In this document: in pieces, positions 1 through 64,000 of the stretch
Numbering within the stretch: position 1 is the stretch's first letter
How the letters are laid out: each line of letters starts with the position of its first letter
Assembly (NCBI GenBank): GCA_965242725.1
Contig: CBDESZ010000023.1
Span: 8,758 to 72,757 of the forward strand
Direction: 5' to 3'
From: Alkalispirochaeta sp.
GTDB lineage: Bacteria; Spirochaetota; Spirochaetia; DSM-27196; Alkalispirochaetaceae
DNA: 64,000 nucleotides
The notes under the pieces: model-generated
Databases searched by the model: none
Told to the model about the DNA's origin: nothing
What the model saw: only the letters and a program-made list of their open reading frames with translations
Position numbers and translations under genes: made by a program

Positions 1-69
1 GTTCAGTTCATCTTTGACGGTCTGGTCAAGCTGGGCGTTCTTGCCTGAGGGACCGGAGAAAAGACGCGG

Positions 70-1278
70 TCATCGCAAATCCCGCGTCTCCGGTGCCCAG
101 ATCGCGACCACCCCAACGCCCACTGCTCCCACTGCGGCGGTGATCGCCACCGCCGGAGCGAGCGCAAGGAACGCCGCAAGGGTTCCCACCAGTACGGGGC
201 CCGCGGCGCTCCCCAGGTCCCCGTAGAGTCGCCAGAGACCGAGAAACTCCGCCACAGCCCCGTCCGGTGCGAGGTCGGCGCCGGTGGTCATATTGATTCC
301 CGCTCCAAGACCGTTTCCCACGCCGATCACCGCGGCAACGGCGATAAAAAGGGGCATGCTTCGGGCGGGGAGCAATAACAGGAGGCCAATACTGAACACG
401 GTGAGGCTCACGCCGATTGCCGCTTTCCTGCCGAGGCTGTCCGAAATGATTCCGGCCGGGATAAACAGGAGCAGATCTGCGGCTGCGCCGATACTCATGG
501 CAAAACCGATAAGGGTAGGGGAGAGGCCGTTGGCCGTTCCCCAGAGGGGTATGACCATTTCCCGTGAGGACCGGAGGATTGAAAGTACGAGAATACCAAA
601 TCCGACGGTGAGAACGGCGTACCAGCGATCACGTAATCCCCTGTGCAGGAGCGTAAAGGATCTTCCTCGCCGGGCCGGTACCGATCGATCCCGCCTTTCG
701 TCGGGTGGCATACCCAGGGTGAACGAGATCAGTCCCGCCACAAATCCGATGATTCGGAGAATGAAAATGGCGGGAACCCCGAAAATATCGGCGACAACAC
801 CTCCCGCAACGGGTCCGATGAGCATGCCGATGCGCAACGCACCGCCGACACCGGATAGAGCCCGTCCGCGGAACTCCGGAGGGACTCTCATCCGCACCGT
901 CGCCATGACCGTCGTTACCAGTATTGACGTTGAAAAGCCGGACATAAAGGTGAAGCAGGCGATGAAGGGGAGGCTTCGCGACCAGATGAGTGCGGCGTTG
1001 GCGCCGATGGTCACGATGTAGGAGAAAACTGTCACTCGTCGCAATCCCCATGCTGCGAGAATGAATCCCCCCGGGACGTCGCTTACTACCTGACCGATTC
1101 CCTTCATCGCCACGATAAGTCCGACGGCACCGACCCCCGCACCGAGACCACCGAGATACTGTGGGAACGCCGGCGTCAACGCGGACCACGAAAATGCGAG
1201 AAAAAGAATGGGAAGATATGCAGGTGCCGCGAGACGTCGAAAAAGTGTCGCCAGAGGGATTGCCGACGATTCCATCAT
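70..1278 (-). CDS. MFS transporter (MFS_1)
   Basis: 402 aa with about 12 hydrophobic segments and an MFS motif-A-like 'GIISDSLGRK'. Its start overlaps the stop of the upstream aldo-keto reductase. Confidence 0.9.
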   Translation of the reverse strand: MMESSAIPLATLFRRLAAPAYLPILFLAFSWSALTPAFPQYLGGLGAGVGAVGLIVAMKGIGQVVSDVPGGFILAAWGLRRVTVFSYIVTIGANAALIWSRSLPFIACFTFMSGFSTSILVTTVMATVRMRVPPEFRGRALSGVGGALRIGMLIGPVAGGVVADIFGVPAIFILRIIGFVAGLISFTLGMPPDERRDRSVPARRGRSFTLLHRGLRDRWYAVLTVGFGILVLSILRSSREMVIPLWGTANGLSPTLIGFAMSIGAAADLLLFIPAGIISDSLGRKAAIGVSLTVFSIGLLLLLPARSMPLFIAVAAVIGVGNGLGAGINMTTGADLAPDGAVAEFLGLWRLYGDLGSAAGPVLVGTLAAFLALAPAVAITAAVGAVGVGVVAIWAPETRDLR

Positions 1279-2312
1279 CGCGGGGTACGAGTCCTTGTCG
1301 GCGTACCGTCGGGACCGGGGAAGCGAATACGCGAAACGCCCTCATACATATCGGCATGGGCACCGATGGATTCCTTCAAGTCCGCCGTGACGTCCCTGAG
1401 GGTCGAAACCTCCCCGGCGGTGAGCTGCGTATCCGCCAGGCTGCACAGTTCATTCAGCTGATCCACCGTCCGCGCACCGAGAAGCATGGTGTCGATATCT
1501 GGGTTCGCCCGGACAAAACCGAGGGCAAGGGCGACAACGGGACGACGGAACTTTTCTGACAAATCCAGGATGCGGGAAAGGGCGCGTTCGGTCTGCCCTT
1601 CAAAACCGCCCTCGCCGTGCCGCGCCGCGGGGTGGCGTGAGGAGAAGTGGCGCGTTCGTTTTCTTCCTTCCGGAAAGGACGCGAGCGTCCGGTACCGGCC
1701 GGACAGCAAACCCTGCTGGAGAACAGTGTATGCGATGGTACGACGACCTGAAGCACGACTCACGGCGGCGATGCCGTCCCGACCTTCCACGGCGCGCCAC
1801 AAGAGACTGTAGGGAATCTGGTTTGTGACGATCGGGAAGTCCCGGGTTTCTTCAATATCGAATACGCCGAAATTACACACACCCACCTCCCGAACGAGAC
1901 CCTCATCGCGCATACGGAAAAGCAGGGCAAGGGCTTCGCGGGTCTCCTCCGTCGTGGTACCGGGCCAATGGACCTGCATGATGTCGATCGCATCCCGCCG
2001 GAGACGGCGAAGGGAGTCGGTAACCATGCGCCTCAGCTCCCCGCCGGACTTCCCATCGATTTTGAACTTGGATGCGATGAATCCGTTCTCCCGTCCCCGC
2101 AATGCCGAGCCGAGGATCGATTCACTGCGGCCGTCTCCGTAGTTGGGCGCGGTATCAAAGAGGGTGATTCCCCGATCCAGTGCGGCGTGGACGACGCGAA
2201 TACACTCCCGTTCCTGAGATCCCCCCCAGATCCCGTCGCTCGCAAAGGTCCATGTGCCGAGGGCGACCGATGACATGACCATGCCCGTATCGCCGACAGG
2301 ACGGGAGTTCAT
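1275..2312 (-). CDS. Aldo/keto reductase
   Basis: AKR motifs LGTW, FDTAPNYGDGRSE, IDIMQVHWP, GVCNF and NQIPYSLL. Start moved to ATG 2312, downstream of a GGAG RBS. Confidence 0.92.
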   Translation of the reverse strand: MNSRPVGDTGMVMSSVALGTWTFASDGIWGGSQERECIRVVHAALDRGITLFDTAPNYGDGRSESILGSALRGRENGFIASKFKIDGKSGGELRRMVTDSLRRLRRDAIDIMQVHWPGTTTEETREALALLFRMRDEGLVREVGVCNFGVFDIEETRDFPIVTNQIPYSLLWRAVEGRDGIAAVSRASGRRTIAYTVLQQGLLSGRYRTLASFPEGRKRTRHFSSRHPAARHGEGGFEGQTERALSRILDLSEKFRRPVVALALGFVRANPDIDTMLLGARTVDQLNELCSLADTQLTAGEVSTLRDVTADLKESIGAHADMYEGVSRIRFPGPDGTPTRTRTPR

Positions 2313-2313
2313 A

Positions 2314-2988
2314 TCACTCCTCTCCTGCGGAAACCGGCGCACCCCCACGCACCGCATCGGCAAACTCCTGCAGTCGCCGGCGTGCGTCGTCCATGGTGAT
2401 GTGCGGATATCCGATGACCACATACGAGGCGCCCCGCTTGATCGCCTCCATTCCCTGTTCCTTGGTAAAGACGACGGGTCCGACCGGTATGTCCGTTGCC
2501 GCGACGACTTCATCCAACCCCTCCAACGGGTCCGCCGAAGGATTGCGGAGCAGTTCATCGATGGCCAGGTGGAGGAGGAAATAGTCGGCCCCCATTTCCG
2601 TCAGTTCACCGACCCGCCGGGTCAGGTCATTTGTCGGTACGTTTAACAGATCAACCTGCACTTTGACGCCCGCGGCATGACCCGCTTCAATCGCCTTGAG
2701 AATGCTCGCCTCATTGGCGACGGCCATCACCGTCGCAATGGACGCGCCAAGTTCACCGGCCCGGGTGAAATACTGACCGACGCCGTCAAGAGCCTTGAAA
2801 TCGGCAAGGACTATTCGTTCTCCGGCGGCATCTGCTATTGAGCGTATGGAATCGATACCCGCAAAGGTAAGTAACGGAGTCCCCACCTCCACCCATTCGG
2901 CGTCAATTGACAGTGCGTGGCCAAGGTGTACCATTGCGTCTGAAACTGTTTGTGTATCAATGGAGACTTGAATCCATGGTTTCTTCAT
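2314..2988 (-). CDS. HPS/KGPDC-family (OMP-decarboxylase-fold) enzyme, 3-hexulose-6-P synthase/3-keto-gulonate-6-P decarboxylase-like
   Basis: Motifs QVSID, EVGTPLL, ADFKALD (DxKxxD) and LHLAID. The C-terminal phosphate-binding GG/GR motifs look altered. Confidence 0.85.
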   Translation of the reverse strand: MKKPWIQVSIDTQTVSDAMVHLGHALSIDAEWVEVGTPLLTFAGIDSIRSIADAAGERIVLADFKALDGVGQYFTRAGELGASIATVMAVANEASILKAIEAGHAAGVKVQVDLLNVPTNDLTRRVGELTEMGADYFLLHLAIDELLRNPSADPLEGLDEVVAATDIPVGPVVFTKEQGMEAIKRGASYVVIGYPHITMDDARRRLQEFADAVRGGAPVSAGEE

Positions 2989-3002
2989 TCATCTTTCCTT
3001 GC

Positions 3003-3031
3003 TTGACCAGAAATTGTATATGGAATACTAT
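3003..3031 (+). promoter_or_regulatory. sigma70 promoter for gntR-pdxA-VOC
   Basis: TTGACC(3003-3008)-N17-TACTAT(3026-3031). Confidence 0.7.
3014..3030. promoter_or_regulatory. Putative GntR operator, copy 1
   Basis: TTGTATATGGAATACTA, with near-identical copies at 5715-5731 and 5885-5901 (reverse). Confidence 0.7.
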
Positions 3032-3039
3032 TTATTTCT

Positions 3040-3068
3040 ATCGTAGGGCGCTTCGCCGGCGCTGTCAA
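3040..3068 (-). promoter_or_regulatory. sigma70 promoter for hps-like/AKR/MFS
   Basis: Minus strand TTGACA(3068-3063)-N17-TACGAT(3045-3040). Confidence 0.7.
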
Positions 3069-3079
3069 CGCTGGACGTG

Positions 3080-3099
3080 AAAAATTGTACACAATTTTT
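3080..3099. promoter_or_regulatory. Perfect inverted repeat, putative operator
   Basis: AAAAATTGT-AC-ACAATTTTT. The TTGT..ACAA core resembles FadR/GntR boxes. Confidence 0.55.
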
Positions 3100-3121
3100 G
3101 CTTCCAGCCATGGAGGAACCG

Positions 3122-3796
3122 ATGCCATCAGAAACCACTGAATCAGTCGAGCCTCGGATGGTCCGACAGAGTTATGCCGATCAGGTTTACCATTACATCA
3201 AGGAATCCATTCTTTCGGGCGAGCTGAAACAGGGTGACAAAATAGTTGAAGAGAAAATCGCCCGCCGTTTCGGCGTCAGTCGCACACCGATTCGTGAGGC
3301 TCTGACGCGGTTGCAGGCGTTCGGACTGGTTCACCTCCAGCCGCGAAGCTACGCGGAAGTTGCGAGAATCGGATCTCGCGAGGCCAGCGACATCGCCCAG
3401 CTCCGTCTGACTCTTGAACAGATGGCATTTCGCCTCCTCTGCAGGAAGGAACATACCGAATCCTTCCAGGCCCTGCGGGAGCTGGCGGAACAGGCGAAGG
3501 TCGCCCTCGAGAAGAGGGACAAGGCAGCGTATTTTGAGGGAGATTCCCTCTTCCATCAGAAAGCCGCGGAGCTGTGCGGCAACGGTGAACTTGCATCGGT
3601 CTATAGGCAGTACGCGAGCAAGGTACAGCTTCTCAGGATTGCCCAGGATGTTCCTGTTGAGCGGCTGGAAGTGTATATGCGTCAGCATTTCGATCTTGTG
3701 GAAATGCTTGAAGGAAAACGATGTGGAGCGATCGACGAGTTGCTCCGAATTCATATCGTCCACGACCTGGGCAGTTCCGACTATACCGATTCATAA
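3122..3796 (+). CDS. GntR (FadR/FCD subfamily) transcriptional regulator
   Basis: wHTH motif 'FGVSRTPIREAL' plus an FCD-like C-terminus ('DSLFH'). GGAGG RBS precedes ATG 3122. Confidence 0.93.
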   Translation: MPSETTESVEPRMVRQSYADQVYHYIKESILSGELKQGDKIVEEKIARRFGVSRTPIREALTRLQAFGLVHLQPRSYAEVARIGSREASDIAQLRLTLEQMAFRLLCRKEHTESFQALRELAEQAKVALEKRDKAAYFEGDSLFHQKAAELCGNGELASVYRQYASKVQLLRIAQDVPVERLEVYMRQHFDLVEMLEGKRCGAIDELLRIHIVHDLGSSDYTDS

Positions 3797-3807
3797 GGAG
3801 TTCCATA

Positions 3808-4800
3808 GTGAGACCGCGAGTTCAGTTGTTGTTTGGAGATACCGCCGGAGTCGGTCCGGAACTCTGTGCAAAGGTGGCGGGAGATATACCTGAGCAGGCA
3901 CGGGGAGTGCAGGTCATTCTCACCGGTGATGGTCGCGTATTCGAGGAAGCTCTCGATGTGACGGGACTGAAGGTGGATGTGCCGCGAATCGAGTCACTCC
4001 GGGAAGCGGAAGGGAAGGACGATCCCGTGCTTTTCTGGGATTTCCGCAGCGAGGATACTCCGGCAATACCGCGCGCCGCGGTGAGTGAGGCGGCGGGGCG
4101 GGAAGTTCTGACCTCCCTCATGCAGTCCGTCAGGCTGGCCCAGGAGGGACTGGTGGACGGCATCGTTTTTGCGCCTTTCAACAAGGAATCGATGCATCTG
4201 GCCGGCTCAAAGCACTATTCCGAGTTGGAGCTTTTCAAGGAAGAGTTCGGAAGAGAGGATATTCCCGGCGAGTTCAATATCATGGATAGCCTCTGGATCG
4301 CCCGGGTGACTTCCCACATTCCGGTGGCCGAGGTTGCGCAGACCCTCACGGAGGAACGAATCGCCCATACCATCACCCTGCTCGGCGACGCCCAGGTTGC
4401 GGCGGGTATCGCGCCGCGCCTCGCGGTGGCGGCGCTGAATCCCCACGCGGGGGAACACGGTATGTTTGGAGACGAGGAAGGGCGGCTCATTGAACCGGCG
4501 ATCGGGAGGGTGCGCACGGCCAGGCCCGACTGGGCCGTCGACGGCCCGATGCCGGCGGATACGCTCTTTCCGCGGGTGTTGAAGGGAGGATATTCCGGCG
4601 TCGTCGGCATGTACCACGACCAGCTGCAAATTGCCACGAAGCTGATAGGCCTCGAGCGGGGCGTCACGCTCCATCCGGGTATGAAGGTTCCCATTGCAAC
4701 GGCTGCTCATGGTACGGCGTTTGATCTGAAGGGGACGGGCACGGCAAACCATCAGGCATTGAAAAACGCGCTGGCCGTCGTGGCGGAGATGGTTCAATGA
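3808..4800 (+). CDS. PdxA-family decarboxylating dehydrogenase
   Basis: Motifs GDxAGVGPE, APFNK, VTSHIP, LNPHAGEHG, GPMPADT, MYHDQ and HGTAFD. GTG start follows AAGGAG. Confidence 0.92.
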   Translation: MRPRVQLLFGDTAGVGPELCAKVAGDIPEQARGVQVILTGDGRVFEEALDVTGLKVDVPRIESLREAEGKDDPVLFWDFRSEDTPAIPRAAVSEAAGREVLTSLMQSVRLAQEGLVDGIVFAPFNKESMHLAGSKHYSELELFKEEFGREDIPGEFNIMDSLWIARVTSHIPVAEVAQTLTEERIAHTITLLGDAQVAAGIAPRLAVAALNPHAGEHGMFGDEEGRLIEPAIGRVRTARPDWAVDGPMPADTLFPRVLKGGYSGVVGMYHDQLQIATKLIGLERGVTLHPGMKVPIATAAHGTAFDLKGTGTANHQALKNALAVVAEMVQ

Positions 4801-5213
4801 TCGTGTCTGTTCGCGGAGTGGAACATACGGGAATGAAGGTGAGGGACACTGAAAAGCTCGCCAAATGGTACCGTGAGGTTTTTGGCGCCAGGGAGGTCTC
4901 CCGAAGCGAGGGGGAATCGCCGATCATCTTTCTCTCCTTCGGACGGGCCTCACTCCTTGAGCTGATACCGGGCGGAGACGGCGTGGACAATACCGTTGAT
5001 TCCGATGATCGTGTGCATCTCTGTTTCGCGGTGGAAGACCTGGAGTCGGCACTTCAGGGGTTGGCCGACCGGGGAATAGAGCTCGAAAAACCGGTTTTTC
5101 AGGCATACGACGGCAGTTCCGTCGCCTTTTTCAGGGATGTGGAAGGACATGTGCTGCAGTTTGTTCAACGTATCCCGGGTAGTGCCGTTTCCGCAGCGGC
5201 GTTTGGTGAGTAG
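4797..5213 (+). CDS. VOC/glyoxalase family protein
   Basis: EHTGMKV...WYREVFG, HLCFAVEDL and FFRDVEGHVLQF. ATGA overlap with the pdxA-like gene. Confidence 0.88.
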   Translation: MIVSVRGVEHTGMKVRDTEKLAKWYREVFGAREVSRSEGESPIIFLSFGRASLLELIPGGDGVDNTVDSDDRVHLCFAVEDLESALQGLADRGIELEKPVFQAYDGSSVAFFRDVEGHVLQFVQRIPGSAVSAAAFGE

Positions 5214-5316
5214 ATCTTTCAATCCACCAATGAAGAAAATGACAAGGCGCTGTTCACCTGTCAAGTGAATCGCGCCCTGTGAAGGCCTGTGTTTTGTCCG
5301 ATCGCCCCGCGGCAGA

Positions 5317-5697
5317 TCAGCTTTCCATGTCGTGGTCGTCGCGAAACTGCTGTTGTTCAAAGGGGGGTGAGACGCAGCACACCGACTTGAGTGGTGTCTT
5401 TCCCGTGTTTACGACCTGATGGACGCAACCGGGGGGAACATAGACAACCGCCCCTGCGGTGTATTCCTGTTCCTCGTCATCGACGATCATGATTCCCGAA
5501 CCACTGACACAGTAAAAAACTTCCTCGTTGATATCGTGGGAGTGGGCGTTGGTCTTGTTGCCCGGTTCAACGGTGGATGTCCCCACCCACAGATTTTTAC
5601 TGCCCAGTGTCCACGGTGCGGACAGATGTTTAATGACCCGCTTGAACGGTTCGTCGATATGGTCGCCATGAATGTCGTTTTCGTGTACGTAATGCAT
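5317..5697 (-). CDS. Cupin domain protein
   Basis: Cupin metal motifs HSH..NEEVFYCVSGSG and VPPGCVHQVVNTG. AGGAGG RBS precedes ATG 5697. Confidence 0.9.
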   Translation of the reverse strand: MHYVHENDIHGDHIDEPFKRVIKHLSAPWTLGSKNLWVGTSTVEPGNKTNAHSHDINEEVFYCVSGSGIMIVDDEEQEYTAGAVVYVPPGCVHQVVNTGKTPLKSVCCVSPPFEQQQFRDDHDMES

Positions 5698-5714
5698 CGA
5701 TATTCCTCCTATAG

Positions 5715-5731
5715 TTGTATATCGTATACTA
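5715..5731. promoter_or_regulatory. Putative GntR operator, copy 2 (cupin promoter)
   Basis: TTGTATATCGTATACTA overlapping the minus-strand promoter TTGACT(5754-5749)-N17-TAGTAT. Confidence 0.7.
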
Positions 5732-5867
5732 TAAGAAGGAATATGACGAGTCAAATTCAGGGAACATATGGGCATTGAAACCGATAAAATTCCCCCGAAA
5801 CGGCAGGAAAAGGCGAGTTCTGCAGGCAATTCGACGATATAACGGCGAGGAATCATAAAACTTCTTC

Positions 5868-5901
5868 TTGACAACCAAAAATAATCGTATACCATATACA
5901 A
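5868..5901 (+). promoter_or_regulatory. tctBAC promoter with operator copy 3
   Basis: TTGACA(5868-5873)-N16-TACCAT. The reverse complement of 5885-5901 is TTGTATATGGTATACGA. Confidence 0.7.
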
Positions 5902-5915
5902 ACGATGGAGGATGA

Positions 5916-6365
5916 ATGACGCGTATAAACACCAGAATATTCCTGCCTGGTCTATCGGCCCTGGTGGGGGCTCTCTGGATTTTTGTAGGTTTGACGGAAT
6001 ACGGGTGGTGGGCCAACGGCCGCGCGACGAGCGGATTTTTTCCGACCCTCGTCGGGGCGCTCCTGATCATCGTGAGTGTCCTTGCCATTACGAGTGAGGT
6101 GAAGGAAAAGGCGCCCGTCTTTATGACCGCCCACATATATCCTCTGCTCGCCGCCGTTTCGGTGGTGGTGGTCGCCCTGTTAATAGGTTTTTTCCCGGCC
6201 CTCACGCTCTACGTTCTGGGATGGCTGAAGTTGTACGAGAAGTTCACCTGGAAATTCTCGCTTCTTGTCACGCTGGTCACGATCGCGGCGATGTATGGAA
6301 TCTTTGCGATGTGGTTGCGGGTCCCCTTTCCTCTGGGGGCAATTGTGGAGATGGTGATTAACTGA
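5916..6365 (+). CDS. tctB: Tripartite tricarboxylate transporter small subunit TctB
   Basis: Four TM segments, 'GFFP' and C-terminal 'FAMWLRVPFP'. Directly upstream of tctA. Confidence 0.88.
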   Translation: MTRINTRIFLPGLSALVGALWIFVGLTEYGWWANGRATSGFFPTLVGALLIIVSVLAITSEVKEKAPVFMTAHIYPLLAAVSVVVVALLIGFFPALTLYVLGWLKLYEKFTWKFSLLVTLVTIAAMYGIFAMWLRVPFPLGAIVEMVIN

Positions 6366-6366
6366 T

Positions 6367-7884
6367 ATGGAAACGTTGCAGCTTCTCATGGGCGGATTTG
6401 CCACCGCCCTTTCGATACAGAACTTCTTCGCCGCGGCGGCAGGTGCCCTCCTTGGCATCCTTGTGGGTGCAATGCCGGGTATCGGTTCTCTGGCAGGCGT
6501 TGCGCTCCTCCTGCCGCTGACATTCAAGTTCAATCCCATTACGGGAATGATCATGCTTTCCGCCATCTACTACGCCAATATGTACGGCGGATCATACAGC
6601 GCGATCCTGATCAACATCCCCGGCGATACCCCCGCGGTCATGACCGCCCTGGACGGATATCCCCTGGCAAAACAGGGAAAGCCGGGTAAGGCGCTGTTCA
6701 CATCAAACATCGCCTCGTTTATCGGCGGTACTATCGGTATCATCATCCTCACGGCGATCGGGCCGGGGCTGGCGAGATTCGGTATTCAGTTTGGTCCGGT
6801 GGAAATGGCGGCACTCCTCATGGTCGCCATGACCTCTCTGGGATGGCTCCTCGGCAGCAATCCCGTCAAGGGTATCGTCGCGACACTTATCGGGATTCTC
6901 CTCGCAACGATCGGATTCGACATCGTTGTAGGGACTCCCCGGTACGATTTCGGGTCGATATATCTTCTTGGCGGCATCCCTTTCATTCCCCTTGTCATAG
7001 GCATTTTCGGCTTCTCCCAGGTTCTGGAAATGATGGAACTGCGCCACAAGGCGCGGGATTTCGATACCGAGAAACTCACCCTTCGGGAAAGCCTGCTCAC
7101 GCGGGGAGAGATCAAGCGCATTCTTCCTGCTGCGATCCGTTCCGGCTTCCTCGGTACGGTCATCGGTGTCCTTCCCGGTGCCGGAGCGACGACGGGATCC
7201 TTTCTCAGCTATATGCAGGAAAAGCGTCTCGGCAGGAACGGGAATCTCCTCGGCACGGGGCGCATCGAAGGCGTTGCCGCCGCCGAAGCGGGTAACAACT
7301 CCGCCGCCGCAGGGGCATTCGCACCGCTCCTCTCCCTAGGCATCCCCGGATCGGGAACGGGGGCGGTTCTCCTCGGTGGTCTCATGATGTACGGGTTGAA
7401 TCCCGGCCCGCTCCTCTTCCAGAATCAGCCGGTATTCACCTGGGGACTCATCGCGTCACTGTACATCGCAAACATAATCACTCTGGCCGTGGCGCTGGCT
7501 ATCATTCCCTCCCTCATCAAGATCCTGAAGGTTCCGGTGACGATCATGATTCCCGTGATTACGACCATTTGTATCATGGGCAGCTACAGCGCCAACAATT
7601 CGCTCTATGGAATCGTGATGATGCTTCTGGCAGGAGTTCTCGGATTTGCAATGAAAAAATACGGATATCCCCTCGCGCCGCTGCTTCTCGCCTTTGTGCT
7701 GGCGCCAACGCTTGAGAAAAATTTCCGTCAGGCCTTGCAGATATCCGACGGCAGCATCTGGATTTTCTTCCAGAAGCCGATCGCTGCCGTTTTGACGGTG
7801 TTCCTACTTATTACTGTGGTTTCCCCGGTTATCAGGATGGTAATCGGTAAATTGAAAACCAAATACAAAGGAGAAAACGCATGA
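6367..7884 (+). CDS. tctA: Tripartite tricarboxylate transporter permease TctA
   Basis: Motifs GAMPGIG, YGGSYSAILINIPG, EAGNNS, LGIPGS and GLNPGPLLF. Confidence 0.96.
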   Translation: METLQLLMGGFATALSIQNFFAAAAGALLGILVGAMPGIGSLAGVALLLPLTFKFNPITGMIMLSAIYYANMYGGSYSAILINIPGDTPAVMTALDGYPLAKQGKPGKALFTSNIASFIGGTIGIIILTAIGPGLARFGIQFGPVEMAALLMVAMTSLGWLLGSNPVKGIVATLIGILLATIGFDIVVGTPRYDFGSIYLLGGIPFIPLVIGIFGFSQVLEMMELRHKARDFDTEKLTLRESLLTRGEIKRILPAAIRSGFLGTVIGVLPGAGATTGSFLSYMQEKRLGRNGNLLGTGRIEGVAAAEAGNNSAAAGAFAPLLSLGIPGSGTGAVLLGGLMMYGLNPGPLLFQNQPVFTWGLIASLYIANIITLAVALAIIPSLIKILKVPVTIMIPVITTICIMGSYSANNSLYGIVMMLLAGVLGFAMKKYGYPLAPLLLAFVLAPTLEKNFRQALQISDGSIWIFFQKPIAAVLTVFLLITVVSPVIRMVIGKLKTKYKGENA

Positions 7885-8831
7885 GACGTTTAGTTTTAGG
7901 CAGTGTTCTGTTGCTTGCAGGTATGGCTCTGGTATTTGCTTCCGGTGAAGCGGAAATGTCGGAAGATGGATGGGCCCCCAGTCGAAACGTTGAGTGGTAC
8001 TGTACCTCCAGTCCCGGCGGCGGATCTTCGATCTTTACCCAGACGATCATTGAGATCATTGATGAAGAAGGACTGGTCGATGAAAACATTCTCATCAACT
8101 ACAAGACCGATGGCGGTGGAGCCGTTGGACGCCGGGAAGTGAGCCGGAAGAACACCAATGGTCACACGCTGCTGACCTTCAACAACGGCGATCTTCAGCC
8201 GCTTGTGCAGATTGAAGACGGCGACCTCGATATGTTTACCCCCCTGGCAGTCATGGCGACGGACGGACAGATTCTCCTCGTCCGCGACGACTCACCCTTT
8301 GAGACTGCGGAAGACTTTATCAACGCCCTTCAGGGTGGAGAACGCGTCATCATGGGCGGATCAAAAGGCGATGATGTAAATCTTCACCAGAAGATCGTTG
8401 CCGAGGTTGGCGGTGATCTCGAGTATCTCATCAGTGACTCAACCGGTGACGCCCTGACCCAGATTCTCGGCGGCAGCATCGATGTAGTCATCGCGAAGCC
8501 CGCCGCGTCCTATGACCTCGTCACCTCCGGTGAGTTGCGTCCTCTTATCGCGGCAACACGTGATCCCTTCCAGGAGCCCTTTGCAGCACCGACCTTCAAG
8601 GAACTCGGCTTTGATATCGAACTTACCGTCTTCCGCGGTATCGTCGGTCCCGCAAACATGCCGGAACAGGCCGTAGAGTTCTGGTCCGACGTCTTTACCA
8701 AGGTTGCCCGGACGGAACAGTGGAAAAACAACTACCTCGACAAATTCCTTCTGAACGGAAACCACCTTCCTGCCGACGAAGCGATCGACTACATGCAGGA
8801 CTTCGAGGACATGTACACCGCTTCCAATTAG
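7881..8831 (+). CDS. tctC: TTT substrate-binding protein TctC/Bug
   Basis: Signal peptide, 'PGGGSS', 'NYKTDGGGAVG', 'PTFKELG' and 'FRGIVGP'. Confidence 0.92.
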   Translation: MRRLVLGSVLLLAGMALVFASGEAEMSEDGWAPSRNVEWYCTSSPGGGSSIFTQTIIEIIDEEGLVDENILINYKTDGGGAVGRREVSRKNTNGHTLLTFNNGDLQPLVQIEDGDLDMFTPLAVMATDGQILLVRDDSPFETAEDFINALQGGERVIMGGSKGDDVNLHQKIVAEVGGDLEYLISDSTGDALTQILGGSIDVVIAKPAASYDLVTSGELRPLIAATRDPFQEPFAAPTFKELGFDIELTVFRGIVGPANMPEQAVEFWSDVFTKVARTEQWKNNYLDKFLLNGNHLPADEAIDYMQDFEDMYTASN

Positions 8832-8856
8832 GCGTAGACTGTAACAAGCTCTATCT

Positions 8857-8894
8857 GAACGGGGATCTATAACGGATAGGTCCCCGTTCTTTTT
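8857..8894 (+). terminator. Intrinsic terminator after tctC
   Basis: GAACGGGGATCTAT-AACGG-ATAGGTCCCCGTTC hairpin followed by TTTTT. Confidence 0.8.
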
Positions 8895-8929
8895 GGCGGG
8901 TTTCTCTGCCCGCACCAACGGAGAAAAAG

Positions 8930-9934
8930 ATGCAACGAATTATAAACGATCCCGACAAAGTCGTGGATGAAATGCTCAAGGGATTTCTCAAGGCCCACGC
9001 CGATACGGTGGTGGCCACGGCCAATCCCCGGGTGGTGAAGTACAAGGACGCCCCGATAGAGGGGAAAGTGGGCATCGTCACCGGCGGCGGCAGTGGCCAC
9101 AAGCCCGCCTTTGTGGGCTATGTGGGCAGGAACATGGTGGATGCCGTGGCGGTGGGGGAGATCTTCAGTTCCCCGACGGCCAAGGGTTTTTACGACGCCA
9201 TAAAGGCCGCCGACAGCGGCAAAGGGGTTGCCGTCCTCTACGGGAACTACGCCGGGGACGTGATGAACGTCAAGATGGCCGCCGAGGAGGCGGATGAGGA
9301 CGGCATCGTCGTTCGGACGGTACTTGCCAATGACGATGTGCCCAGTGCGCCGGCGGATCAGCGGCAGAAACGGCGGGGTGTTGCCGGGGAAGTACTGATG
9401 TGGAAGGTCGGCGGTGCAAAGGCGGCGCTGGGGGGCTCTCTGGACGAGGTGATCGCCGCGGCGCAGAAGGCGATCGACAACACCCGGAGCGTGGGCATCG
9501 GGCTCACCCCTTGTACCATTCCCGCGGTGGGGAAGCCCAACTTCTCCATTGAACCGGGAAAGATGGAAGTGGGTATCGGACACCACGGAGAACCGGGAAT
9601 AAAGGTAATGGACCTCGAACCTGCGGACAGGATGGCCGACATGGCGCTGGATATTATCCTGCCTGATCTGCCCTTTGGCGCCGGCGATGAGGTGGTGGTC
9701 CTGGTGAGCGGCCTTGGCGCGACGCCGGTGATGGAGCAGTATATCTTCTACGATCGGGTGGCGCAGGTCCTTGCGGAGAAGAAGATCACCGTGCACCGGC
9801 CGTATGTGGGCAATTACTTCACCAGCCTGGAGATGATGGGTATCACCCTCACCGTGATGAAGGTGGATGAGGAGCTGAAGGAACTTATCGACCTGGATGC
9901 CTACTCCATGGGGCTGCGGCAGCAGAACATTTGA
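8930..9934 (+). CDS. dhaK: Dihydroxyacetone/erythrulose kinase DhaK subunit
   Basis: Motifs GGGSGHKP, GEIFSSP, NYAGDVMN, RRGVAG, GIGHHGEPG and TSLEM. Confidence 0.93.
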   Translation: MQRIINDPDKVVDEMLKGFLKAHADTVVATANPRVVKYKDAPIEGKVGIVTGGGSGHKPAFVGYVGRNMVDAVAVGEIFSSPTAKGFYDAIKAADSGKGVAVLYGNYAGDVMNVKMAAEEADEDGIVVRTVLANDDVPSAPADQRQKRRGVAGEVLMWKVGGAKAALGGSLDEVIAAAQKAIDNTRSVGIGLTPCTIPAVGKPNFSIEPGKMEVGIGHHGEPGIKVMDLEPADRMADMALDIILPDLPFGAGDEVVVLVSGLGATPVMEQYIFYDRVAQVLAEKKITVHRPYVGNYFTSLEMMGITLTVMKVDEELKELIDLDAYSMGLRQQNI

Positions 9935-9958
9935 GTGCATCGGCACGGAGGAAGAACA

Positions 9959-10624
9959 GTGGCAAAGAGTTTCAAGAACAGTGACGGCCGGGTGGTGGTG
10001 GAGCGCCTCATCGAGGTGATCCATGAGAACCGGGCGTATTTGAGCGAAATCGACGGGAAGATCGGTGACGGCGACCACGGGATCAACATGGACAAGGGTT
10101 TTCTACTGACCAAAGAGCGGCTGGAAGAAGAGATGTCCATGAGCGATGCGTTGAAGACGCTGGGACGGACGTTGCTCCTTGAGATCGGCGGATCCATGGG
10201 GCCCCTGTACGGCCAGTTCTACAAGGCGATGGCCAAAGCGAGCAGGGACGCCGAAGATGTGGACGGTGCCACCTTCGCGGATATGCTGGAGGCGGCCTAT
10301 GAGGCGATCCGGAAGCTGGGGGAGGCAAAGCCCGGGGACAAGACGCTGGTGGATACGTTGGATCCGGCCGCCGCGGCGCTGCGCAGTGCCGTTGACCGGG
10401 GTGCGGACCTGCCCGAGGCGCTGGACGAGATGGTAGCCGCCGCGGAGAAGGGGTGGCAGTCCACCGAGGACATGGTGGCGCAGATCGGGCGCTCCAGCCG
10501 GCTGGGAGAACGGAGCCGGGGCGTCCTCGACGCCGGAGCGACGAGCTGTTACTTAATGCTGAAGAGCATGGCAGAGACGGCCAAGGAGCTATCCGGAGCC
10601 GCCGCAGGCGGAGGTGGTTCATGA
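9959..10624 (+). CDS. dhaL: Dihydroxyacetone/erythrulose kinase DhaL subunit
   Basis: Motifs IGDGDHGINM, GGSMGPLYG, PGDKTLVD, GRSSRLGERS and DAGA. GTG start follows GGAGG. Confidence 0.93.
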   Translation: MAKSFKNSDGRVVVERLIEVIHENRAYLSEIDGKIGDGDHGINMDKGFLLTKERLEEEMSMSDALKTLGRTLLLEIGGSMGPLYGQFYKAMAKASRDAEDVDGATFADMLEAAYEAIRKLGEAKPGDKTLVDTLDPAAAALRSAVDRGADLPEALDEMVAAAEKGWQSTEDMVAQIGRSSRLGERSRGVLDAGATSCYLMLKSMAETAKELSGAAAGGGGS

Positions 10625-11076
10625 AAATCGCCATCGGATGTGACCCCAACGCCGCACCGCTGAAGAGGGAGGTGATCGAAGAGCTCGAGAGTCTCGGCCA
10701 CACCCTTACCGATTTCGGATCGGACGACCCGATTTACGCCAATGTGGTGATCGAGGTGGCCGAGGCGGTGGTCCGGGGAGACTTTGACCGGGGGGTGGTG
10801 ATGTGCGGCACAGGAATCGGCGCGAGCATCGCCGCCAACAAAGTGCCCGGCGCCTACTGTGCGCAGGTGACCGACTGCTATCAGGCTGAGCGTGCGGCCC
10901 TCTCCAATGACGCCAACATGATCGCCATGGGTCAGCAGGTGACGGGGAATATGGTTGCCCGCATGATGGCACGGACCTACTTTCAGCACACCGGCAATTT
11001 CGACGTCACCGGCCGCAGCGCGCCCAAAGTGCAGCGCATCTACGACTACGCGGCGGAAAAGCACGATTCCCGTTAA
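10621..11076 (+). CDS. RpiB/LacAB-family isomerase, DerI/EryI (D-erythrulose-4-P isomerase)-like
   Basis: CGTGIG and ANKVPG present. Has 'AERAALSN' and 'FD..GRSA' as I recall for EryI, and lacks the RpiB His residues (DPNA, SNDAN). Confidence 0.88.
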   Translation: MKIAIGCDPNAAPLKREVIEELESLGHTLTDFGSDDPIYANVVIEVAEAVVRGDFDRGVVMCGTGIGASIAANKVPGAYCAQVTDCYQAERAALSNDANMIAMGQQVTGNMVARMMARTYFQHTGNFDVTGRSAPKVQRIYDYAAEKHDSR

Positions 11077-11128
11077 TTACGTTCCCCGCTGACTGGGAAT
11101 AGACTGCCATACGGCGTCGCCACGACGT

Positions 11129-11188
11129 ATCAGAGACGACGATCCCGTCGTCTCTGATTTCCGGAACCGGAACTGCCTCCGGTTCCGG
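11129..11188. terminator. Two adjacent perfect hairpins between convergent genes
   Basis: ATCAGAGACGACG-ATCC-CGTCGTCTCTGAT (11129-11158) and CCGGAACCGGA-ACTGCC-TCCGGTTCCGG (11161-11188). Confidence 0.65.
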
Positions 11189-11197
11189 CGCTCCACG

Positions 11198-12421
11198 TCA
11201 CACAAATCGCCGCAAAAAGGGGTCTCTTTTCCACAAGAGTCCGATGAAGAGCGCCCCGCCGGCGGGAAAGAGCGCCATGACGCCGTACATACCGGTGAAG
11301 CCGAACGCCTCAATTACATATCCACCGATGATGGAACCCAGGAATACGGCCATTCCCATTCCCAGGGCGTTAAAGGCGGTGAGGGCCGTCGCCCGCCGTT
11401 CTGCAGGAGCGACGTGGTTGACGTAGGCGATGCCGGCGCTCAGCATGAGACCGAACGTCACGGCGTGGAGCAGCTGAATGAGTGCCACAACGGGCAGGGC
11501 GGGCTCCAGGGCATAGGCGATCAGTCGTACCGACATGAGTGCTCCTGAGACGGTGAGGAGAAAACCCATACCGAATCGTCGAATGAGCTTTCCCGAATAA
11601 AAAATGATAGGTATTTCGCTGAGTGCGCCGATTGCCCAATAGAGCGTCACCGACGTGACCGACAATGTGTTGCGGAGATACAGGGAGAAAAAGGAGTTGT
11701 ATGCGCCGAACGCAATATTGCCCAGGCCGATCGCCGCGATGACAAGCCATATGGAGGGGGGTATGGAACCATTCCGCGGTTTTTCCGAGGGTGCCGTCGA
11801 CCCTGAGCCATCAGAAGAAACCGCAGTTTTTGTTCCTTCCGGGGGGACGAGTCCGTCGGTGGACGTACCGGATCTTCTGAGAGTATTCAACGGCGGCGGC
11901 ACAAAATAGACGACGGCCGAAAAGGCGAGAATCGATCCGATAAAGGCGATGAGTATTGAGACGGCGCTGTCCGGATTGATGAGACGAAATGCGGGAATGA
12001 TGACACTGGTAACGGCAAAGCCGATGCTGCCCATGACGCGGACCTTTCCGTACTCCTCCCGCGGCGACTGGAGAACGGTTCCGGCGACGGCATCGGTAAG
12101 GGGAACGCTCGTCTTGAAGAGAAAACCGGCAATGCCCGAAACGACCAGCGCAGCCGCGAGGGGCAGTTTGAAAATCAGGACGGCAAAGACAACTCCCGCG
12201 GACATCGTCCCGAGGATTTTCAGCTCCCGAAATCGTCCCGTTCTGTCCGCAATTTCACCGAATACGATAGGTCCGGCGACACCGAGTATTTCAAAGATGC
12301 CGATGAGCAGTCCCACTTCCCGGGGTGAATATCCCGACGCATCGAGAAGAAGCTGGTAGTGGGGTACCACTACGGCATACATGGCAAAGACGAAAAAATA
12401 GTACGCCCGCAGGGCATTCAT
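11198..12421 (-). CDS. MFS transporter (MFS_1_like, YwbF/HcaT-like)
   Basis: Motifs GEIADRTGR, YGKVRVMGSIGF, SEIP and QLLHAVTFG. Confidence 0.9.
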   Translation of the reverse strand: MNALRAYYFFVFAMYAVVVPHYQLLLDASGYSPREVGLLIGIFEILGVAGPIVFGEIADRTGRFRELKILGTMSAGVVFAVLIFKLPLAAALVVSGIAGFLFKTSVPLTDAVAGTVLQSPREEYGKVRVMGSIGFAVTSVIIPAFRLINPDSAVSILIAFIGSILAFSAVVYFVPPPLNTLRRSGTSTDGLVPPEGTKTAVSSDGSGSTAPSEKPRNGSIPPSIWLVIAAIGLGNIAFGAYNSFFSLYLRNTLSVTSVTLYWAIGALSEIPIIFYSGKLIRRFGMGFLLTVSGALMSVRLIAYALEPALPVVALIQLLHAVTFGLMLSAGIAYVNHVAPAERRATALTAFNALGMGMAVFLGSIIGGYVIEAFGFTGMYGVMALFPAGGALFIGLLWKRDPFLRRFV

Positions 12422-13839
12422 GAAATACTCTCGTCGGGGTCAGGACACCCCGATAGATCGTTACCGCTCGACCCGTCAGATGCGGGCGCGGGCTCTCCGG
12501 CCTTCGGGACTGTACCATTGCTCTTCTTTTTTGAAGATTGGCGCGGCGGGCGCGGCTGACGAGGTGCGGTACGGGGTCTGCGGAGCATACCGAGAGTGAC
12601 CTGTGTCGTACGCGGTACCGTTCGGTACGTCGCCTTTGCACCTCTGACGAGAAACTCCGGTACCGTGTGAAGTCTGAGGAGGCCGAAACTGAGATACCCT
12701 ACTAAAATGACGGCGATAACGAGATAGAGTGTTTCCGGGCCGAACCGTCCCATACCCGCCGAGGCGAGGAGGGGGCCGATAATGGAGCCCACCCCGTAAA
12801 ACACGTACAATGCGCTCGCGGCCTCGATCATTTCATCGGTCTTGAGCTGGTCGTTTACCGTTGCTATGGCGAGAGGGTAGAGGGGAAGCATAAAGCCACC
12901 GATAAGAAAGCCCATGACCAGCAGGAACGCGCCCATTTCCCCGGCAAAGGTCATGCCCAACGCAGCGGCGGTCGCCACGGCGGAACTGACGATGAGGGCG
13001 ATACGCCGGTCCTTGTGGTCGGAAATCCACCCGAGAGGAAGCTGAAGCGCGATGGTTCCCAATGCGATAACGAGGAGGAACAAACCGATCGATCCGTCAC
13101 TGAGACCGATGATCTGGGCATACCGCGGGGTGAGGGTGACGTGAGCACCGATGACCGCGCCGCTGACGATGACTCCCGAGGCTCCGAGGGGCGATTTCCG
13201 GAACATCCCGCCCAATCTGATACGGACACTAGTGACACAGGGATTTCCCGTTACCTGTGCCAGCCCGACAGGAAGGACACACAGGGAAATGAGAATTGAC
13301 GTGATTCCGAACAGGTTGAACTGTGCCGGCGTGAATATCGCGAGGAACGGCTGGGTAGCGCCGTTTGCCGCAAGAAACACGATTCCGTATATCGAAAGAA
13401 TGCGGCCGCGGCTCTTGTTCCCGGCGGACGCATTAAGCCAGCTCTCCACAACAACGAGGACAATGGCCACGCAGGCGCCGTGAATGAACCGGAACACCGT
13501 CCACCAGAAGGGTGATATGACAAGGACGTGGGCGAGGGAAGTTGCGGAAGCCAGCGATGAAAAAGCGGCAAAGGTGCGGACATATCCGACGTCACGAATC
13601 ATGACCAGTGCGAGAAAAGAACCGCCCAGCATACCCGCATAGTATCCTGCACTCATGATTCCGATCGCCTGTTCGCTGAAGCCCTCCAGGCCGGCGCGAA
13701 GAGAGACCGCCGTCGTCTGCAATGCCGATCCGCCGGCGAGAAGGAAAATACTTGCAAATATGGCCATGATCGTTGTTGAAACCGCCGCCGCGCCGAAATC
13801 TCTTGACGAGCTCGAAGCGTCGGGTGGAGGTGCGTTCAT
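12418..13839 (-). CDS. MFS transporter (YcaD-like)
   Basis: Motifs VVESWLN, RGRILSIY, LQLPLGWISD..DRR and PLYPLAIA. Confidence 0.9.
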   Translation of the reverse strand: MNAPPPDASSSSRDFGAAAVSTTIMAIFASIFLLAGGSALQTTAVSLRAGLEGFSEQAIGIMSAGYYAGMLGGSFLALVMIRDVGYVRTFAAFSSLASATSLAHVLVISPFWWTVFRFIHGACVAIVLVVVESWLNASAGNKSRGRILSIYGIVFLAANGATQPFLAIFTPAQFNLFGITSILISLCVLPVGLAQVTGNPCVTSVRIRLGGMFRKSPLGASGVIVSGAVIGAHVTLTPRYAQIIGLSDGSIGLFLLVIALGTIALQLPLGWISDHKDRRIALIVSSAVATAAALGMTFAGEMGAFLLVMGFLIGGFMLPLYPLAIATVNDQLKTDEMIEAASALYVFYGVGSIIGPLLASAGMGRFGPETLYLVIAVILVGYLSFGLLRLHTVPEFLVRGAKATYRTVPRTTQVTLGMLRRPRTAPRQPRPPRQSSKKKSNGTVPKAGEPAPASDGSSGNDLSGCPDPDESIS

Positions 13840-13910
13840 GATGACGTGCTACCACACATGTTCAGGTGGAATCAATAGTCAGACGGATCGACGTTGCGGT
13901 CCCTCAACGG

Positions 13911-14606
13911 TCACTCTCGTTTGATGAAAGAAACGACATCTCCGTATTCTTCCACCGCGTGTATCCCTTCCGGAGAGAGACGGTACCAGCCCCGTTCTAT
14001 CCGGTCGAACCACCCATAATGGTTTGCCGACAGGATTCTTCCGCACTCCTTCGGACCACCGGCGAGACGAATGTGCTGTGGCGTTGCACGCTCCTTTTCC
14101 CGAAGTATCGCCGCCGTCAGCAAAGCCCGCTGGCGATAGGCGGAAAAACGTCGCGTCGTTGACGGCTGGCCGCCGCGATTGAACTCTCCGTAGCGGTGGT
14201 CAATTTCCCGGATGATGGCTGCGCGACGGCGATGCCGTCGCCGCGGCGAAAACTCACCCGGGTGGACGACGAGTTCTATCCGTATACCCGAGCGCAGGAA
14301 GCGTACATAAATGAGACCGAGCTCGAGTCGTCGTAATGTCTGCAGGAGGGCGCGGCTGTTTCTCAGTGTCGCTTTCGCGCCGTGGAGGGGGACGGCAAGA
14401 TAGACTGCATCGGTAATCTCTTTGCGCCGCACCCCCTGATTGACGAGGTCGAGACTCATCCGCGTCTTGAGTTCCACGATAATAAGCTCGTCGGGATCGT
14501 CTGGTTTCTGCGCAACGATATCGCAATCCCGTACTTCCGAGGAAACACGGTAACCCTGTCCCTCCAGCCATGTCGCGACCGGTCCAAATAGCTCTTCTTC
14601 TCTCAT
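13911..14606 (-). CDS. DUF2161-family putative PD-(D/E)XK phosphodiesterase
   Basis: MREEELFGPV...SEVRDCDIVA...IVELK, 'AYRQRAL' and 'NHYGWFDRIERGWYRL'. Confidence 0.85.
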   Translation of the reverse strand: MREEELFGPVATWLEGQGYRVSSEVRDCDIVAQKPDDPDELIIVELKTRMSLDLVNQGVRRKEITDAVYLAVPLHGAKATLRNSRALLQTLRRLELGLIYVRFLRSGIRIELVVHPGEFSPRRRHRRRAAIIREIDHRYGEFNRGGQPSTTRRFSAYRQRALLTAAILREKERATPQHIRLAGGPKECGRILSANHYGWFDRIERGWYRLSPEGIHAVEEYGDVVSFIKRE

Positions 14607-14703
14607 TCCTGGGGGAGTATCATAGAAAATTATAGAAATATTGTGTATCTTTAGAAGAAACAAGGTGTTTGAAATTAGATAAAGCCGCTGAAGTGAGGGC
14701 AAA

Positions 14704-17676
14704 ATGAAAAGACAAACTCGATTCACATTGAATCTGTCTCTACTTGCGTTATTTCTCGTTACTCCGTTCATCGTTTTTGCGGGGGGCGCCCAGGAAAACG
14801 CACCGCCGACCCTTGATATACCTGCACAACCGCGACAGTACATCTCGCCCGCCAATGGGGACGACGTTCAGGATGTCCTGCGATTACCATTTTCCAATAT
14901 CGTTGCGCCCGCTGAAGGGGCCGTCATCGTTGAGTACAATCTCAGTATCTATGACGCCGATGGCGGGCTTGTCGCCCTCTCCAGGGAGGTTCAAACGGAA
15001 CGACGCGGTTTTTTCGGTAATCTGTTCGGCGGCGAGAAGCCACGGGTGGCAATTCCCGATACCCTCGTGTGGGACGGCACGTGGAACGTTCCGGAGGGAG
15101 AGACACCCCAGGGAGTGTCCAACGGCGATTTCGTGGAAGACGGTGAGTACACCTACCAGCTGACTGTCATCGATGACCAGAATCGTTTCAACCGGAGTGC
15201 GCCCTTTGCGGTCACGGTGGACAATACGCCGCCGGAAATCGGAGATCTCGCTTCTCCGGAATATACGGTGTTTTCCCCCAACGACGACGGAGTCCGCGAC
15301 TCGATTGCGATACCACTCGCAGGTTCCCGTGAATTGCAGTGGACAATTGAAGTGAAGAACGGGTCCGACGAAACTGTATATTCCGCGGTATTTGAAAATG
15401 AAAATCGGCGCCGCCGCGATCTCGATCCGGCACCGCCGGAGACCTTTGTGTGGGACGGCCGCACCGGTACTACGGAAGAACGTGGTTCGGTTGCTCCGGA
15501 GGGTACGTATTACGTTGCATTGACGGGAACAGACCGCGCGGGAAACTCCACCCAGGGACGTCATCCGACGGAAATCGTCCTGGATCTCTCCGCTGCGGAA
15601 CTCGCGGTGAATGTCGTTGACGGTAACCCCGCCTTCTCCCCCAACGGCGATGGACGGCGGGATACGATTGATCTCGAAATCGTATCAACCCAGGATGAAC
15701 TTGTCCGGTCGTGGCGGGTTGAAGTGTACAACTCCCGTCAGGTTGTCCGCACCTATAGGGGGAGCGGAAGCCCTCCCGATCGGTTGACCTTTGACGGAAT
15801 GCGGGAGGACGGTTCACGTCTCGGCGACGGTACCATCCAGGTTCGAGTCCTCGGTGAAATGATCAACGGGACGACGGTCACCTCGGCACCCCTGAATCTG
15901 ATAATAGATACGGCAGCTCCCTCACTCTCACTTACCGCCTCGACCGCTCCTCAGCAGACGGCGGAAGGTCGTCCCCTGATCTTTGGAGCCGGTGAAAAGC
16001 GCCGCCTCGAGGCTTCGATCTCGCTGGAGACGGACGCTCAGTGGCAGTATCGCATTACCCATAACGGAGTCCCCGTCCTTTCGGGCGCTCTTGAAGATGT
16101 GATCCAGGAGGTAGACCTGCCTCTGGTACGTGAAAACGGACGGACAAGCGTAAATCTCGTATGGGGCGGTGAAGCGCTCAATACGTCCGGCCCGGCAATG
16201 GACGGATTGTACGAGCTGGTCCTGACCGGTGAGGATCAGGCGGCGAACCGGCGGGAGTCCCAACCGTACCGGGTCATCAAGGACACTCGTACGCCCGGCG
16301 TACGACTTACCCTGGGTAGTGAGTATCTGTCACCCCTGTCTACCGGTGGATTCTCCGATGTCGTCTTCCGGATCGACTACGGCGCCGCCGACATCATTGA
16401 GGAGTTTCTCTTTGAAGTCGCCGACGATGAGGGCCGGATGGTGCGCAGTTCCTATCAGCGACAGCCTTTTAATACCTTTCGCTGGAACGGGCTCACCAAC
16501 GGCGGAACCGTTGCCCCCGACGGCGATTATTTCGGTCGTCTCCGCGTCGTCTATTTGAACGGCCATACCGCCGAGAGCGGAGAAGCCGGTCCCGTCCACG
16601 TCGATCGTACGGCGCCGCGCATTTCCCGGTTGACGGCGGAACCCCGGACATTCTCACCGGACGACGACGGCGAGAACGATACCGTCCTTATCCGGCAGCA
16701 GGTCGTTGCCGGTGATGACTGGACGGCGACGATGGTAAATGAGAATGGAGAGGAAGTATTCCGACGACGTTACAGCGATACCGTTGAATCATTTCGCTGG
16801 GACGGAAAAGGCGAAGGGGGAAATGTTCTTCCCGACGGGGACTATACCTATACACTGACGTCCACCGACAACGCGGGGAATTCCACCCGGGAGCAACTCC
16901 TCATAACGCTGCGGACAACTCCTGTTGAGATACCACCGCCGGAAATGAGGCTCGGCGTGCGGCCCAATCCCTTCAGCCCCGACGGCGACGGCGTAGACGA
17001 CACGGTTACCGTCTCGATTTCGATCGAGGGCGAAACTGAAATCGTCTCATGGAACGCCCGCATCCTCGATCACACGGGCAAGGTGTTCCGGACGTTCAGC
17101 GGCGAGGGAAGACCTCCGCGACAGATTCGCTGGAACGGATTGAGTGACAATAGAGTGCTTGTCGATTCCGCGCTGGATTACCCCTTTGAGATGACGATAC
17201 GGGACGATCAGGACCACGTCGTCACCGAGAGGGTCACGATCGCCACGGACATACTCGTTTTCAGGGAGGGTGAAAACCGGTTGCGGATTCGCGTCTCCAG
17301 CATTCACTTTGCCGGAAATACTGCGGATCTATTTGCCGGTTCCGATGAAGAGCTTACAAGAAATCTTGACACCCTGCGCAGACTGGCGCGGATCCTCAAT
17401 CGATATCCCGAACGGGAAATCATCGTAGAAGGCCACGCCGCACACATTTATCTTCAGGGCGAAGCGATGCGGGTGGAGCAGGAAGAGGTTCTCATTCCGC
17501 TCTCACGGGCACGGGCAACGGAAGTCATGCAGGCACTTATCATACTGGGAGTCGACCGGAACCGAATGCGCGTGGAAGCGTATGGTGGAAGCCGGCCGAT
17601 CGTACCCCACGCCGACAGGGAGAATATGTGGCGGAATCGCCGGGTTGAATTTCTGTTGAATCGGCAGGGCAGGTAG
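14704..17676 (+). CDS. Secreted FlgD-Ig/CHU_C-repeat protein with C-terminal OmpA-like peptidoglycan-binding domain
   Basis: Signal peptide and repeated FSPxxDGxxD...WDG...DGxY units. C-terminal 'VEGHA...LSRARA...NRRVEF'. Confidence 0.9.
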   Translation: MKRQTRFTLNLSLLALFLVTPFIVFAGGAQENAPPTLDIPAQPRQYISPANGDDVQDVLRLPFSNIVAPAEGAVIVEYNLSIYDADGGLVALSREVQTERRGFFGNLFGGEKPRVAIPDTLVWDGTWNVPEGETPQGVSNGDFVEDGEYTYQLTVIDDQNRFNRSAPFAVTVDNTPPEIGDLASPEYTVFSPNDDGVRDSIAIPLAGSRELQWTIEVKNGSDETVYSAVFENENRRRRDLDPAPPETFVWDGRTGTTEERGSVAPEGTYYVALTGTDRAGNSTQGRHPTEIVLDLSAAELAVNVVDGNPAFSPNGDGRRDTIDLEIVSTQDELVRSWRVEVYNSRQVVRTYRGSGSPPDRLTFDGMREDGSRLGDGTIQVRVLGEMINGTTVTSAPLNLIIDTAAPSLSLTASTAPQQTAEGRPLIFGAGEKRRLEASISLETDAQWQYRITHNGVPVLSGALEDVIQEVDLPLVRENGRTSVNLVWGGEALNTSGPAMDGLYELVLTGEDQAANRRESQPYRVIKDTRTPGVRLTLGSEYLSPLSTGGFSDVVFRIDYGAADIIEEFLFEVADDEGRMVRSSYQRQPFNTFRWNGLTNGGTVAPDGDYFGRLRVVYLNGHTAESGEAGPVHVDRTAPRISRLTAEPRTFSPDDDGENDTVLIRQQVVAGDDWTATMVNENGEEVFRRRYSDTVESFRWDGKGEGGNVLPDGDYTYTLTSTDNAGNSTREQLLITLRTTPVEIPPPEMRLGVRPNPFSPDGDGVDDTVTVSISIEGETEIVSWNARILDHTGKVFRTFSGEGRPPRQIRWNGLSDNRVLVDSALDYPFEMTIRDDQDHVVTERVTIATDILVFREGENRLRIRVSSIHFAGNTADLFAGSDEELTRNLDTLRRLARILNRYPEREIIVEGHAAHIYLQGEAMRVEQEEVLIPLSRARATEVMQALIILGVDRNRMRVEAYGGSRPIVPHADRENMWRNRRVEFLLNRQGR

Positions 17677-17694
17677 GGTCGGAATCGATCGACC

Positions 17695-17722
17695 GCGGAC
17701 GACACCGACGCGTGTCGTCCGC
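17695..17722. terminator. GC-rich hairpin after the OmpA-domain gene
   Basis: GCGGACGACAC-CGACGC-GTGTCGTCCGC, with no U-tract. Confidence 0.45.
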
Positions 17723-17750
17723 ACCGCCTGCCTCCAACCGGATACACCCG

Positions 17751-17779
17751 TTGTAATAAGAGGCGGAATGTTCTATACT
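17751..17779 (+). promoter_or_regulatory. sigma70 promoter of the small basic protein
   Basis: TTGTAA-N17-TATACT. Confidence 0.65.
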
Positions 17780-17823
17780 CCGGTTTCATTTTTACGAGAT
17801 CATTAAAGGACTGAGGAGATAGT

Positions 17824-18021
17824 ATGTCTAAAGCACACCGTGGTCGTCCCCTGAAGGAAGAGACTCCCAATTCGGGACGTGGAAAATGCCCGGTCACCGG
17901 TCAAACAGGAGTGAAGCTTCTGTATGAACACGAGATTGACGGCAAGAAGGTAAAGATTTCCAAAATCGGCAAGGCTTCACTTGCAAATCAGAAGCGCCGC
18001 GAAGCTGCCGCTACGGCGTAA
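17824..18021 (+). CDS. Small basic spirochaete protein, candidate ribosomal protein (bL38-like)
   Basis: 65 aa, K/R-rich, with a GAGGAG RBS, its own promoter and terminator. Contains 'MSKAHRG...GRGKCPVTG.TGVKLLYE'. The identity is recalled, not verified. Confidence 0.75.
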   Translation: MSKAHRGRPLKEETPNSGRGKCPVTGQTGVKLLYEHEIDGKKVKISKIGKASLANQKRREAAATA

Positions 18022-18032
18022 GCCGGGACAAT

Positions 18033-18059
18033 AAAAAGGCCCGTCCATGCGACGGGCCT
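18033..18059. terminator. Intrinsic terminator between convergent genes
   Basis: A-tract followed by AGGCCCGTC-CATGC-GACGGGCCT, giving a U-tail on the minus strand. Confidence 0.75.
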
Positions 18060-18083
18060 CATTATATCCATTCATATTCCCGG

Positions 18084-18851
18084 TCAAGCGGGATTTTTTT
18101 CCGCCAGCAACCGTAAACCTTCCAGCGTCAGCCACTGATCGACTTCATCAAAACAATCGGCAATTGGTGCAAACGTCTCCGCCAATCCCCCGGTAGCATA
18201 TACCCGTGGTGACGTGCTCATCTCCGCAGACATACGCCGTATCACCTCGTTTACCAGACCGACATAGCCATAGACGATGCCGCCCTGTATCGCGTGCTCC
18301 GTCGTGCGAGCAAGCGCATGGGGTGGAGGTACGAGATCGACAACGGGGAGCTGTGATGTGTTGGTGCTGAGTGATCGCACGGCACTGCGAAGGCCGGGCG
18401 CGATGTTGACCCCGAGAATGACCCGGTCTGCGGAAACGGCGGTAAAGGTGAGGGCCGTACCAAAATCGACGACGATCGCTCCCTGATCCGTTCGGTGTGA
18501 CGCGGCTACGGCGTTTGCGAGAAGGTCGCTACCCAGTTCCGGTGGAATGGGGACGTCCGGATTGAGCCCCGTGTTGAGGGTGTTGTTGACGAGCAACGGC
18601 GAACGCCCGGTGAGGCGTTCCACAACCGTCACAATCGTCGGCGTCAGCGCCGGAACGACCGAGCTGATCACCACCCGCTGTATGGTGCCAAGTTCGTGCT
18701 CCGAGAGGTGAATCAGATTCTGGGTGTATACCAGATATTCATCGGAGGTCTGTTCCGGATTGGTATGAAGACGCCAGTGCTCAAGCCACCGTGAGCCGTC
18801 CCATATGCCGAAGGCGATGTTTGTATTCCCGATGTCGATCGTAAGAATCAT
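18084..18851 (-). CDS. coaX: Type III pantothenate kinase
   Basis: Motifs IDIGNTN, SSVVP, LGSDL, VDFGTA and ATGG. Confidence 0.95.
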   Translation of the reverse strand: MILTIDIGNTNIAFGIWDGSRWLEHWRLHTNPEQTSDEYLVYTQNLIHLSEHELGTIQRVVISSVVPALTPTIVTVVERLTGRSPLLVNNTLNTGLNPDVPIPPELGSDLLANAVAASHRTDQGAIVVDFGTALTFTAVSADRVILGVNIAPGLRSAVRSLSTNTSQLPVVDLVPPPHALARTTEHAIQGGIVYGYVGLVNEVIRRMSAEMSTSPRVYATGGLAETFAPIADCFDEVDQWLTLEGLRLLAEKNPA

Positions 18852-20221
18852 CAGTCACACTCGACTTCGTCGGGTTTTTCAGGAGAGGGAGGAGAAACGA
18901 CGATGCTCTCCAGGCCGCCGAACTTCTGAAAGTCCCGGTCCACACACCCGTTGCGTTCGACATTCACATACTCCGCGTCCTGAAAGGAATATCTGAAGTT
19001 TGTATGAACGTCATATGTGCCGGTGACGAGGGCGTAGGTGTCTTCAGTCATTACCAGTTCCTCGTCGGTGGGGATGACGAAAATCCGCACGGGAGAGTCG
19101 TCTGTGCTGATATCGGTCTCCGCGTTCTTTGTCTTGGAAAGCTGATTTTTGTCGGGGTCAACCTTGATACCCATAAACGACAGGCCCTCAAGGGCTTTTC
19201 CGCGAATGACCGGACCTCGTTCGCCGACTCCGGCGGTAAAGACGACGGCGTCGACACCGCCGATTGCGGCCGCGTAGGCACCTATGTACTTCCGCAGGCG
19301 GTATGATTCAACTTCGATGGCGAGTTGGGCCTGTTTGTGGCCCTTTTCAGCGGCGATTTCGATATCACGTCTGTCCACAAACTCCTCGGTGATTCCAAGG
19401 ACACCGCTCTTTTTGTTGAGGGTCCGTTCCAGCTCCTCCGCAGAGAGGCCAAGCTGATTCATCACGTAAAACGGTATCGCCGGGTCGATGTCGCCGCTGC
19501 GGGTACCCATTACCAGGCCTTCCAGCGGGGTGAGGCCCATGCTCGTATCGACGGAGACGCCGTTCTTTACGGCACAGATGCTGGCACCGTTACCGATATG
19601 GGCGATGATAAGGTTTGTCTCTTCCGGACGTTTTCCGAGGAGAACTGCCGCGCGTTTGGCGGTGTAGAGAAAAGACGTCCCGTGAAAACCGTATCGGCGG
19701 ACACCGTGCTCCCGATACCACGCATAGGGGAGGGCGTAGGTATACGCATGGGCAGGCATCGTCTGATGCCACGCGGTATCCATGATCGCGCAATGGGGAA
19801 CTTTGGGCAAAACCGTCTGGGCCGCGGTGATACCCTGAATGTTGGCGGGATTATGCAGCGGCGCCAGGTCCTGGATTTTGCGAAATGTTTCAATGACGTC
19901 ATCATTGACGATGACCGATTTCTTGAACGCCTCACCGCCGTGAACGACACGGTGACCCACCGCCTTGACCTCATCCATTGATGAAATGGCGCCGTGCTTG
20001 TCGTCAACAAGCGTATTCATAATGAGCTGAATCGCTTCCGTGTGGGTGGGGCAGGGGTGCTGAATCTCCAGTTCATCCGCGCCGGGTACCTTGTGAATGA
20101 TCATTGATCCTTCCTGGGTGACCCGTTCTACGATGCCGCTGGCAAGGACATCCCGCTTTTTCCAATCGTATAGCTGGTATTTAACCGAAGAACTTCCACA
20201 GTTGAGTGTGAGAATAATCAT
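18851..20221 (-). CDS. ackA: Acetate kinase
   Basis: Motifs [33 protein letters not shown] and MGTRSGD. GGAGG RBS. Confidence 0.97.
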
Positions 20222-20290
20222 TATGAATTCGCCTCCAAGATGGGTGTCTGGACAGTATTCCACAGACCAGGCAAATTTGGAAGGGCGGAG

Positions 20291-22837
20291 CTATTTCTTT
20301 GCGTCTATAATCGCCTTCACGTCGTCCAGCTGAAGTTTTTCAATCGCCTCCGGTGAACGCAGCTCCTCCGGGAGGGAGACGTTTTTCGTGCCCGCTTTAA
20401 TGTAGGGACCGTATTTGCCGTCGTATATGGCGATTCGCCGTTTCTTTGCGGGATCCTCGCCGAAATCCTTCAGGATTTTCGCCCCTCCCCGGCGTCCCTT
20501 CTTCTCTTCCGCCAGCAGTTCAAGTGCCCGGTCGAGACTGACGGTATAAACGTCGTCATCCTTCTTGAGGGAGCGATATTCCCCGTCGCACACGACAAAG
20601 GGACCGAAGCGCCCGATGTTTGCAACCACATCGTGGTTGCTTTCCGGATGCTGACCAAGAGTGCGGGGAAGGCTCAGGAGTTTTACCGCCAGGTCGACGG
20701 TCACTTCGCTTGGCCGTACGCCCTTGGGAAGGCTGGCCCGTTTGGGTTTGCTTCCGTCCTCGGGAGTTTCGCCGAGCTGAAGGTATGGTCCGTACCGTCC
20801 TGTCAGACAATAGATATTCCTGCCGTCTTCCGGATGTCTGCCGATCGGCTCGGGCCCCTTCTTCTGAACCTGAATCAGCTCGTGAATGTCACTTTCAGTG
20901 AGGTCCGCCGGTGCATACTCCTCCGGTATGGACGCATGTATTTCCTCGCCGTCTTCATGATGAACGATGTATGCGCCGTACCGTCCTATTTTCACGGACT
21001 GGTGTTCCGAAAGCTGGGGGAGCGCGATGCTTCGGGACTCTTCCGGCTTGATTTCACTTTCACGCCGGTCGACGCGTTCCTTCAGTCCGCTCTCTCCGAG
21101 GTAGAAACTCTTGAGATAAGCCAGAGAATCCTTCTCACCCACGGCAATTTCATCAAGAGCCGCCTCCATGTCACTGGTGAAGGTATATTCAATCAATTCC
21201 TGAAAATGATTTTCCAGCAGCTCCACCACCGCCATACCCGTGAAGGTGGGAACCAGGCTGCGATCCTGTCGCCGGATATAATTACGCTCGTAGAGGGTAT
21301 TGATGATGGACGCATAGGTCGACGGTCTGCCGATGCCCTCCTTTTCCAGCCGCTGGACCAGGGATGCCTCGGTAAAACGGGCGGGAGGTTTTGTTTCATG
21401 TTTTTCCGCGTCAAGCTGCGCCACCTCAAGGGAGTCGCCTGATTCCAGGGACGGCAGGAGAACCTCTTTGTCTTCGAGAGCCGCTTCGGGATTGTCCTTC
21501 CCCTCGACGTAGACACGCAGAAACCCGGGGAAAACAATTCTATTGCCGTTTGCGGTGAAGACCGCGTCCCCGGCGGTTATCTTGACGGCGAGGGAACGTT
21601 TCCTGGCGTCCGCCATTTGACTCGCCACCGTACGTTTCCAGATGAGCTCGTATAGTGAACGCTCCCGACCGGTCAGTCCCGTATCATCAGGATGGCGGAA
21701 TTCCGTTCCCGCCGGTCTGATCGCCTCGTGCGCCTCCTGGGCATCTTTTGAGGAAGACGAAAACTGGCGGGGCGTTTCGGAGAGGTACTCCTCTCCGTAG
21801 AGCCCTTCGATCTGTTTACGCGCTCCGGAAATCGCCTCGGAGGAGAGGGTCGGGCTATCGGTCCTCATGTAGGTGATGAATCCTTCTTCATAGAGACGTT
21901 GAGCCGTTCGCATCGTCTCCCTGGCGCTGAGACCGAGCTTGCGATTTCCCTCCTGCTGCAGCGTGGAGGTTATAAAGGGCGGCGCCGGACGATTTGTGAT
22001 ATCCCGGGAGGTGAGGTCACTCACGACCCACCGGGTGCGGGCAAGCGCTTCCCGCAGTTCCGCCGCCTGGTCGGCGGTTATGAGCACTGCGTTCCCGTTT
22101 TTCAGCGTTCCTTTCAGGGGGTCGAAATCCTTCCCTCCTGCAACGCGCTGTCCTTTGTATTCCGTCAGCCGAGCTTCAAAAGAGGGTGTCTCATGCGGCT
22201 TCTCAAGCCGCGCCAGGAGATCCCAGTACACTGCCGCTTTAAAGGTGATGCGTTCCCGCTCGCGGTCGACGATCATCCGCAGGCCCGGCGACTGGACACG
22301 ACCCGCGGACAACCCGTAGGCGATTTTTTTCCATATGAGGGGTGAAAGAGTGTATCCATACAGGCGGTCGAGGATGCGCCGTGTTTCCTGTGCCCTGACC
22401 AGCTTGAGATCCACCGAACGATGGTGGTCAAGGGCGTTTTGAATCGCACCTTTCGTTATTTCGTGAAAGACAAGGCGACGTACCGGCACCTTGGGTTTCA
22501 ATACCTCCAGGAGATGCCAGGAAATACTCTCTCCTTCCCTGTCTTCATCAGTGGCCAGGTAGAGTACATCCGCCTCCTTCAGCTGTTCCTTCAGGTGGCG
22601 TATCACCTTGTTCTTGCCTTTGGGCGTGACATAGAGAGGCGCAAAATCATCATCCACATTGATGCCGATACGTGCCCAGTCTTCTTTCTTGTACCTGGCG
22701 GGTATTTCCGATGCGGACTGCGGGAGATCCCGGACGTGTCCGATACTTGCCTCAACCACAAAGTTTTTTGGTAGAAAACGCTTTATTGTCCGCGCCTTCG
22801 TTGGAGACTCAACTATTACCAATGCCGTATCTGCCAT
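20291..22837 (-). CDS. topA: DNA topoisomerase I
   Basis: Motifs IVESPTKA, ATDEDREGE, SAGRVQS, ITYMRTDS and GIGRPSTY. C-terminal GRYGPY repeats instead of Zn fingers. Confidence 0.97.
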   Translation of the reverse strand: MADTALVIVESPTKARTIKRFLPKNFVVEASIGHVRDLPQSASEIPARYKKEDWARIGINVDDDFAPLYVTPKGKNKVIRHLKEQLKEADVLYLATDEDREGESISWHLLEVLKPKVPVRRLVFHEITKGAIQNALDHHRSVDLKLVRAQETRRILDRLYGYTLSPLIWKKIAYGLSAGRVQSPGLRMIVDRERERITFKAAVYWDLLARLEKPHETPSFEARLTEYKGQRVAGGKDFDPLKGTLKNGNAVLITADQAAELREALARTRWVVSDLTSRDITNRPAPPFITSTLQQEGNRKLGLSARETMRTAQRLYEEGFITYMRTDSPTLSSEAISGARKQIEGLYGEEYLSETPRQFSSSSKDAQEAHEAIRPAGTEFRHPDDTGLTGRERSLYELIWKRTVASQMADARKRSLAVKITAGDAVFTANGNRIVFPGFLRVYVEGKDNPEAALEDKEVLLPSLESGDSLEVAQLDAEKHETKPPARFTEASLVQRLEKEGIGRPSTYASIINTLYERNYIRRQDRSLVPTFTGMAVVELLENHFQELIEYTFTSDMEAALDEIAVGEKDSLAYLKSFYLGESGLKERVDRRESEIKPEESRSIALPQLSEHQSVKIGRYGAYIVHHEDGEEIHASIPEEYAPADLTESDIHELIQVQKKGPEPIGRHPEDGRNIYCLTGRYGPYLQLGETPEDGSKPKRASLPKGVRPSEVTVDLAVKLLSLPRTLGQHPESNHDVVANIGRFGPFVVCDGEYRSLKKDDDVYTVSLDRALELLAEEKKGRRGGAKILKDFGEDPAKKRRIAIYDGKYGPYIKAGTKNVSLPEELRSPEAIEKLQLDDVKAIIDAKK

Positions 22838-23024
22838 GCAGTATCTTTCCTCTCGCCCTGATACGAAAATAGCGGCGTCAGCCCGCAGTTTTTGTATATT
22901 TCGGGTGCCGCAACGCGACATACGAATCTCATTCCCGAATGCTCCGAATGTTTATTGATCTTACCGGATTCGTCAAGCTTGCCCTTTTTCACGATTGTGA
23001 GGTACTATCACCGGCGGAGACCAT

Positions 23025-23237
23025 ATGGCGATACCCCTCGATAAATTATTGGAAGACAGTAGAAATACATACCAGGTTACCTCCGCGATAATCCGTCGCG
23101 CCCACCAGATCGGTGAAATCCGTCGCGCCTTCAGTTCAGATGAACATGGAAGTGTCAGCGAAGATGGAGACAAAGTCGTTTCTCAGGCGATCGCGGAAAT
23201 TATTAACGACGACGTCCATTTCGAGCTTGCTGAATAG
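23025..23237 (+). CDS. rpoZ: RNA polymerase omega subunit
   Basis: 70 aa with 'N.Y..T.AII.RA.Q...KVVS.AI.EI'. Directly upstream of miaA, as in other spirochaetes. Confidence 0.8.
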   Translation: MAIPLDKLLEDSRNTYQVTSAIIRRAHQIGEIRRAFSSDEHGSVSEDGDKVVSQAIAEIINDDVHFELAE

Positions 23238-24217
23238 CGCTGAACCGCATTCTACCGTACAGCCGATCGTTCTCTTTGGTGCAACCGCGACGGGAAAGTC
23301 TGCCGCAATTGCGCACCTCGTAGACGATCTCAGACAACACCGGTTTGAACTCATCTCTGCCGATTCCCGACAGGTCTATAGAGGCTTTGATATCGGCACG
23401 GCAAAGCCGCAGGGAGCGGAACGGCAGCGTCTGACGCATCATCTCATCGACGTCGCCGATGGACATGAACACTTTGATGTGGGACGGTTTGTTCTTTCCT
23501 GTGACGAATTGGTTGCCGACATCACCCGTCGCGGCGGCGTTCCCCTCATTTCCGGGGGAACCGCGTTCTACCTACAGCGCTACCTCTTTGGACTGCCCTC
23601 CACGCCGGCGGCGCTGCCCGGGGTGCGTGCGGAACTGGAGGAGCGACTCCGACGGGAGGGGCTCGCCGCGCTCAGGCGGGAACTCCACGACGTCGATCCC
23701 GTGTCCGAAGGGCGTATCGGCGCCAATGACGCATACCGTGTTCTGCGGGCACTTGAAGTCTACAGGAGTACGGGAACACCTCTGTCGTCTTATGACATTC
23801 CCGACAGCGTCCGGTCACACATACGCCCCCCTGATCGTCGGTCTCTACCGGGATCGCGGGGAACTCTATCGGCGCATCAATGAACGGGTGCGGACCATGG
23901 TTGAACAAGGACTGGTCGGGGAGGTGGAAGGTCTTCTTGCCCGGGGACACAACCCCGATGAACCTGCCTTCCGGAGCATCGGATACCGTGAGTTTGTCGA
24001 CCATGGAGGATCACCCCCATGGTCCCCTGAACAGCTGCGGCGTATTGAGGAAGACATCGCAAAAAACACGCGGCGCTATGCAAAACGGCAGGAACTTTTT
24101 TTTCGGCGCCTCCCCGACGTGGTATGGATTCACGCCGATGAAATCGATAGAATAGTGGAGGTCGTGCGACGGTGGCTCGCCGGTACGCCGATCGGGACGG
24201 CAGAAAGAAATCCTTGA
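23227..24217 (+). CDS. miaA: tRNA dimethylallyltransferase, split by one frameshift at 23826-23831 (probable sequencing error)
   Basis: GATATGKS, SADSRQVY and GGTAFY in one frame. RINERV, SIGYRE and TRRYAKRQ in another. Removing one C from the C6 run restores the frame. Confidence 0.92.
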
Positions 24218-24271
24218 CAGGCTGCCGCCCAATTTGCATACTACTGTCCCAATTTGACAAAGGAGATTAAT

Positions 24272-24367
24272 GTGCCCTGCGGACGAAAACGAAAACGCAA
24301 AAAAATAGCAACCCACAAACGGAAGAAAAAACTGCGGAAGAACCGTCACAAGAAGAGAAACCGCTAA
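24272..24367 (+). CDS. 30S ribosomal protein bS22-like (AURKAIP1/COX24-type), 31 aa
   Basis: GTG start after AAGGAG gives MPCGRKRKRKKIATHKRKKKLRKNRHKKRNR*. Upstream TTGACA(24214)-N17-CATACT. Absent from the ORF track. Confidence 0.9.
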   Translation: MPCGRKRKRKKIATHKRKKKLRKNRHKKRNR

Positions 24368-24501
24368 CCCTTTCTTTTCATAACGGTCTGTAACAAAAGG
24401 AATCATGAGCGTGTGCGTTCATGATTCCTTTTTTATGGTCATCAGGCGGAAGATCGCTATCAAAAAGTCCGTCCTCTGTTGTACAATGCCCAACAAGGCG
24501 A

Positions 24502-25320
24502 ATGGTGATGACTGCATTGCAGGACTTTGGATTTGTACAACAGATAGTAATTCCGGCTCTGGATGTCCTGCTTCTGAGTTTCCTTATCTACAGGGGTTAT
24601 CAGATACTCGTACAGACACGGGCGGTACAGCTTGTCCGTGGAGCCCTCTTTCTCGGCGTTCTCTACGCGGTATCGTTTTTTCTCAACCTCTCCACCGTTC
24701 TGTGGATCATCAACCTTCTTGCTCCCAGTTTTGTTATCGGTATCGCGATTATCTTTCAGCCTGAGCTGAGAAAGATATTTACCCGAATCGGACAGGGGAC
24801 CTGGCTGCGTCTCAGCGGTGGTGCACAACCGGCACAGATCGATGCGGTTATGAGCGCGGCCGAGGTACTTTCCTATCGGAAGCGCGGCGCCCTTATCGTA
24901 TTTACCCGCTCGGTGGGGCAGAAAAACATAATTGAGACCGGTACCTCCATCGATGCGGAGGTATCTTCTGCGCTGATTTTGACAATTTTCAGCCACGACA
25001 CCGAGCTCCACGACGGCGCCGTTGTTGTTGAAAACGGACGAATCGTTTCGGCGGGCTGTTTCTTGCCGCTGTCGGAGCAAATGGACGTGAGGCGGAGTTT
25101 TGGTACCCGTCATCGCGCCGCCCTCGGACTCGTCGAGGAGAGCGATGCCATCGTGCTGGTCGTCAGTGAAGAGACGGGAGCGATGTCTCTCGCCTACGAT
25201 TCCAACCTCTATTACGACCTGAGCAGCGACGAAATTCGCGATCGTCTCTCTGACCTCCTCGATGTAGGGGAGCGCAGCACCGGAGACGCGGGGGAGGAGG
25301 TTGCCGACCTTGCAGATTAG
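24502..25320 (+). CDS. cdaA: Diadenylate cyclase CdaA/DacA
   Basis: Three TM segments, IFQPELR, LHDGA and GTRHRAA. Confidence 0.95.
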   Translation: MVMTALQDFGFVQQIVIPALDVLLLSFLIYRGYQILVQTRAVQLVRGALFLGVLYAVSFFLNLSTVLWIINLLAPSFVIGIAIIFQPELRKIFTRIGQGTWLRLSGGAQPAQIDAVMSAAEVLSYRKRGALIVFTRSVGQKNIIETGTSIDAEVSSALILTIFSHDTELHDGAVVVENGRIVSAGCFLPLSEQMDVRRSFGTRHRAALGLVEESDAIVLVVSEETGAMSLAYDSNLYYDLSSDEIRDRLSDLLDVGERSTGDAGEEVADLAD

Positions 25321-26254
25321 GAATGTTCTCAATCGGGCATTTCGTAACTGGCCGGCAAAGATACTGTCCCTCGGGGCGGCGGTATTGCTGCTCGTCTTTC
25401 ACGACATTACCCGCCTGGAGGAACGCTTCATTACGGTCCCTCTGGAGCTGGAGTTGAGCGCCCGCTTTGTACCTGCCTCCTCCTATCCCCGTCAGGTTCG
25501 ACTACAGATACGGGGAGAGTCGGAGCAGGTATTCCGCGTAGTAGATGAGGATTTTCGCGCCTACCTTGACCTGAGGCGCTTTTCCGCCGACGGGGAGTAC
25601 ACCGTTCCCGTTCAGGTGGAACGAGGCGGCGCCGCGATGGAAACGGGGACCCTCGAGGTCATCCCGGAGCCCGATTCGGTCGTCGTCCAACTGGAGGAAA
25701 AGCTTCAGAAGAGTCTGGAAGTGGTGCCCAGGACGAGCGGATTTCCCCCTACCGGGTATGAGCTGGTGCAGTTACTCATGACTCCCTCTTCGGTGGAAGT
25801 TGAAGGACCGCGCAGTACCCTTGAAAACATCACCGAGGTCTCCACGGAGGATGTTGATCTTTCAAACAGGCGTGAAGATTTTACGGAGCGGATTCGACTG
25901 GTCCCGCCGGACCCCCTTGTTCTCTTTCCCGGCGGTGATATCGTGGAAATAAGGGGGATCATCGAAGAGGCTGTTGTGCTGCAGACATTTGAACCGGTGG
26001 AACTCATCGTCACGGGACTTCCGACGGGACTCCGTATCGATCAGGATCTTCCCGCAGGTGTCATTCGCGTGCAGGCGCGTCAGATCGATGTTGAAGGGGT
26101 AGGCCCGGGCGATCTGCAGCTGGCCGTGGACGCATCGTCCATTAGTGAGACGGGAACGATACGCCTGCCGGTCCGTCCCGTCGTACCGCCCGGATTTGTG
26201 GTACTGCGCTACGAGCCGACGTCGGTACAGCTCAGCGTGCAGGAGCAGGAATGA
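25301..26254 (+). CDS. cdaR: CdaR/YbbR-domain regulator
   Basis: 'NWPAKILSL' TM segment followed by YbbR-like repeats. Overlaps the end of cdaA. Confidence 0.88.
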   Translation: MPTLQIRNVLNRAFRNWPAKILSLGAAVLLLVFHDITRLEERFITVPLELELSARFVPASSYPRQVRLQIRGESEQVFRVVDEDFRAYLDLRRFSADGEYTVPVQVERGGAAMETGTLEVIPEPDSVVVQLEEKLQKSLEVVPRTSGFPPTGYELVQLLMTPSSVEVEGPRSTLENITEVSTEDVDLSNRREDFTERIRLVPPDPLVLFPGGDIVEIRGIIEEAVVLQTFEPVELIVTGLPTGLRIDQDLPAGVIRVQARQIDVEGVGPGDLQLAVDASSISETGTIRLPVRPVVPPGFVVLRYEPTSVQLSVQEQE

Positions 26255-26622
26255 TCCGTGGCATAGGAATCGACGTGGTTGCCGTTGACAGGATGCGTCG
26301 GTGGCTCGAAGACGAGACGCTGCTGCGGCGCTATTTTGCCGACCGTGAACGGGAAGCGATATACGCCCGGCGGGACGGCGCCGCCCTTTCCCTGGCTGCA
26401 CGATTTGCCGCCAAGGAAGCCTATGCAAAGGCGCTGGGTACCGGGTTTCGCGGTTTTGGGCTCCGGGATGTGTGGGTCGTGAACGACGCGCTGGGGAAAC
26501 CGGAACTCCACGTAACCGGCGCGGCGGAGCAGGCGCTGCACCGGATCGGTGGAAGCAAACTGTGGCTTTCCCTGACCCACGAACAGGAACATGCGATCGC
26601 GATGGTGGTCATTGAGGGCTGA
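26251..26622 (+). CDS. acpS: Holo-ACP synthase
   Basis: Motifs GIGID, ARFAAKEA..KALGTG, GKP and SLTHE. Confidence 0.95.
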   Translation: MIRGIGIDVVAVDRMRRWLEDETLLRRYFADREREAIYARRDGAALSLAARFAAKEAYAKALGTGFRGFGLRDVWVVNDALGKPELHVTGAAEQALHRIGGSKLWLSLTHEQEHAIAMVVIEG

Positions 26623-26657
26623 GAGCAGCGTCAACTTGAATATGAGGGAGTGAGACA

Positions 26658-27515
26658 ATGGCGGCGTCCCTGACGTTTTTTTCAAAGAAATCGATCACCT
26701 GTCCCGTCTGCGATGAAAAGGTCTATCGAGAAGAGATGAGGACCGGACGGGGGAGACAGATCGCCGGTCATCTGACACGGGAGTTGCGGCGCAACTATGA
26801 GTCGTCAAAGCAGTACGGGGACGTCTATCCCCTGATCTATCCCGTGACGGTCTGTCCATCCTGTTACTATGCGGCCTTTCATGATGATTTCCTTGAAGTC
26901 CCCGAAGATATCCTGTCCCGACTGAGTGACGAGACTGAAAAACGATCAGACGCGGTGGCGGGCATTTTCCCGGATCTGGATTTTTTTGACTCCCGGGGTC
27001 TGAAAGAAGGGGTGGCCAGCTACATCTTTGCCACCTTCTGCTATGAACACTTTCCCAAGCAGTTCTCGCCGCTCTTCAAGTGCGGACTCAGTCAGCTGCG
27101 GGCCGCGTGGTTGTGCAACGATTTACATCGGAATCGACCGACCGAGAACTTCGACTATCTGGCGGCCGTCTTTTACCGCAAGGCGCGTTACTACTACAGC
27201 CGCGCCGTGGAGGGGGAGCAGGACGGAAGTCAGCCGTTGTCGGGGGCTCCCAACCTGGGCCCGGACATTGACAAGAACTACGGATATGACGGCGTCCTCT
27301 ACCTGAGCGGTCTCCTTGAGTTTCAGTACGGACCCCGTTCCGACCCGGAAAAACGTGCCCACGCCCTTCAACGGGCAAAGCGGACGGTTGCACGGATATT
27401 CGGTATGGGAAAAGCGAGCAAGAACAAACCGGCGGCAATCCTCGACAACGCCCGTGAAGTCTATGATGCCATCAGCAGAGAACTCGGCGACGGCGAAACC
27501 GCACCGGAGGAGTAA
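26658..27515 (+). CDS. DUF2225-family protein
   Basis: CPVC...CPSCYYAA Zn pair and 'LRAAW'. Confidence 0.82.
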   Translation: MAASLTFFSKKSITCPVCDEKVYREEMRTGRGRQIAGHLTRELRRNYESSKQYGDVYPLIYPVTVCPSCYYAAFHDDFLEVPEDILSRLSDETEKRSDAVAGIFPDLDFFDSRGLKEGVASYIFATFCYEHFPKQFSPLFKCGLSQLRAAWLCNDLHRNRPTENFDYLAAVFYRKARYYYSRAVEGEQDGSQPLSGAPNLGPDIDKNYGYDGVLYLSGLLEFQYGPRSDPEKRAHALQRAKRTVARIFGMGKASKNKPAAILDNAREVYDAISRELGDGETAPEE

Positions 27516-28270
27516 TGCGCACACTTCTCATTCGTCTTGCCTACGACGGAACAAATTTCGCCGGATATCAGCGCCAAAAGGCGGACCGGACCGTCCAGAG
27601 TGAACTGGAAGGGGCACTGGAAGACCTTCACGGCCATCCCGTGCAGACTGCCGTTGCGGGGAGAACCGACTCCGGAGTTCACGCCGTCGGGCAGTACGTC
27701 TCATTTGTGACCGACAGAGACCGGATTTCCCTCGACGACTTTCCCGGCGCCCTCAACAGTCGACTTCCCCGGGATGTTCGGGTAACCTCGGCGCGACACG
27801 TCCCGGACGATTTTCACGCCCGATTCAGCGCCCGGTCACGGCACTACCGCTATCACATCGTCATCGGAGCGTACACGCTGCCCCATATGCGCGCATATGC
27901 GTGGCGGATACCGGAAATGCCCGCAGTGGACCGGCTGAATCGGGAGGCGGCGGCGTTTGTGGGAACCCACGACTTCACCACCTTCGCGGCGCGACGAAAA
28001 GACCAGGGCACGATGGTGAGAACCGTCCGCTACGCCCACTGGCGTTCCCGGGGGGAGACGCTCGAGTTTTCAATCGGTGCCGACGGCTTCCTGTGGCGCA
28101 TGGTGCGTTCGATCGTGGGCACGCTGATAGAACGGGAACGACTGAGGCTGCGCGGTGAAGAGCCGGACGGGACTGTCGCGGAGCTGCTGAAAGCGGGGAG
28201 ACGGGAGCTTTCGGGAACGACGGCGCCCGCCTGGGGGCTGTTCCTTCACGATGTGGAGTATGAGGTGTAA
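27515..28270 (+). CDS. truA: tRNA pseudouridine(38-40) synthase
   Basis: Motifs AYDGT, AGRTDSGVHA, FHARFSA, GTHDF and FLWRMVR. Confidence 0.96.
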   Translation: MRTLLIRLAYDGTNFAGYQRQKADRTVQSELEGALEDLHGHPVQTAVAGRTDSGVHAVGQYVSFVTDRDRISLDDFPGALNSRLPRDVRVTSARHVPDDFHARFSARSRHYRYHIVIGAYTLPHMRAYAWRIPEMPAVDRLNREAAAFVGTHDFTTFAARRKDQGTMVRTVRYAHWRSRGETLEFSIGADGFLWRMVRSIVGTLIERERLRLRGEEPDGTVAELLKAGRRELSGTTAPAWGLFLHDVEYEV

Positions 28271-29073
28271 TGAGAGACGAACGGATCGGCAGACTTTACG
28301 ATGTACTTAACGATATCGCCCAGGCCATCAGGCCGGGGGAGGAGCGTTCCGGATACGATGAGGAACTGACTGAGTTTCTCGGTCGTTTTGACCCGGGTGA
28401 CGAGGAAGCCCCCCGAATTGCGGAATCTGCCGCCCATTCCGTTGATTCCTCCCATTCCGTCGATTCCGGAGAAGGGCAACCACAATCACCTGAGGAACGG
28501 CTGCATCGCCTGGATGAACTGGCCCGGGAAATTCGGGAATGTACCAAATGTCCCCTTTCCCTCGGCCGGACCAATGCCGTTCCCGGCGAGGGAGTGCTCG
28601 ATCCGCTGGTCATGATCGTCGGTGAAGGGCCGGGGGCCCAGGAAGACGCGGAGGGAAGCCCCTTTGTGGGACGGGCCGGCCAGTATCTCGACAAGTGGCT
28701 TGAGGCGATCGGACTCTCCCGGGACAAAAACGTATTCATCGCCAACGTCGTAAAGTGCCGTCCCCCCAACAACCGCGATCCGAAACCGGAAGAGAGTGAT
28801 CTGTGCCTTCCCTACCTGGCCGAGCAGATCTCCATCGTCCGACCGCGTCTCATCGTGACGGTGGGTCGGATCAGTACACGCATTCTCACCGGAACGTCCA
28901 AGGGCATTACCCGTATTCACGGGACCTTTTACCACTATCAGGGCATCCCCCTGGTTCCCACCTTTCATCCAAGCGGCGTGTTACGCAATCCCGCGTGGCG
29001 ACGACCCGTGTGGGAGGATCTGAAGTCGATACGGAACTGGCTCATAGACAACGCCGGTCACACGGCGGATTGA
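28270..29073 (+). CDS. Family-4 uracil-DNA glycosylase
   Basis: CTKCPL, VGEGPG, PFVGRAG, NVVKCRPP and TFHPS. Confidence 0.94.
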   Translation: MRDERIGRLYDVLNDIAQAIRPGEERSGYDEELTEFLGRFDPGDEEAPRIAESAAHSVDSSHSVDSGEGQPQSPEERLHRLDELAREIRECTKCPLSLGRTNAVPGEGVLDPLVMIVGEGPGAQEDAEGSPFVGRAGQYLDKWLEAIGLSRDKNVFIANVVKCRPPNNRDPKPEESDLCLPYLAEQISIVRPRLIVTVGRISTRILTGTSKGITRIHGTFYHYQGIPLVPTFHPSGVLRNPAWRRPVWEDLKSIRNWLIDNAGHTAD

Positions 29074-29079
29074 CCGTTC

Positions 29080-31071
29080 ATGAATAACAGTCGGGTGGTA
29101 CAGGTCGCCGTTCCCGTCCCCGTGGACAACACCTTCTCCTACGCGGTACCGGAGGAAATGGAGGACGTTCCCTTCGGCGTACGGGTCATCGTTCCCTTCG
29201 GACGGCGTACGGTGACGGGTGTTGTCGTCGGGTTTGGCGACGAAAACCGCCCTGTCGAGGAAATGAAGGATATCTCCCGGGTGCTGGACGAGGAACCGCT
29301 CTTTGACGAGAGTTACCTTGACCTGGCGAGATGGGTTTCCCGCAGCTATGTGAGCCCCCTGGGAGAGGTTCTCTCCTCGATGCTGCCGAGCGCGAGAAAA
29401 AAGCGGGAGCTCCCTGAGGGGACGGGAGACGAACCGGAGGTGGTTCCTGAACGAATCATCCTCTCTGAAGAACAGGAGCGAGCCATATCCGCCGTTTCAC
29501 GGGAGGTACAGCCCGGGGAGGAAGGGTGGTACTATCTCTACGGCATCACCGGGAGCGGCAAGACCGAGGTCTTTCTGCGCCTCGCCGAGCGGGTGATCGC
29601 GGAAGGCCGCACCGTACTGTACCTCGTCCCGGAGATCGCCCTGACGCATCAGCTCTTTGACCACCTGGTCCGCCGCTTTCGCGACAAGGTGGCGATGATT
29701 CACTCCGGTCTGACGCCCTCGCAGCGTCTGGGGCAGTGGCAGCGAATCCGCCGCGGCGACGCCGCACTTGTCGTAGGAGCGCGGAGCGCCGTATTTGCCC
29801 CCGTTTCCCGTCTCGGCCTCGTCATCATCGACGAGGAACACGAGAGTTCCTACAAATCGGGAACCGCCCCGCGGTATCACGCCCGTCAGGTTGCCCTCCA
29901 TCGGGCGCGGAGCGCCGGCGCCGCCTGTGTCATGGGATCGGCAACGCCGTCGGTGGAGGCGTGGCGGCTGATGCAGGAAGGACGATTGCATCGCCTTGAG
30001 CTGACCCGCCGATTGTCGGGGGGACGTCTGCCGGTCATTCGGGTGGAAAACGTCCGGGGTGCGTCGTCTCTGCTGTCACAGCCGCTCAGAGAGGCGCTCC
30101 TGGAGACGCACAGCCTCGGTGCCCAGAGCATTCTCTTTTTGAACCGCCGGGGATACGCGGGGGTCTTTCAGTGCCGCAGTTGCGGATATCAGACGGAGTG
30201 TCCCCGATGTTCGGTCCCGATGACCTACCACAAATCCCGGGGACGGCTGGTGTGTCACTATTGCGGGTATCACTCCAGGCCGATGTCTATGTGTCCCGAG
30301 TGCGGATCCCTTGACGTCGGATATACGGGATTCGGGACGGAACGGATTGAAGAGGACCTGGAACGGGAGCTTCCGGATCTGAGAATCGCCAGGCTCGATA
30401 CGGACGTTACCGGTACCAGGGGAGCTCTCTCCGACATTCTCCACCGCTTCGGTGCAGGCGAACTTGACCTCCTGGTGGGAACGCAAATGGTTGCGAAGGG
30501 CCTCAATTTTCCGCGGGTAAAGACAGTGGGAATCGTCCTTGCCGACACGGGATTGAGCCTTCCAGATTTTCGATCTGCAGAGCGGACCTTTGCCCTTATC
30601 GTGCAGGTTGCGGGGCGGGCGGGGCGGTTTCGGACGGACGGTGAAGTGATCGTCCAGACAATGCGCCCCGAACACCCGGCGATTCAACACGCCGTTCATA
30701 TGGACATCGACGGGTTCTACCGGGACGAGCTCGCCGTCAGGGAGGCGCTGCGTTTCCCTCCCTTTTCCCGTCTCTTGCGGCTCGTCGTGCGCTCAGGCAG
30801 GCGTGACAGGGGAGAAGAGATGGCGCACTCTCTGGGAAGTCTTATTGAAAAAGGGATGGCCCAATGGGGAATCCCTCCGGAATCGGTGGAACTCCTCGGC
30901 CCGGCGCCGGCGCCCCTGGAACGAATAAACCGGAACTGGCGGTTTCAGCTTCTCCTGCGGGGCGAAAAGATCGCCACATTGATTCGCCTTGTCGAGCGGA
31001 TACGCCCGGAAATGTCAAAAATGACCGGCGTCTACGTGGAGATCGATGTAGACCCCGTACAGCTGTTGTAA
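29080..31071 (+). CDS. priA: Primosomal protein N'
   Basis: GITGSGKTE, DEEH, GSATPS, LNRRG, eight-Cys Zn motif and QVAGRAGR. Confidence 0.97.
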   Translation: MNNSRVVQVAVPVPVDNTFSYAVPEEMEDVPFGVRVIVPFGRRTVTGVVVGFGDENRPVEEMKDISRVLDEEPLFDESYLDLARWVSRSYVSPLGEVLSSMLPSARKKRELPEGTGDEPEVVPERIILSEEQERAISAVSREVQPGEEGWYYLYGITGSGKTEVFLRLAERVIAEGRTVLYLVPEIALTHQLFDHLVRRFRDKVAMIHSGLTPSQRLGQWQRIRRGDAALVVGARSAVFAPVSRLGLVIIDEEHESSYKSGTAPRYHARQVALHRARSAGAACVMGSATPSVEAWRLMQEGRLHRLELTRRLSGGRLPVIRVENVRGASSLLSQPLREALLETHSLGAQSILFLNRRGYAGVFQCRSCGYQTECPRCSVPMTYHKSRGRLVCHYCGYHSRPMSMCPECGSLDVGYTGFGTERIEEDLERELPDLRIARLDTDVTGTRGALSDILHRFGAGELDLLVGTQMVAKGLNFPRVKTVGIVLADTGLSLPDFRSAERTFALIVQVAGRAGRFRTDGEVIVQTMRPEHPAIQHAVHMDIDGFYRDELAVREALRFPPFSRLLRLVVRSGRRDRGEEMAHSLGSLIEKGMAQWGIPPESVELLGPAPAPLERINRNWRFQLLLRGEKIATLIRLVERIRPEMSKMTGVYVEIDVDPVQLL

Positions 31072-31084
31072 GTACACTGTAGCG

Positions 31085-31573
31085 GTGATTTCACTCGTTT
31101 ATCATCCCGACGATCGGCTGCAGACAAAGGTGGACCCTGTCACAAACATTTCGGCCGAGACCGTCCGTATCACATCGGAAATGCTGCAGACAATGCACGA
31201 AGCGAAGGGCATCGGATTGGCAGGCCCCCAGGTGGGTCTCATGGAACGACTCTTTGTCGTACACGTGCCGGACGACGCACCACGGGTATTTATAAACCCC
31301 CGGCTTGTTGCGGTATCCCCCGACCAGGGTCCATATGAAGAGGGGTGCCTGAGCATCCCCGGGGTTTACGCCGACGTGAAGCGTCCGCTGGAAGTCTCGG
31401 TGGAAGCCTACGATCAGCAGGGGCGCTTCTTTACTCTCGATGCCGACGGCGTTCTGGCCAGGGTCATTCAGCACGAGTATGACCACCTTGAGGGCGTACT
31501 TTTCTTTGAGTACCTGTCAAAGAGGAAGCAGGAACGGCTGCTGAAGTACTACCGAAAGCCGGGGGAGGGTTGA
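31085..31573 (+). CDS. def: Peptide deformylase
   Basis: Motifs GIGLAGPQ, EGCLSIP and QHEYDHL. Confidence 0.97.
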   Translation: MISLVYHPDDRLQTKVDPVTNISAETVRITSEMLQTMHEAKGIGLAGPQVGLMERLFVVHVPDDAPRVFINPRLVAVSPDQGPYEEGCLSIPGVYADVKRPLEVSVEAYDQQGRFFTLDADGVLARVIQHEYDHLEGVLFFEYLSKRKQERLLKYYRKPGEG

Positions 31574-32556
31574 CGCCTTTGGGTGATTCTCCAGCCCCCC
31601 TTCGCATTCTCTTTGCGGGAACTCCTGAAATCGCTCTATTTTCCCTCGACCGACTCATCGAGCAGAGTGGAAGAGAGTACGTTATCGCCGGCGTCCTGAC
31701 CAACCCCGACAGACCGGCGGGGCGGCGGCGGACGCCCGTACCGCCTCCGGTAAAGGTACGCGCCCGGGAAGGCGGGCTCCATGTGCTGCAGCCGGAAACA
31801 CTCGGCAGTGAAGCCCGGGAAGAGGTCCGGAAACTGAAGCCCGATCTTCTCGTATCGGTGGCGTACGGCAGGATATTCGGTCCCCGCTTTATGGAGCTCT
31901 TTCCCCGTGGGGGCATCAACCTGCACCCGTCGCTTCTACCCCGCTTCCGTGGACCAAGCCCGCTGCAGGCGGCCATACTCGCGGGAGACACTGAAACGGG
32001 GGTGACCATACAGAAAATCGCACCGGAACTCGACTCGGGAGCGATACTGGCGCAGGAGCGCGTTTCAATAGACCGTTCCACAACCGTTGAAGATCTGCAC
32101 GACCGGCTGGGCGCGCTCGGCGCCGCGCTTCTCGTGGACGTGGTGCGCCGCTACGCAGCGGGAACGGCGGAAGCCCGTGAACAGGACCATCAGGCGGCCA
32201 CGTTCTGCGGAAAAATCTCAAAAGAGGACGGCCGCATCGGCTGGAATGAGACGGCGGAGGAGCTTGACCGAATGGTCAGGGCCTTTACACCATGGCCCGG
32301 CGTCAGATGTGCCTGGGGTGCATCGACACTGCATATCACCGCGGCCTCCGTGGTTGCGGAAGACGGCGATGAAAGCACCGGTTCCGCCTCCCCCCCGGGT
32401 ACAGTGGTCGGTGTAGACAACCGCCGTGGAATTTTGATACAAACCGTGGATGGTCTCCTTGCCGTACGCCGACTCAAACAGGAAGCACGTAAGGAATTAG
32501 ACTTTTTGTCGTTTCTGAACGGCAATCAGGACTTTGTCGGAACGGTCCTGAAATAG
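31570..32556 (+). CDS. fmt: Methionyl-tRNA formyltransferase
   Basis: Motifs FAGTP, NLHPSLLP.FRG and AFTPWPG. Confidence 0.96.
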   Translation: MTPLGDSPAPLRILFAGTPEIALFSLDRLIEQSGREYVIAGVLTNPDRPAGRRRTPVPPPVKVRAREGGLHVLQPETLGSEAREEVRKLKPDLLVSVAYGRIFGPRFMELFPRGGINLHPSLLPRFRGPSPLQAAILAGDTETGVTIQKIAPELDSGAILAQERVSIDRSTTVEDLHDRLGALGAALLVDVVRRYAAGTAEAREQDHQAATFCGKISKEDGRIGWNETAEELDRMVRAFTPWPGVRCAWGASTLHITAASVVAEDGDESTGSASPPGTVVGVDNRRGILIQTVDGLLAVRRLKQEARKELDFLSFLNGNQDFVGTVLK

Positions 32557-32565
32557 GCGAAAAAA

Positions 32566-33600
32566 ATGATCAGGCGACTCATTTTCGGAAAGAAAAAAGA
32601 AAAACAAGAGCTCACCCCGGACCGTCGGTATTTCCGTATCACCATTTGGGCGTTTCTTGCGTTGACGGTGATTCTCGGTCTCTCCGCGCTGACGAGCTTT
32701 CTCCTTACATTGCGCGGTCCCGCTCAGACTCAGGTGCCTGATACCGTGAACGACGATATCGTGAGTGCCCTCATCGAGCTGCAGGAACGGGACCTCTATC
32801 CGCAGGTGCAGGTCCGGTATCACTCCGATCCGACGTTGAAGGGGCACGTCATCGGGCAGACTCCCGAGGCGGGCAGTGTCGTTCGCGCGGGTCGACGGGT
32901 GACGCTCATCGTCAGTCAGGGCGCCGTCATTGAAGAGATCGCGGACTACCGCGGACGCCTCCTGCAGGAAGTTCAGTCCGAAATTCAGGCACTTGGCGTC
33001 GGCGGCGCGGAACTGTTGCGCATTGAAGGCGTCAGTTACGTCTTTGACGACGCCGACGTCGGTACCGTTATCGAGCAGTCTCCGGCACCGGGCACTGAAA
33101 TTACCGGGACCACACCCGTCCAGCTGGTGGTAAGCCGTGGACCGGACATTGAAAAGATATCCCTACCCACCTTTCAGGGGCTCCACTGGGAAGATGCCCT
33201 GAAGATCCTTGCCCGTGATAACATTCCGTTCGTGTTTCGCGTACAGGAACAACCAACGATCGGACAGGAAGGGGTCGTCGTCGCCCAGGAGCCGGAAGCA
33301 GGTACCCAGGTGGTTCCGGATACACCGATCCACTTGACGATCCGAAGTGTCCGGGATGTGGAAGAGGGAATGCAGTTCGGCATATTCGACCGAACGCTGC
33401 CGGAGTACGCCGTCTCGGTAGAGCTCTCGGCGATCGCCGTCGGGCCCGAGGGCGAGAGCACCCCGCTCTTTCACATGATACACCCAGGCGGTAGGGTGGC
33501 ATTCCCATATCGATTGAGCATCGGAACGACCATTGTGCTCTATCGATACGACACGGAAGTGATACGGTACTTCGTACGGGATACCGAAACGGAAGACTGA
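32566..33600 (+). CDS. PASTA-domain membrane protein
   Basis: One TM segment plus three PASTA repeats (G.VI.Q.P.AG...L.VS). Confidence 0.88.
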   Translation: MIRRLIFGKKKEKQELTPDRRYFRITIWAFLALTVILGLSALTSFLLTLRGPAQTQVPDTVNDDIVSALIELQERDLYPQVQVRYHSDPTLKGHVIGQTPEAGSVVRAGRRVTLIVSQGAVIEEIADYRGRLLQEVQSEIQALGVGGAELLRIEGVSYVFDDADVGTVIEQSPAPGTEITGTTPVQLVVSRGPDIEKISLPTFQGLHWEDALKILARDNIPFVFRVQEQPTIGQEGVVVAQEPEAGTQVVPDTPIHLTIRSVRDVEEGMQFGIFDRTLPEYAVSVELSAIAVGPEGESTPLFHMIHPGGRVAFPYRLSIGTTIVLYRYDTEVIRYFVRDTETED

Positions 33601-33665
33601 GGCGATGGTCCTGATACCGCACACAACATCCTATTTATGAAGCGCAAACAGGGGAGGAGGATACT

Positions 33666-36600
33666 TTGTATAAACCCGTAGATTCGAAGGTGAACTTTCC
33701 GGAAATGGAAGAACAAATTCTCGCATACTGGGAGAATGAGCGCATCTTCGAGCGTTCTGTGGAACAACGCAGCGAGGGTGATCAGTTTGTATTCTACGAC
33801 GGCCCTCCCTTCGCCACGGGATTACCCCATTTCGGCCATTTTGTGCCCGGTACGATCAAGGACATCATTCCCCGATATCAGACGATGAAGGGGAAACGGG
33901 TGGAACGCCGTTTCGGATGGGACTGCCACGGCCTGCCTGTGGAATATGAGATGGAAAAAGAGCTGGGAATTTCCGGTGCCGGCGAAATCGAAGCGTACGG
34001 AGTGGCAAAGTTCAACGACGCCTGCCGGGGGATTGTGCTGCGCTACACCGCTGAATGGCGGCAGATCGTCACACGTATGGGTAGATGGGTCGATTTTGAC
34101 AACGACTACCGCACAATGGAACCGGAATATATGGAGACGATCTGGTGGGTCTTCAAGCGGCTCTGGGAAAAGGGGTTGATCTATGAGGGTCATTACATCC
34201 TTCCCTACAGTCCCGCCCTGGCGACGCCGCTTTCCAATTTCGAAGTCAATCTGGGGGGCTACCACGACGTCGATGATCCGGCGATCACCGTGCGTTTTGA
34301 ACTGGTTGATCAGCCGGGTACCTACATTCTCGCGTGGACGACGACGCCCTGGACGCTTCCGAGTAACCTCGCCCTTGCAGCGGGGGAGGAAATCTCCTAC
34401 GTCAAGGTGCGGGACGGAGAGGCACACTACATTCTCGCCGAAAGTCGGCTTGACCACTACTACCGGGACGAGTCCGAGTATACAGTCATCGAACGCCTCA
34501 CCGGCGCCGACCTGAAAGGGCTGAAATACCGCCCCATCTTTCCCTATTTTGAGGAACTGGCGGGACAGGGCGCGTTCACGGTGCACCTGGGCGATTTTGT
34601 CACCACCGAGGACGGTACGGGAGTCGTCCATATCGCCCCGGGATTCGGTGAGGATGACTACAACCTGCTCTCCGACTCGGGACTTCCCGTCATTGTTCCC
34701 ATCGACAAGGAAGCGCGTTTTACCGCAGAGGTTCCCGACTTTGAGGGCCAGCAGGTCAAGGACGCGGACAAGAACATCATAGCCTATCTCAAGGACCGGG
34801 GTATCCTCGTCAAGAGGGAGACCTATCGTCACCCCTATCCATTCTGTTACCGCACCAAGAAACCGCTGATTTACCGCGCCGTGGCGTCCTGGTTTGTGGA
34901 CATCGGCAAGGTGAAGACGAGCATGCTGAATGCCAACGATCGCATCCGATGGGTGCCGGGGCATCTTCAGAAAGGACGCTTCGGAAAGTGGCTCGAAGGC
35001 GCAAGGGACTGGGCGATAAGCAGAAACCGCTACTGGGGCAATCCGATACCCGTCTGGAAGTGCGACGGCAGCGACCACGTGGAAGTGATCGGCAGCCGTG
35101 AAGAGCTGCAGAAGAAGTCCGGTGTATGGGTGGAAGATCTCCACAAGCAGTACGTCGATGAGATCACCTGGCCGAGCCCCGACGGCAAGGGAACGATGCG
35201 GCGCATACCGGAAGTCCTGGACTGCTGGTTTGAATCGGGGGCAATGCCCTACGCCCAGAACCACTATCCTTTTGACAACAAAGAGTACTTCGAGGCCAAC
35301 TTCCCCGCAGACTTCATCTGTGAAGGACTCGATCAGACACGGGGATGGTTTTACACGCTCACCGTCCTGGCGGCGGCGCTCTTTGACGCACCGGCCTTTG
35401 AAAACGTCGTGGTGAACGGACTCGTTCTCGCCGAAGACGGCAAAAAGATGTCCAAGAGCGACAGGAACTACACCGATCCCAAGGATATCATCAATCAGTT
35501 TGGCGCCGATGCCCTTCGCCTCTTCCTGATGAACTCCGCCGTCGTAAAGGCGGAGGATCTGAAGTACTCCGACGAAGGCGTCCGGGAGATCCTCAAGACG
35601 GTCATTATCCCCTACTGGAACGCCTACACCTTTTTTGTTACCTACGCGAATATCGACGGCGTGCAGCCCACCGGCGCTCCCGACAATCCCGACAACCCCC
35701 TCGACCGGTGGGTGCTCTCGGAAGCGGAAAAGCTGATCGAAGAGGTGACGGAACAGCTGGATGCATACGATCTGCAGAAGGCGATCGATCCGATCGTCAC
35801 GTTCATCGACTCCCTCAATAACTGGTACATCCGGCGCAGCCGCCGCCGGTTCTGGAAGAGTGAGAACGACGGTGACAAGGAACAGGCGTATCAGACGCTC
35901 TACTCCGTGCTCATGACGCTGACGAAGGTGGCGGCGCCGATCGTCCCCTTCATTACCGAGGAAATCTATCTCAACCTCAAGAGGAATGCCGATATCGACT
36001 CGGTCCATTTGTGCGACTATCCCGTGGCCGATCAGCGTAGACGTGACAGGGAGCTGGAACGAAAGATGGCAACGACGCGGCAGGCGGTAAGCCTGGGGCG
36101 GGCGCTGCGGACGATGCACAACCTGAAAATACGCCAGCCCCTTTCGGCGATGCATCTGGTCACCCGCGACGACGAGGCCAAACGGATTCTCCGGGAGATG
36201 GAGGATATCATCAGGGAAGAGCTCAACGTGAAAGAGGTGGTTTTCCGGGAGAACGAGGAAGAACTGGTTGAATATTCCGCCAAGGCAAATTTCCGTGCCC
36301 TGGGTCCCCTTCTCGGGAAGAGGATGCGGAACGCGGCGGCCCTCATCGAGGGATTCCACGGCGATGAAATTCAGCAGCTCCTCGACGGAAGCACCCTGAG
36401 CATCGACGTGGACGGCGAGCCGGTGGAAATCACAATCGATCACGTCATCGTCCGGCGCCAGGAAAAGGAAGAACTGAAAGTTCTCAACGAAGGCTCTCTG
36501 ACGGTGGCGCTGGATCCGACGATAACGGAGGAACTGAAGCAGGAAGGACTCGTCCGGGACCTGATTCGGGCCGTCCAGAACCTGCGCAAAGAGCGGGGAC

Positions 36601-36788
36601 TGGATGTGACTGATCGAATCAAACTGGGTGTCGCAGGCGACGACGTCGTCATCGACGCGGCCCGTAACTTTGACGAGTACCTCTGCGGGGAGACGCTGAC
36701 GGATGAACTTGTATGGAACGTCTCCGACGACGCTGCGGAGGTCGAACTCGGCGAAAACCGGGTGCTTCTCTCAGTCGCAAAGAAATAG
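33666..36788 (+). CDS. ileS: Isoleucine-tRNA ligase (type 2, eukaryote-like)
   Basis: DGPPFATGLPHFGH, GWDCHGLP, WTTTPWT and KMSKS. TTG start follows GGAGGAGG. Confidence 0.98.
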   Translation: MYKPVDSKVNFPEMEEQILAYWENERIFERSVEQRSEGDQFVFYDGPPFATGLPHFGHFVPGTIKDIIPRYQTMKGKRVERRFGWDCHGLPVEYEMEKELGISGAGEIEAYGVAKFNDACRGIVLRYTAEWRQIVTRMGRWVDFDNDYRTMEPEYMETIWWVFKRLWEKGLIYEGHYILPYSPALATPLSNFEVNLGGYHDVDDPAITVRFELVDQPGTYILAWTTTPWTLPSNLALAAGEEISYVKVRDGEAHYILAESRLDHYYRDESEYTVIERLTGADLKGLKYRPIFPYFEELAGQGAFTVHLGDFVTTEDGTGVVHIAPGFGEDDYNLLSDSGLPVIVPIDKEARFTAEVPDFEGQQVKDADKNIIAYLKDRGILVKRETYRHPYPFCYRTKKPLIYRAVASWFVDIGKVKTSMLNANDRIRWVPGHLQKGRFGKWLEGARDWAISRNRYWGNPIPVWKCDGSDHVEVIGSREELQKKSGVWVEDLHKQYVDEITWPSPDGKGTMRRIPEVLDCWFESGAMPYAQNHYPFDNKEYFEANFPADFICEGLDQTRGWFYTLTVLAAALFDAPAFENVVVNGLVLAEDGKKMSKSDRNYTDPKDIINQFGADALRLFLMNSAVVKAEDLKYSDEGVREILKTVIIPYWNAYTFFVTYANIDGVQPTGAPDNPDNPLDRWVLSEAEKLIEEVTEQLDAYDLQKAIDPIVTFIDSLNNWYIRRSRRRFWKSENDGDKEQAYQTLYSVLMTLTKVAAPIVPFITEEIYLNLKRNADIDSVHLCDYPVADQRRRDRELERKMATTRQAVSLGRALRTMHNLKIRQPLSAMHLVTRDDEAKRILREMEDIIREELNVKEVVFRENEEELVEYSAKANFRALGPLLGKRMRNAAALIEGFHGDEIQQLLDGSTLSIDVDGEPVEITIDHVIVRRQEKEELKVLNEGSLTVALDPTITEELKQEGLVRDLIRAVQNLRKERGLDVTDRIKLGVAGDDVVIDAARNFDEYLCGETLTDELVWNVSDDAAEVELGENRVLLSVAKK

Positions 36789-37647
36789 CGTCGTCCCGTT
36801 CCGCGTTGCCGTCATCGTTGTGATGGCGGCGGCAACCCTCTGGGGGTGTACAACGCCGCCGAAGGGAGTTGCCCCTTCGGAGCGGGAGGGCGGCGATTTT
36901 TTCTCCACCGAAGACCGCCGGTTTCTCGAAACCGTCACCACCCTTGGTGTCGGCGGTGAAGGGGAGCTCTTTTTCACATTCGACCGGTGGGCCGAAGGGC
37001 GGTCGCGACTGGAGCGTCTCGTTCCCGAGGCGTCAACGTCAATGCAGAAGGTACGTCGCCTGTGGGCGGGTATTTCACCGGACCGCACCGTTGTCGTTCT
37101 TCATGTGGATGCGTCACGGTTCCTTTCAAGTATCGCCTTGAATTCCCGCGGATGGGACCGCATCGACTGGGGTCTCTGGCGCAACCCGCGCACCGGAACG
37201 ACCGTGTCTTTTCTACCGGATCGCCTCTGGCTCGTCACGGCGGGCGCCTCCGTGTCGACACGGGAGGAGCTTCCCCGGCTGCCGGTCCTTATTGACGAGT
37301 TTTCCCTGGAAGGCGCCGATCGGGAGGAGCGGCGGCCTGCCGTCGGTATCGGGTATTTCCCGGTATTCCCCATTGAAGGAATCCCCCAACAGATCACGCC
37401 CCATGAGTTCCGCTTTCTCATCTTTCAGAACGAGTCGGTGGTGATGAGACTCTCCTTCAGGGACGAGTTTCTCGCGCGCATCGCCCTCGTTCCGCTTCGG
37501 CTGCGGGGAGCGGTGCTTGCGGAAGCGTTGGGCTTTGTCATAGACGACGATTTTGATATCCTGCGGGAGGGTTCAACGATTACCATGGGCGGCGTCTCCC
37601 TGGGAGACGTATCGGATTTGCTTCGCCTCGCCCCGGTGACGTTTTGA
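36703..37647 (+). CDS. Hypothetical lipoprotein (start uncertain)
   Basis: Hydrophobic stretch followed by lipobox-like 'LWGC'. Fills the ileS-hisH gap. Confidence 0.65.
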   Translation: MNLYGTSPTTLRRSNSAKTGCFSQSQRNSVVPFRVAVIVVMAAATLWGCTTPPKGVAPSEREGGDFFSTEDRRFLETVTTLGVGGEGELFFTFDRWAEGRSRLERLVPEASTSMQKVRRLWAGISPDRTVVVLHVDASRFLSSIALNSRGWDRIDWGLWRNPRTGTTVSFLPDRLWLVTAGASVSTREELPRLPVLIDEFSLEGADREERRPAVGIGYFPVFPIEGIPQQITPHEFRFLIFQNESVVMRLSFRDEFLARIALVPLRLRGAVLAEALGFVIDDDFDILREGSTITMGGVSLGDVSDLLRLAPVTF

Positions 37648-37664
37648 CCCGTTAAGGAGGGCGT

Positions 37665-38273
37665 ATGCTTACGGTTATCGATTACGACGCCGGTAACTTA
37701 CGAAGTGTCGAGACGACACTGCGCTATCTTGGAGCCGATTTTGTCGTAACCGGCGACCCCGACGTCGTGTCACGGTCCGGAAGAATCATATTCCCCGGTG
37801 TCGGCGATGCCGGCGCCGCAATGCAGCGATTGGACAGATCGGGACTGTCGGAGGCAATTCAGCGCCGCGTCGCGGAAGGCGTTCCGCTCCTTGGAATCTG
37901 TCTCGGTTCCCAGATCATTCTTGAAAGCTCAGAGGAAAGCGCTGCACCCTGCCTCGGAATTCTCGACGGGAAGACCGTCGCATTCGACGGGCGGCCCGGA
38001 CGCAAAGTGCCCCATATGGGATGGAATACGATCTCCGTAACCCGGAACCACGCCATTTTTACCGGTATCCCCGATGAGGCGGCGTTTTATTTCGTCCACT
38101 CCTACTATCCGCGGCCCGCTGCCAACGACGATATTCTCGCCACGACGGAGTATGGAGAGATCTTTCCCTCCGCGATCGGACGTGAAAATGTGGTGGCAAC
38201 CCAGTTTCATCCCGAAAAAAGCGGCGAGTTCGGCCTCAAAATGGTACAGAACTTTCTTGAGTGGAAAGGATAA
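37665..38273 (+). CDS. hisH: Imidazole glycerol phosphate synthase glutaminase subunit
   Basis: Motifs IDYDAGN, PGVG, GICLG, PHMGWN, YFVHSY and QFHPEKS. Confidence 0.96.
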   Translation: MLTVIDYDAGNLRSVETTLRYLGADFVVTGDPDVVSRSGRIIFPGVGDAGAAMQRLDRSGLSEAIQRRVAEGVPLLGICLGSQIILESSEESAAPCLGILDGKTVAFDGRPGRKVPHMGWNTISVTRNHAIFTGIPDEAAFYFVHSYYPRPAANDDILATTEYGEIFPSAIGRENVVATQFHPEKSGEFGLKMVQNFLEWKG

Positions 38274-38276
38274 TCG

Positions 38277-39050
38277 ATGTTTTATAAGCGAATAATCGTA
38301 TGCCTTGATGTCAGGGACGGTATGGTTACGAAAGGTGTCCGGTTCAAGGGCAATGTTGACATCGGGGACCCGGTGACCATGGCACGACAGTATTACGAGG
38401 ACGGCGTGGACGAGCTCGTTTTCTACGACATTACCGCCAGTGCGGAAAAGCGGAGCATCATGATCGATGTGGTGGAAAAGGTCGCCTCCCAGATCTTTGT
38501 ACCATTTTCAGTGGGCGGAGGAATCAGCAGCGTCGACGATATGCGGGCGGTACTGCTGGCTGGTGCGGAAAAGGTGAGCGTCAACAGCCAGGCGGTGAAA
38601 AATCCCGCAATTATCGATGAGGGAGCGTCGAGGTTCGGCCGTCAGTGTATCGTGCTGGGCATGGATGCACTGCGTGACGAAACGTCGGCGTCGGGGTATC
38701 GGGTATACATAAACGGCGGTCGTACCCCAACGGAACTGGATGCACTCGAGTGGGCCCGTGAAGCGGTGAAACGTGGCGCCGGCGAAATCGTTGTAAACAG
38801 TATTGACGCGGACGGGACGAAAGACGGATATGAATGCACGCTGACGGCGCTGCTGTCGGACGAAGTCTCCGTTCCGGTGGTAGCCTCCGGCGGTGCGGGT
38901 ATACCCGACCATATCTATGATGTGTTTTCCGCCGGGCACGCTGACGCCGCGCTCGTAGCGAGCATGGTCCATTACGGTGACTACTCGGTATCGTCGATTA
39001 AGGAGCAGCTGGCAGACAGGGGCGTACCCGTGAGAACGCGCTTCCGGTAG
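38277..39050 (+). CDS. hisF: Imidazole glycerol phosphate synthase cyclase subunit
   Basis: Motifs [36 protein letters not shown] and ASGGAG. Confidence 0.96.
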
Positions 39051-39135
39051 TCTCCCGATCACACGGCTGAGAGGGACTCTTGCCTTAAAGCCTTTCGTTA
39101 TATATATTTCCTTCGAATATAAGGAGCGAACCGAA

Positions 39136-39435
39136 ATGCCAACGTACGATTACGAATGTGATGCCTGTGGGCATCGGTTTGAAGCGTTTCAATCAATGAT
39201 GGATGATGCCCTGACGGTATGCCCCGAGTGCAGCGAGAAGATGCTGCGCCGTCTGATCACCGGTGGTACCGGCGTGATTTTTCGGGGAAGCGGCTTTTAC
39301 GTGAATGACAGCAAAAAGGGTGGAAGCAGCTCTTCAAGTCCCAAAAAGGAACAGAAGGAACAGAAGGAACAATCATCAACGACCGATTCCGGAAGTTCGA
39401 AAGATACTAAAAACAGCGAGAAGAAGACGGCCTAA
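39136..39435 (+). CDS. FmdB-family zinc-ribbon protein
   Basis: MPTYDYECDACG...CPEC...FRGSGFYVND. Low-complexity tail with a 9-bp (KEQ)x3 repeat. Confidence 0.92.
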   Translation: MPTYDYECDACGHRFEAFQSMMDDALTVCPECSEKMLRRLITGGTGVIFRGSGFYVNDSKKGGSSSSSPKKEQKEQKEQSSTTDSGSSKDTKNSEKKTA

Positions 39436-39490
39436 CATTTTGTAACGACTATATATTGAATTTATATTTGCAATATGATACTTTGAATAT

Positions 39491-39847
39491 ATGGAAATTG
39501 CGCCGTACAACAGCGAAGACCCGAGTTGCTGCTCCGAGGAGTACCTTGAGCAGTGTGCCCAGAAACTGAAAGTGTGTGGGCATCCAATGAGACTCCGCCT
39601 CTTATGCCGTATTGCCCGGGAAGAAGAGCCCTGTGTATCCGACCTGTGGAGTTGTCTCGATCAGCCGCAACCGGTCATTTCACAGCATCTTGCGGTGTTG
39701 AAGCAGAAAAACATCGTATCCAGCGAGGTGCGGGGAAATCGTCGCGTCTATTCCATCGTTGATCCGTTTATCCAGGAAATTGTCGGATCTCTCATCAACG
39801 TACCGGTTCAGGCGTCGGAAGAGACGGTCGCGGAGGGAGCATCCTGA
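39491..39847 (+). CDS. ArsR/SmtB-family regulator
   Basis: HPMRLRLL, CVSDL, QPVISQHLAVLK and RGNRRVY. Confidence 0.92.
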   Translation: MEIAPYNSEDPSCCSEEYLEQCAQKLKVCGHPMRLRLLCRIAREEEPCVSDLWSCLDQPQPVISQHLAVLKQKNIVSSEVRGNRRVYSIVDPFIQEIVGSLINVPVQASEETVAEGAS

Positions 39848-39919
39848 TATTCCCGGGGAAGCAACGAATCCCTCTCGTTCCGGTAGGCGCCGGTGGGCGT
39901 TGCCGGTACAATGGCGCAC

Positions 39920-40987
39920 ATGTCTCGGGAAGAGCTGATTTACATACCGTTGGGAAACAGTGCGACAACCGTATATTTCACCGAGGTGGAAGATCTCGCA
40001 CAACCTCCTGCGAACGCCGATAACGCCGCCCTCGGCGGCAATGCCTCAGACGTCCTTATCTGTGACGCCAATACCGCACAAATAGATATTCCCTTCCCCC
40101 GGGATATGCGCCGAATCGTCGTGCCGCCGGGGGAGCGATGCAAGCAGGCCGACGTTCTTCTCTCCGTTATCGAAGGGCTGGTGGATTCCGGCCTCACCCG
40201 GGAAAGTACCGTGTATGCTCTCGGCGGCGGCGCACTCACCGACCTCGCGGCATTTGCCGCCAGTATTTACCTGAGGGGCGTCTCCTGTGTCCTTCTACCC
40301 ACCACCCTTCTCGCAATGGTCGACGCCGCGGTGGGCGGCAAAACGGGAATCGATTTCGGGGGATACAAGAATATGGCGGGAACCTTTGCCCCCGCACGGG
40401 AAGTACGAATCGCCCCGGTCGTCCTTGATACGCTTCCCCGCCGTGAGTACCTGAGCGGACTGGCGGAGGCGATCAAGGCCGGTTTTCTCGGCGACGGCGA
40501 GCTTGTCGCGTTTCTGGAAGACAACTCCCGCCGGGTCCTTGATCGGGAGCCGGCGGCGGTGCGGGAAGTCATCGCCCGGGCGGTGAAGTTCAAGGCGGGA
40601 GTTGTGGAGACTGATTTCACCGAACAGGGGACGCGTGCGATTCTCAACCTCGGCCATACTTTCGGACACGCTCTGGAATCATCCCTTGGATTGGGCGAGT
40701 GGACTCACGGTGAGGCAGTTGCATGGGGAATCGCCCGGGCGATGCGTGCCGGCGCCCATCTTGGTATTACCGATGCATCATGGGTGGAACGGGTCATCGC
40801 CCTTCTTGAACGGTACGGGTACGAAACGGGGCCGGCCCCCGTTGAACCCGGGAAAATTCTTGACGGTATGTACAGAGACAAGAAACGCAACAGCCGGGGG
40901 ATAACCTTCGTCCTCCAGAGAGGTCCCCAGGATACGATGCTGCAGGTACTGGAACCTGAACAGATTCTCGATATACTTGTAATGTAA
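39920..40987 (+). CDS. aroB: 3-dehydroquinate synthase
   Basis: Motifs LGGG, PTTLLAMVDAAVGGKTG, AEAIK, LNLGHTFGHA and HGEAV. Start position approximate. Confidence 0.95.
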   Translation: MSREELIYIPLGNSATTVYFTEVEDLAQPPANADNAALGGNASDVLICDANTAQIDIPFPRDMRRIVVPPGERCKQADVLLSVIEGLVDSGLTRESTVYALGGGALTDLAAFAASIYLRGVSCVLLPTTLLAMVDAAVGGKTGIDFGGYKNMAGTFAPAREVRIAPVVLDTLPRREYLSGLAEAIKAGFLGDGELVAFLEDNSRRVLDREPAAVREVIARAVKFKAGVVETDFTEQGTRAILNLGHTFGHALESSLGLGEWTHGEAVAWGIARAMRAGAHLGITDASWVERVIALLERYGYETGPAPVEPGKILDGMYRDKKRNSRGITFVLQRGPQDTMLQVLEPEQILDILVM

Positions 40988-41008
40988 TTCCGAACGATGG
41001 AGGATCCG

Positions 41009-42025
41009 ATGAAACAACGGATATTGGTATTGGCCGTGGCGGCTATGGTATTCCTGCCGTTTGCGGGCATTGCGTCCCAGGAAGTGATTTTTTCAACGAT
41101 GGATCGTTTTTCACCGGGCGATGCCGTCGCTGCGGACGGTTCATTCCAGGATACCTACATGGTCCGCGTTGAAGCGGGGACCACCGTGGAGGTGGTTGTA
41201 AGAAGCGACGACGTGGATACGTACATCGAAGCGATCATGCCGAACGGCGAGCGCGTCACAAACGATGACTACGACGGATACCATGCGGGATTTCTGAGGA
41301 TGATCACCACCACAGGGAGTCTGGAGTTCAGCGTGTCACCCCTCTTTGCCGGTGAGGAAGGGGAGTACCGCGTGACCGTGACGGAACTGGGAGCCGCCCA
41401 GGAGCTGGCACCGGGTGATACCATCGAGGGGAGCCTTGGAATGGGAAGCGGCGGAGGCTCCGTGGACCGGTATCAGCTCACCGGAAAAGCGGGACAGCGC
41501 GTTGTTATCGATCTGATGTCCGACGATTTCGACGCCTATTTGCGCGTCGTCGACGGTGACGGACGGGAGTTTTCCGACGATGACGGCGGATCCGACTATA
41601 ACAGCAGATTGGGGTATACCTTCGGGAGCGACGGGCAGATTCAGATAATCGCGTCATCAATCGGCGGCAGCGAAGGGGGAGCGTACACTCTATCCGTGGC
41701 GATGAGTGCCGAGGAAATGGTCGCCCAGTATGAAGGTGATTTACGCTTGGACGATACTCGCGGCTACGACGGTACCATTTACGATGTCTATGAATACGAC
41801 GGAGAAATGGGCCGCCGGGCGAGTTTTCTCGTGGAATCCGAGGATTTCGACTCGGTGGTCTATGTGAGCAATCCCGACGGCTCCAATCTTGGCCGTGACG
41901 ACGATGGGGGCGGCGGAACCAACAGCCGGCTCGACGTGACGTTCCCTGAGACGGGGACCTATACGATCTACGTCGTCTCCTTTTTTGAGGGAACGGGATC
42001 GTATCGACTCATAATTTATCGGTAA
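41009..42025 (+). CDS. Secreted protein with three PPC-like (pre-peptidase C-terminal) repeats
   Basis: Signal peptide and three units of 'D.Y...G...S.DFD.Y...(D/N)DD.GG..NSRL...G.Y.I'. GGAGG RBS. Confidence 0.82.
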   Translation: MKQRILVLAVAAMVFLPFAGIASQEVIFSTMDRFSPGDAVAADGSFQDTYMVRVEAGTTVEVVVRSDDVDTYIEAIMPNGERVTNDDYDGYHAGFLRMITTTGSLEFSVSPLFAGEEGEYRVTVTELGAAQELAPGDTIEGSLGMGSGGGSVDRYQLTGKAGQRVVIDLMSDDFDAYLRVVDGDGREFSDDDGGSDYNSRLGYTFGSDGQIQIIASSIGGSEGGAYTLSVAMSAEEMVAQYEGDLRLDDTRGYDGTIYDVYEYDGEMGRRASFLVESEDFDSVVYVSNPDGSNLGRDDDGGGGTNSRLDVTFPETGTYTIYVVSFFEGTGSYRLIIYR

Positions 42026-42049
42026 CCGTGCGACGTTGCCGGTGACGCG

Positions 42050-44635
42050 TTACTCGTCCATTTCCATAATGGTTATCAGCCGTCGATAGGATGATCCTAC
42101 GACGGCGGAGTACCCGTCTTTTCCGGCTTCGTCAAGCTCGTCTATGAGCTGTTCAAGGCTGCCGAGGCTCTCCTGGACGGCGTTGAAAAAATTGCGATTG
42201 GGTTTAAACCAGTACCGACCGTCACGGTGGGCGTACAGGGCAAGGAAGCCCAGCTGTTTTGTGTTCCGCTTGACCGGCGCCAGTTCCAGAATGTGCGACA
42301 GGGCGTTCACCAGGTCTGCGGCGCCTTCCGGAAGGGTGTAAGTGAGCTTTCCGCTCCAGTCCTTCATCACCGTCGGATCGGCGGACAGATGTCTACCCAC
42401 TCGAATGACCGTGGAAAGGCGCTCGCCGTTCATGAGGTTGTAGCCGTCGAGTTCCACCCGGGCACGGACCTTTCCGGCGTTGCCCGGAATCCGCGGCGCC
42501 TTGCCGTCCCTGTACAGTCGCGCCAGTTCCCGCCAGGGAAGCACGGCGATCTTTTTCTTTCCCTTGTAGGGGACCAGCGGAAAGGCGGCCCCTCCAATTT
42601 GAATCTGCCACGTCGTATCCCGCTGTTCCTGCGCTCCCTTGTCGCCTTCACCGGCGGCGTCCTTTTTCCGGCGTCCTCCCGACTGCGTTTTCCGAAGCTC
42701 GGCGTACAGATCCTCTGAAATAGCCCGCAACGCTTCCTTTCGGATGGGAGAGACGCTCCTCGCCCATGTTCGGCTCGTCCGTACGATCTCGCCGGCAACG
42801 ATAAACGGCGGTGTTTCGCGAAACATACCCGACCCGGGATGTATCTGGATTCGCTCTGCGGTGAGACTTTGATACACGCCCTTTCCGTTGTGAATACAGA
42901 CAAACTGAATGAGTCCGCGGCCGATCGCCGCGAGGTAATCCGTCCGGGAGCCTCCCGATGAAATGGGCACTCCCATATCACCGACGATCTCCGACAGTTG
43001 ATCGTTCACGTTACTGATTTCCGCCATTGTCCGCGGATCGAGATAGCGGCTGTCGCAGAACTTCTTCTTGTCCGGTGCGCTTCGGTATGCTTCAAAGAGG
43101 CGCAGATAACTGACGAAATCGCCAAGGTCGTCACGGTAATGGTGGTGAGCGCGACGGGCCTCGGTTTCTTCTCCGGGGGGAAGGACAAAGGGTGTCGGTG
43201 AGGTGAGAAAGGAGACGGCGATCAGGATCTCTTCAAGCACATGGGGGTACCGTTTAACCCCTTCCACGATAATCCGGGAATGTCGCGGCAGAAGAGGGAA
43301 TATCGCCATCATCTCACCGATGGAGGTGAGCTTCCGGTCTTCGTCAAGGGCGTCCAGGAGGCGCAGCGTCTCGATGGCACCAAGAATATTGCCCACCCCC
43401 GGGGAGGAAATGAAATCGAAACTTTCAAATTCGCTGATGCCCAGCTCGGCCATGCGCAGGACAACCTCGGAGAGATCGGTTCTGTAGATCTCGTCCTCCT
43501 GAAAGAGCGGTCGATCCTCAAAATCCTTCCTGCTGTACAGACGGTAGCAGCGTCCCGGCTGCGTGCGGCCCGCCCGCCCGCGGCGCTGATTGGCGCTCGC
43601 CTTTGAAATGGGACCTTCAATAAGTGCCGAGGTATAGGTGCGGGGATTGTAGAAGTTGGTCTTTGCAAGACCGCTGTCGATAACGACGGTAATTCCGTCG
43701 ATGGTGATACTCGTTTCGGCGATATTGGTGGCAAGGACGATTTTCGTCTTTCCCTGCGGGGGAGGGGGAAAGACCGCGTCCTGCTCTTCCTTGCTTAAAC
43801 GTCCGTAGAGAGGAAGAATGTACATGCGTGACCGCATGGGAAGGGCGTAGAGACGGGTCATGCAGTCCTTAATCATCTGTTCTCCCGAGAGAAAGACGAG
43901 AATATCACCGGCCACATCCTCTTCCAGCACTCTCCTGATAATCGCAACCACCCGGTCTATTCGCGCGTCATAGGCAAGAATCCGCTCGTCCCGCTGATTG
44001 ACGCGGTAACCTTTCCGTTCAGCCTCCTGGGCGGCCTGTTTCTTCACCTCCGATACTTTCGGATCATCATAGATTACCTGTACGGGATACATCGGCGTCT
44101 CGATGCGTACCACGGGACAGGAATCGAAGTACTGGCTGAAAATGTCGGCGTTGATCGTCGCGGAAGAAACGATGATATGGAGATCATCCCGGAGTTCCAG
44201 CGCCCGTTTGAGCAGACCCAGAACAAAATCGATATTCAGACTGCGTTCGTGCGCTTCGTCGACCATGATGACCGAATAGTCCTTCAAATACTGGTCGTTC
44301 TTGATCTCCTGGAGCAGGATCCCGTCGGTCATGATTTTAATGCGTGTTTCCTGAACCGTTTCGTCGTAGAAACGCATTTTATACCCGACAATGCCCGGTA
44401 TGGTGCTGTCGAGCTGGGCGGCGACGTAGGAACTGACCGATACCGCGGCGATGCGACGTGGCTGGGTGACGCCGATCACCCCGTCACGGGAGTATCCCGC
44501 CTCGTGCAGAATGATGGGCAGCTGCGTCGTCTTTCCGCTTCCCGTGGGGCTTTCCACGACGACGACACGGTGGGACTTCAGTGCTGTGAGGATGCGATCC
44601 CGCTGTTGATATACCGGTAGCTCTTTTGGATTCAT
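42050..44635 (-). CDS. hrpA: HrpA-like DEAH RNA helicase
   Basis: Motifs SPTGSGKTTQ, TQPRRIAA, DEAHERS, SAT, ATNIAETS and QRRGRAGR. Confidence 0.95.
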   Translation of the reverse strand: MNPKELPVYQQRDRILTALKSHRVVVVESPTGSGKTTQLPIILHEAGYSRDGVIGVTQPRRIAAVSVSSYVAAQLDSTIPGIVGYKMRFYDETVQETRIKIMTDGILLQEIKNDQYLKDYSVIMVDEAHERSLNIDFVLGLLKRALELRDDLHIIVSSATINADIFSQYFDSCPVVRIETPMYPVQVIYDDPKVSEVKKQAAQEAERKGYRVNQRDERILAYDARIDRVVAIIRRVLEEDVAGDILVFLSGEQMIKDCMTRLYALPMRSRMYILPLYGRLSKEEQDAVFPPPPQGKTKIVLATNIAETSITIDGITVVIDSGLAKTNFYNPRTYTSALIEGPISKASANQRRGRAGRTQPGRCYRLYSRKDFEDRPLFQEDEIYRTDLSEVVLRMAELGISEFESFDFISSPGVGNILGAIETLRLLDALDEDRKLTSIGEMMAIFPLLPRHSRIIVEGVKRYPHVLEEILIAVSFLTSPTPFVLPPGEETEARRAHHHYRDDLGDFVSYLRLFEAYRSAPDKKKFCDSRYLDPRTMAEISNVNDQLSEIVGDMGVPISSGGSRTDYLAAIGRGLIQFVCIHNGKGVYQSLTAERIQIHPGSGMFRETPPFIVAGEIVRTSRTWARSVSPIRKEALRAISEDLYAELRKTQSGGRRKKDAAGEGDKGAQEQRDTTWQIQIGGAAFPLVPYKGKKKIAVLPWRELARLYRDGKAPRIPGNAGKVRARVELDGYNLMNGERLSTVIRVGRHLSADPTVMKDWSGKLTYTLPEGAADLVNALSHILELAPVKRNTKQLGFLALYAHRDGRYWFKPNRNFFNAVQESLGSLEQLIDELDEAGKDGYSAVVGSSYRRLITIMEMDE

Positions 44636-45936
44636 GCCCCTATTGTAGCGACTACACCATTGATGTCCAGATCTTTCACATTTTCCCTGCTGCCGAGGAT
44701 GCGGAGGTTCACAGTTCCCGCCTCATATTCCACGCGGCCGCAGATGACGGCGTAGGGAATACCCTTCTTTTCTGCAAAAGCAAACTGTTGCCCAAGCTTT
44801 TTTGACTCCGGAAATACTTCACAGCGAAGACCCCGTCGTCGAAACTGTTCCGCCAGATAATGGTAGTGGGCTATCAGCGACTCATCCTGCATTGTAATGA
44901 GCACATCCGCGGAAGCTGTTGCCGAAGTGTCGTCGGAGAGTTCTTCCAGGGCGGCCAACAGGCGGTCGAGGCCGATCGAGGCACCGACTCCCGGCATCGC
45001 CTCCTTGCTGTACAAGCCGACAAGGTCGTCATAGCGTCCGCCGGAACAAACCGAGCCGATATTTTCCACGCCCTGCAGGAAGGTTTCAAAGACAATGCCC
45101 GTATAGTAGTCCAGGCCGCGGGTTATCGACGGATCGAGTTGAATATGTTGTGCCAGTCCAAGCTCGTCCACCGCTGCGGCGATCGATCGAAGGCGCCGGG
45201 TATCCTCGGAAGCACCTCCCGCCAGCGCTTCAAGGACGGTGATGATCTCCTCAGGCGTGCCCGTCGCCTCAATGAACTGCAGAATACCGTCGGCGACGAC
45301 GGGTCCCACCAGCTCCGCGAGCTGGCTCCGCGTCTTTTCTCGGCCGACTTTGCGGATCTTGTCCACACTTCGCAGGACCTCTTCGGTCCGGTGGGATACC
45401 CCGTTGTGGGCGAGAAAACGGTTGAAAACGCCCCTGTGGGAAATGTGAATAGTGATGCCCTCGACACCGAGCGCCCGGAATGCGGAGACGATCATGAGAA
45501 TGATCTCCAGATCAGCCGATTCCGCCGTCGTGCCGACGATATCAAAATCGCATTGAGTAAACTCCCGATATCGTCCGCGCTGCGTGTTTTCACCGCGAAA
45601 GACCTTTCCCACGTGGTATCGCTTGAATGGAAGGTAGAGTTCCGGTCTGTGGAGCGCCATGTACCGTGCAAAAGGGACGGTGAGGTCAAATCGCATCGCC
45701 ACGTCGCGGGAACCGTTATCGATAAAGCGGTACACCTGTTTGTCCGTTTCGCCGCCCCCCTTGCCGAGGAGGACTTCGGTATATTCCAGTACGGGCGTGT
45801 CTATGGGGACGAAGCCGAACGATGAAAAACAGTCTTCCAGAATACGCGTCAAATCGCGGCGGCGCATTTCCGCATCGGGAAGGAAATCTCTAAAACCTTT
45901 GAGGACTTTCGGTTCAATCTGCATGGGAATATTCAT
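44632..45936 (-). CDS. hisS: Histidine-tRNA ligase
   Basis: Motifs KGFRDFLP, RFDLTVP, GRYREFTQCDFD, RGLDYYTG and GGRYD. Confidence 0.97.
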   Translation of the reverse strand: MNIPMQIEPKVLKGFRDFLPDAEMRRRDLTRILEDCFSSFGFVPIDTPVLEYTEVLLGKGGGETDKQVYRFIDNGSRDVAMRFDLTVPFARYMALHRPELYLPFKRYHVGKVFRGENTQRGRYREFTQCDFDIVGTTAESADLEIILMIVSAFRALGVEGITIHISHRGVFNRFLAHNGVSHRTEEVLRSVDKIRKVGREKTRSQLAELVGPVVADGILQFIEATGTPEEIITVLEALAGGASEDTRRLRSIAAAVDELGLAQHIQLDPSITRGLDYYTGIVFETFLQGVENIGSVCSGGRYDDLVGLYSKEAMPGVGASIGLDRLLAALEELSDDTSATASADVLITMQDESLIAHYHYLAEQFRRRGLRCEVFPESKKLGQQFAFAEKKGIPYAVICGRVEYEAGTVNLRILGSRENVKDLDINGVVATIGA

Positions 45937-45997
45937 ATACTACTCGGGAAGGGACCGCAAGGCCGACGGCGGCCGTGAAATTTGTTAATTTCAACGT

Positions 45998-46453
45998 ATG
46001 ACCATTGCAGAACAACAGCGTGAGGAAGCACGAATCTACCGGGAAATGGTTCCCCGTATTGTCGAATCCCTTCTGACGGGAGAAGAACCCGTCGGAGCGT
46101 CACAGCGATTGGCGGAACAGTTCGAGATGGATCGCGCCCTTGTATACAAGTGGTTTCAGTTGACCGAAGCGGATCTCGAACGGCACCGGAAGAAATATGC
46201 CTGGCGGCATGTCATTCCCCTGTGGGTCGCCGCCGCGGGAATGGCGGCCCTCGTTGTTGCGGCCCTATCCGGTGTTCTCTCTCTGACCGGAGGGTGGCCT
46301 CCCTGGGCGCTCGGTTTTCTCGTCGTCGTGGAAGGAGCGATCGGTCTTCGCCTCTTCGGTCTGAAAAGAAGGGCCTATTACAGACGTCTCCGGAAACTCA
46401 GCTCCGATGAGGAAGTGGCGATAGGCGGTGACGGCACCACAAAAGAGACGTGA
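45998..46453 (+). CDS. Hypothetical membrane protein (2 TM)
   Basis: 151-aa ORF preceded by an extended -10 (TGtTAATTT). Two C-terminal hydrophobic helices. Confidence 0.7.
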   Translation: MTIAEQQREEARIYREMVPRIVESLLTGEEPVGASQRLAEQFEMDRALVYKWFQLTEADLERHRKKYAWRHVIPLWVAAAGMAALVVAALSGVLSLTGGWPPWALGFLVVVEGAIGLRLFGLKRRAYYRRLRKLSSDEEVAIGGDGTTKET

Positions 46454-46457
46454 TTTT

Positions 46458-46486
46458 TTTACATCGCCGGAATTTCCTGATATACT
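46458..46486 (+). promoter_or_regulatory. Near-consensus sigma70 promoter
   Basis: TTTACA-N17-TATACT with an extended TG at 46478-46479. Confidence 0.75.
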
Positions 46487-46491
46487 GTGAC

Positions 46492-46572
46492 TCTCAGAGT
46501 CGACATTTTTACCTGACGGAGAATGTCGGCGCCTAAGGAGGTAGCTGTCGGGTGGTCCCGACAGCTTTTTTT
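46492..46572 (+). ncRNA. Candidate small RNA or cis-regulatory leader of rnz
   Basis: Promoter, 12-bp hairpin (46499-46530), TAAGGAGGT linker, then a 10-bp terminator hairpin with a T-tract. Confidence 0.55.
46543..46572 (+). terminator. Intrinsic terminator
   Basis: AGCTGTCGGG-TGGT-CCCGACAGCT followed by TTTTTT. Confidence 0.85.
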
Positions 46573-46622
46573 ATCTTCCGCCTCGACTCTTGCCGTCGTC
46601 CAATGGTACATTTGCCGCTCTT

Positions 46623-47561
46623 ATGAACATGGAAGCTTTTGTACTCGGAACGGGTGGCGCCATGCCGTTGCCCAACCGTCATCTTACTTCCGTTCTCTTG
46701 CGCCGCGAAGGCGAGGTGTTTCTTTTTGACGCCGGTGAGGGAACTCAGGTGAGTCTTCGCGCATTGAATCTCAAGTGGAAAAAAATAAGCGCGATTCTTA
46801 TTTCCCACACCCACGCCGACCACGTCACCGGTCTTCCGGGAATGCTTATGCTCTCCAGCCAGGCTGATCGGCAGGATCCTCTGTACGTCATAGGCCCCCC
46901 GCGAATCCGCGAATACGTGGAGGCGAATCGGCGCGCCCTAGAAATGTATATCAATTACGAAATCCGTGTTGAAGAAATCGCCGATCCCTCTCTACCCCGG
47001 ATCGTCTTTGAAGGAAATGGATTCGCAATCCGATCCTTTCCGCTGCGCCACTCCCGGGTTTGTGTGGGGTACAGTCTGATCGAATCTCCCCGGCCCGGCG
47101 TCTTTTTCCCGGAGAAGGCCGACGCCCTTGGCGTCCCGCGCGGTCCCCTCTGGGCGCGGCTGCAGGCGGGTGAGACGGTACACCTTGAAGACGGGACGCC
47201 CGTCTCACCCGGGCAGGTTCTCGGTCCCGAGCGGCGGGGCCGAAAATTCAGTTATGTGACGGATACCCTTCCCCTCGACACCATTCCCGCCGAGGTTGCC
47301 GACTCCGATCTGTTGATCAGTGAGGGGATGTTTACGGAGGAGCACCGGGAGAGTGCCAGGGCAAAAAAACACATGACCGCCGGCGACGCGGCCAGGATTG
47401 CCCAACAGGCGGGCGGAGTCGAACGGATGGGATTGATCCACTACAGTCCACGATTCACCAACCGCCAACTGAAAGAACTCCTGAAGGAAGCGTCGTCCAT
47501 ATTCCCCCGCACTTTTCTCACCCGGGACCGCATGAATATCGATATTCCCTATCGGGATTGA
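46623..47561 (+). CDS. rnz: Ribonuclease Z
   Basis: LGTGG..P, FDAGEGTQ, SHTHADH..GLPG, exosite GVP.GP.W and IHYSPR. Confidence 0.95.
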   Translation: MNMEAFVLGTGGAMPLPNRHLTSVLLRREGEVFLFDAGEGTQVSLRALNLKWKKISAILISHTHADHVTGLPGMLMLSSQADRQDPLYVIGPPRIREYVEANRRALEMYINYEIRVEEIADPSLPRIVFEGNGFAIRSFPLRHSRVCVGYSLIESPRPGVFFPEKADALGVPRGPLWARLQAGETVHLEDGTPVSPGQVLGPERRGRKFSYVTDTLPLDTIPAEVADSDLLISEGMFTEEHRESARAKKHMTAGDAARIAQQAGGVERMGLIHYSPRFTNRQLKELLKEASSIFPRTFLTRDRMNIDIPYRD

Positions 47562-48652
47562 GACATGAGGTACTCCCGGTAGCGTTGCGGATCGGGAGAA
47601 AATCCGACGATTTTCCCGGACGACCTGGCGGCTCGTTTTGCGGCGGTCCTGCTTTCATTCAGCATTCGTTCACCGTTGACGAGTCGTCCGTTTCGTGCGG
47701 TTGCGCCGCAGTAAAAATCCGCCGTCGGCGCGTTCCATTCGATACGACGTTCCCAGTAATAGAGCTGAAAACGCTCGACCTGACCGAGCGCATCGGTAAG
47801 AGATGTGCCGGGAAAGACGGTCACGATTTCATTGCCGGGCAAGGGGAAACAGAGGTCCCTGAATCCGAAAAACTCCTCCACGGCACGGATATTTCTGTCG
47901 TTCCCTGCACCGTCGGAACCGGTAAAGACTAACGCCGCGACGGTGAGATCCTGGTCCTGATAGGCCGCGCGCTCCAGCTCGAGGGACAATTTATCCTTCA
48001 GCGCATCCAGGTGAGATCTGTTTAGCGTCCGATCAGGATCGGCGACGCTGATCTCCGACGTGACGACGGCGGGACCCTCGTGGTCCGGCGGCGTCGATCT
48101 CGACGCCCGTGATTTCGGCGGGATCATATGAACGAGGGCGATCGTCGTTACGACGGCAAGAAACCCGAGAATGGCGATCAGCGTCAACCGAAGGAGTGGA
48201 AAGACCGACCCGCCGTCGAGCACGGGAAATACCGCCGTGATAATGCGTTGATCACCGCCGGGAAGACGGAATGTGCGGCTGAACCGGCGGTGCACGATGT
48301 CATTCATCGTGATCGGCGGCGGAACCGCGAATGGCGTGTAATGCGGGTCCGACAGGAAACGCCCGTCCCGGGCCCACAGATAGTCGACACCAACGTCAAA
48401 GGAGTAGACGCCGATAACGAGCGGTTGCGGTGACGTCGACGCAAAGGCCGTCGCCAGACCCTGCGCAGCGTCGGGGAGGTCAAAGTCCGTCCAGCGCCGT
48501 TCCGCCGTGACGGCCAGTGAATTAAAAACGGTTCGTGCCCGTTCTTCATTGATTTCCCGGATCCGGACCAACTGGAAAAGGAAGATGACCGTTACTATCG
48601 CGAAGAAAAGGATCGTTCCGACGATGTACAACCGCCCATACTCTCGTTTCAT
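47549..48652 (-). CDS. Hypothetical 2-TM protein with a degenerate GGDEF-like C-terminal domain
   Basis: TM-periplasmic-TM layout, then 'L..ELERAA..DQDL...F.FRDL...G...RNGRL...E...A'. No GGDEF motif. Confidence 0.7.
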   Translation of the reverse strand: MKREYGRLYIVGTILFFAIVTVIFLFQLVRIREINEERARTVFNSLAVTAERRWTDFDLPDAAQGLATAFASTSPQPLVIGVYSFDVGVDYLWARDGRFLSDPHYTPFAVPPPITMNDIVHRRFSRTFRLPGGDQRIITAVFPVLDGGSVFPLLRLTLIAILGFLAVVTTIALVHMIPPKSRASRSTPPDHEGPAVVTSEISVADPDRTLNRSHLDALKDKLSLELERAAYQDQDLTVAALVFTGSDGAGNDRNIRAVEEFFGFRDLCFPLPGNEIVTVFPGTSLTDALGQVERFQLYYWERRIEWNAPTADFYCGATARNGRLVNGERMLNESRTAAKRAARSSGKIVGFSPDPQRYREYLMSQSR

Positions 48653-48659
48653 CTCAGTT

Positions 48660-50285
48660 TCAGTATCGGCTCAAACGGGAAAAAATGAAACCCCGCACCT
48701 TTCCGATAAGATCGACGACCCGCCGGTCCGGAGATCCGGAACTGTCTGTGATCGTTGAGAGAAGGGGAAGGTGTGCCCGCCCGTGAGCACCCAGCAGACC
48801 CATAATCAGAGGTGTTGCCTCATCACCGTGGCCGACGATCTTCCGTTCCAGACGATTGAGTTCTTCCACATGGTTTTCCCAGAATTTCCGGATATCCATT
48901 CCGGTGAAGCTTTGTGCGCGGTGAACGGTGCGTGCTCCGGCTGCGAGGATATCCGCGGTTCGCGTCTTCTGCGCCGCCATCCCCGGCATTTCAAATATCG
49001 GACCCTGATCGCCGTCGCGTGGTGATCTCAACGTAGCCGCCGGATAGACCTGATCGGAGAAGAAGGATTCCATCGGACGGAGTCGGGACGCCCTCATCTG
49101 CGCAAGGGTGTAGTGATAGGTTCCCCGGGCGTATGTTTTTCCCCGGGGATAGGAGAAATCCGCACCGATAACTTCCGCAACGGATCCTCCGTTTCGGAGT
49201 ACAAGCCGCAGCGCCGTTTCCGTAACGTTCCGGCTTCCCGGAACGAGGAGCATGGGAAGACCTTCCGCTGCGAGGAGCGTGTGCAGGGGATGGGCGCTGC
49301 CGAGAGGAACGAATACCTTCCCGCATGCGGGCAGGGACGGGGTGACTCCCCAATCGCCCCAGACCACCGGCACGGCCGCAGGGAGCGCACGAAAGTGGAG
49401 AGGACTCCATCCCTGGGGATCAAGGGTAACCACACCGGTGAAGCTGCACCGCCGTCGTATCAGCGCGGGGAGTGCGGTGTCAACGACAATGTTGTTCAGC
49501 CCGTCCGCAACGCATCGCCCGGCGGTGGACGAGCGCCGGAGAAATGTGTCAAGGGAAGGTCCGGCAGCAAGAATGCGATTTGGTCTCGACCGCACGACTT
49601 CGGCGGTACGGGAAACCGCCTCTTCCGCCTTTTGCAGGTTGACCCTGAGGGTGTTTTCCACCGTGTGGGTAAACCATGCGCGGCTGTAACGGCGGATCGC
49701 CGCGTGTTCTCCGGCGATTTCCCGCATCGTCCGGGAGACAACATTTCGGAGGGATTGAAAATGGGGCGCCTGTTCCGGTCTATCGGCCCACGGCCGGAGC
49801 TCATAGACGGACAGGCCGTCCCGAATCGCCGGCTGGTGGTGAGTTGTAATGAGACGCTGGAGTGTTTCCTCGTCCGTCGCGATATAGAGTCGATCCGTCC
49901 CAAAAGAAGCGGCCAGATCTATCTCCTCCAGTACCGTACGGACCGTAGGGTACCCCTGTTCGGCGACAATGACCGTTGCAGATGGGAATCGCCTGAGGTA
50001 TTCCCGGGGAACAAACATGGCGCCCATACCGAGAACCACTAGCGTCGCGGACGCACCGATAGCGTCGATCGCCCGTCGCGCCTCGTCAACGGGACGGTAT
50101 CGGGAGTGAATCTGTAGAGGCTGTGCGGCGGAGTTTCCCGTAGTCGCGAGGGAGGGTGATCCGTCACGGGCCGTCTGGGGAAAGATGGCGTCATTGCGGC
50201 GTGCAGAGGCGACACGCTCTGCCACGTCGGGCTGACGGAGCGACAGGGCGATGATGTTGTTCCTGAGTAGATCGGAGGGTCTCAC
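48660..50285 (-). CDS. Maf/MptE-like (DUF115) protein
   Basis: 'IHSRYRP..EA', 'AAGPSL', 'VDTALP', 'LDPQ', 'NVT' and 'GADFSY'. Confidence 0.8.
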   Translation of the reverse strand: MRPSDLLRNNIIALSLRQPDVAERVASARRNDAIFPQTARDGSPSLATTGNSAAQPLQIHSRYRPVDEARRAIDAIGASATLVVLGMGAMFVPREYLRRFPSATVIVAEQGYPTVRTVLEEIDLAASFGTDRLYIATDEETLQRLITTHHQPAIRDGLSVYELRPWADRPEQAPHFQSLRNVVSRTMREIAGEHAAIRRYSRAWFTHTVENTLRVNLQKAEEAVSRTAEVVRSRPNRILAAGPSLDTFLRRSSTAGRCVADGLNNIVVDTALPALIRRRCSFTGVVTLDPQGWSPLHFRALPAAVPVVWGDWGVTPSLPACGKVFVPLGSAHPLHTLLAAEGLPMLLVPGSRNVTETALRLVLRNGGSVAEVIGADFSYPRGKTYARGTYHYTLAQMRASRLRPMESFFSDQVYPAATLRSPRDGDQGPIFEMPGMAAQKTRTADILAAGARTVHRAQSFTGMDIRKFWENHVEELNRLERKIVGHGDEATPLIMGLLGAHGRAHLPLLSTITDSSGSPDRRVVDLIGKVRGFIFSRLSRY

Positions 50286-50286
50286 A

Positions 50287-51834
50287 TCACCTCTCCACCC
50301 ACCGCATCATCGACACCAGCTTCATTTTTCCTGCAGCCAGGGCGTGACGGAGCTCGCCCCGATCCCGCGACGCGGCAATTGTCTCCACCGGTGCGAGGTG
50401 CAGGAGTAACGATGTCACGGAATCCGTCGGCGTGCCCGTTTCCAGCATATCGTGCCAGTCGTTGAGAACGCTCATCGTGTGTCTGCGCCGTTCCGACAGG
50501 GACGGACGTTCGATGGGGGTGAAGGTGACGGAACCTCGTTTCAATGCCGCCGGCCGTGGCGTGGTTCCGGCTGCGTCATATCGTGGAACGCCGCTTTCCC
50601 GCCAGGTGGGGGCGGACGAGAGGTTGTATACACTCCGTCGCCTGCGGATGCTTTCGATGCGTGTCGCGACGGGCTGGAGAAAGGCTGCCAGCGACGGCGT
50701 GCGAAAGGCTCTCGTACCGTCCGGCCACGACAGGGGAGGAATATCACCGACCATTCCCGACCGTTCGGCCCGCAGCGTCGTATCGGGACGCAGTCGGTTC
50801 GTCCGGGCGTCGATGAATCGATCATTTGGATGGGGGCGTCCGTGGATGATAAGGTCGTACGTGCACAGATCGATGCCGATGAGATAAAGGGCGGACCCTT
50901 CAGGGAGCAGGGAGTCACTGTAGGCGAGGGTGGAACCGGTTACTGTCGGAGCTTCTCCGATATGGGGCCATTCGCTTCCGTCTATTGCGAGGATGTCGCC
51001 GATCCAGCCGGAGCGGACGCAGATTTCCGGAAACGGTCCTCTGCCGGTTCCGCCGCTGCTGCGCAGGGATACCACCGTCGGAATCCGACGGCGATATCTC
51101 TTAGCCCAGAATCCGGCGTCTAGGTGGACGAGGATATCCGGGCTCACTCCCGCATGAAGCAGGGCGTCGGCGGCCGAGCTGGCCGCGATGACCACCGGTT
51201 CAACCGTCTTCAGAAAGTCCCGGGGCAGCGGTTGTGCCACCGACGGTCCCCCGGCGCAGACGAGTGTCGCTCCGGCGTGGGTGCCTGGAACCAGCCGCTC
51301 TTCCAGCCTGATCGCTCTCCCCAGGGCGTTGCGGAGCCAGGTCATGCCGAAGGAGGCAACTGTGTAGAGTTCGCTCTGACCATCCTGGACTCCCTGAACG
51401 ACTCCCTGCTGCACCGATTCACTCCAGTCGGTGATGCACTGCAGCGCAGGAGGCCACAGGAACGCCTGGACTCTGGATACGTCGAGCAGGGTCAATGCAT
51501 TTCTGATTCGACCGCGTATATCAAGTACATCCGGGACGGCAATGGGAATGCGGTGTATCCTGCCGGAGAAATCACCCTGTACATGTTGAAAGGTCACCGC
51601 AATAACTTTCATTGACGGATATCGTTCCGCAAGGCGGCTGGAGAAGTAGGGTACACCCTCACCGATGACGATGACGACGCCGTCACTCCGCTCCGGCACA
51701 AAGCGGTCGAGGACGCGCTCCGCCTCTATACCCGGACGATATGACGAGTGGAGAAATCTCCCGGCGACCCGGATCGTGGTGTTTCCATCAGCGGTGGGAA
51801 GCGTCTCGTATTGCACTGTTACGTTCTTCGGCAC
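50287..51834 (-). CDS. Maf/MptE-like (DUF115) protein
   Basis: 'LHSSYRP..EA', 'AGGPS', 'ASSA', 'PD....DAGFWA', 'TVTG' and 'GIDL'. Confidence 0.8.
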   Translation of the reverse strand: MPKNVTVQYETLPTADGNTTIRVAGRFLHSSYRPGIEAERVLDRFVPERSDGVVIVIGEGVPYFSSRLAERYPSMKVIAVTFQHVQGDFSGRIHRIPIAVPDVLDIRGRIRNALTLLDVSRVQAFLWPPALQCITDWSESVQQGVVQGVQDGQSELYTVASFGMTWLRNALGRAIRLEERLVPGTHAGATLVCAGGPSVAQPLPRDFLKTVEPVVIAASSAADALLHAGVSPDILVHLDAGFWAKRYRRRIPTVVSLRSSGGTGRGPFPEICVRSGWIGDILAIDGSEWPHIGEAPTVTGSTLAYSDSLLPEGSALYLIGIDLCTYDLIIHGRPHPNDRFIDARTNRLRPDTTLRAERSGMVGDIPPLSWPDGTRAFRTPSLAAFLQPVATRIESIRRRRSVYNLSSAPTWRESGVPRYDAAGTTPRPAALKRGSVTFTPIERPSLSERRRHTMSVLNDWHDMLETGTPTDSVTSLLLHLAPVETIAASRDRGELRHALAAGKMKLVSMMRWVER

Positions 51835-52840
51835 TCCAGAGGCGGAAGGTAAGGGTTTCGATGGGATCGGAACCGAAGAGGCGGGTCAACGTGGATGTGA
51901 GAAGGTGGACGACGAGGGATGGCGAGGCATCGGCGCGTGTCGTCGTGATGAGAAGAATCTTTTCTCCACCGAGATGGACCGAAGCATGGGAAGGTTGCGT
52001 CAACAGGACGACGATATCGAGAATGTCATCAAGGAGGCGCTGATAGTCGAGGTATGGATGATTTCCGAGTATCGTTTGCACCAGATGTCCCAGATCCACC
52101 TCCACCGCGTGAATTTCGCGGTTTTCGTCTGCCCCTTCTCTCTGGAACCTGGCCAGCAGCGATGGAACGTGTGCTCTCTGATAGATCGACTTTCGGCCTT
52201 TCAGGTCGAAGGGACGTTCCCGCCCTTCAAATAAACGCCGTCCTGCGTTTTCCGAGAGTGCACCGACGATGACGTTCAGGACTTCCGGATCCAGGTCAAG
52301 GAGGGGGGAGTCCAGGACCAGAAGAACCGCAACGAGGGAGTTGCGATGCGTAAAGGGGAGCAGTGCAATTTGAAATATCCGCTCCCCGTCCCGCCGTGAA
52401 AGGCGCTGAGTGATTGTTACCCGCTGCTCGTCGTCAAGCAGCACGGCGTGGCGTCCGTCGCCGATCCACTTCTTCTCTTCATTCAGAAGTCGCAGGCGAT
52501 AGGTGCTTGTCCTGTCGATACCCGCCGATGCCATCGGTATCATCCCGCCGTCGCGGTGCGAGACGAGCAACACACCCTTGCGGACAGAAAAGTGTCGATG
52601 GAGCAGGGTGAAAAGGTGGGAAGGGGAGGTGATGCCGTAGTGGCGCTGTGTCTGCAATTCTTTTAAAAGGGCCCGCACGGCGGCGCCTGTGGATAACGTT
52701 TCTCCTTCCTTCAGATCATCAAATCCTTCGGGATCGAGGTTTTCGTCGTGAAGGAGTGAGGAGCCCCGCATGGACAGGGCTCTTCCGAAGAGGGATTCGT
52801 TATTTACCGGGCCGTCAAGCAGGCGGTCGATTAGACCCAT
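51788..52840 (-). CDS. Hypothetical protein (possible GAF-like domain)
   Basis: 350-aa ORF in the same-strand operon, N-terminus 'MGLIDRLL'. Confidence 0.7.
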   Translation of the reverse strand: MGLIDRLLDGPVNNESLFGRALSMRGSSLLHDENLDPEGFDDLKEGETLSTGAAVRALLKELQTQRHYGITSPSHLFTLLHRHFSVRKGVLLVSHRDGGMIPMASAGIDRTSTYRLRLLNEEKKWIGDGRHAVLLDDEQRVTITQRLSRRDGERIFQIALLPFTHRNSLVAVLLVLDSPLLDLDPEVLNVIVGALSENAGRRLFEGRERPFDLKGRKSIYQRAHVPSLLARFQREGADENREIHAVEVDLGHLVQTILGNHPYLDYQRLLDDILDIVVLLTQPSHASVHLGGEKILLITTTRADASPSLVVHLLTSTLTRLFGSDPIETLTFRLWSAEERNSAIRDASHR

Positions 52841-52857
52841 TCTTGTTCTGTCCAGAG

Positions 52858-54609
52858 TCAGGTCTCGAGCCCGAGTTCCTCAAAGAGCCGCTTGTATACC
52901 TCGAAATGCTCGGATTTTGCGAACTCCTCGATCTTTTCGTCAGGAAGCGCTTCAAGCAATTGATCCATATAGGAGAGGACGGAGCGAATCTCTTCCTTGA
53001 GGTCGTCCGGAAGGTCCGAAATTGAGGAAGCCGAATGTGATTCTTCCTCGTCAAGGTCCAATCCCTCCTCGGGTTCCTCATCGAGAGTGAGTTCATCAGG
53101 GGATTCCTCGTCGATTGTCAACTCATCCGCTGAGCCGTCATCAAGGTCCAGTCCGCGGGGACGTTCCAGTTCATCATCTTCGAGGTCCAGATCGTCGAGG
53201 TCGTCAAGATCCAGTTCGATCTCTTCCTCTTCCTCTTCCGATTCGTCTTCACCTTCATCGGTGTCTTCGTCGGAGTATTCGTCGAGAACGTCGTCAAAAT
53301 CATCGTCCAGTTCGATCTCTTCCACGCCGGCCACCGACGCCGGTTCAGTATCGGGTTCCTCTTCCTCCGGTCCGATGTCACTCTCCACCTGGTCGGCAAA
53401 GGAGTCAAATCCGTCGTCGTCCAGTTCTTCAAGGGAGTCAAGATCGATTTCAAGCTCGTCGATATCGTCGGTCGCCGTTCCGTCGGAGTCTTCAGTGTCA
53501 TCCACGAGGGAATCGATGTCGGAAAGTTCCCGGTCGATATCCATATCAGCCAGTTCCTGTACCGCCGAATCGTCTTCTTCTTCCTCTTCCGGTGAAGGGG
53601 CGCCTTCGTCGTCGGGTTGCTCAAGAATGAAATCATCATCCAGCTCTTCAGCCTCGCCGGCCTGCTCGGTAAATTCAGCGGTATTCAGTATGTTGTCCAG
53701 CTCATCTCCGGTGAGGGCGATCGTCTCATCTTCGTCCTCGTCAAAGAAACCGGAAGGGTGTGACGCCTCGGCAGCTTCTTCCCCTTCTTCGTGGACTTCC
53801 TCGTCGACGGCAGGCGCGTCTTCCACTTTCACGCCTTCCATGTCGGGTTCGCTCTCCGCGGCGTCATCGGCCGGTACGGGAGCCTGGCGTGCACCGCGCA
53901 ATGCGATCTTGAGTTCCGCGAGTTCCCGTTTTATGTCCGAAAGTTCCTGTTGAATCTGCTGGAAGGCTTCACGTTCCTGTGTGTCCATCGTGTCTGGTAT
54001 AGCACTTTCATCGGGGTTTTGCAAATTTTCCTCGTCGAGAAACTCCTCCTCGTCGGGGGTGATTCTGTTTGTCGGGCTTTCCGGGACAATGTCAATTCCC
54101 TGTTCCTCCGGCGTGAAATCGTGCTCTTCATCCACATCCAGCTCCGGAAGTTCTTCACCCTCATCGGATATCGATACGTCGTCAAACGAAAAGTCTTCAA
54201 GTTCATCGTCCGTACCGGGAATTGTGGAATCGAAGGCGTCTGCCGACCCGTACTCCTCGTCGAGAGCGGCAAAGGGATCGGTCTCTCCGTCGGGTTCCTC
54301 AATATCCAGATCGTCAAGGGATACGAGATCATCGTCCTCGTCGGAATCATCATCGACGGAGGTGCGGGGAATGGCGAAGTCATCGGTATCGTCGTCCAAC
54401 GAAAGTTCATCCACATCGAGATCTTCGATGTCGGGAAGGTCGAGGTCGAAATCGTCGTCCACGTCCGCCGCCGCTCCCCCCGCCGACGGCAGGTCGGTAA
54501 AGGCGAAGTCGTCGTCCGCTTCGATGACCTCCTCCGGACCGGCTTTTACCCACACACCGTAACGTTCGAGATCTTCTTCCTGATATTCGCCATGTTTGTA
54601 TTCACTCAT
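52858..54609 (-). CDS. Highly acidic low-complexity protein
   Basis: 583 aa, D/E-rich. Ordered islands include YGVWVK, a coiled coil, ETIALTGDELDNIL and a C-terminal helical domain. Confidence 0.88.
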   Translation of the reverse strand: MSEYKHGEYQEEDLERYGVWVKAGPEEVIEADDDFAFTDLPSAGGAAADVDDDFDLDLPDIEDLDVDELSLDDDTDDFAIPRTSVDDDSDEDDDLVSLDDLDIEEPDGETDPFAALDEEYGSADAFDSTIPGTDDELEDFSFDDVSISDEGEELPELDVDEEHDFTPEEQGIDIVPESPTNRITPDEEEFLDEENLQNPDESAIPDTMDTQEREAFQQIQQELSDIKRELAELKIALRGARQAPVPADDAAESEPDMEGVKVEDAPAVDEEVHEEGEEAAEASHPSGFFDEDEDETIALTGDELDNILNTAEFTEQAGEAEELDDDFILEQPDDEGAPSPEEEEEDDSAVQELADMDIDRELSDIDSLVDDTEDSDGTATDDIDELEIDLDSLEELDDDGFDSFADQVESDIGPEEEEPDTEPASVAGVEEIELDDDFDDVLDEYSDEDTDEGEDESEEEEEEIELDLDDLDDLDLEDDELERPRGLDLDDGSADELTIDEESPDELTLDEEPEEGLDLDEEESHSASSISDLPDDLKEEIRSVLSYMDQLLEALPDEKIEEFAKSEHFEVYKRLFEELGLET

Positions 54610-54770
54610 ACTCTTGTCCCCCGGCCGGAGTTATCTTCTAACGTTACAAACGTCGGAATAATCATATCTATAGTTTAACGAAAAGTAACAAAAACAGGTA
54701 CCGATCGTCCCGGCGGCAAATGACCGTATTTTATTCAAGCCCGTCGATGAGTCGACCGTAATTTGGAGTG

Positions 54771-55280
54771 ATGAGGCTCTCCCACTTTCTCGGCATCGCG
54801 CTGCTCGGCGTGTCTACATACCTTCTGTTGGAACTTCTTTTTGGTAGCTACGGTGTAGTGGCCTATCGCGTCGTGACTGATTACGTACAAGAGGCGGAGG
54901 CGCAACTGGTGGAGCTCCGGGAGACACACGATGAACTGGAGCGGTTGGCCCGGCGCCTGTCGTCCGACCGCGAAACGGTACGTCTTGAGGCCCGGGATGT
55001 CGGGTATATCCGGGAGGATGAAGTGGTGGTGCGGGTGGAAGGACATCAGCCGCGTCCGCGGCATCGGTACTACCCGGGGGCGATTCCCGTCGCTCCGCCT
55101 CCGTTACAGGACAATCGTCCGCTCTTTCGCGCCATTGCCCTCGTCGTCTCCCTCGTCGCGTTGCTTGTGAAAACGTTGCTCACCACCGCCGGTCTTGAAT
55201 CTCCTCATGCCGGAGCTCCCGGGACAAAACGGGACGAGCAGTGGGACATAGAGGTTGAGGGCGATCAGCTGCACGGCTGA
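54771..55280 (+). CDS. Septum formation initiator (FtsB/DivIC family)
   Basis: TM segment, G.YG, coiled coil and 'EARDVGY..EDE'. Confidence 0.8.
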   Translation: MRLSHFLGIALLGVSTYLLLELLFGSYGVVAYRVVTDYVQEAEAQLVELRETHDELERLARRLSSDRETVRLEARDVGYIREDEVVVRVEGHQPRPRHRYYPGAIPVAPPPLQDNRPLFRAIALVVSLVALLVKTLLTTAGLESPHAGAPGTKRDEQWDIEVEGDQLHG

Positions 55281-55290
55281 CACGCCTCCG

Positions 55291-56556
55291 CTATGGATTT
55301 CCGAGCCGTCTGCCCTCAAGATAGTAGCGTTTGTCCCGGGCCTCGCCGAGGGAAAACGCCTTTCGCGGCAGGGCCCCTTTTTCCGCCACCGTCGCGAACA
55401 GACCGCTCCGGTCGATTTCAGGAAGGATGACCGCCACTCCCTGCCTCTTCTGCGCGGCGTGAACGACATCGTCGAGACCGTGAACGTAATCAACCAACCC
55501 CGGTCGGCAGTCCGCAATCGCCTCGTCGCAGACAGCCACAGCGAGCCCCGCGTTTTCCGGAAGCGAGACGATACCCGATACGTTCTGACCGACCAATCCG
55601 ATCTCTCCGGAGGAAAGTCCGTGCTTTTTTACCCTGTCGGTAACCGTCGCCGCCGGATACTCGGTGAAGATTCCTCCCGATCGGGTGATCAACGCGTCAC
55701 GCAGCGCCGTTCCGTCGCCTTCCATGAGCCGATGAATCGGGCGGAAGGGAAGTCCAGGATCATAGACGTTTACAAGTTCCACCAGGCAATAGCGGAAGGG
55801 ATCGTCCATCGGCGCTCCTTCAGCCTTTTTCCCGGCCCATACCTCTTTGGCCGCGGCGAGACTGTGGTTTCCGTCTCCCGTGGCAAAGAGATAGCCGTAG
55901 CGCCGTGCCGTAGAAAGCGCTTCAAGTCCCTTTACGAATGCATCGGCAGCCGGTGAGTTTTCCGGAACGGCGTATCCCTCTATCTCGCCGCCTCCAAGCA
56001 TGAGGGGCGAACGGTACAAGCATTGAAGATCCTCCCGGGCACGGTCCATCGCATCGATGAGGCGGTTTTCCGGATCGTCAAAGAGGACGAGAACGTGGGG
56101 CAGTTCCACTACCGCTTCACGGCGGATCGCCGCCCGGGGTGGAAGGCGTTCCGGGATCGTCTGCTCACTTGCCCTGATGACCGACGGTGTGTCGGGGTGA
56201 TAATCATATTCTTCAAGATCGACGGCCAGCACCACGCCACGGCGTGTGGTTCCGTCCGAGAGTTGCCGTCGTACGTAGACGGCGGAATTCCTTATTTCCT
56301 GAAAGACATCGGCGTGTACATACTCTTTCATCGTGCGGAGCACCGCGTTCTCCCGCTCCCGCGCGTCGGAACGTTCAAGGTAGATTTCAGGCAGGATCAG
56401 CCTGAGCGTGGAGGGATAGGTACCGACACTTTTTTCTACGGAGTCCCAGTATTCGGGGTCCGCCGTGAACTGGTCGCATGCGATGACAGCCCATTTTTCG
56501 ATTGGAATTCCTTCTTTCGGAAGGAGAATGTCAGGGAAGATAACGGGTGCTTTCAT
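55291..56556 (-). CDS. DUF1015-family protein
   Basis: WAVIACDQFT, LILPE.YL, GDGNHSLAAAK and LPRKAFSLGEA..KRYY. Confidence 0.9.
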   Translation of the reverse strand: MKAPVIFPDILLPKEGIPIEKWAVIACDQFTADPEYWDSVEKSVGTYPSTLRLILPEIYLERSDARERENAVLRTMKEYVHADVFQEIRNSAVYVRRQLSDGTTRRGVVLAVDLEEYDYHPDTPSVIRASEQTIPERLPPRAAIRREAVVELPHVLVLFDDPENRLIDAMDRAREDLQCLYRSPLMLGGGEIEGYAVPENSPAADAFVKGLEALSTARRYGYLFATGDGNHSLAAAKEVWAGKKAEGAPMDDPFRYCLVELVNVYDPGLPFRPIHRLMEGDGTALRDALITRSGGIFTEYPAATVTDRVKKHGLSSGEIGLVGQNVSGIVSLPENAGLAVAVCDEAIADCRPGLVDYVHGLDDVVHAAQKRQGVAVILPEIDRSGLFATVAEKGALPRKAFSLGEARDKRYYLEGRRLGNP

Positions 56557-56568
56557 GGGTACACCGTA

Positions 56569-57834
56569 TTACCTTCCTCCTGTTGGCGCAAGTATTCGAC
56601 CTATGAGAATGGCGTCTTCCAGATCCTCAGGCGGAACGCTTTCGGAAAAGGCGCATTGCAGGATCGCCGGGGTGCCCTGAATCGCTCTGCCGCTGCGTAT
56701 ACCGTCGGGATTAAAAATATCTTTTACAGTCACCTCATGGAGGGAACCCCGGGGCAGGAGCATCAGAAATTTCCCGCCCGTGTAGACGGTGTTTTTCGCC
56801 TCAAAGAAAACGCCACCTTCGATGGAGTCGTGAGGAGCACCGGCGATGCCCATGAGACGGATCGAAGACTTCCGGGGATCACCGGCGGGGGTATGCACTT
56901 TTTCGTCACCCAGGAGAAATCCCGTTGTGTACTCCCGGTGGGAGAGGGCAAAGAGAAGGTCCCTCCACTGCCGGTCCTGCGGGCCCGAAGGTCCGTCGGT
57001 CCTATCGACGGCACATCGATAGGCCGACGTGGTGATCGCCGTATAGAGGGCGCTCTTCATGCGCCCTTCAATCTTGATCGCCCCGATACCGGCGGCGGCG
57101 AGCTTCTCCACATGGTCATACAGCATGAGGTCTCTGGATGAAAGTATTGTTGAGAAGCGGCCGTCCTCTTCGATAGGGTAGTACTCGCCCGGTCGCTTTT
57201 CCTCCATCAGGGCGTAGTGCCACCGGCACGTATGGGCGCAGTCTCCGCGGTTGGCCGACCGTCCCGTCGTAGCCGAGGAGAGAAAGCAGCGGCCGGAATA
57301 GGACATGCACATCGCGCCGTGAACAAAGACCTCCAGCTCGACCTCGGGCGCGGCGGCGCGTATGTCTGCGATCTCTTCAAGAGAAAGCTCCCGGGCGGGG
57401 ACGATTCTCGAAAATCCGAGACGATGGTACAGCCGTGCCGCCTCGCCGTTTGTGCAGTTTGCCTGGGTCGAAAGGTGGAGTTCGACATCCGGCATGTACC
57501 GTCTCACAACGTCAATCAATCCGATGTCGGCGATAATCAAGGCGTCCAGGGGATACCGGGCAAGGCGCTGAAGGACGTCGGGAAGGAGCCGGAGGTCCCG
57601 GGGATGGGCAAAGAGGTTCAACGCACCGTAGAGGCGTCGTCGTCGGTTTCCGGACTTTTTGAGCTCGCCCAATGCGCCGATAGCACTCTCGTCGTCGTCC
57701 TCGGACGAGGGAAAGATCGTATCGGCGTGAGTGCGGAGGGAAAAGCCGTGAATTCCGACGTAGGCGGCGTCCGCTCCGTAGCGATAGGCGACGCGCAGTT
57801 TTTCAAGGCTGCCCGCCGGGGAAAGGAGTTCCAT
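56569..57834 (-). CDS. Peptidase U32 family (TrhP-like tRNA hydroxylation protein)
   Basis: ELLSPAG, HLSTQA, HGAMC.SYSGRC, NRGDC.H.CR and KIEGRMK. Confidence 0.93.
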   Translation of the reverse strand: MELLSPAGSLEKLRVAYRYGADAAYVGIHGFSLRTHADTIFPSSEDDDESAIGALGELKKSGNRRRRLYGALNLFAHPRDLRLLPDVLQRLARYPLDALIIADIGLIDVVRRYMPDVELHLSTQANCTNGEAARLYHRLGFSRIVPARELSLEEIADIRAAAPEVELEVFVHGAMCMSYSGRCFLSSATTGRSANRGDCAHTCRWHYALMEEKRPGEYYPIEEDGRFSTILSSRDLMLYDHVEKLAAAGIGAIKIEGRMKSALYTAITTSAYRCAVDRTDGPSGPQDRQWRDLLFALSHREYTTGFLLGDEKVHTPAGDPRKSSIRLMGIAGAPHDSIEGGVFFEAKNTVYTGGKFLMLLPRGSLHEVTVKDIFNPDGIRSGRAIQGTPAILQCAFSESVPPEDLEDAILIGRILAPTGGR

Positions 57835-58790
57835 CAGCGCAGCGCCTCCGTGAGCTGATCGTAGTGTACGTTGAAGAATTCGAGCATCACCTGCTGAACT
57901 CCTCCGAAGAAGTACTTCTCCATCGCGGCGGCGGGACGGGAGACCCACCTGTAGTGCCACGGTTCGAACTTGTAGCCCGTGACCTCCTCCCAACCTTCCG
58001 GATAGGAGAGGGAAAAACCGAATCTCCACCCGTTGCGGGCGAGCCATATACCCGCCGGATGGCGGGCAAACTCATCGGAAATCGATCCAAAATCGATGGT
58101 CGTTCCCAACTGATGCTGGCTGGTCCCGGGACGGGCGCTGACCCGTTCCGCTTCAGCGAGGCCAAGCTCATCGACCCAGTACCGGAAGAGGCCCTCCTGA
58201 TAGGTGTAGCTGCGATAGGTGCTGGAGAGGTCGAGGATGATACCGTCCTGCCGCGCCGCCTCCACCATGGCGAAGAGATCGGGGAGGACCACCGTCCGAA
58301 GGCTGAGGTCGTCTCTGTTCAGCGTGAGATTCCGGAACGGCTGCAATGACACGATGTCGTCGGGGACGTAATCCGGCCCGATCAGCGTCTCCTTGTCCAC
58401 CAGCCTCAGAACATCGGCGTAGCCGCGGTCACTCCCGTCCTGGGCGGCCGTCGTACCCGGCGCACCCGCAGAAGCTCCTCCCGGGCGCTCCCCGTCGGTC
58501 GCAAAGGTTCCTTCAAGGGTTTCGAGGAAGAACTGAAGGAAAACCTCCGGGCGCGTCCGTATCGCCTCCGCAGATTCTTCGGGAAGGCCGTCGACAAGGG
58601 TGGCGATCTCCGCCGCTGAAAGGTCAAAACGGGGGTGGATCGGTTCATCGGCGGGTGTCGCGCTCTCCGTCGTCTCCCGTTCCGCGATGTCGCCGGTATC
58701 CGGCTCGGTACATGCGGTAAGGAAGGCGGTGAAGAGGAGGGCTGGGAGGAGGAGCGCCGCGCCTGCAGGGCGGCGCGCCCAGACGTGCAT
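57834..58790 (-). CDS. M15B (VanY-type) D-Ala-D-Ala carboxypeptidase, lipoprotein (start uncertain)
   Basis: Lipobox LTAC, S.YRSY..Q, SARPGTSQHQLG..D and EPWHYR. Confidence 0.9.
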   Translation of the reverse strand: MHVWARRPAGAALLLPALLFTAFLTACTEPDTGDIAERETTESATPADEPIHPRFDLSAAEIATLVDGLPEESAEAIRTRPEVFLQFFLETLEGTFATDGERPGGASAGAPGTTAAQDGSDRGYADVLRLVDKETLIGPDYVPDDIVSLQPFRNLTLNRDDLSLRTVVLPDLFAMVEAARQDGIILDLSSTYRSYTYQEGLFRYWVDELGLAEAERVSARPGTSQHQLGTTIDFGSISDEFARHPAGIWLARNGWRFGFSLSYPEGWEEVTGYKFEPWHYRWVSRPAAAMEKYFFGGVQQVMLEFFNVHYDQLTEALR

Positions 58791-58874
58791 CGCGCCTGCA
58801 GGGCGGCGCGCCCAGACGTGCATCGCGCCTGCAGGGCGACGCGCCCAGACGAGCGCCGCGCCTGCAGGGCGACG
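58752..58874. repeat. 33-bp tandem repeat, about 3.7 copies
   Basis: Unit CGCGCCTGCAGGGCGRCGCGCCCAGACG(TGCAT/AGCGC) starting at 58758, 58791, 58824 and 58857 (partial). Confidence 0.95.
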
Positions 58875-58932
58875 GCTCGTCAGGGAAAGCGCCGCCCGGG
58901 AGATTCGGTGCCCTCCCGGGGGCGCGATTGTG

Positions 58933-61302
58933 CTATTTGGTTGCCTTGTTCCCGCCAAAAACGATTTCAAAGACCTCCTCCACCCGCTGGACGGGATGGA
59001 AGGTGAGTCCCCGTTTGACGTGGTCCGGTATTTCGTCAAGATCCTTTTCATTTTGCTCCGGGATGATAACGTGTTTTATCCCGTTACGGCGAGCGGCTAT
59101 CGTCTTTTCTTTGAGACCCCCGATGGGCAGAACCTGGCCGACCAGGGAAAGTTCTCCCGTCATGGCGACCTTGGTGCGCACCTTCACGTCCCGGGCGAGG
59201 GAGAGGAGCGTCGTTGCCATGGTGATTCCCGCGGACGGGCCGTCCTTCGGGGTCGCTCCGGCGGGGATGTGCATGTGAATTTCATTTTCGTCGAAGAATC
59301 GGCTGTCCACGCCGAATCCGTGTGCGGCGTGACGAACGTAGCTGAAGGCAATGTTTGCGCTCTCCTGCATCACCTCACCCATCTTCCCGGTGAGTTTGAG
59401 GCCTCCTTTGCCGGGATTGCTGATCGCCTCGATGATGAGGGTGTCGCCTCCATAGGGTGTCCACGCCAGGCCGATGGTCATTCCCGGACGGTCGATCGTC
59501 TTGCCGACATCCTCGGGAAATACCGGCTTTCCAAGGTATTGCTCAAGAACAGTCTCGTCGATTGAGTAGCTCTCGGGAGCCTCAACGTTCCCGACCTGAT
59601 CCTTTGCAAGTTTGCGATGGATCTTGTCCAGCATCTGTTCGTATTTGCGCATGCCCGCCTCGCGGGCGTAGCCGTTTGCAATGGTGCGGAGAGCGCCTTT
59701 ATTGTATTTCACCTGCTTTTTACTCAGTCCCGCCCGTTCGGCGGAGCGGGGAACGAGGTATTTCCGGGCGATGGCGATCTTCTCCTCGTCTATGTATCCC
59801 GATAGTCGAATCACTTCCATTCGGTCCAGAAGCGGTGCGGGTATCGAATCCAGGGTGTTTGCGGTGGCGATAAAAAGAATCGAGGAGATGTCGAAGGGCA
59901 GATCAAGATAGTGGTCCCTGAACGCGACGTTCTGTTCCGGGTCAAGCACCTCAAGGAGCGCCGAAGAAGGATCGCCCTGATAGCTCATGCCCAGCTTGTC
60001 GATTTCATCGATCATGAATACGGGATCCTTGGTTCCGACGATTTTCAGCCCCTGTATCACCTTGCCCGGCATCGCCCCGACGTAGGTGCGGCGATGCCCC
60101 TTGATCTCAGCCTCATCGCGCATGCCCCCTACGGAAAAGCGGAAAAACTTTTTGTTCAGCGCCCGGGCTACGGACTTTCCGATCGACGTCTTCCCGACGC
60201 CGGGAGGTCCGACAAGGCATATGATCGAACCCTTCATGTCACCCCTCAGTTTCCGTACCGCCAGAAATTCGACGATTCGCTCTTTCACGTCGTCCAGACC
60301 GTAATGGTCTGCGTCGAGGATCCTTCCCGCTTTGCCGATGTCCAGGTCCGTCGGTTTCGGCGACGCCCATGGCAGATTCACGATGGTATCGAGGTAGTTC
60401 CGGGTAACGGTAAACTCCGAGGAGTTTGGTTCCATGAGCTGAAACTTTTCCAGCTCCTGTTCCACCTGCTTGCGCGTCTCCTCGTCGAGCTGAAGCTTTT
60501 CTATCGCCTCCTTGAAGCGCTGATACTCGGAGCTCTTGGCGTCGGTGGGCATCCCCAGTTCCTGTTTGATCGCCTTCAGCTCCTCCTTGAGGAAGTACTC
60601 CCGCTGGCTCTTTTCAATCTTCTCGTTGATCTGACTCTGGATGCGTTTCTGGATGCGCAGGAGTTCCTGTTCCTTTTTAATGAACATGAGCACCTTTTCC
60701 AGCCGGGATCGAACGTTCATTGTGGCCAGCACATCCTGCTGGGATTCGCGATCGATATTGAGAATACTCGTGACAAAATCGGCTATCTTTCCGGGTTGAT
60801 CGATATTCACCATGTTGAGACGCATCTCTTCGGAAAAGAGGGGGTTGTTTTCACTCACCTGTTTGGTCTCGGAAATGATCGCACGGGTGAGGGCCTGTAC
60901 CTCGTCGGTACCCGTCTCCTCGTCGTCGAGGTATTCGACCGCCGCCACCAGCGGACCGTTGGGGCCGGAAAGCCCCTTTCGGATACGAAAGCGCTTGAGT
61001 GTCGAAACGAAGACGTTCATACCGCCGTCGGGGAGGTTGATGCGCTTCAGTATCTTTACCACCGTTCCCACTTCGTGAAGATCGGCAACGGTGGGGTCCT
61101 CCATCTCGTCGTCCCTGGTGAGGACGAGTCCGATATGTTTGTCACCATCAAGGGCGTGCTGGACGACCTCGACATCCTCTTTTGTCGTGATCATCAGGGG
61201 GGTGAAGAGGCCGGGGAAAATCGGCTTTCCGTTCAGGGCGATGAGAAACAGTTTGCTTGGCAGAATCTGGTCTGCCGGTAGAATATCGCGTTGTTCAGAC
61301 AT
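58933..61302 (-). CDS. lon: ATP-dependent protease La
   Basis: Motifs GPPGVGKTS, GHRRTYVG, DEIDK and PKDGPSAG. Confidence 0.98.
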   Translation of the reverse strand: MSEQRDILPADQILPSKLFLIALNGKPIFPGLFTPLMITTKEDVEVVQHALDGDKHIGLVLTRDDEMEDPTVADLHEVGTVVKILKRINLPDGGMNVFVSTLKRFRIRKGLSGPNGPLVAAVEYLDDEETGTDEVQALTRAIISETKQVSENNPLFSEEMRLNMVNIDQPGKIADFVTSILNIDRESQQDVLATMNVRSRLEKVLMFIKKEQELLRIQKRIQSQINEKIEKSQREYFLKEELKAIKQELGMPTDAKSSEYQRFKEAIEKLQLDEETRKQVEQELEKFQLMEPNSSEFTVTRNYLDTIVNLPWASPKPTDLDIGKAGRILDADHYGLDDVKERIVEFLAVRKLRGDMKGSIICLVGPPGVGKTSIGKSVARALNKKFFRFSVGGMRDEAEIKGHRRTYVGAMPGKVIQGLKIVGTKDPVFMIDEIDKLGMSYQGDPSSALLEVLDPEQNVAFRDHYLDLPFDISSILFIATANTLDSIPAPLLDRMEVIRLSGYIDEEKIAIARKYLVPRSAERAGLSKKQVKYNKGALRTIANGYAREAGMRKYEQMLDKIHRKLAKDQVGNVEAPESYSIDETVLEQYLGKPVFPEDVGKTIDRPGMTIGLAWTPYGGDTLIIEAISNPGKGGLKLTGKMGEVMQESANIAFSYVRHAAHGFGVDSRFFDENEIHMHIPAGATPKDGPSAGITMATTLLSLARDVKVRTKVAMTGELSLVGQVLPIGGLKEKTIAARRNGIKHVIIPEQNEKDLDEIPDHVKRGLTFHPVQRVEEVFEIVFGGNKATK

Positions 61303-61360
61303 AAATCATTGAGTCCTTTTCTCTTGCAGTTGTCGTTCTAACCGGGTGTGTGTATAAGCT

Positions 61361-62131
61361 ATGAATGTGAACCGCAGCAGTCAACTCTCAGCGATCGTGA
61401 TTCGTATTTCATCCTTCGGCGAGAGTCACAGCATGGTCGACCTGCTCACCCCCCGCAACGGTCTGTTGCCCTGTGTCGCTTACGGGTTGCGAGGGCGCAG
61501 ATCTTCCCTGAAGGGTAAGATCGTTCCCTTTGCACGCGGTACGGCGTGGCTCTACACCGATCCGCGACGGGATCGGAGCAAAATAACCGACTTTGACGTG
61601 GATCGTTACGCCCTTGGTCTTACCGCCGATCTCGACGCATACTACGAAGCGAGTCTGTGGGCGGAGGTACTGTGGAAGAGCCACGCCTCCGGAAGCGACG
61701 ACGAGTCCGTATTCAACCTCATGGACGGAGGACTTGCCCTTCTGGACCGGTATCCCCGGCGCGCCGCGGACTTAGGTACCGTGTTTCTCTGGCGGTACCT
61801 CGGCCACCTCGGCCTGCAGCCCGATCTGGACTACAGTTTTCAGGATGAACGGCACTTTGCCCCCGATGAACCGCGTTATTACGGCGGGGATGACGGAACC
61901 GTCGTATCAGGTGATTGGGCCACCCCGGATATGAACATCCTCGACGGTGAAGCTGCACGTTTTCTGTCACATACCGGCACGCGGTCGCTGACGCCGGCGG
62001 CGATCACCGACGTCTCCGACTCTTCCCGCCGCGCCGCCCGCCGATTCGTGGTGATTGCGGTGCAAAATGCAATTTCGACGCCTTTGAACACCTTGAAGGT
62101 CAGCGGCGCTCTCAGGGGTATGGGTCACTGA
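61361..62131 (+). CDS. recO: DNA repair protein RecO
   Basis: N-terminal OB fold ('GE....V.LLT...GL....AYG') and 'G.QPDL'. Lacks the Zn-binding Cys residues. Confidence 0.8.
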   Translation: MNVNRSSQLSAIVIRISSFGESHSMVDLLTPRNGLLPCVAYGLRGRRSSLKGKIVPFARGTAWLYTDPRRDRSKITDFDVDRYALGLTADLDAYYEASLWAEVLWKSHASGSDDESVFNLMDGGLALLDRYPRRAADLGTVFLWRYLGHLGLQPDLDYSFQDERHFAPDEPRYYGGDDGTVVSGDWATPDMNILDGEAARFLSHTGTRSLTPAAITDVSDSSRRAARRFVVIAVQNAISTPLNTLKVSGALRGMGH

Positions 62132-62180
62132 GACGGAGCCGGCACTGTCATCCCGTTCCGTTCCGTGTTACATTCTACTG

Positions 62181-63529
62181 ATGAGGGCGTTAGACATTGT
62201 AATCAAAAAGCGTAACGGCGAGTCCCTCTCCGAAGAGGAGATCGCGTTTCTCGTTCGCGGCTATGTTGACGGTTCCATACCGGAATACCAGATCTCCGCA
62301 TTTCTCATGGCCCGTCTTTTTCAGGGGAATGAGTGCCCGGGAGACGGGGTTTCTCACCCGGACGATGATCGCATCGGTGTGAAACGATCGACCTCGGCTC
62401 CCTGAAAGGACCCTTTGTAGACAAGCATTCAACGGGAGGGGTGGGTGACAAGGTATCCCTCATCCTCGCTCCCCTTGCCGCGTCGTGCGGGTTGAAAGTC
62501 CCCATGATGAGTGGTCGTTCCCTGGGCCACACCGGCGGCACCCTGGACAAACTGGAATCGATCCCGGGATACCGGACGGATCTCTCGCCGCAGCGCTTCG
62601 CGGAAATCATCGGTGAATGCGGCTTTGCCATGACTGGGCAGAGCCGTGACGTGGTCCCCGCGGACAGACAGCTCTACGCCCTTCGGGATGTGACGGGGAC
62701 GGGTCGAGAGCATTCCCCTCATCACCTCGAGTATTCTCTCAAAAAAATTCGCCGAGGGAGCGGACGCGCTCGTCTTTGACGTGAAAACGGGCGCCGGCGC
62801 GTTCATGAAGACGCCGGAAGAGGCGAGACAGCTTGCGCAGGCCCTTGTGGACACCGGGAAGAGTCTCGGGAAGAAGGTTGTCGCCCTCCTCACCCGGATG
62901 GATGTGCCCCTCGGATCCAAAGTGGGCAACTTCCTGGAGGTTGAGGAGTCACTCGCCCTTCTGGGCGCTCCCCGGGCGCAGCAGGTCGTACCCGTCGACG
63001 GGCGCAGCGACGATCTCATGGACGTCACCGTCCGGCTCACGGGCTGGATGCTTGTCGCGGGAGGTGTCGTCCCGTCCATAGAGGAAGGCGTCGCCCGCTG
63101 TCGGCGCTCTCTTGAGGACGGAAGTGCCTGGAAGGCGATGGAACGGAATATCCGCGCTCAGGGGGGCGATGTAGACCGGCTCATGGAGCAGCTGGGACAG
63201 GTGCGCGCTCCCCTGAAGGAGACGATAACCGCCCCGGAAGAGGGTTTACTCGGTCGCATCGACGCCTACGCCGTCGGGATGGGTGGCGTGTACCTCGGTG
63301 CGGGACGGAGCAAAGCCGATGATACGGTCTACCCCGATGTGGGGTTTGAACTCCTGAAGAAGCCGGGTGATCCCGTGAAAAAAGGAGAACCCCCTCATGT
63401 CCGTGTGGGGTCACGATGAAGGGGCGGTCCGTCAGGCGGTGGAGACGGTAGAGGCCGGCATCTCTATCACCGGACGTGTTTCCGATGTCGACTGGGACCC
63501 CTCGGCAATGACGATAGAAGAACTTACCG
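62181..63529 (+). CDS. pdp: Pyrimidine-nucleoside/thymidine phosphorylase with about 4 frameshifts (probable sequencing errors)
   Basis: [46 protein letters not shown] and DVKTG occur across different frames. The stop is lost in the poly-C run. Confidence 0.88.
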
Positions 63530-63548
63530 CCCCCCCCCCCCCCCCCCT

Positions 63549-64000
63549 ATGAAGTGGAAACAAGCCACCGGTAGATACGTCGGCGGTAAAGAAAATTTCA
63601 GGCAGGTACGGTACCGGACCTGCTTACCGCCGCCATCCTCGTACGCCGCGGCGTCACCCGCTCGGAAGAGATGCCCTACTACCTTGAAAACGACTTTCAG
63701 TACCTTCACGATCCCTTTCTCTTTCCCGACATGGTGGATGTGGTCGTCCGTATAGAACAGGCGCGCCGGGAAGGAGAACGGGTTCTCGTCTTCGGCGACC
63801 GCGATGTGGACGGAATCACGAGCACCGCCGTCATGGTTTCAGCACTCAGGGACCTGGGCATCGACCCTGAATGGGAGGTTCCGGAAGGCGACGCCGCCTA
63901 CGGATTGACGACTGCCACGGTTGAAGAATTTGCTGCACGGGCCGGTTCCCTCATAATCACCGTCGACTGCGGCATCACGAGTGTGGAAGAGATATCCCGG
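63549..64000 (+). CDS. recJ: ssDNA exonuclease RecJ, 5' part, frameshifted and running off the window
   Basis: 'ILVRRG', 'LHDPFLF', 'FGDRDVDGITST', 'YGL' and 'ITVDCG'. Confidence 0.85.

Follow-up and report, generated by a model that had tools for sequence, protein, structure and literature searches.

The window analysed here, a 64,000-nt stretch of DNA from Alkalispirochaeta sp., holds a short intergenic region between a 151-aa gene and rnz, which encodes an RNase Z-like metallo-beta-lactamase; hisS lies divergently in the same neighbourhood, beside these two genes. Between the stop codon of the first gene and the start of rnz we find a promoter-like sequence, a hairpin, a Shine-Dalgarno (SD) sequence and an intrinsic terminator in close succession, followed by a second promoter element. 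The features are, in window coordinates:

45998..46453, + strand: gene for 151 aa, hydrophobic in the C-terminal half and lacking a Pfam match; upstream neighbour
46458..46463, + strand: -35 hexamer TTTACA of the predicted sRNA promoter, poorly kept in homologues
46478..46486, + strand: extended -10 element TGn-TATACT (TATACT in 6/7 homologues and TACAAT in 1/7, TG in 6/7)
46493..46572, + strand: predicted sRNA of ~80 nt, its putative start ~7 nt past the -10 element
46499..46530, + strand: P1 hairpin of 12 bp (arms 46499-46510/46519-46530) closing an 8-nt loop, ACCTGACG; the 5 copies that can be aligned show compensatory changes
46516..46520, + strand: ACGGA at the edge of loop and stem, putatively the upstream site for CsrA (4/7 copies have ANGGA at this place)
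46534..46542, + strand: TAAGGAGGT, the SD segment between P1 and the terminator
46535..46541, + strand: AAGGAGG, invariant in 7/7 copies and with no conserved start codon behind it
46543..46572, + strand: intrinsic terminator, a 10-bp stem (46543-46566, -18.8 kcal/mol; compensatory changes) followed by a T run
46604..46612, + strand: TGGTACATT, a separate extended -10 element of rnz, 10 nt 5' of its ATG and found in 17/21 family loci
46623..47561, + strand: rnz, 312 aa; downstream neighbour

The initial annotation had described the promoter, stem, SD and terminator, and each was recovered in the sequence at the positions assigned to it. The promoter (TTTACA and TATACT, 17 nt apart, with the TG extension) agrees with the consensus at 10 of 12 positions and is the sole such match in 45500-47500; because shuffled sequences yield 0.7 such matches per region, the match taken alone is at chance level, and it is the recurrence of the -10 hexamer at similar spacing in 7/7 homologues that backs the promoter call. 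The 81-nt unit at 46493-46573 folds with -37.2 kcal/mol (z -5.3), and none of 200 shuffles reached so low an energy. The SD segment had been read as a full 9-nt complement of the anti-SD; since the 16S 3' end of this genome reads ...GATCACCTCCTTTCT / ...CACCTCCTTTCT, the match comes down to 8 nt (AAGGAGGT), and the duplex with this anti-SD has 8 bp and -12.5 kcal/mol. Three of the 829 AAGGAGG sites in the genome were flagged as being followed by a hairpin and a T-rich tail, and only the one described here precedes a clear terminator. In folds of the isolated RNA, the U tail or a local GCCU often pairs with the SD, whose 3' half mostly has a probability of <0.3 of being unpaired.

Several further observations concern the surroundings of the unit. 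Only in this genome is there a CTG at 46545, 3 nt past the SD, from which a reading frame runs into rnz and would lengthen it by 26 codons. Most members of the genus keep the N-terminal ~76 aa of the 151-aa gene, at 33-59% identity and encoded between hisS and rnz. At 47549-47561 the stop ends of rnz and of a convergent 367-aa gene overlap by 13 nt, which makes antisense readthrough likely. Two adjacent long genes and a very acidic 583-aa low-complexity protein occupy 48660-51834 and 52858-54609, and one long gene of this region has a weak match to MptE-like proteins, which we take to be motility-associated-factor-like. A related DNA contig differs from the window at 46489 and 46533, among the differences listed, both of them outside the stems; there are 14 further differences.

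Conservation and distribution of the unit

Following a suggestion of the initial annotation, we searched related spirochaetes for conservation and covariation. The complete unit (extended -10, P1, AAGGAGG and terminator) is present in 7/17 genomes of the genus and in 0/5 other genomes of the family, the carriers being labelled Alkalispirochaeta, Spirochaeta or Spirochaetaceae. AAGGAGG is exact in every copy at RNase Z identities of 74-84%, and the base after it (position 8) varies between T, C and G. The distance from the -10 element to the SD is 48, 50, 49, 50, 51, 41 and 47 nt in the seven copies, thus 47-51 nt in 6/7, as against a variable 83-120 nt from the SD to the rnz ATG. Folding of the 5' region that contains P1 has z scores of -2.0 to -3.4 in 6/7 copies, and the spacer toward rnz has z scores of -1.0 to +1.7.

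Compensatory changes were found in both helices. The terminator stem pairs fully; the U tails are weak in G008 and G014. Pair counts for P1 use 5 of the 7 copies, G002 and G012 being left out because their 5' hairpin does not align; in these five, 82% of P1 cells are paired and 4 pairs have changed on both sides. Over the same five, covariation of the whole structure is 0.375, compared with 0.235 in shuffled alignments (3/500) and <=0.18 when the structure is slid along the alignment. As the structure was derived from one of the sequences and the number of copies is small, we consider the support moderate. The stem GCTGYCGG/GCCGCCGG is typical of terminators in this lineage and turns up at unrelated loci throughout the order; because the stem is generic among spirochaete terminators, its sequence is no evidence of a special function.

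We detected rnz in 16/17 genus genomes, and at 9 of these rnz loci the element is missing. Every one of the 7 copies is placed immediately 5' of rnz; the 151-aa gene precedes 6 of them and a different gene precedes the copy in G014. On a tree of RNase Z the carriers do not form one clade and are scattered in a way that calls for 4 changes, and this single-gene tree suggests that the element is old and may have been lost several times. Upstream of rnz in G003 there is a duplicated GTCGGGATCGCCCG that resembles the terminator arm, possibly the remnant of a decayed element.

Searches beyond these loci delimit the distribution further. No additional copy was found within the same genome or in the plasmids, phages and viral contigs searched. 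A pattern scan of one genome per species returned 9 loci, comprising 6 known relatives and 3 unrelated taxa without the promoter and P1, and a scan of metagenomes returned 23 loci with 1 true copy, again 5' of rnz, which matches the G008 copy and is thus not independent. With covariance model R1, run on 99 genomes of the order, the 29 weaker matches inspected beyond the 7 copies were generic terminators, and model R2, built without the terminator, recovered only its 5 training copies; both searches score only part of the candidates, and relocated or diverged copies are accordingly not found rather than proven absent. Other matches to a relaxed promoter-plus-SD pattern were mostly ordinary mRNA leaders, and 0 of them had a terminator behind the SD. 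The distribution is narrow: the carriers belong to a single genus of environmental spirochaetes, represented in this analysis mainly by metagenome assemblies.

The structured RNA had initially been described as belonging to no recognised family, and this held. In Rfam searches of 46000-47000 the only match was to ncS01, at 16 bits against a gathering score of 58 (E=5), with no family at or above its gathering score; the six homologous loci gave 0 matches, and ARAGORN called no tRNA or tmRNA. Literature searches returned no description of the RNA; for PMC8632094 and PMC5737381 this applies to the main text, and their supplementary motif tables could hold a match. We conclude that this structured RNA unit is real and conserved, restricted to the genus and, it appears, not yet catalogued.

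Readings of the conserved RNA

The unit is most likely a stand-alone sRNA rather than a riboswitch of rnz, and we regard it as probable that this RNA of ~80 nt mimics an mRNA leader without an ORF. A stand-alone sRNA was among the options raised initially, and the analysis supports it. The predicted sRNA would be made from its own sigma70-type promoter and ended by a constitutive terminator. With promoter, hairpin and AAGGAGG, its front end would look like that of an mRNA translated at a high rate, with the terminator occupying the place of the start codon; ordinary genes of the order have promoter, hairpin and AAGGAGG-N4-6-ATG at equal spacing. The two helices would shield the ends and hold out a short SD segment, which could sequester an SD-binding factor. 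The likeliest such factor would be a CsrA dimer, contacting the GGA of the SD together with a second GGA 19-22 nt upstream once the weak top of P1 opens, and its sequestration would relieve flagellin-type mRNAs of repression. Pairing of the loop ACCU with AGGU may tune the availability of the SD.

We propose this CsrA-type decoy mechanism tentatively. A mimic of a CsrA-bound leader is ranked first on the basis of the presence of csrA and fliW in the genome (92% complete), in which Hfq was not found, the layout of the flaB leaders, the ANGGA motifs and the literature on CsrA sites. In two of the three flaB leaders, a GGA displayed in a hairpin loop precedes the GGA of the SD by 21-23 nt, and in the RNA itself ANGGA is part of the SD in 7/7 copies, with a second ANGGA 19-22 nt upstream in 4/7. 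The recognition sequence of CsrA is RUACARGGAUGU, preferably with the GGA in a loop, and the sRNA McaS binds CsrA through two or more sites (PMC4347634). In Treponema and Leptospira, CsrA sites have been reported close to the SDs of flaB (PMC9481697, PMC8668096). Against a CsrA decoy, the upstream GGA is located at or within the top of the stem and not in a loop, as CsrA prefers (PMC4347634), G014 retains the SD GGA alone, and the SD is often paired in the isolated folds. That the last GG never varies and that GGAUG is missing also fits base-pairing better than the CsrA consensus. Furthermore, csrA is present in 20/22 family genomes and hence does not track the RNA. Elsewhere in the genome, the flagellin leaders at G000:C18:333258 and C26:111401 have the CsrA-type hairpin loops CAGGGAC and CAAGGATG, and C26 also bears a flgL-fliW-csrA cluster.

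It is unlikely, in our assessment, that the RNA is instead a stand-alone base-pairing sRNA, whose AAGGAGG would serve as a seed for CCUCCUU-containing RNAs and either sponge an anti-SD-type sRNA or open anti-SD leader hairpins. The 7 invariant nucleotides are exactly complementary to CCUCCUU and are set between two helices, as sRNA seeds often are, and G-rich sponges of C-rich sRNAs are known from Firmicutes. However, exact complements at other places in the genome reach no more than 10 nt, with none convincingly at a start codon; among 3751 crudely called genes, duplex scans singled out no target; a partner sRNA was not identified; and Hfq was not found in the 92% complete genome.

A cis-acting attenuator or riboswitch is rather improbable. 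Here a loop-SD pseudoknot, stabilised by a ligand or protein, would invade the base of the terminator and cause readthrough into rnz, or readthrough would occlude the rnz promoter. All 7 copies sit before rnz, even behind the different upstream gene of G014; this counts against our preferred reading and leaves room for a cis role, since a constant position 5' of the same gene class is what a transcriptional attenuator would have. The weak U tails of G008 and G014 also speak for it. The pseudoknot itself, proposed initially from the complementarity of TACCT and AGGTA, is present as a possible pairing with ambiguous and weak support. In one alignment 24/25 of its cells are paired with 2 two-sided changes (5/7 copies), but another alignment gives 85% and one two-sided change, it is not evident in G002 and G012, and the change in G007 is equally compatible with P1 and the terminator base considered separately. 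The helix overlaps P1 by its first base and the terminator by its last, and shuffling the loop produces five Watson-Crick pairs of this kind in 7.2% of cases. Only 1-2 pairs of the terminator would be lost to it, with -17.2 or -13.8 kcal/mol remaining; it may act as a modulator, not as a switch.

Other lines of evidence also argue against control in cis. Forbidding the terminator costs 16-20 kcal/mol in 7/7 copies (ddG, nested folds), and by this measure none of them has a competitive antiterminator. In stepwise folding P1 forms ahead of the terminator; given this order and the cost of losing the terminator, the alternative pairing of CGACA with TGTCG suggested initially, whose bases are indeed present, is not workable as an antiterminator. 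The 24-codon GTG ORF whose stop overlaps the rnz start (ATGA) likewise exists in the window, but its overlap with the rnz ATG is not conserved: a GTG lies <=16 nt from the SD in 2/7 copies and its frame meets the rnz ATG in 1/7, so the ribosome-coupled attenuator built on this ORF is not supported, and the conserved uORF behind the SD that marks leader-peptide attenuators is absent. The separate rnz promoter, in contrast, stands as a conserved extended -10 element: TGnTAnAnT is found 10-11 nt before an ATGAAYATG start in 17/21 family loci, including all 7 carriers, and rnz has no SD. It is probably a near-leaderless mRNA expressed from its own promoter, to which readthrough would add little; the riboswitch of the initial annotation is thus weakly supported at best, and rnz is probably not regulated by the RNA, which 9/16 of the genus rnz loci lack.

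We judge it similarly improbable that the unit is a relic or insulator. In this reading a deleted gene would have left its promoter, leader and terminator behind, or the hairpin would merely end the gene at 45998, and pairing to the U tail would maintain the purine run. The patchy distribution fits this explanation, as do the generic terminator stem, which in spirochaetes often has a purine run ahead of it, and the consensus fold from RNAalifold, which pairs the SD with the U tail. Pairing with U would permit exchange of A and G, yet AAGGAGG does not vary among the copies; the internal promoter and P1 are conserved, the latter with compensatory changes; and no other AAGGAGG site of the genome precedes a clear terminator.

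A more speculative and still less probable variant is an 'empty mRNA', in which the SD would be the only conserved payload, gated by the loop-SD pseudoknot and titrating or sensing free 30S subunits or CsrA, possibly tying the output of RNase Z, the maturation of tRNA 3' ends, to translation capacity. The least probable reading is an RNA that binds 30S subunits, as a decoy for free small subunits or as a sensor whose nascent SD recruits a 30S subunit that blocks the terminator (STAB-SD-like, with no start codon): the ~12 nt between the two stable helices are too few for the mRNA channel, position 8 varies, and a start codon at useful spacing is not conserved. The 8-bp match to the anti-SD of this genome speaks for it, as does the SD-only 30S binding proposed for the cry3Aa STAB-SD (PMC12970973). 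The C-terminal domain of RNase J (PF17770) was not found in the 92% complete genome, which makes a STAB-SD purpose unlikely.

For the preferred stand-alone sRNA, the consequences depend on its partner. Control of CsrA in spirochaetes is thought to run mainly via the protein FliW, and PMC8668096 mentions one CsrA-like ncRNA, identified in Leptospira biflexa. If the CsrA decoy is correct, a minimal leader-mimic sRNA would provide RNA antagonism alongside FliW and without Hfq; if the partner were the 30S subunit, a new regulatory principle would be involved.

Comparison with known systems

The STAB-SD of Bacillus thuringiensis cry3Aa shares with this RNA a perfect SD without a start codon, but it lies in a long 5' UTR and protects the mRNA, whereas here only a terminator follows; a start-less SD ahead of an mRNA body in an RNase J host is not what this locus contains. 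In H-type pseudoknot riboswitches (preQ1, SAM-II, SAM-SAH, fluoride, guanidine-III) a loop can likewise pair with an SD-like 3' strand near a terminator. Unlike these, the present RNA matches no Rfam family, has no conserved core resembling a ligand pocket across the 7 copies, would adopt an unusual topology (no L1 linker), lacks a switchable terminator, and precedes a gene with its own promoter.

The CsrA-bound flaB/hag leaders also combine a GGA-containing hairpin with an AAGGAGG SD ~20 nt later; the differences are that no start codon or ORF is present here, that the terminator follows at once, and that the loop is ACCUGACG rather than CAAGGAUG. The CsrA-sequestering sRNAs (CsrB/CsrC, RsmY/Z, McaS) resemble the predicted RNA, as judged from its sequence, in standing alone with their own promoter, ending at an intrinsic terminator, having no ORF, carrying SD-like ANGGA motifs and occurring in genomes with csrA. 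McaS has as few as two sites (PMC4347634), but as a group they have many, in contrast to the one or two here, where 1-3 GGA occur per copy instead of several in loops and the upstream one is at a loop edge or paired; no Rfam match links the RNA to them, and its host also has FliW. Although it falls outside the canonical Csr/Rsm sRNAs, the RNA may work like a Csr antagonist.
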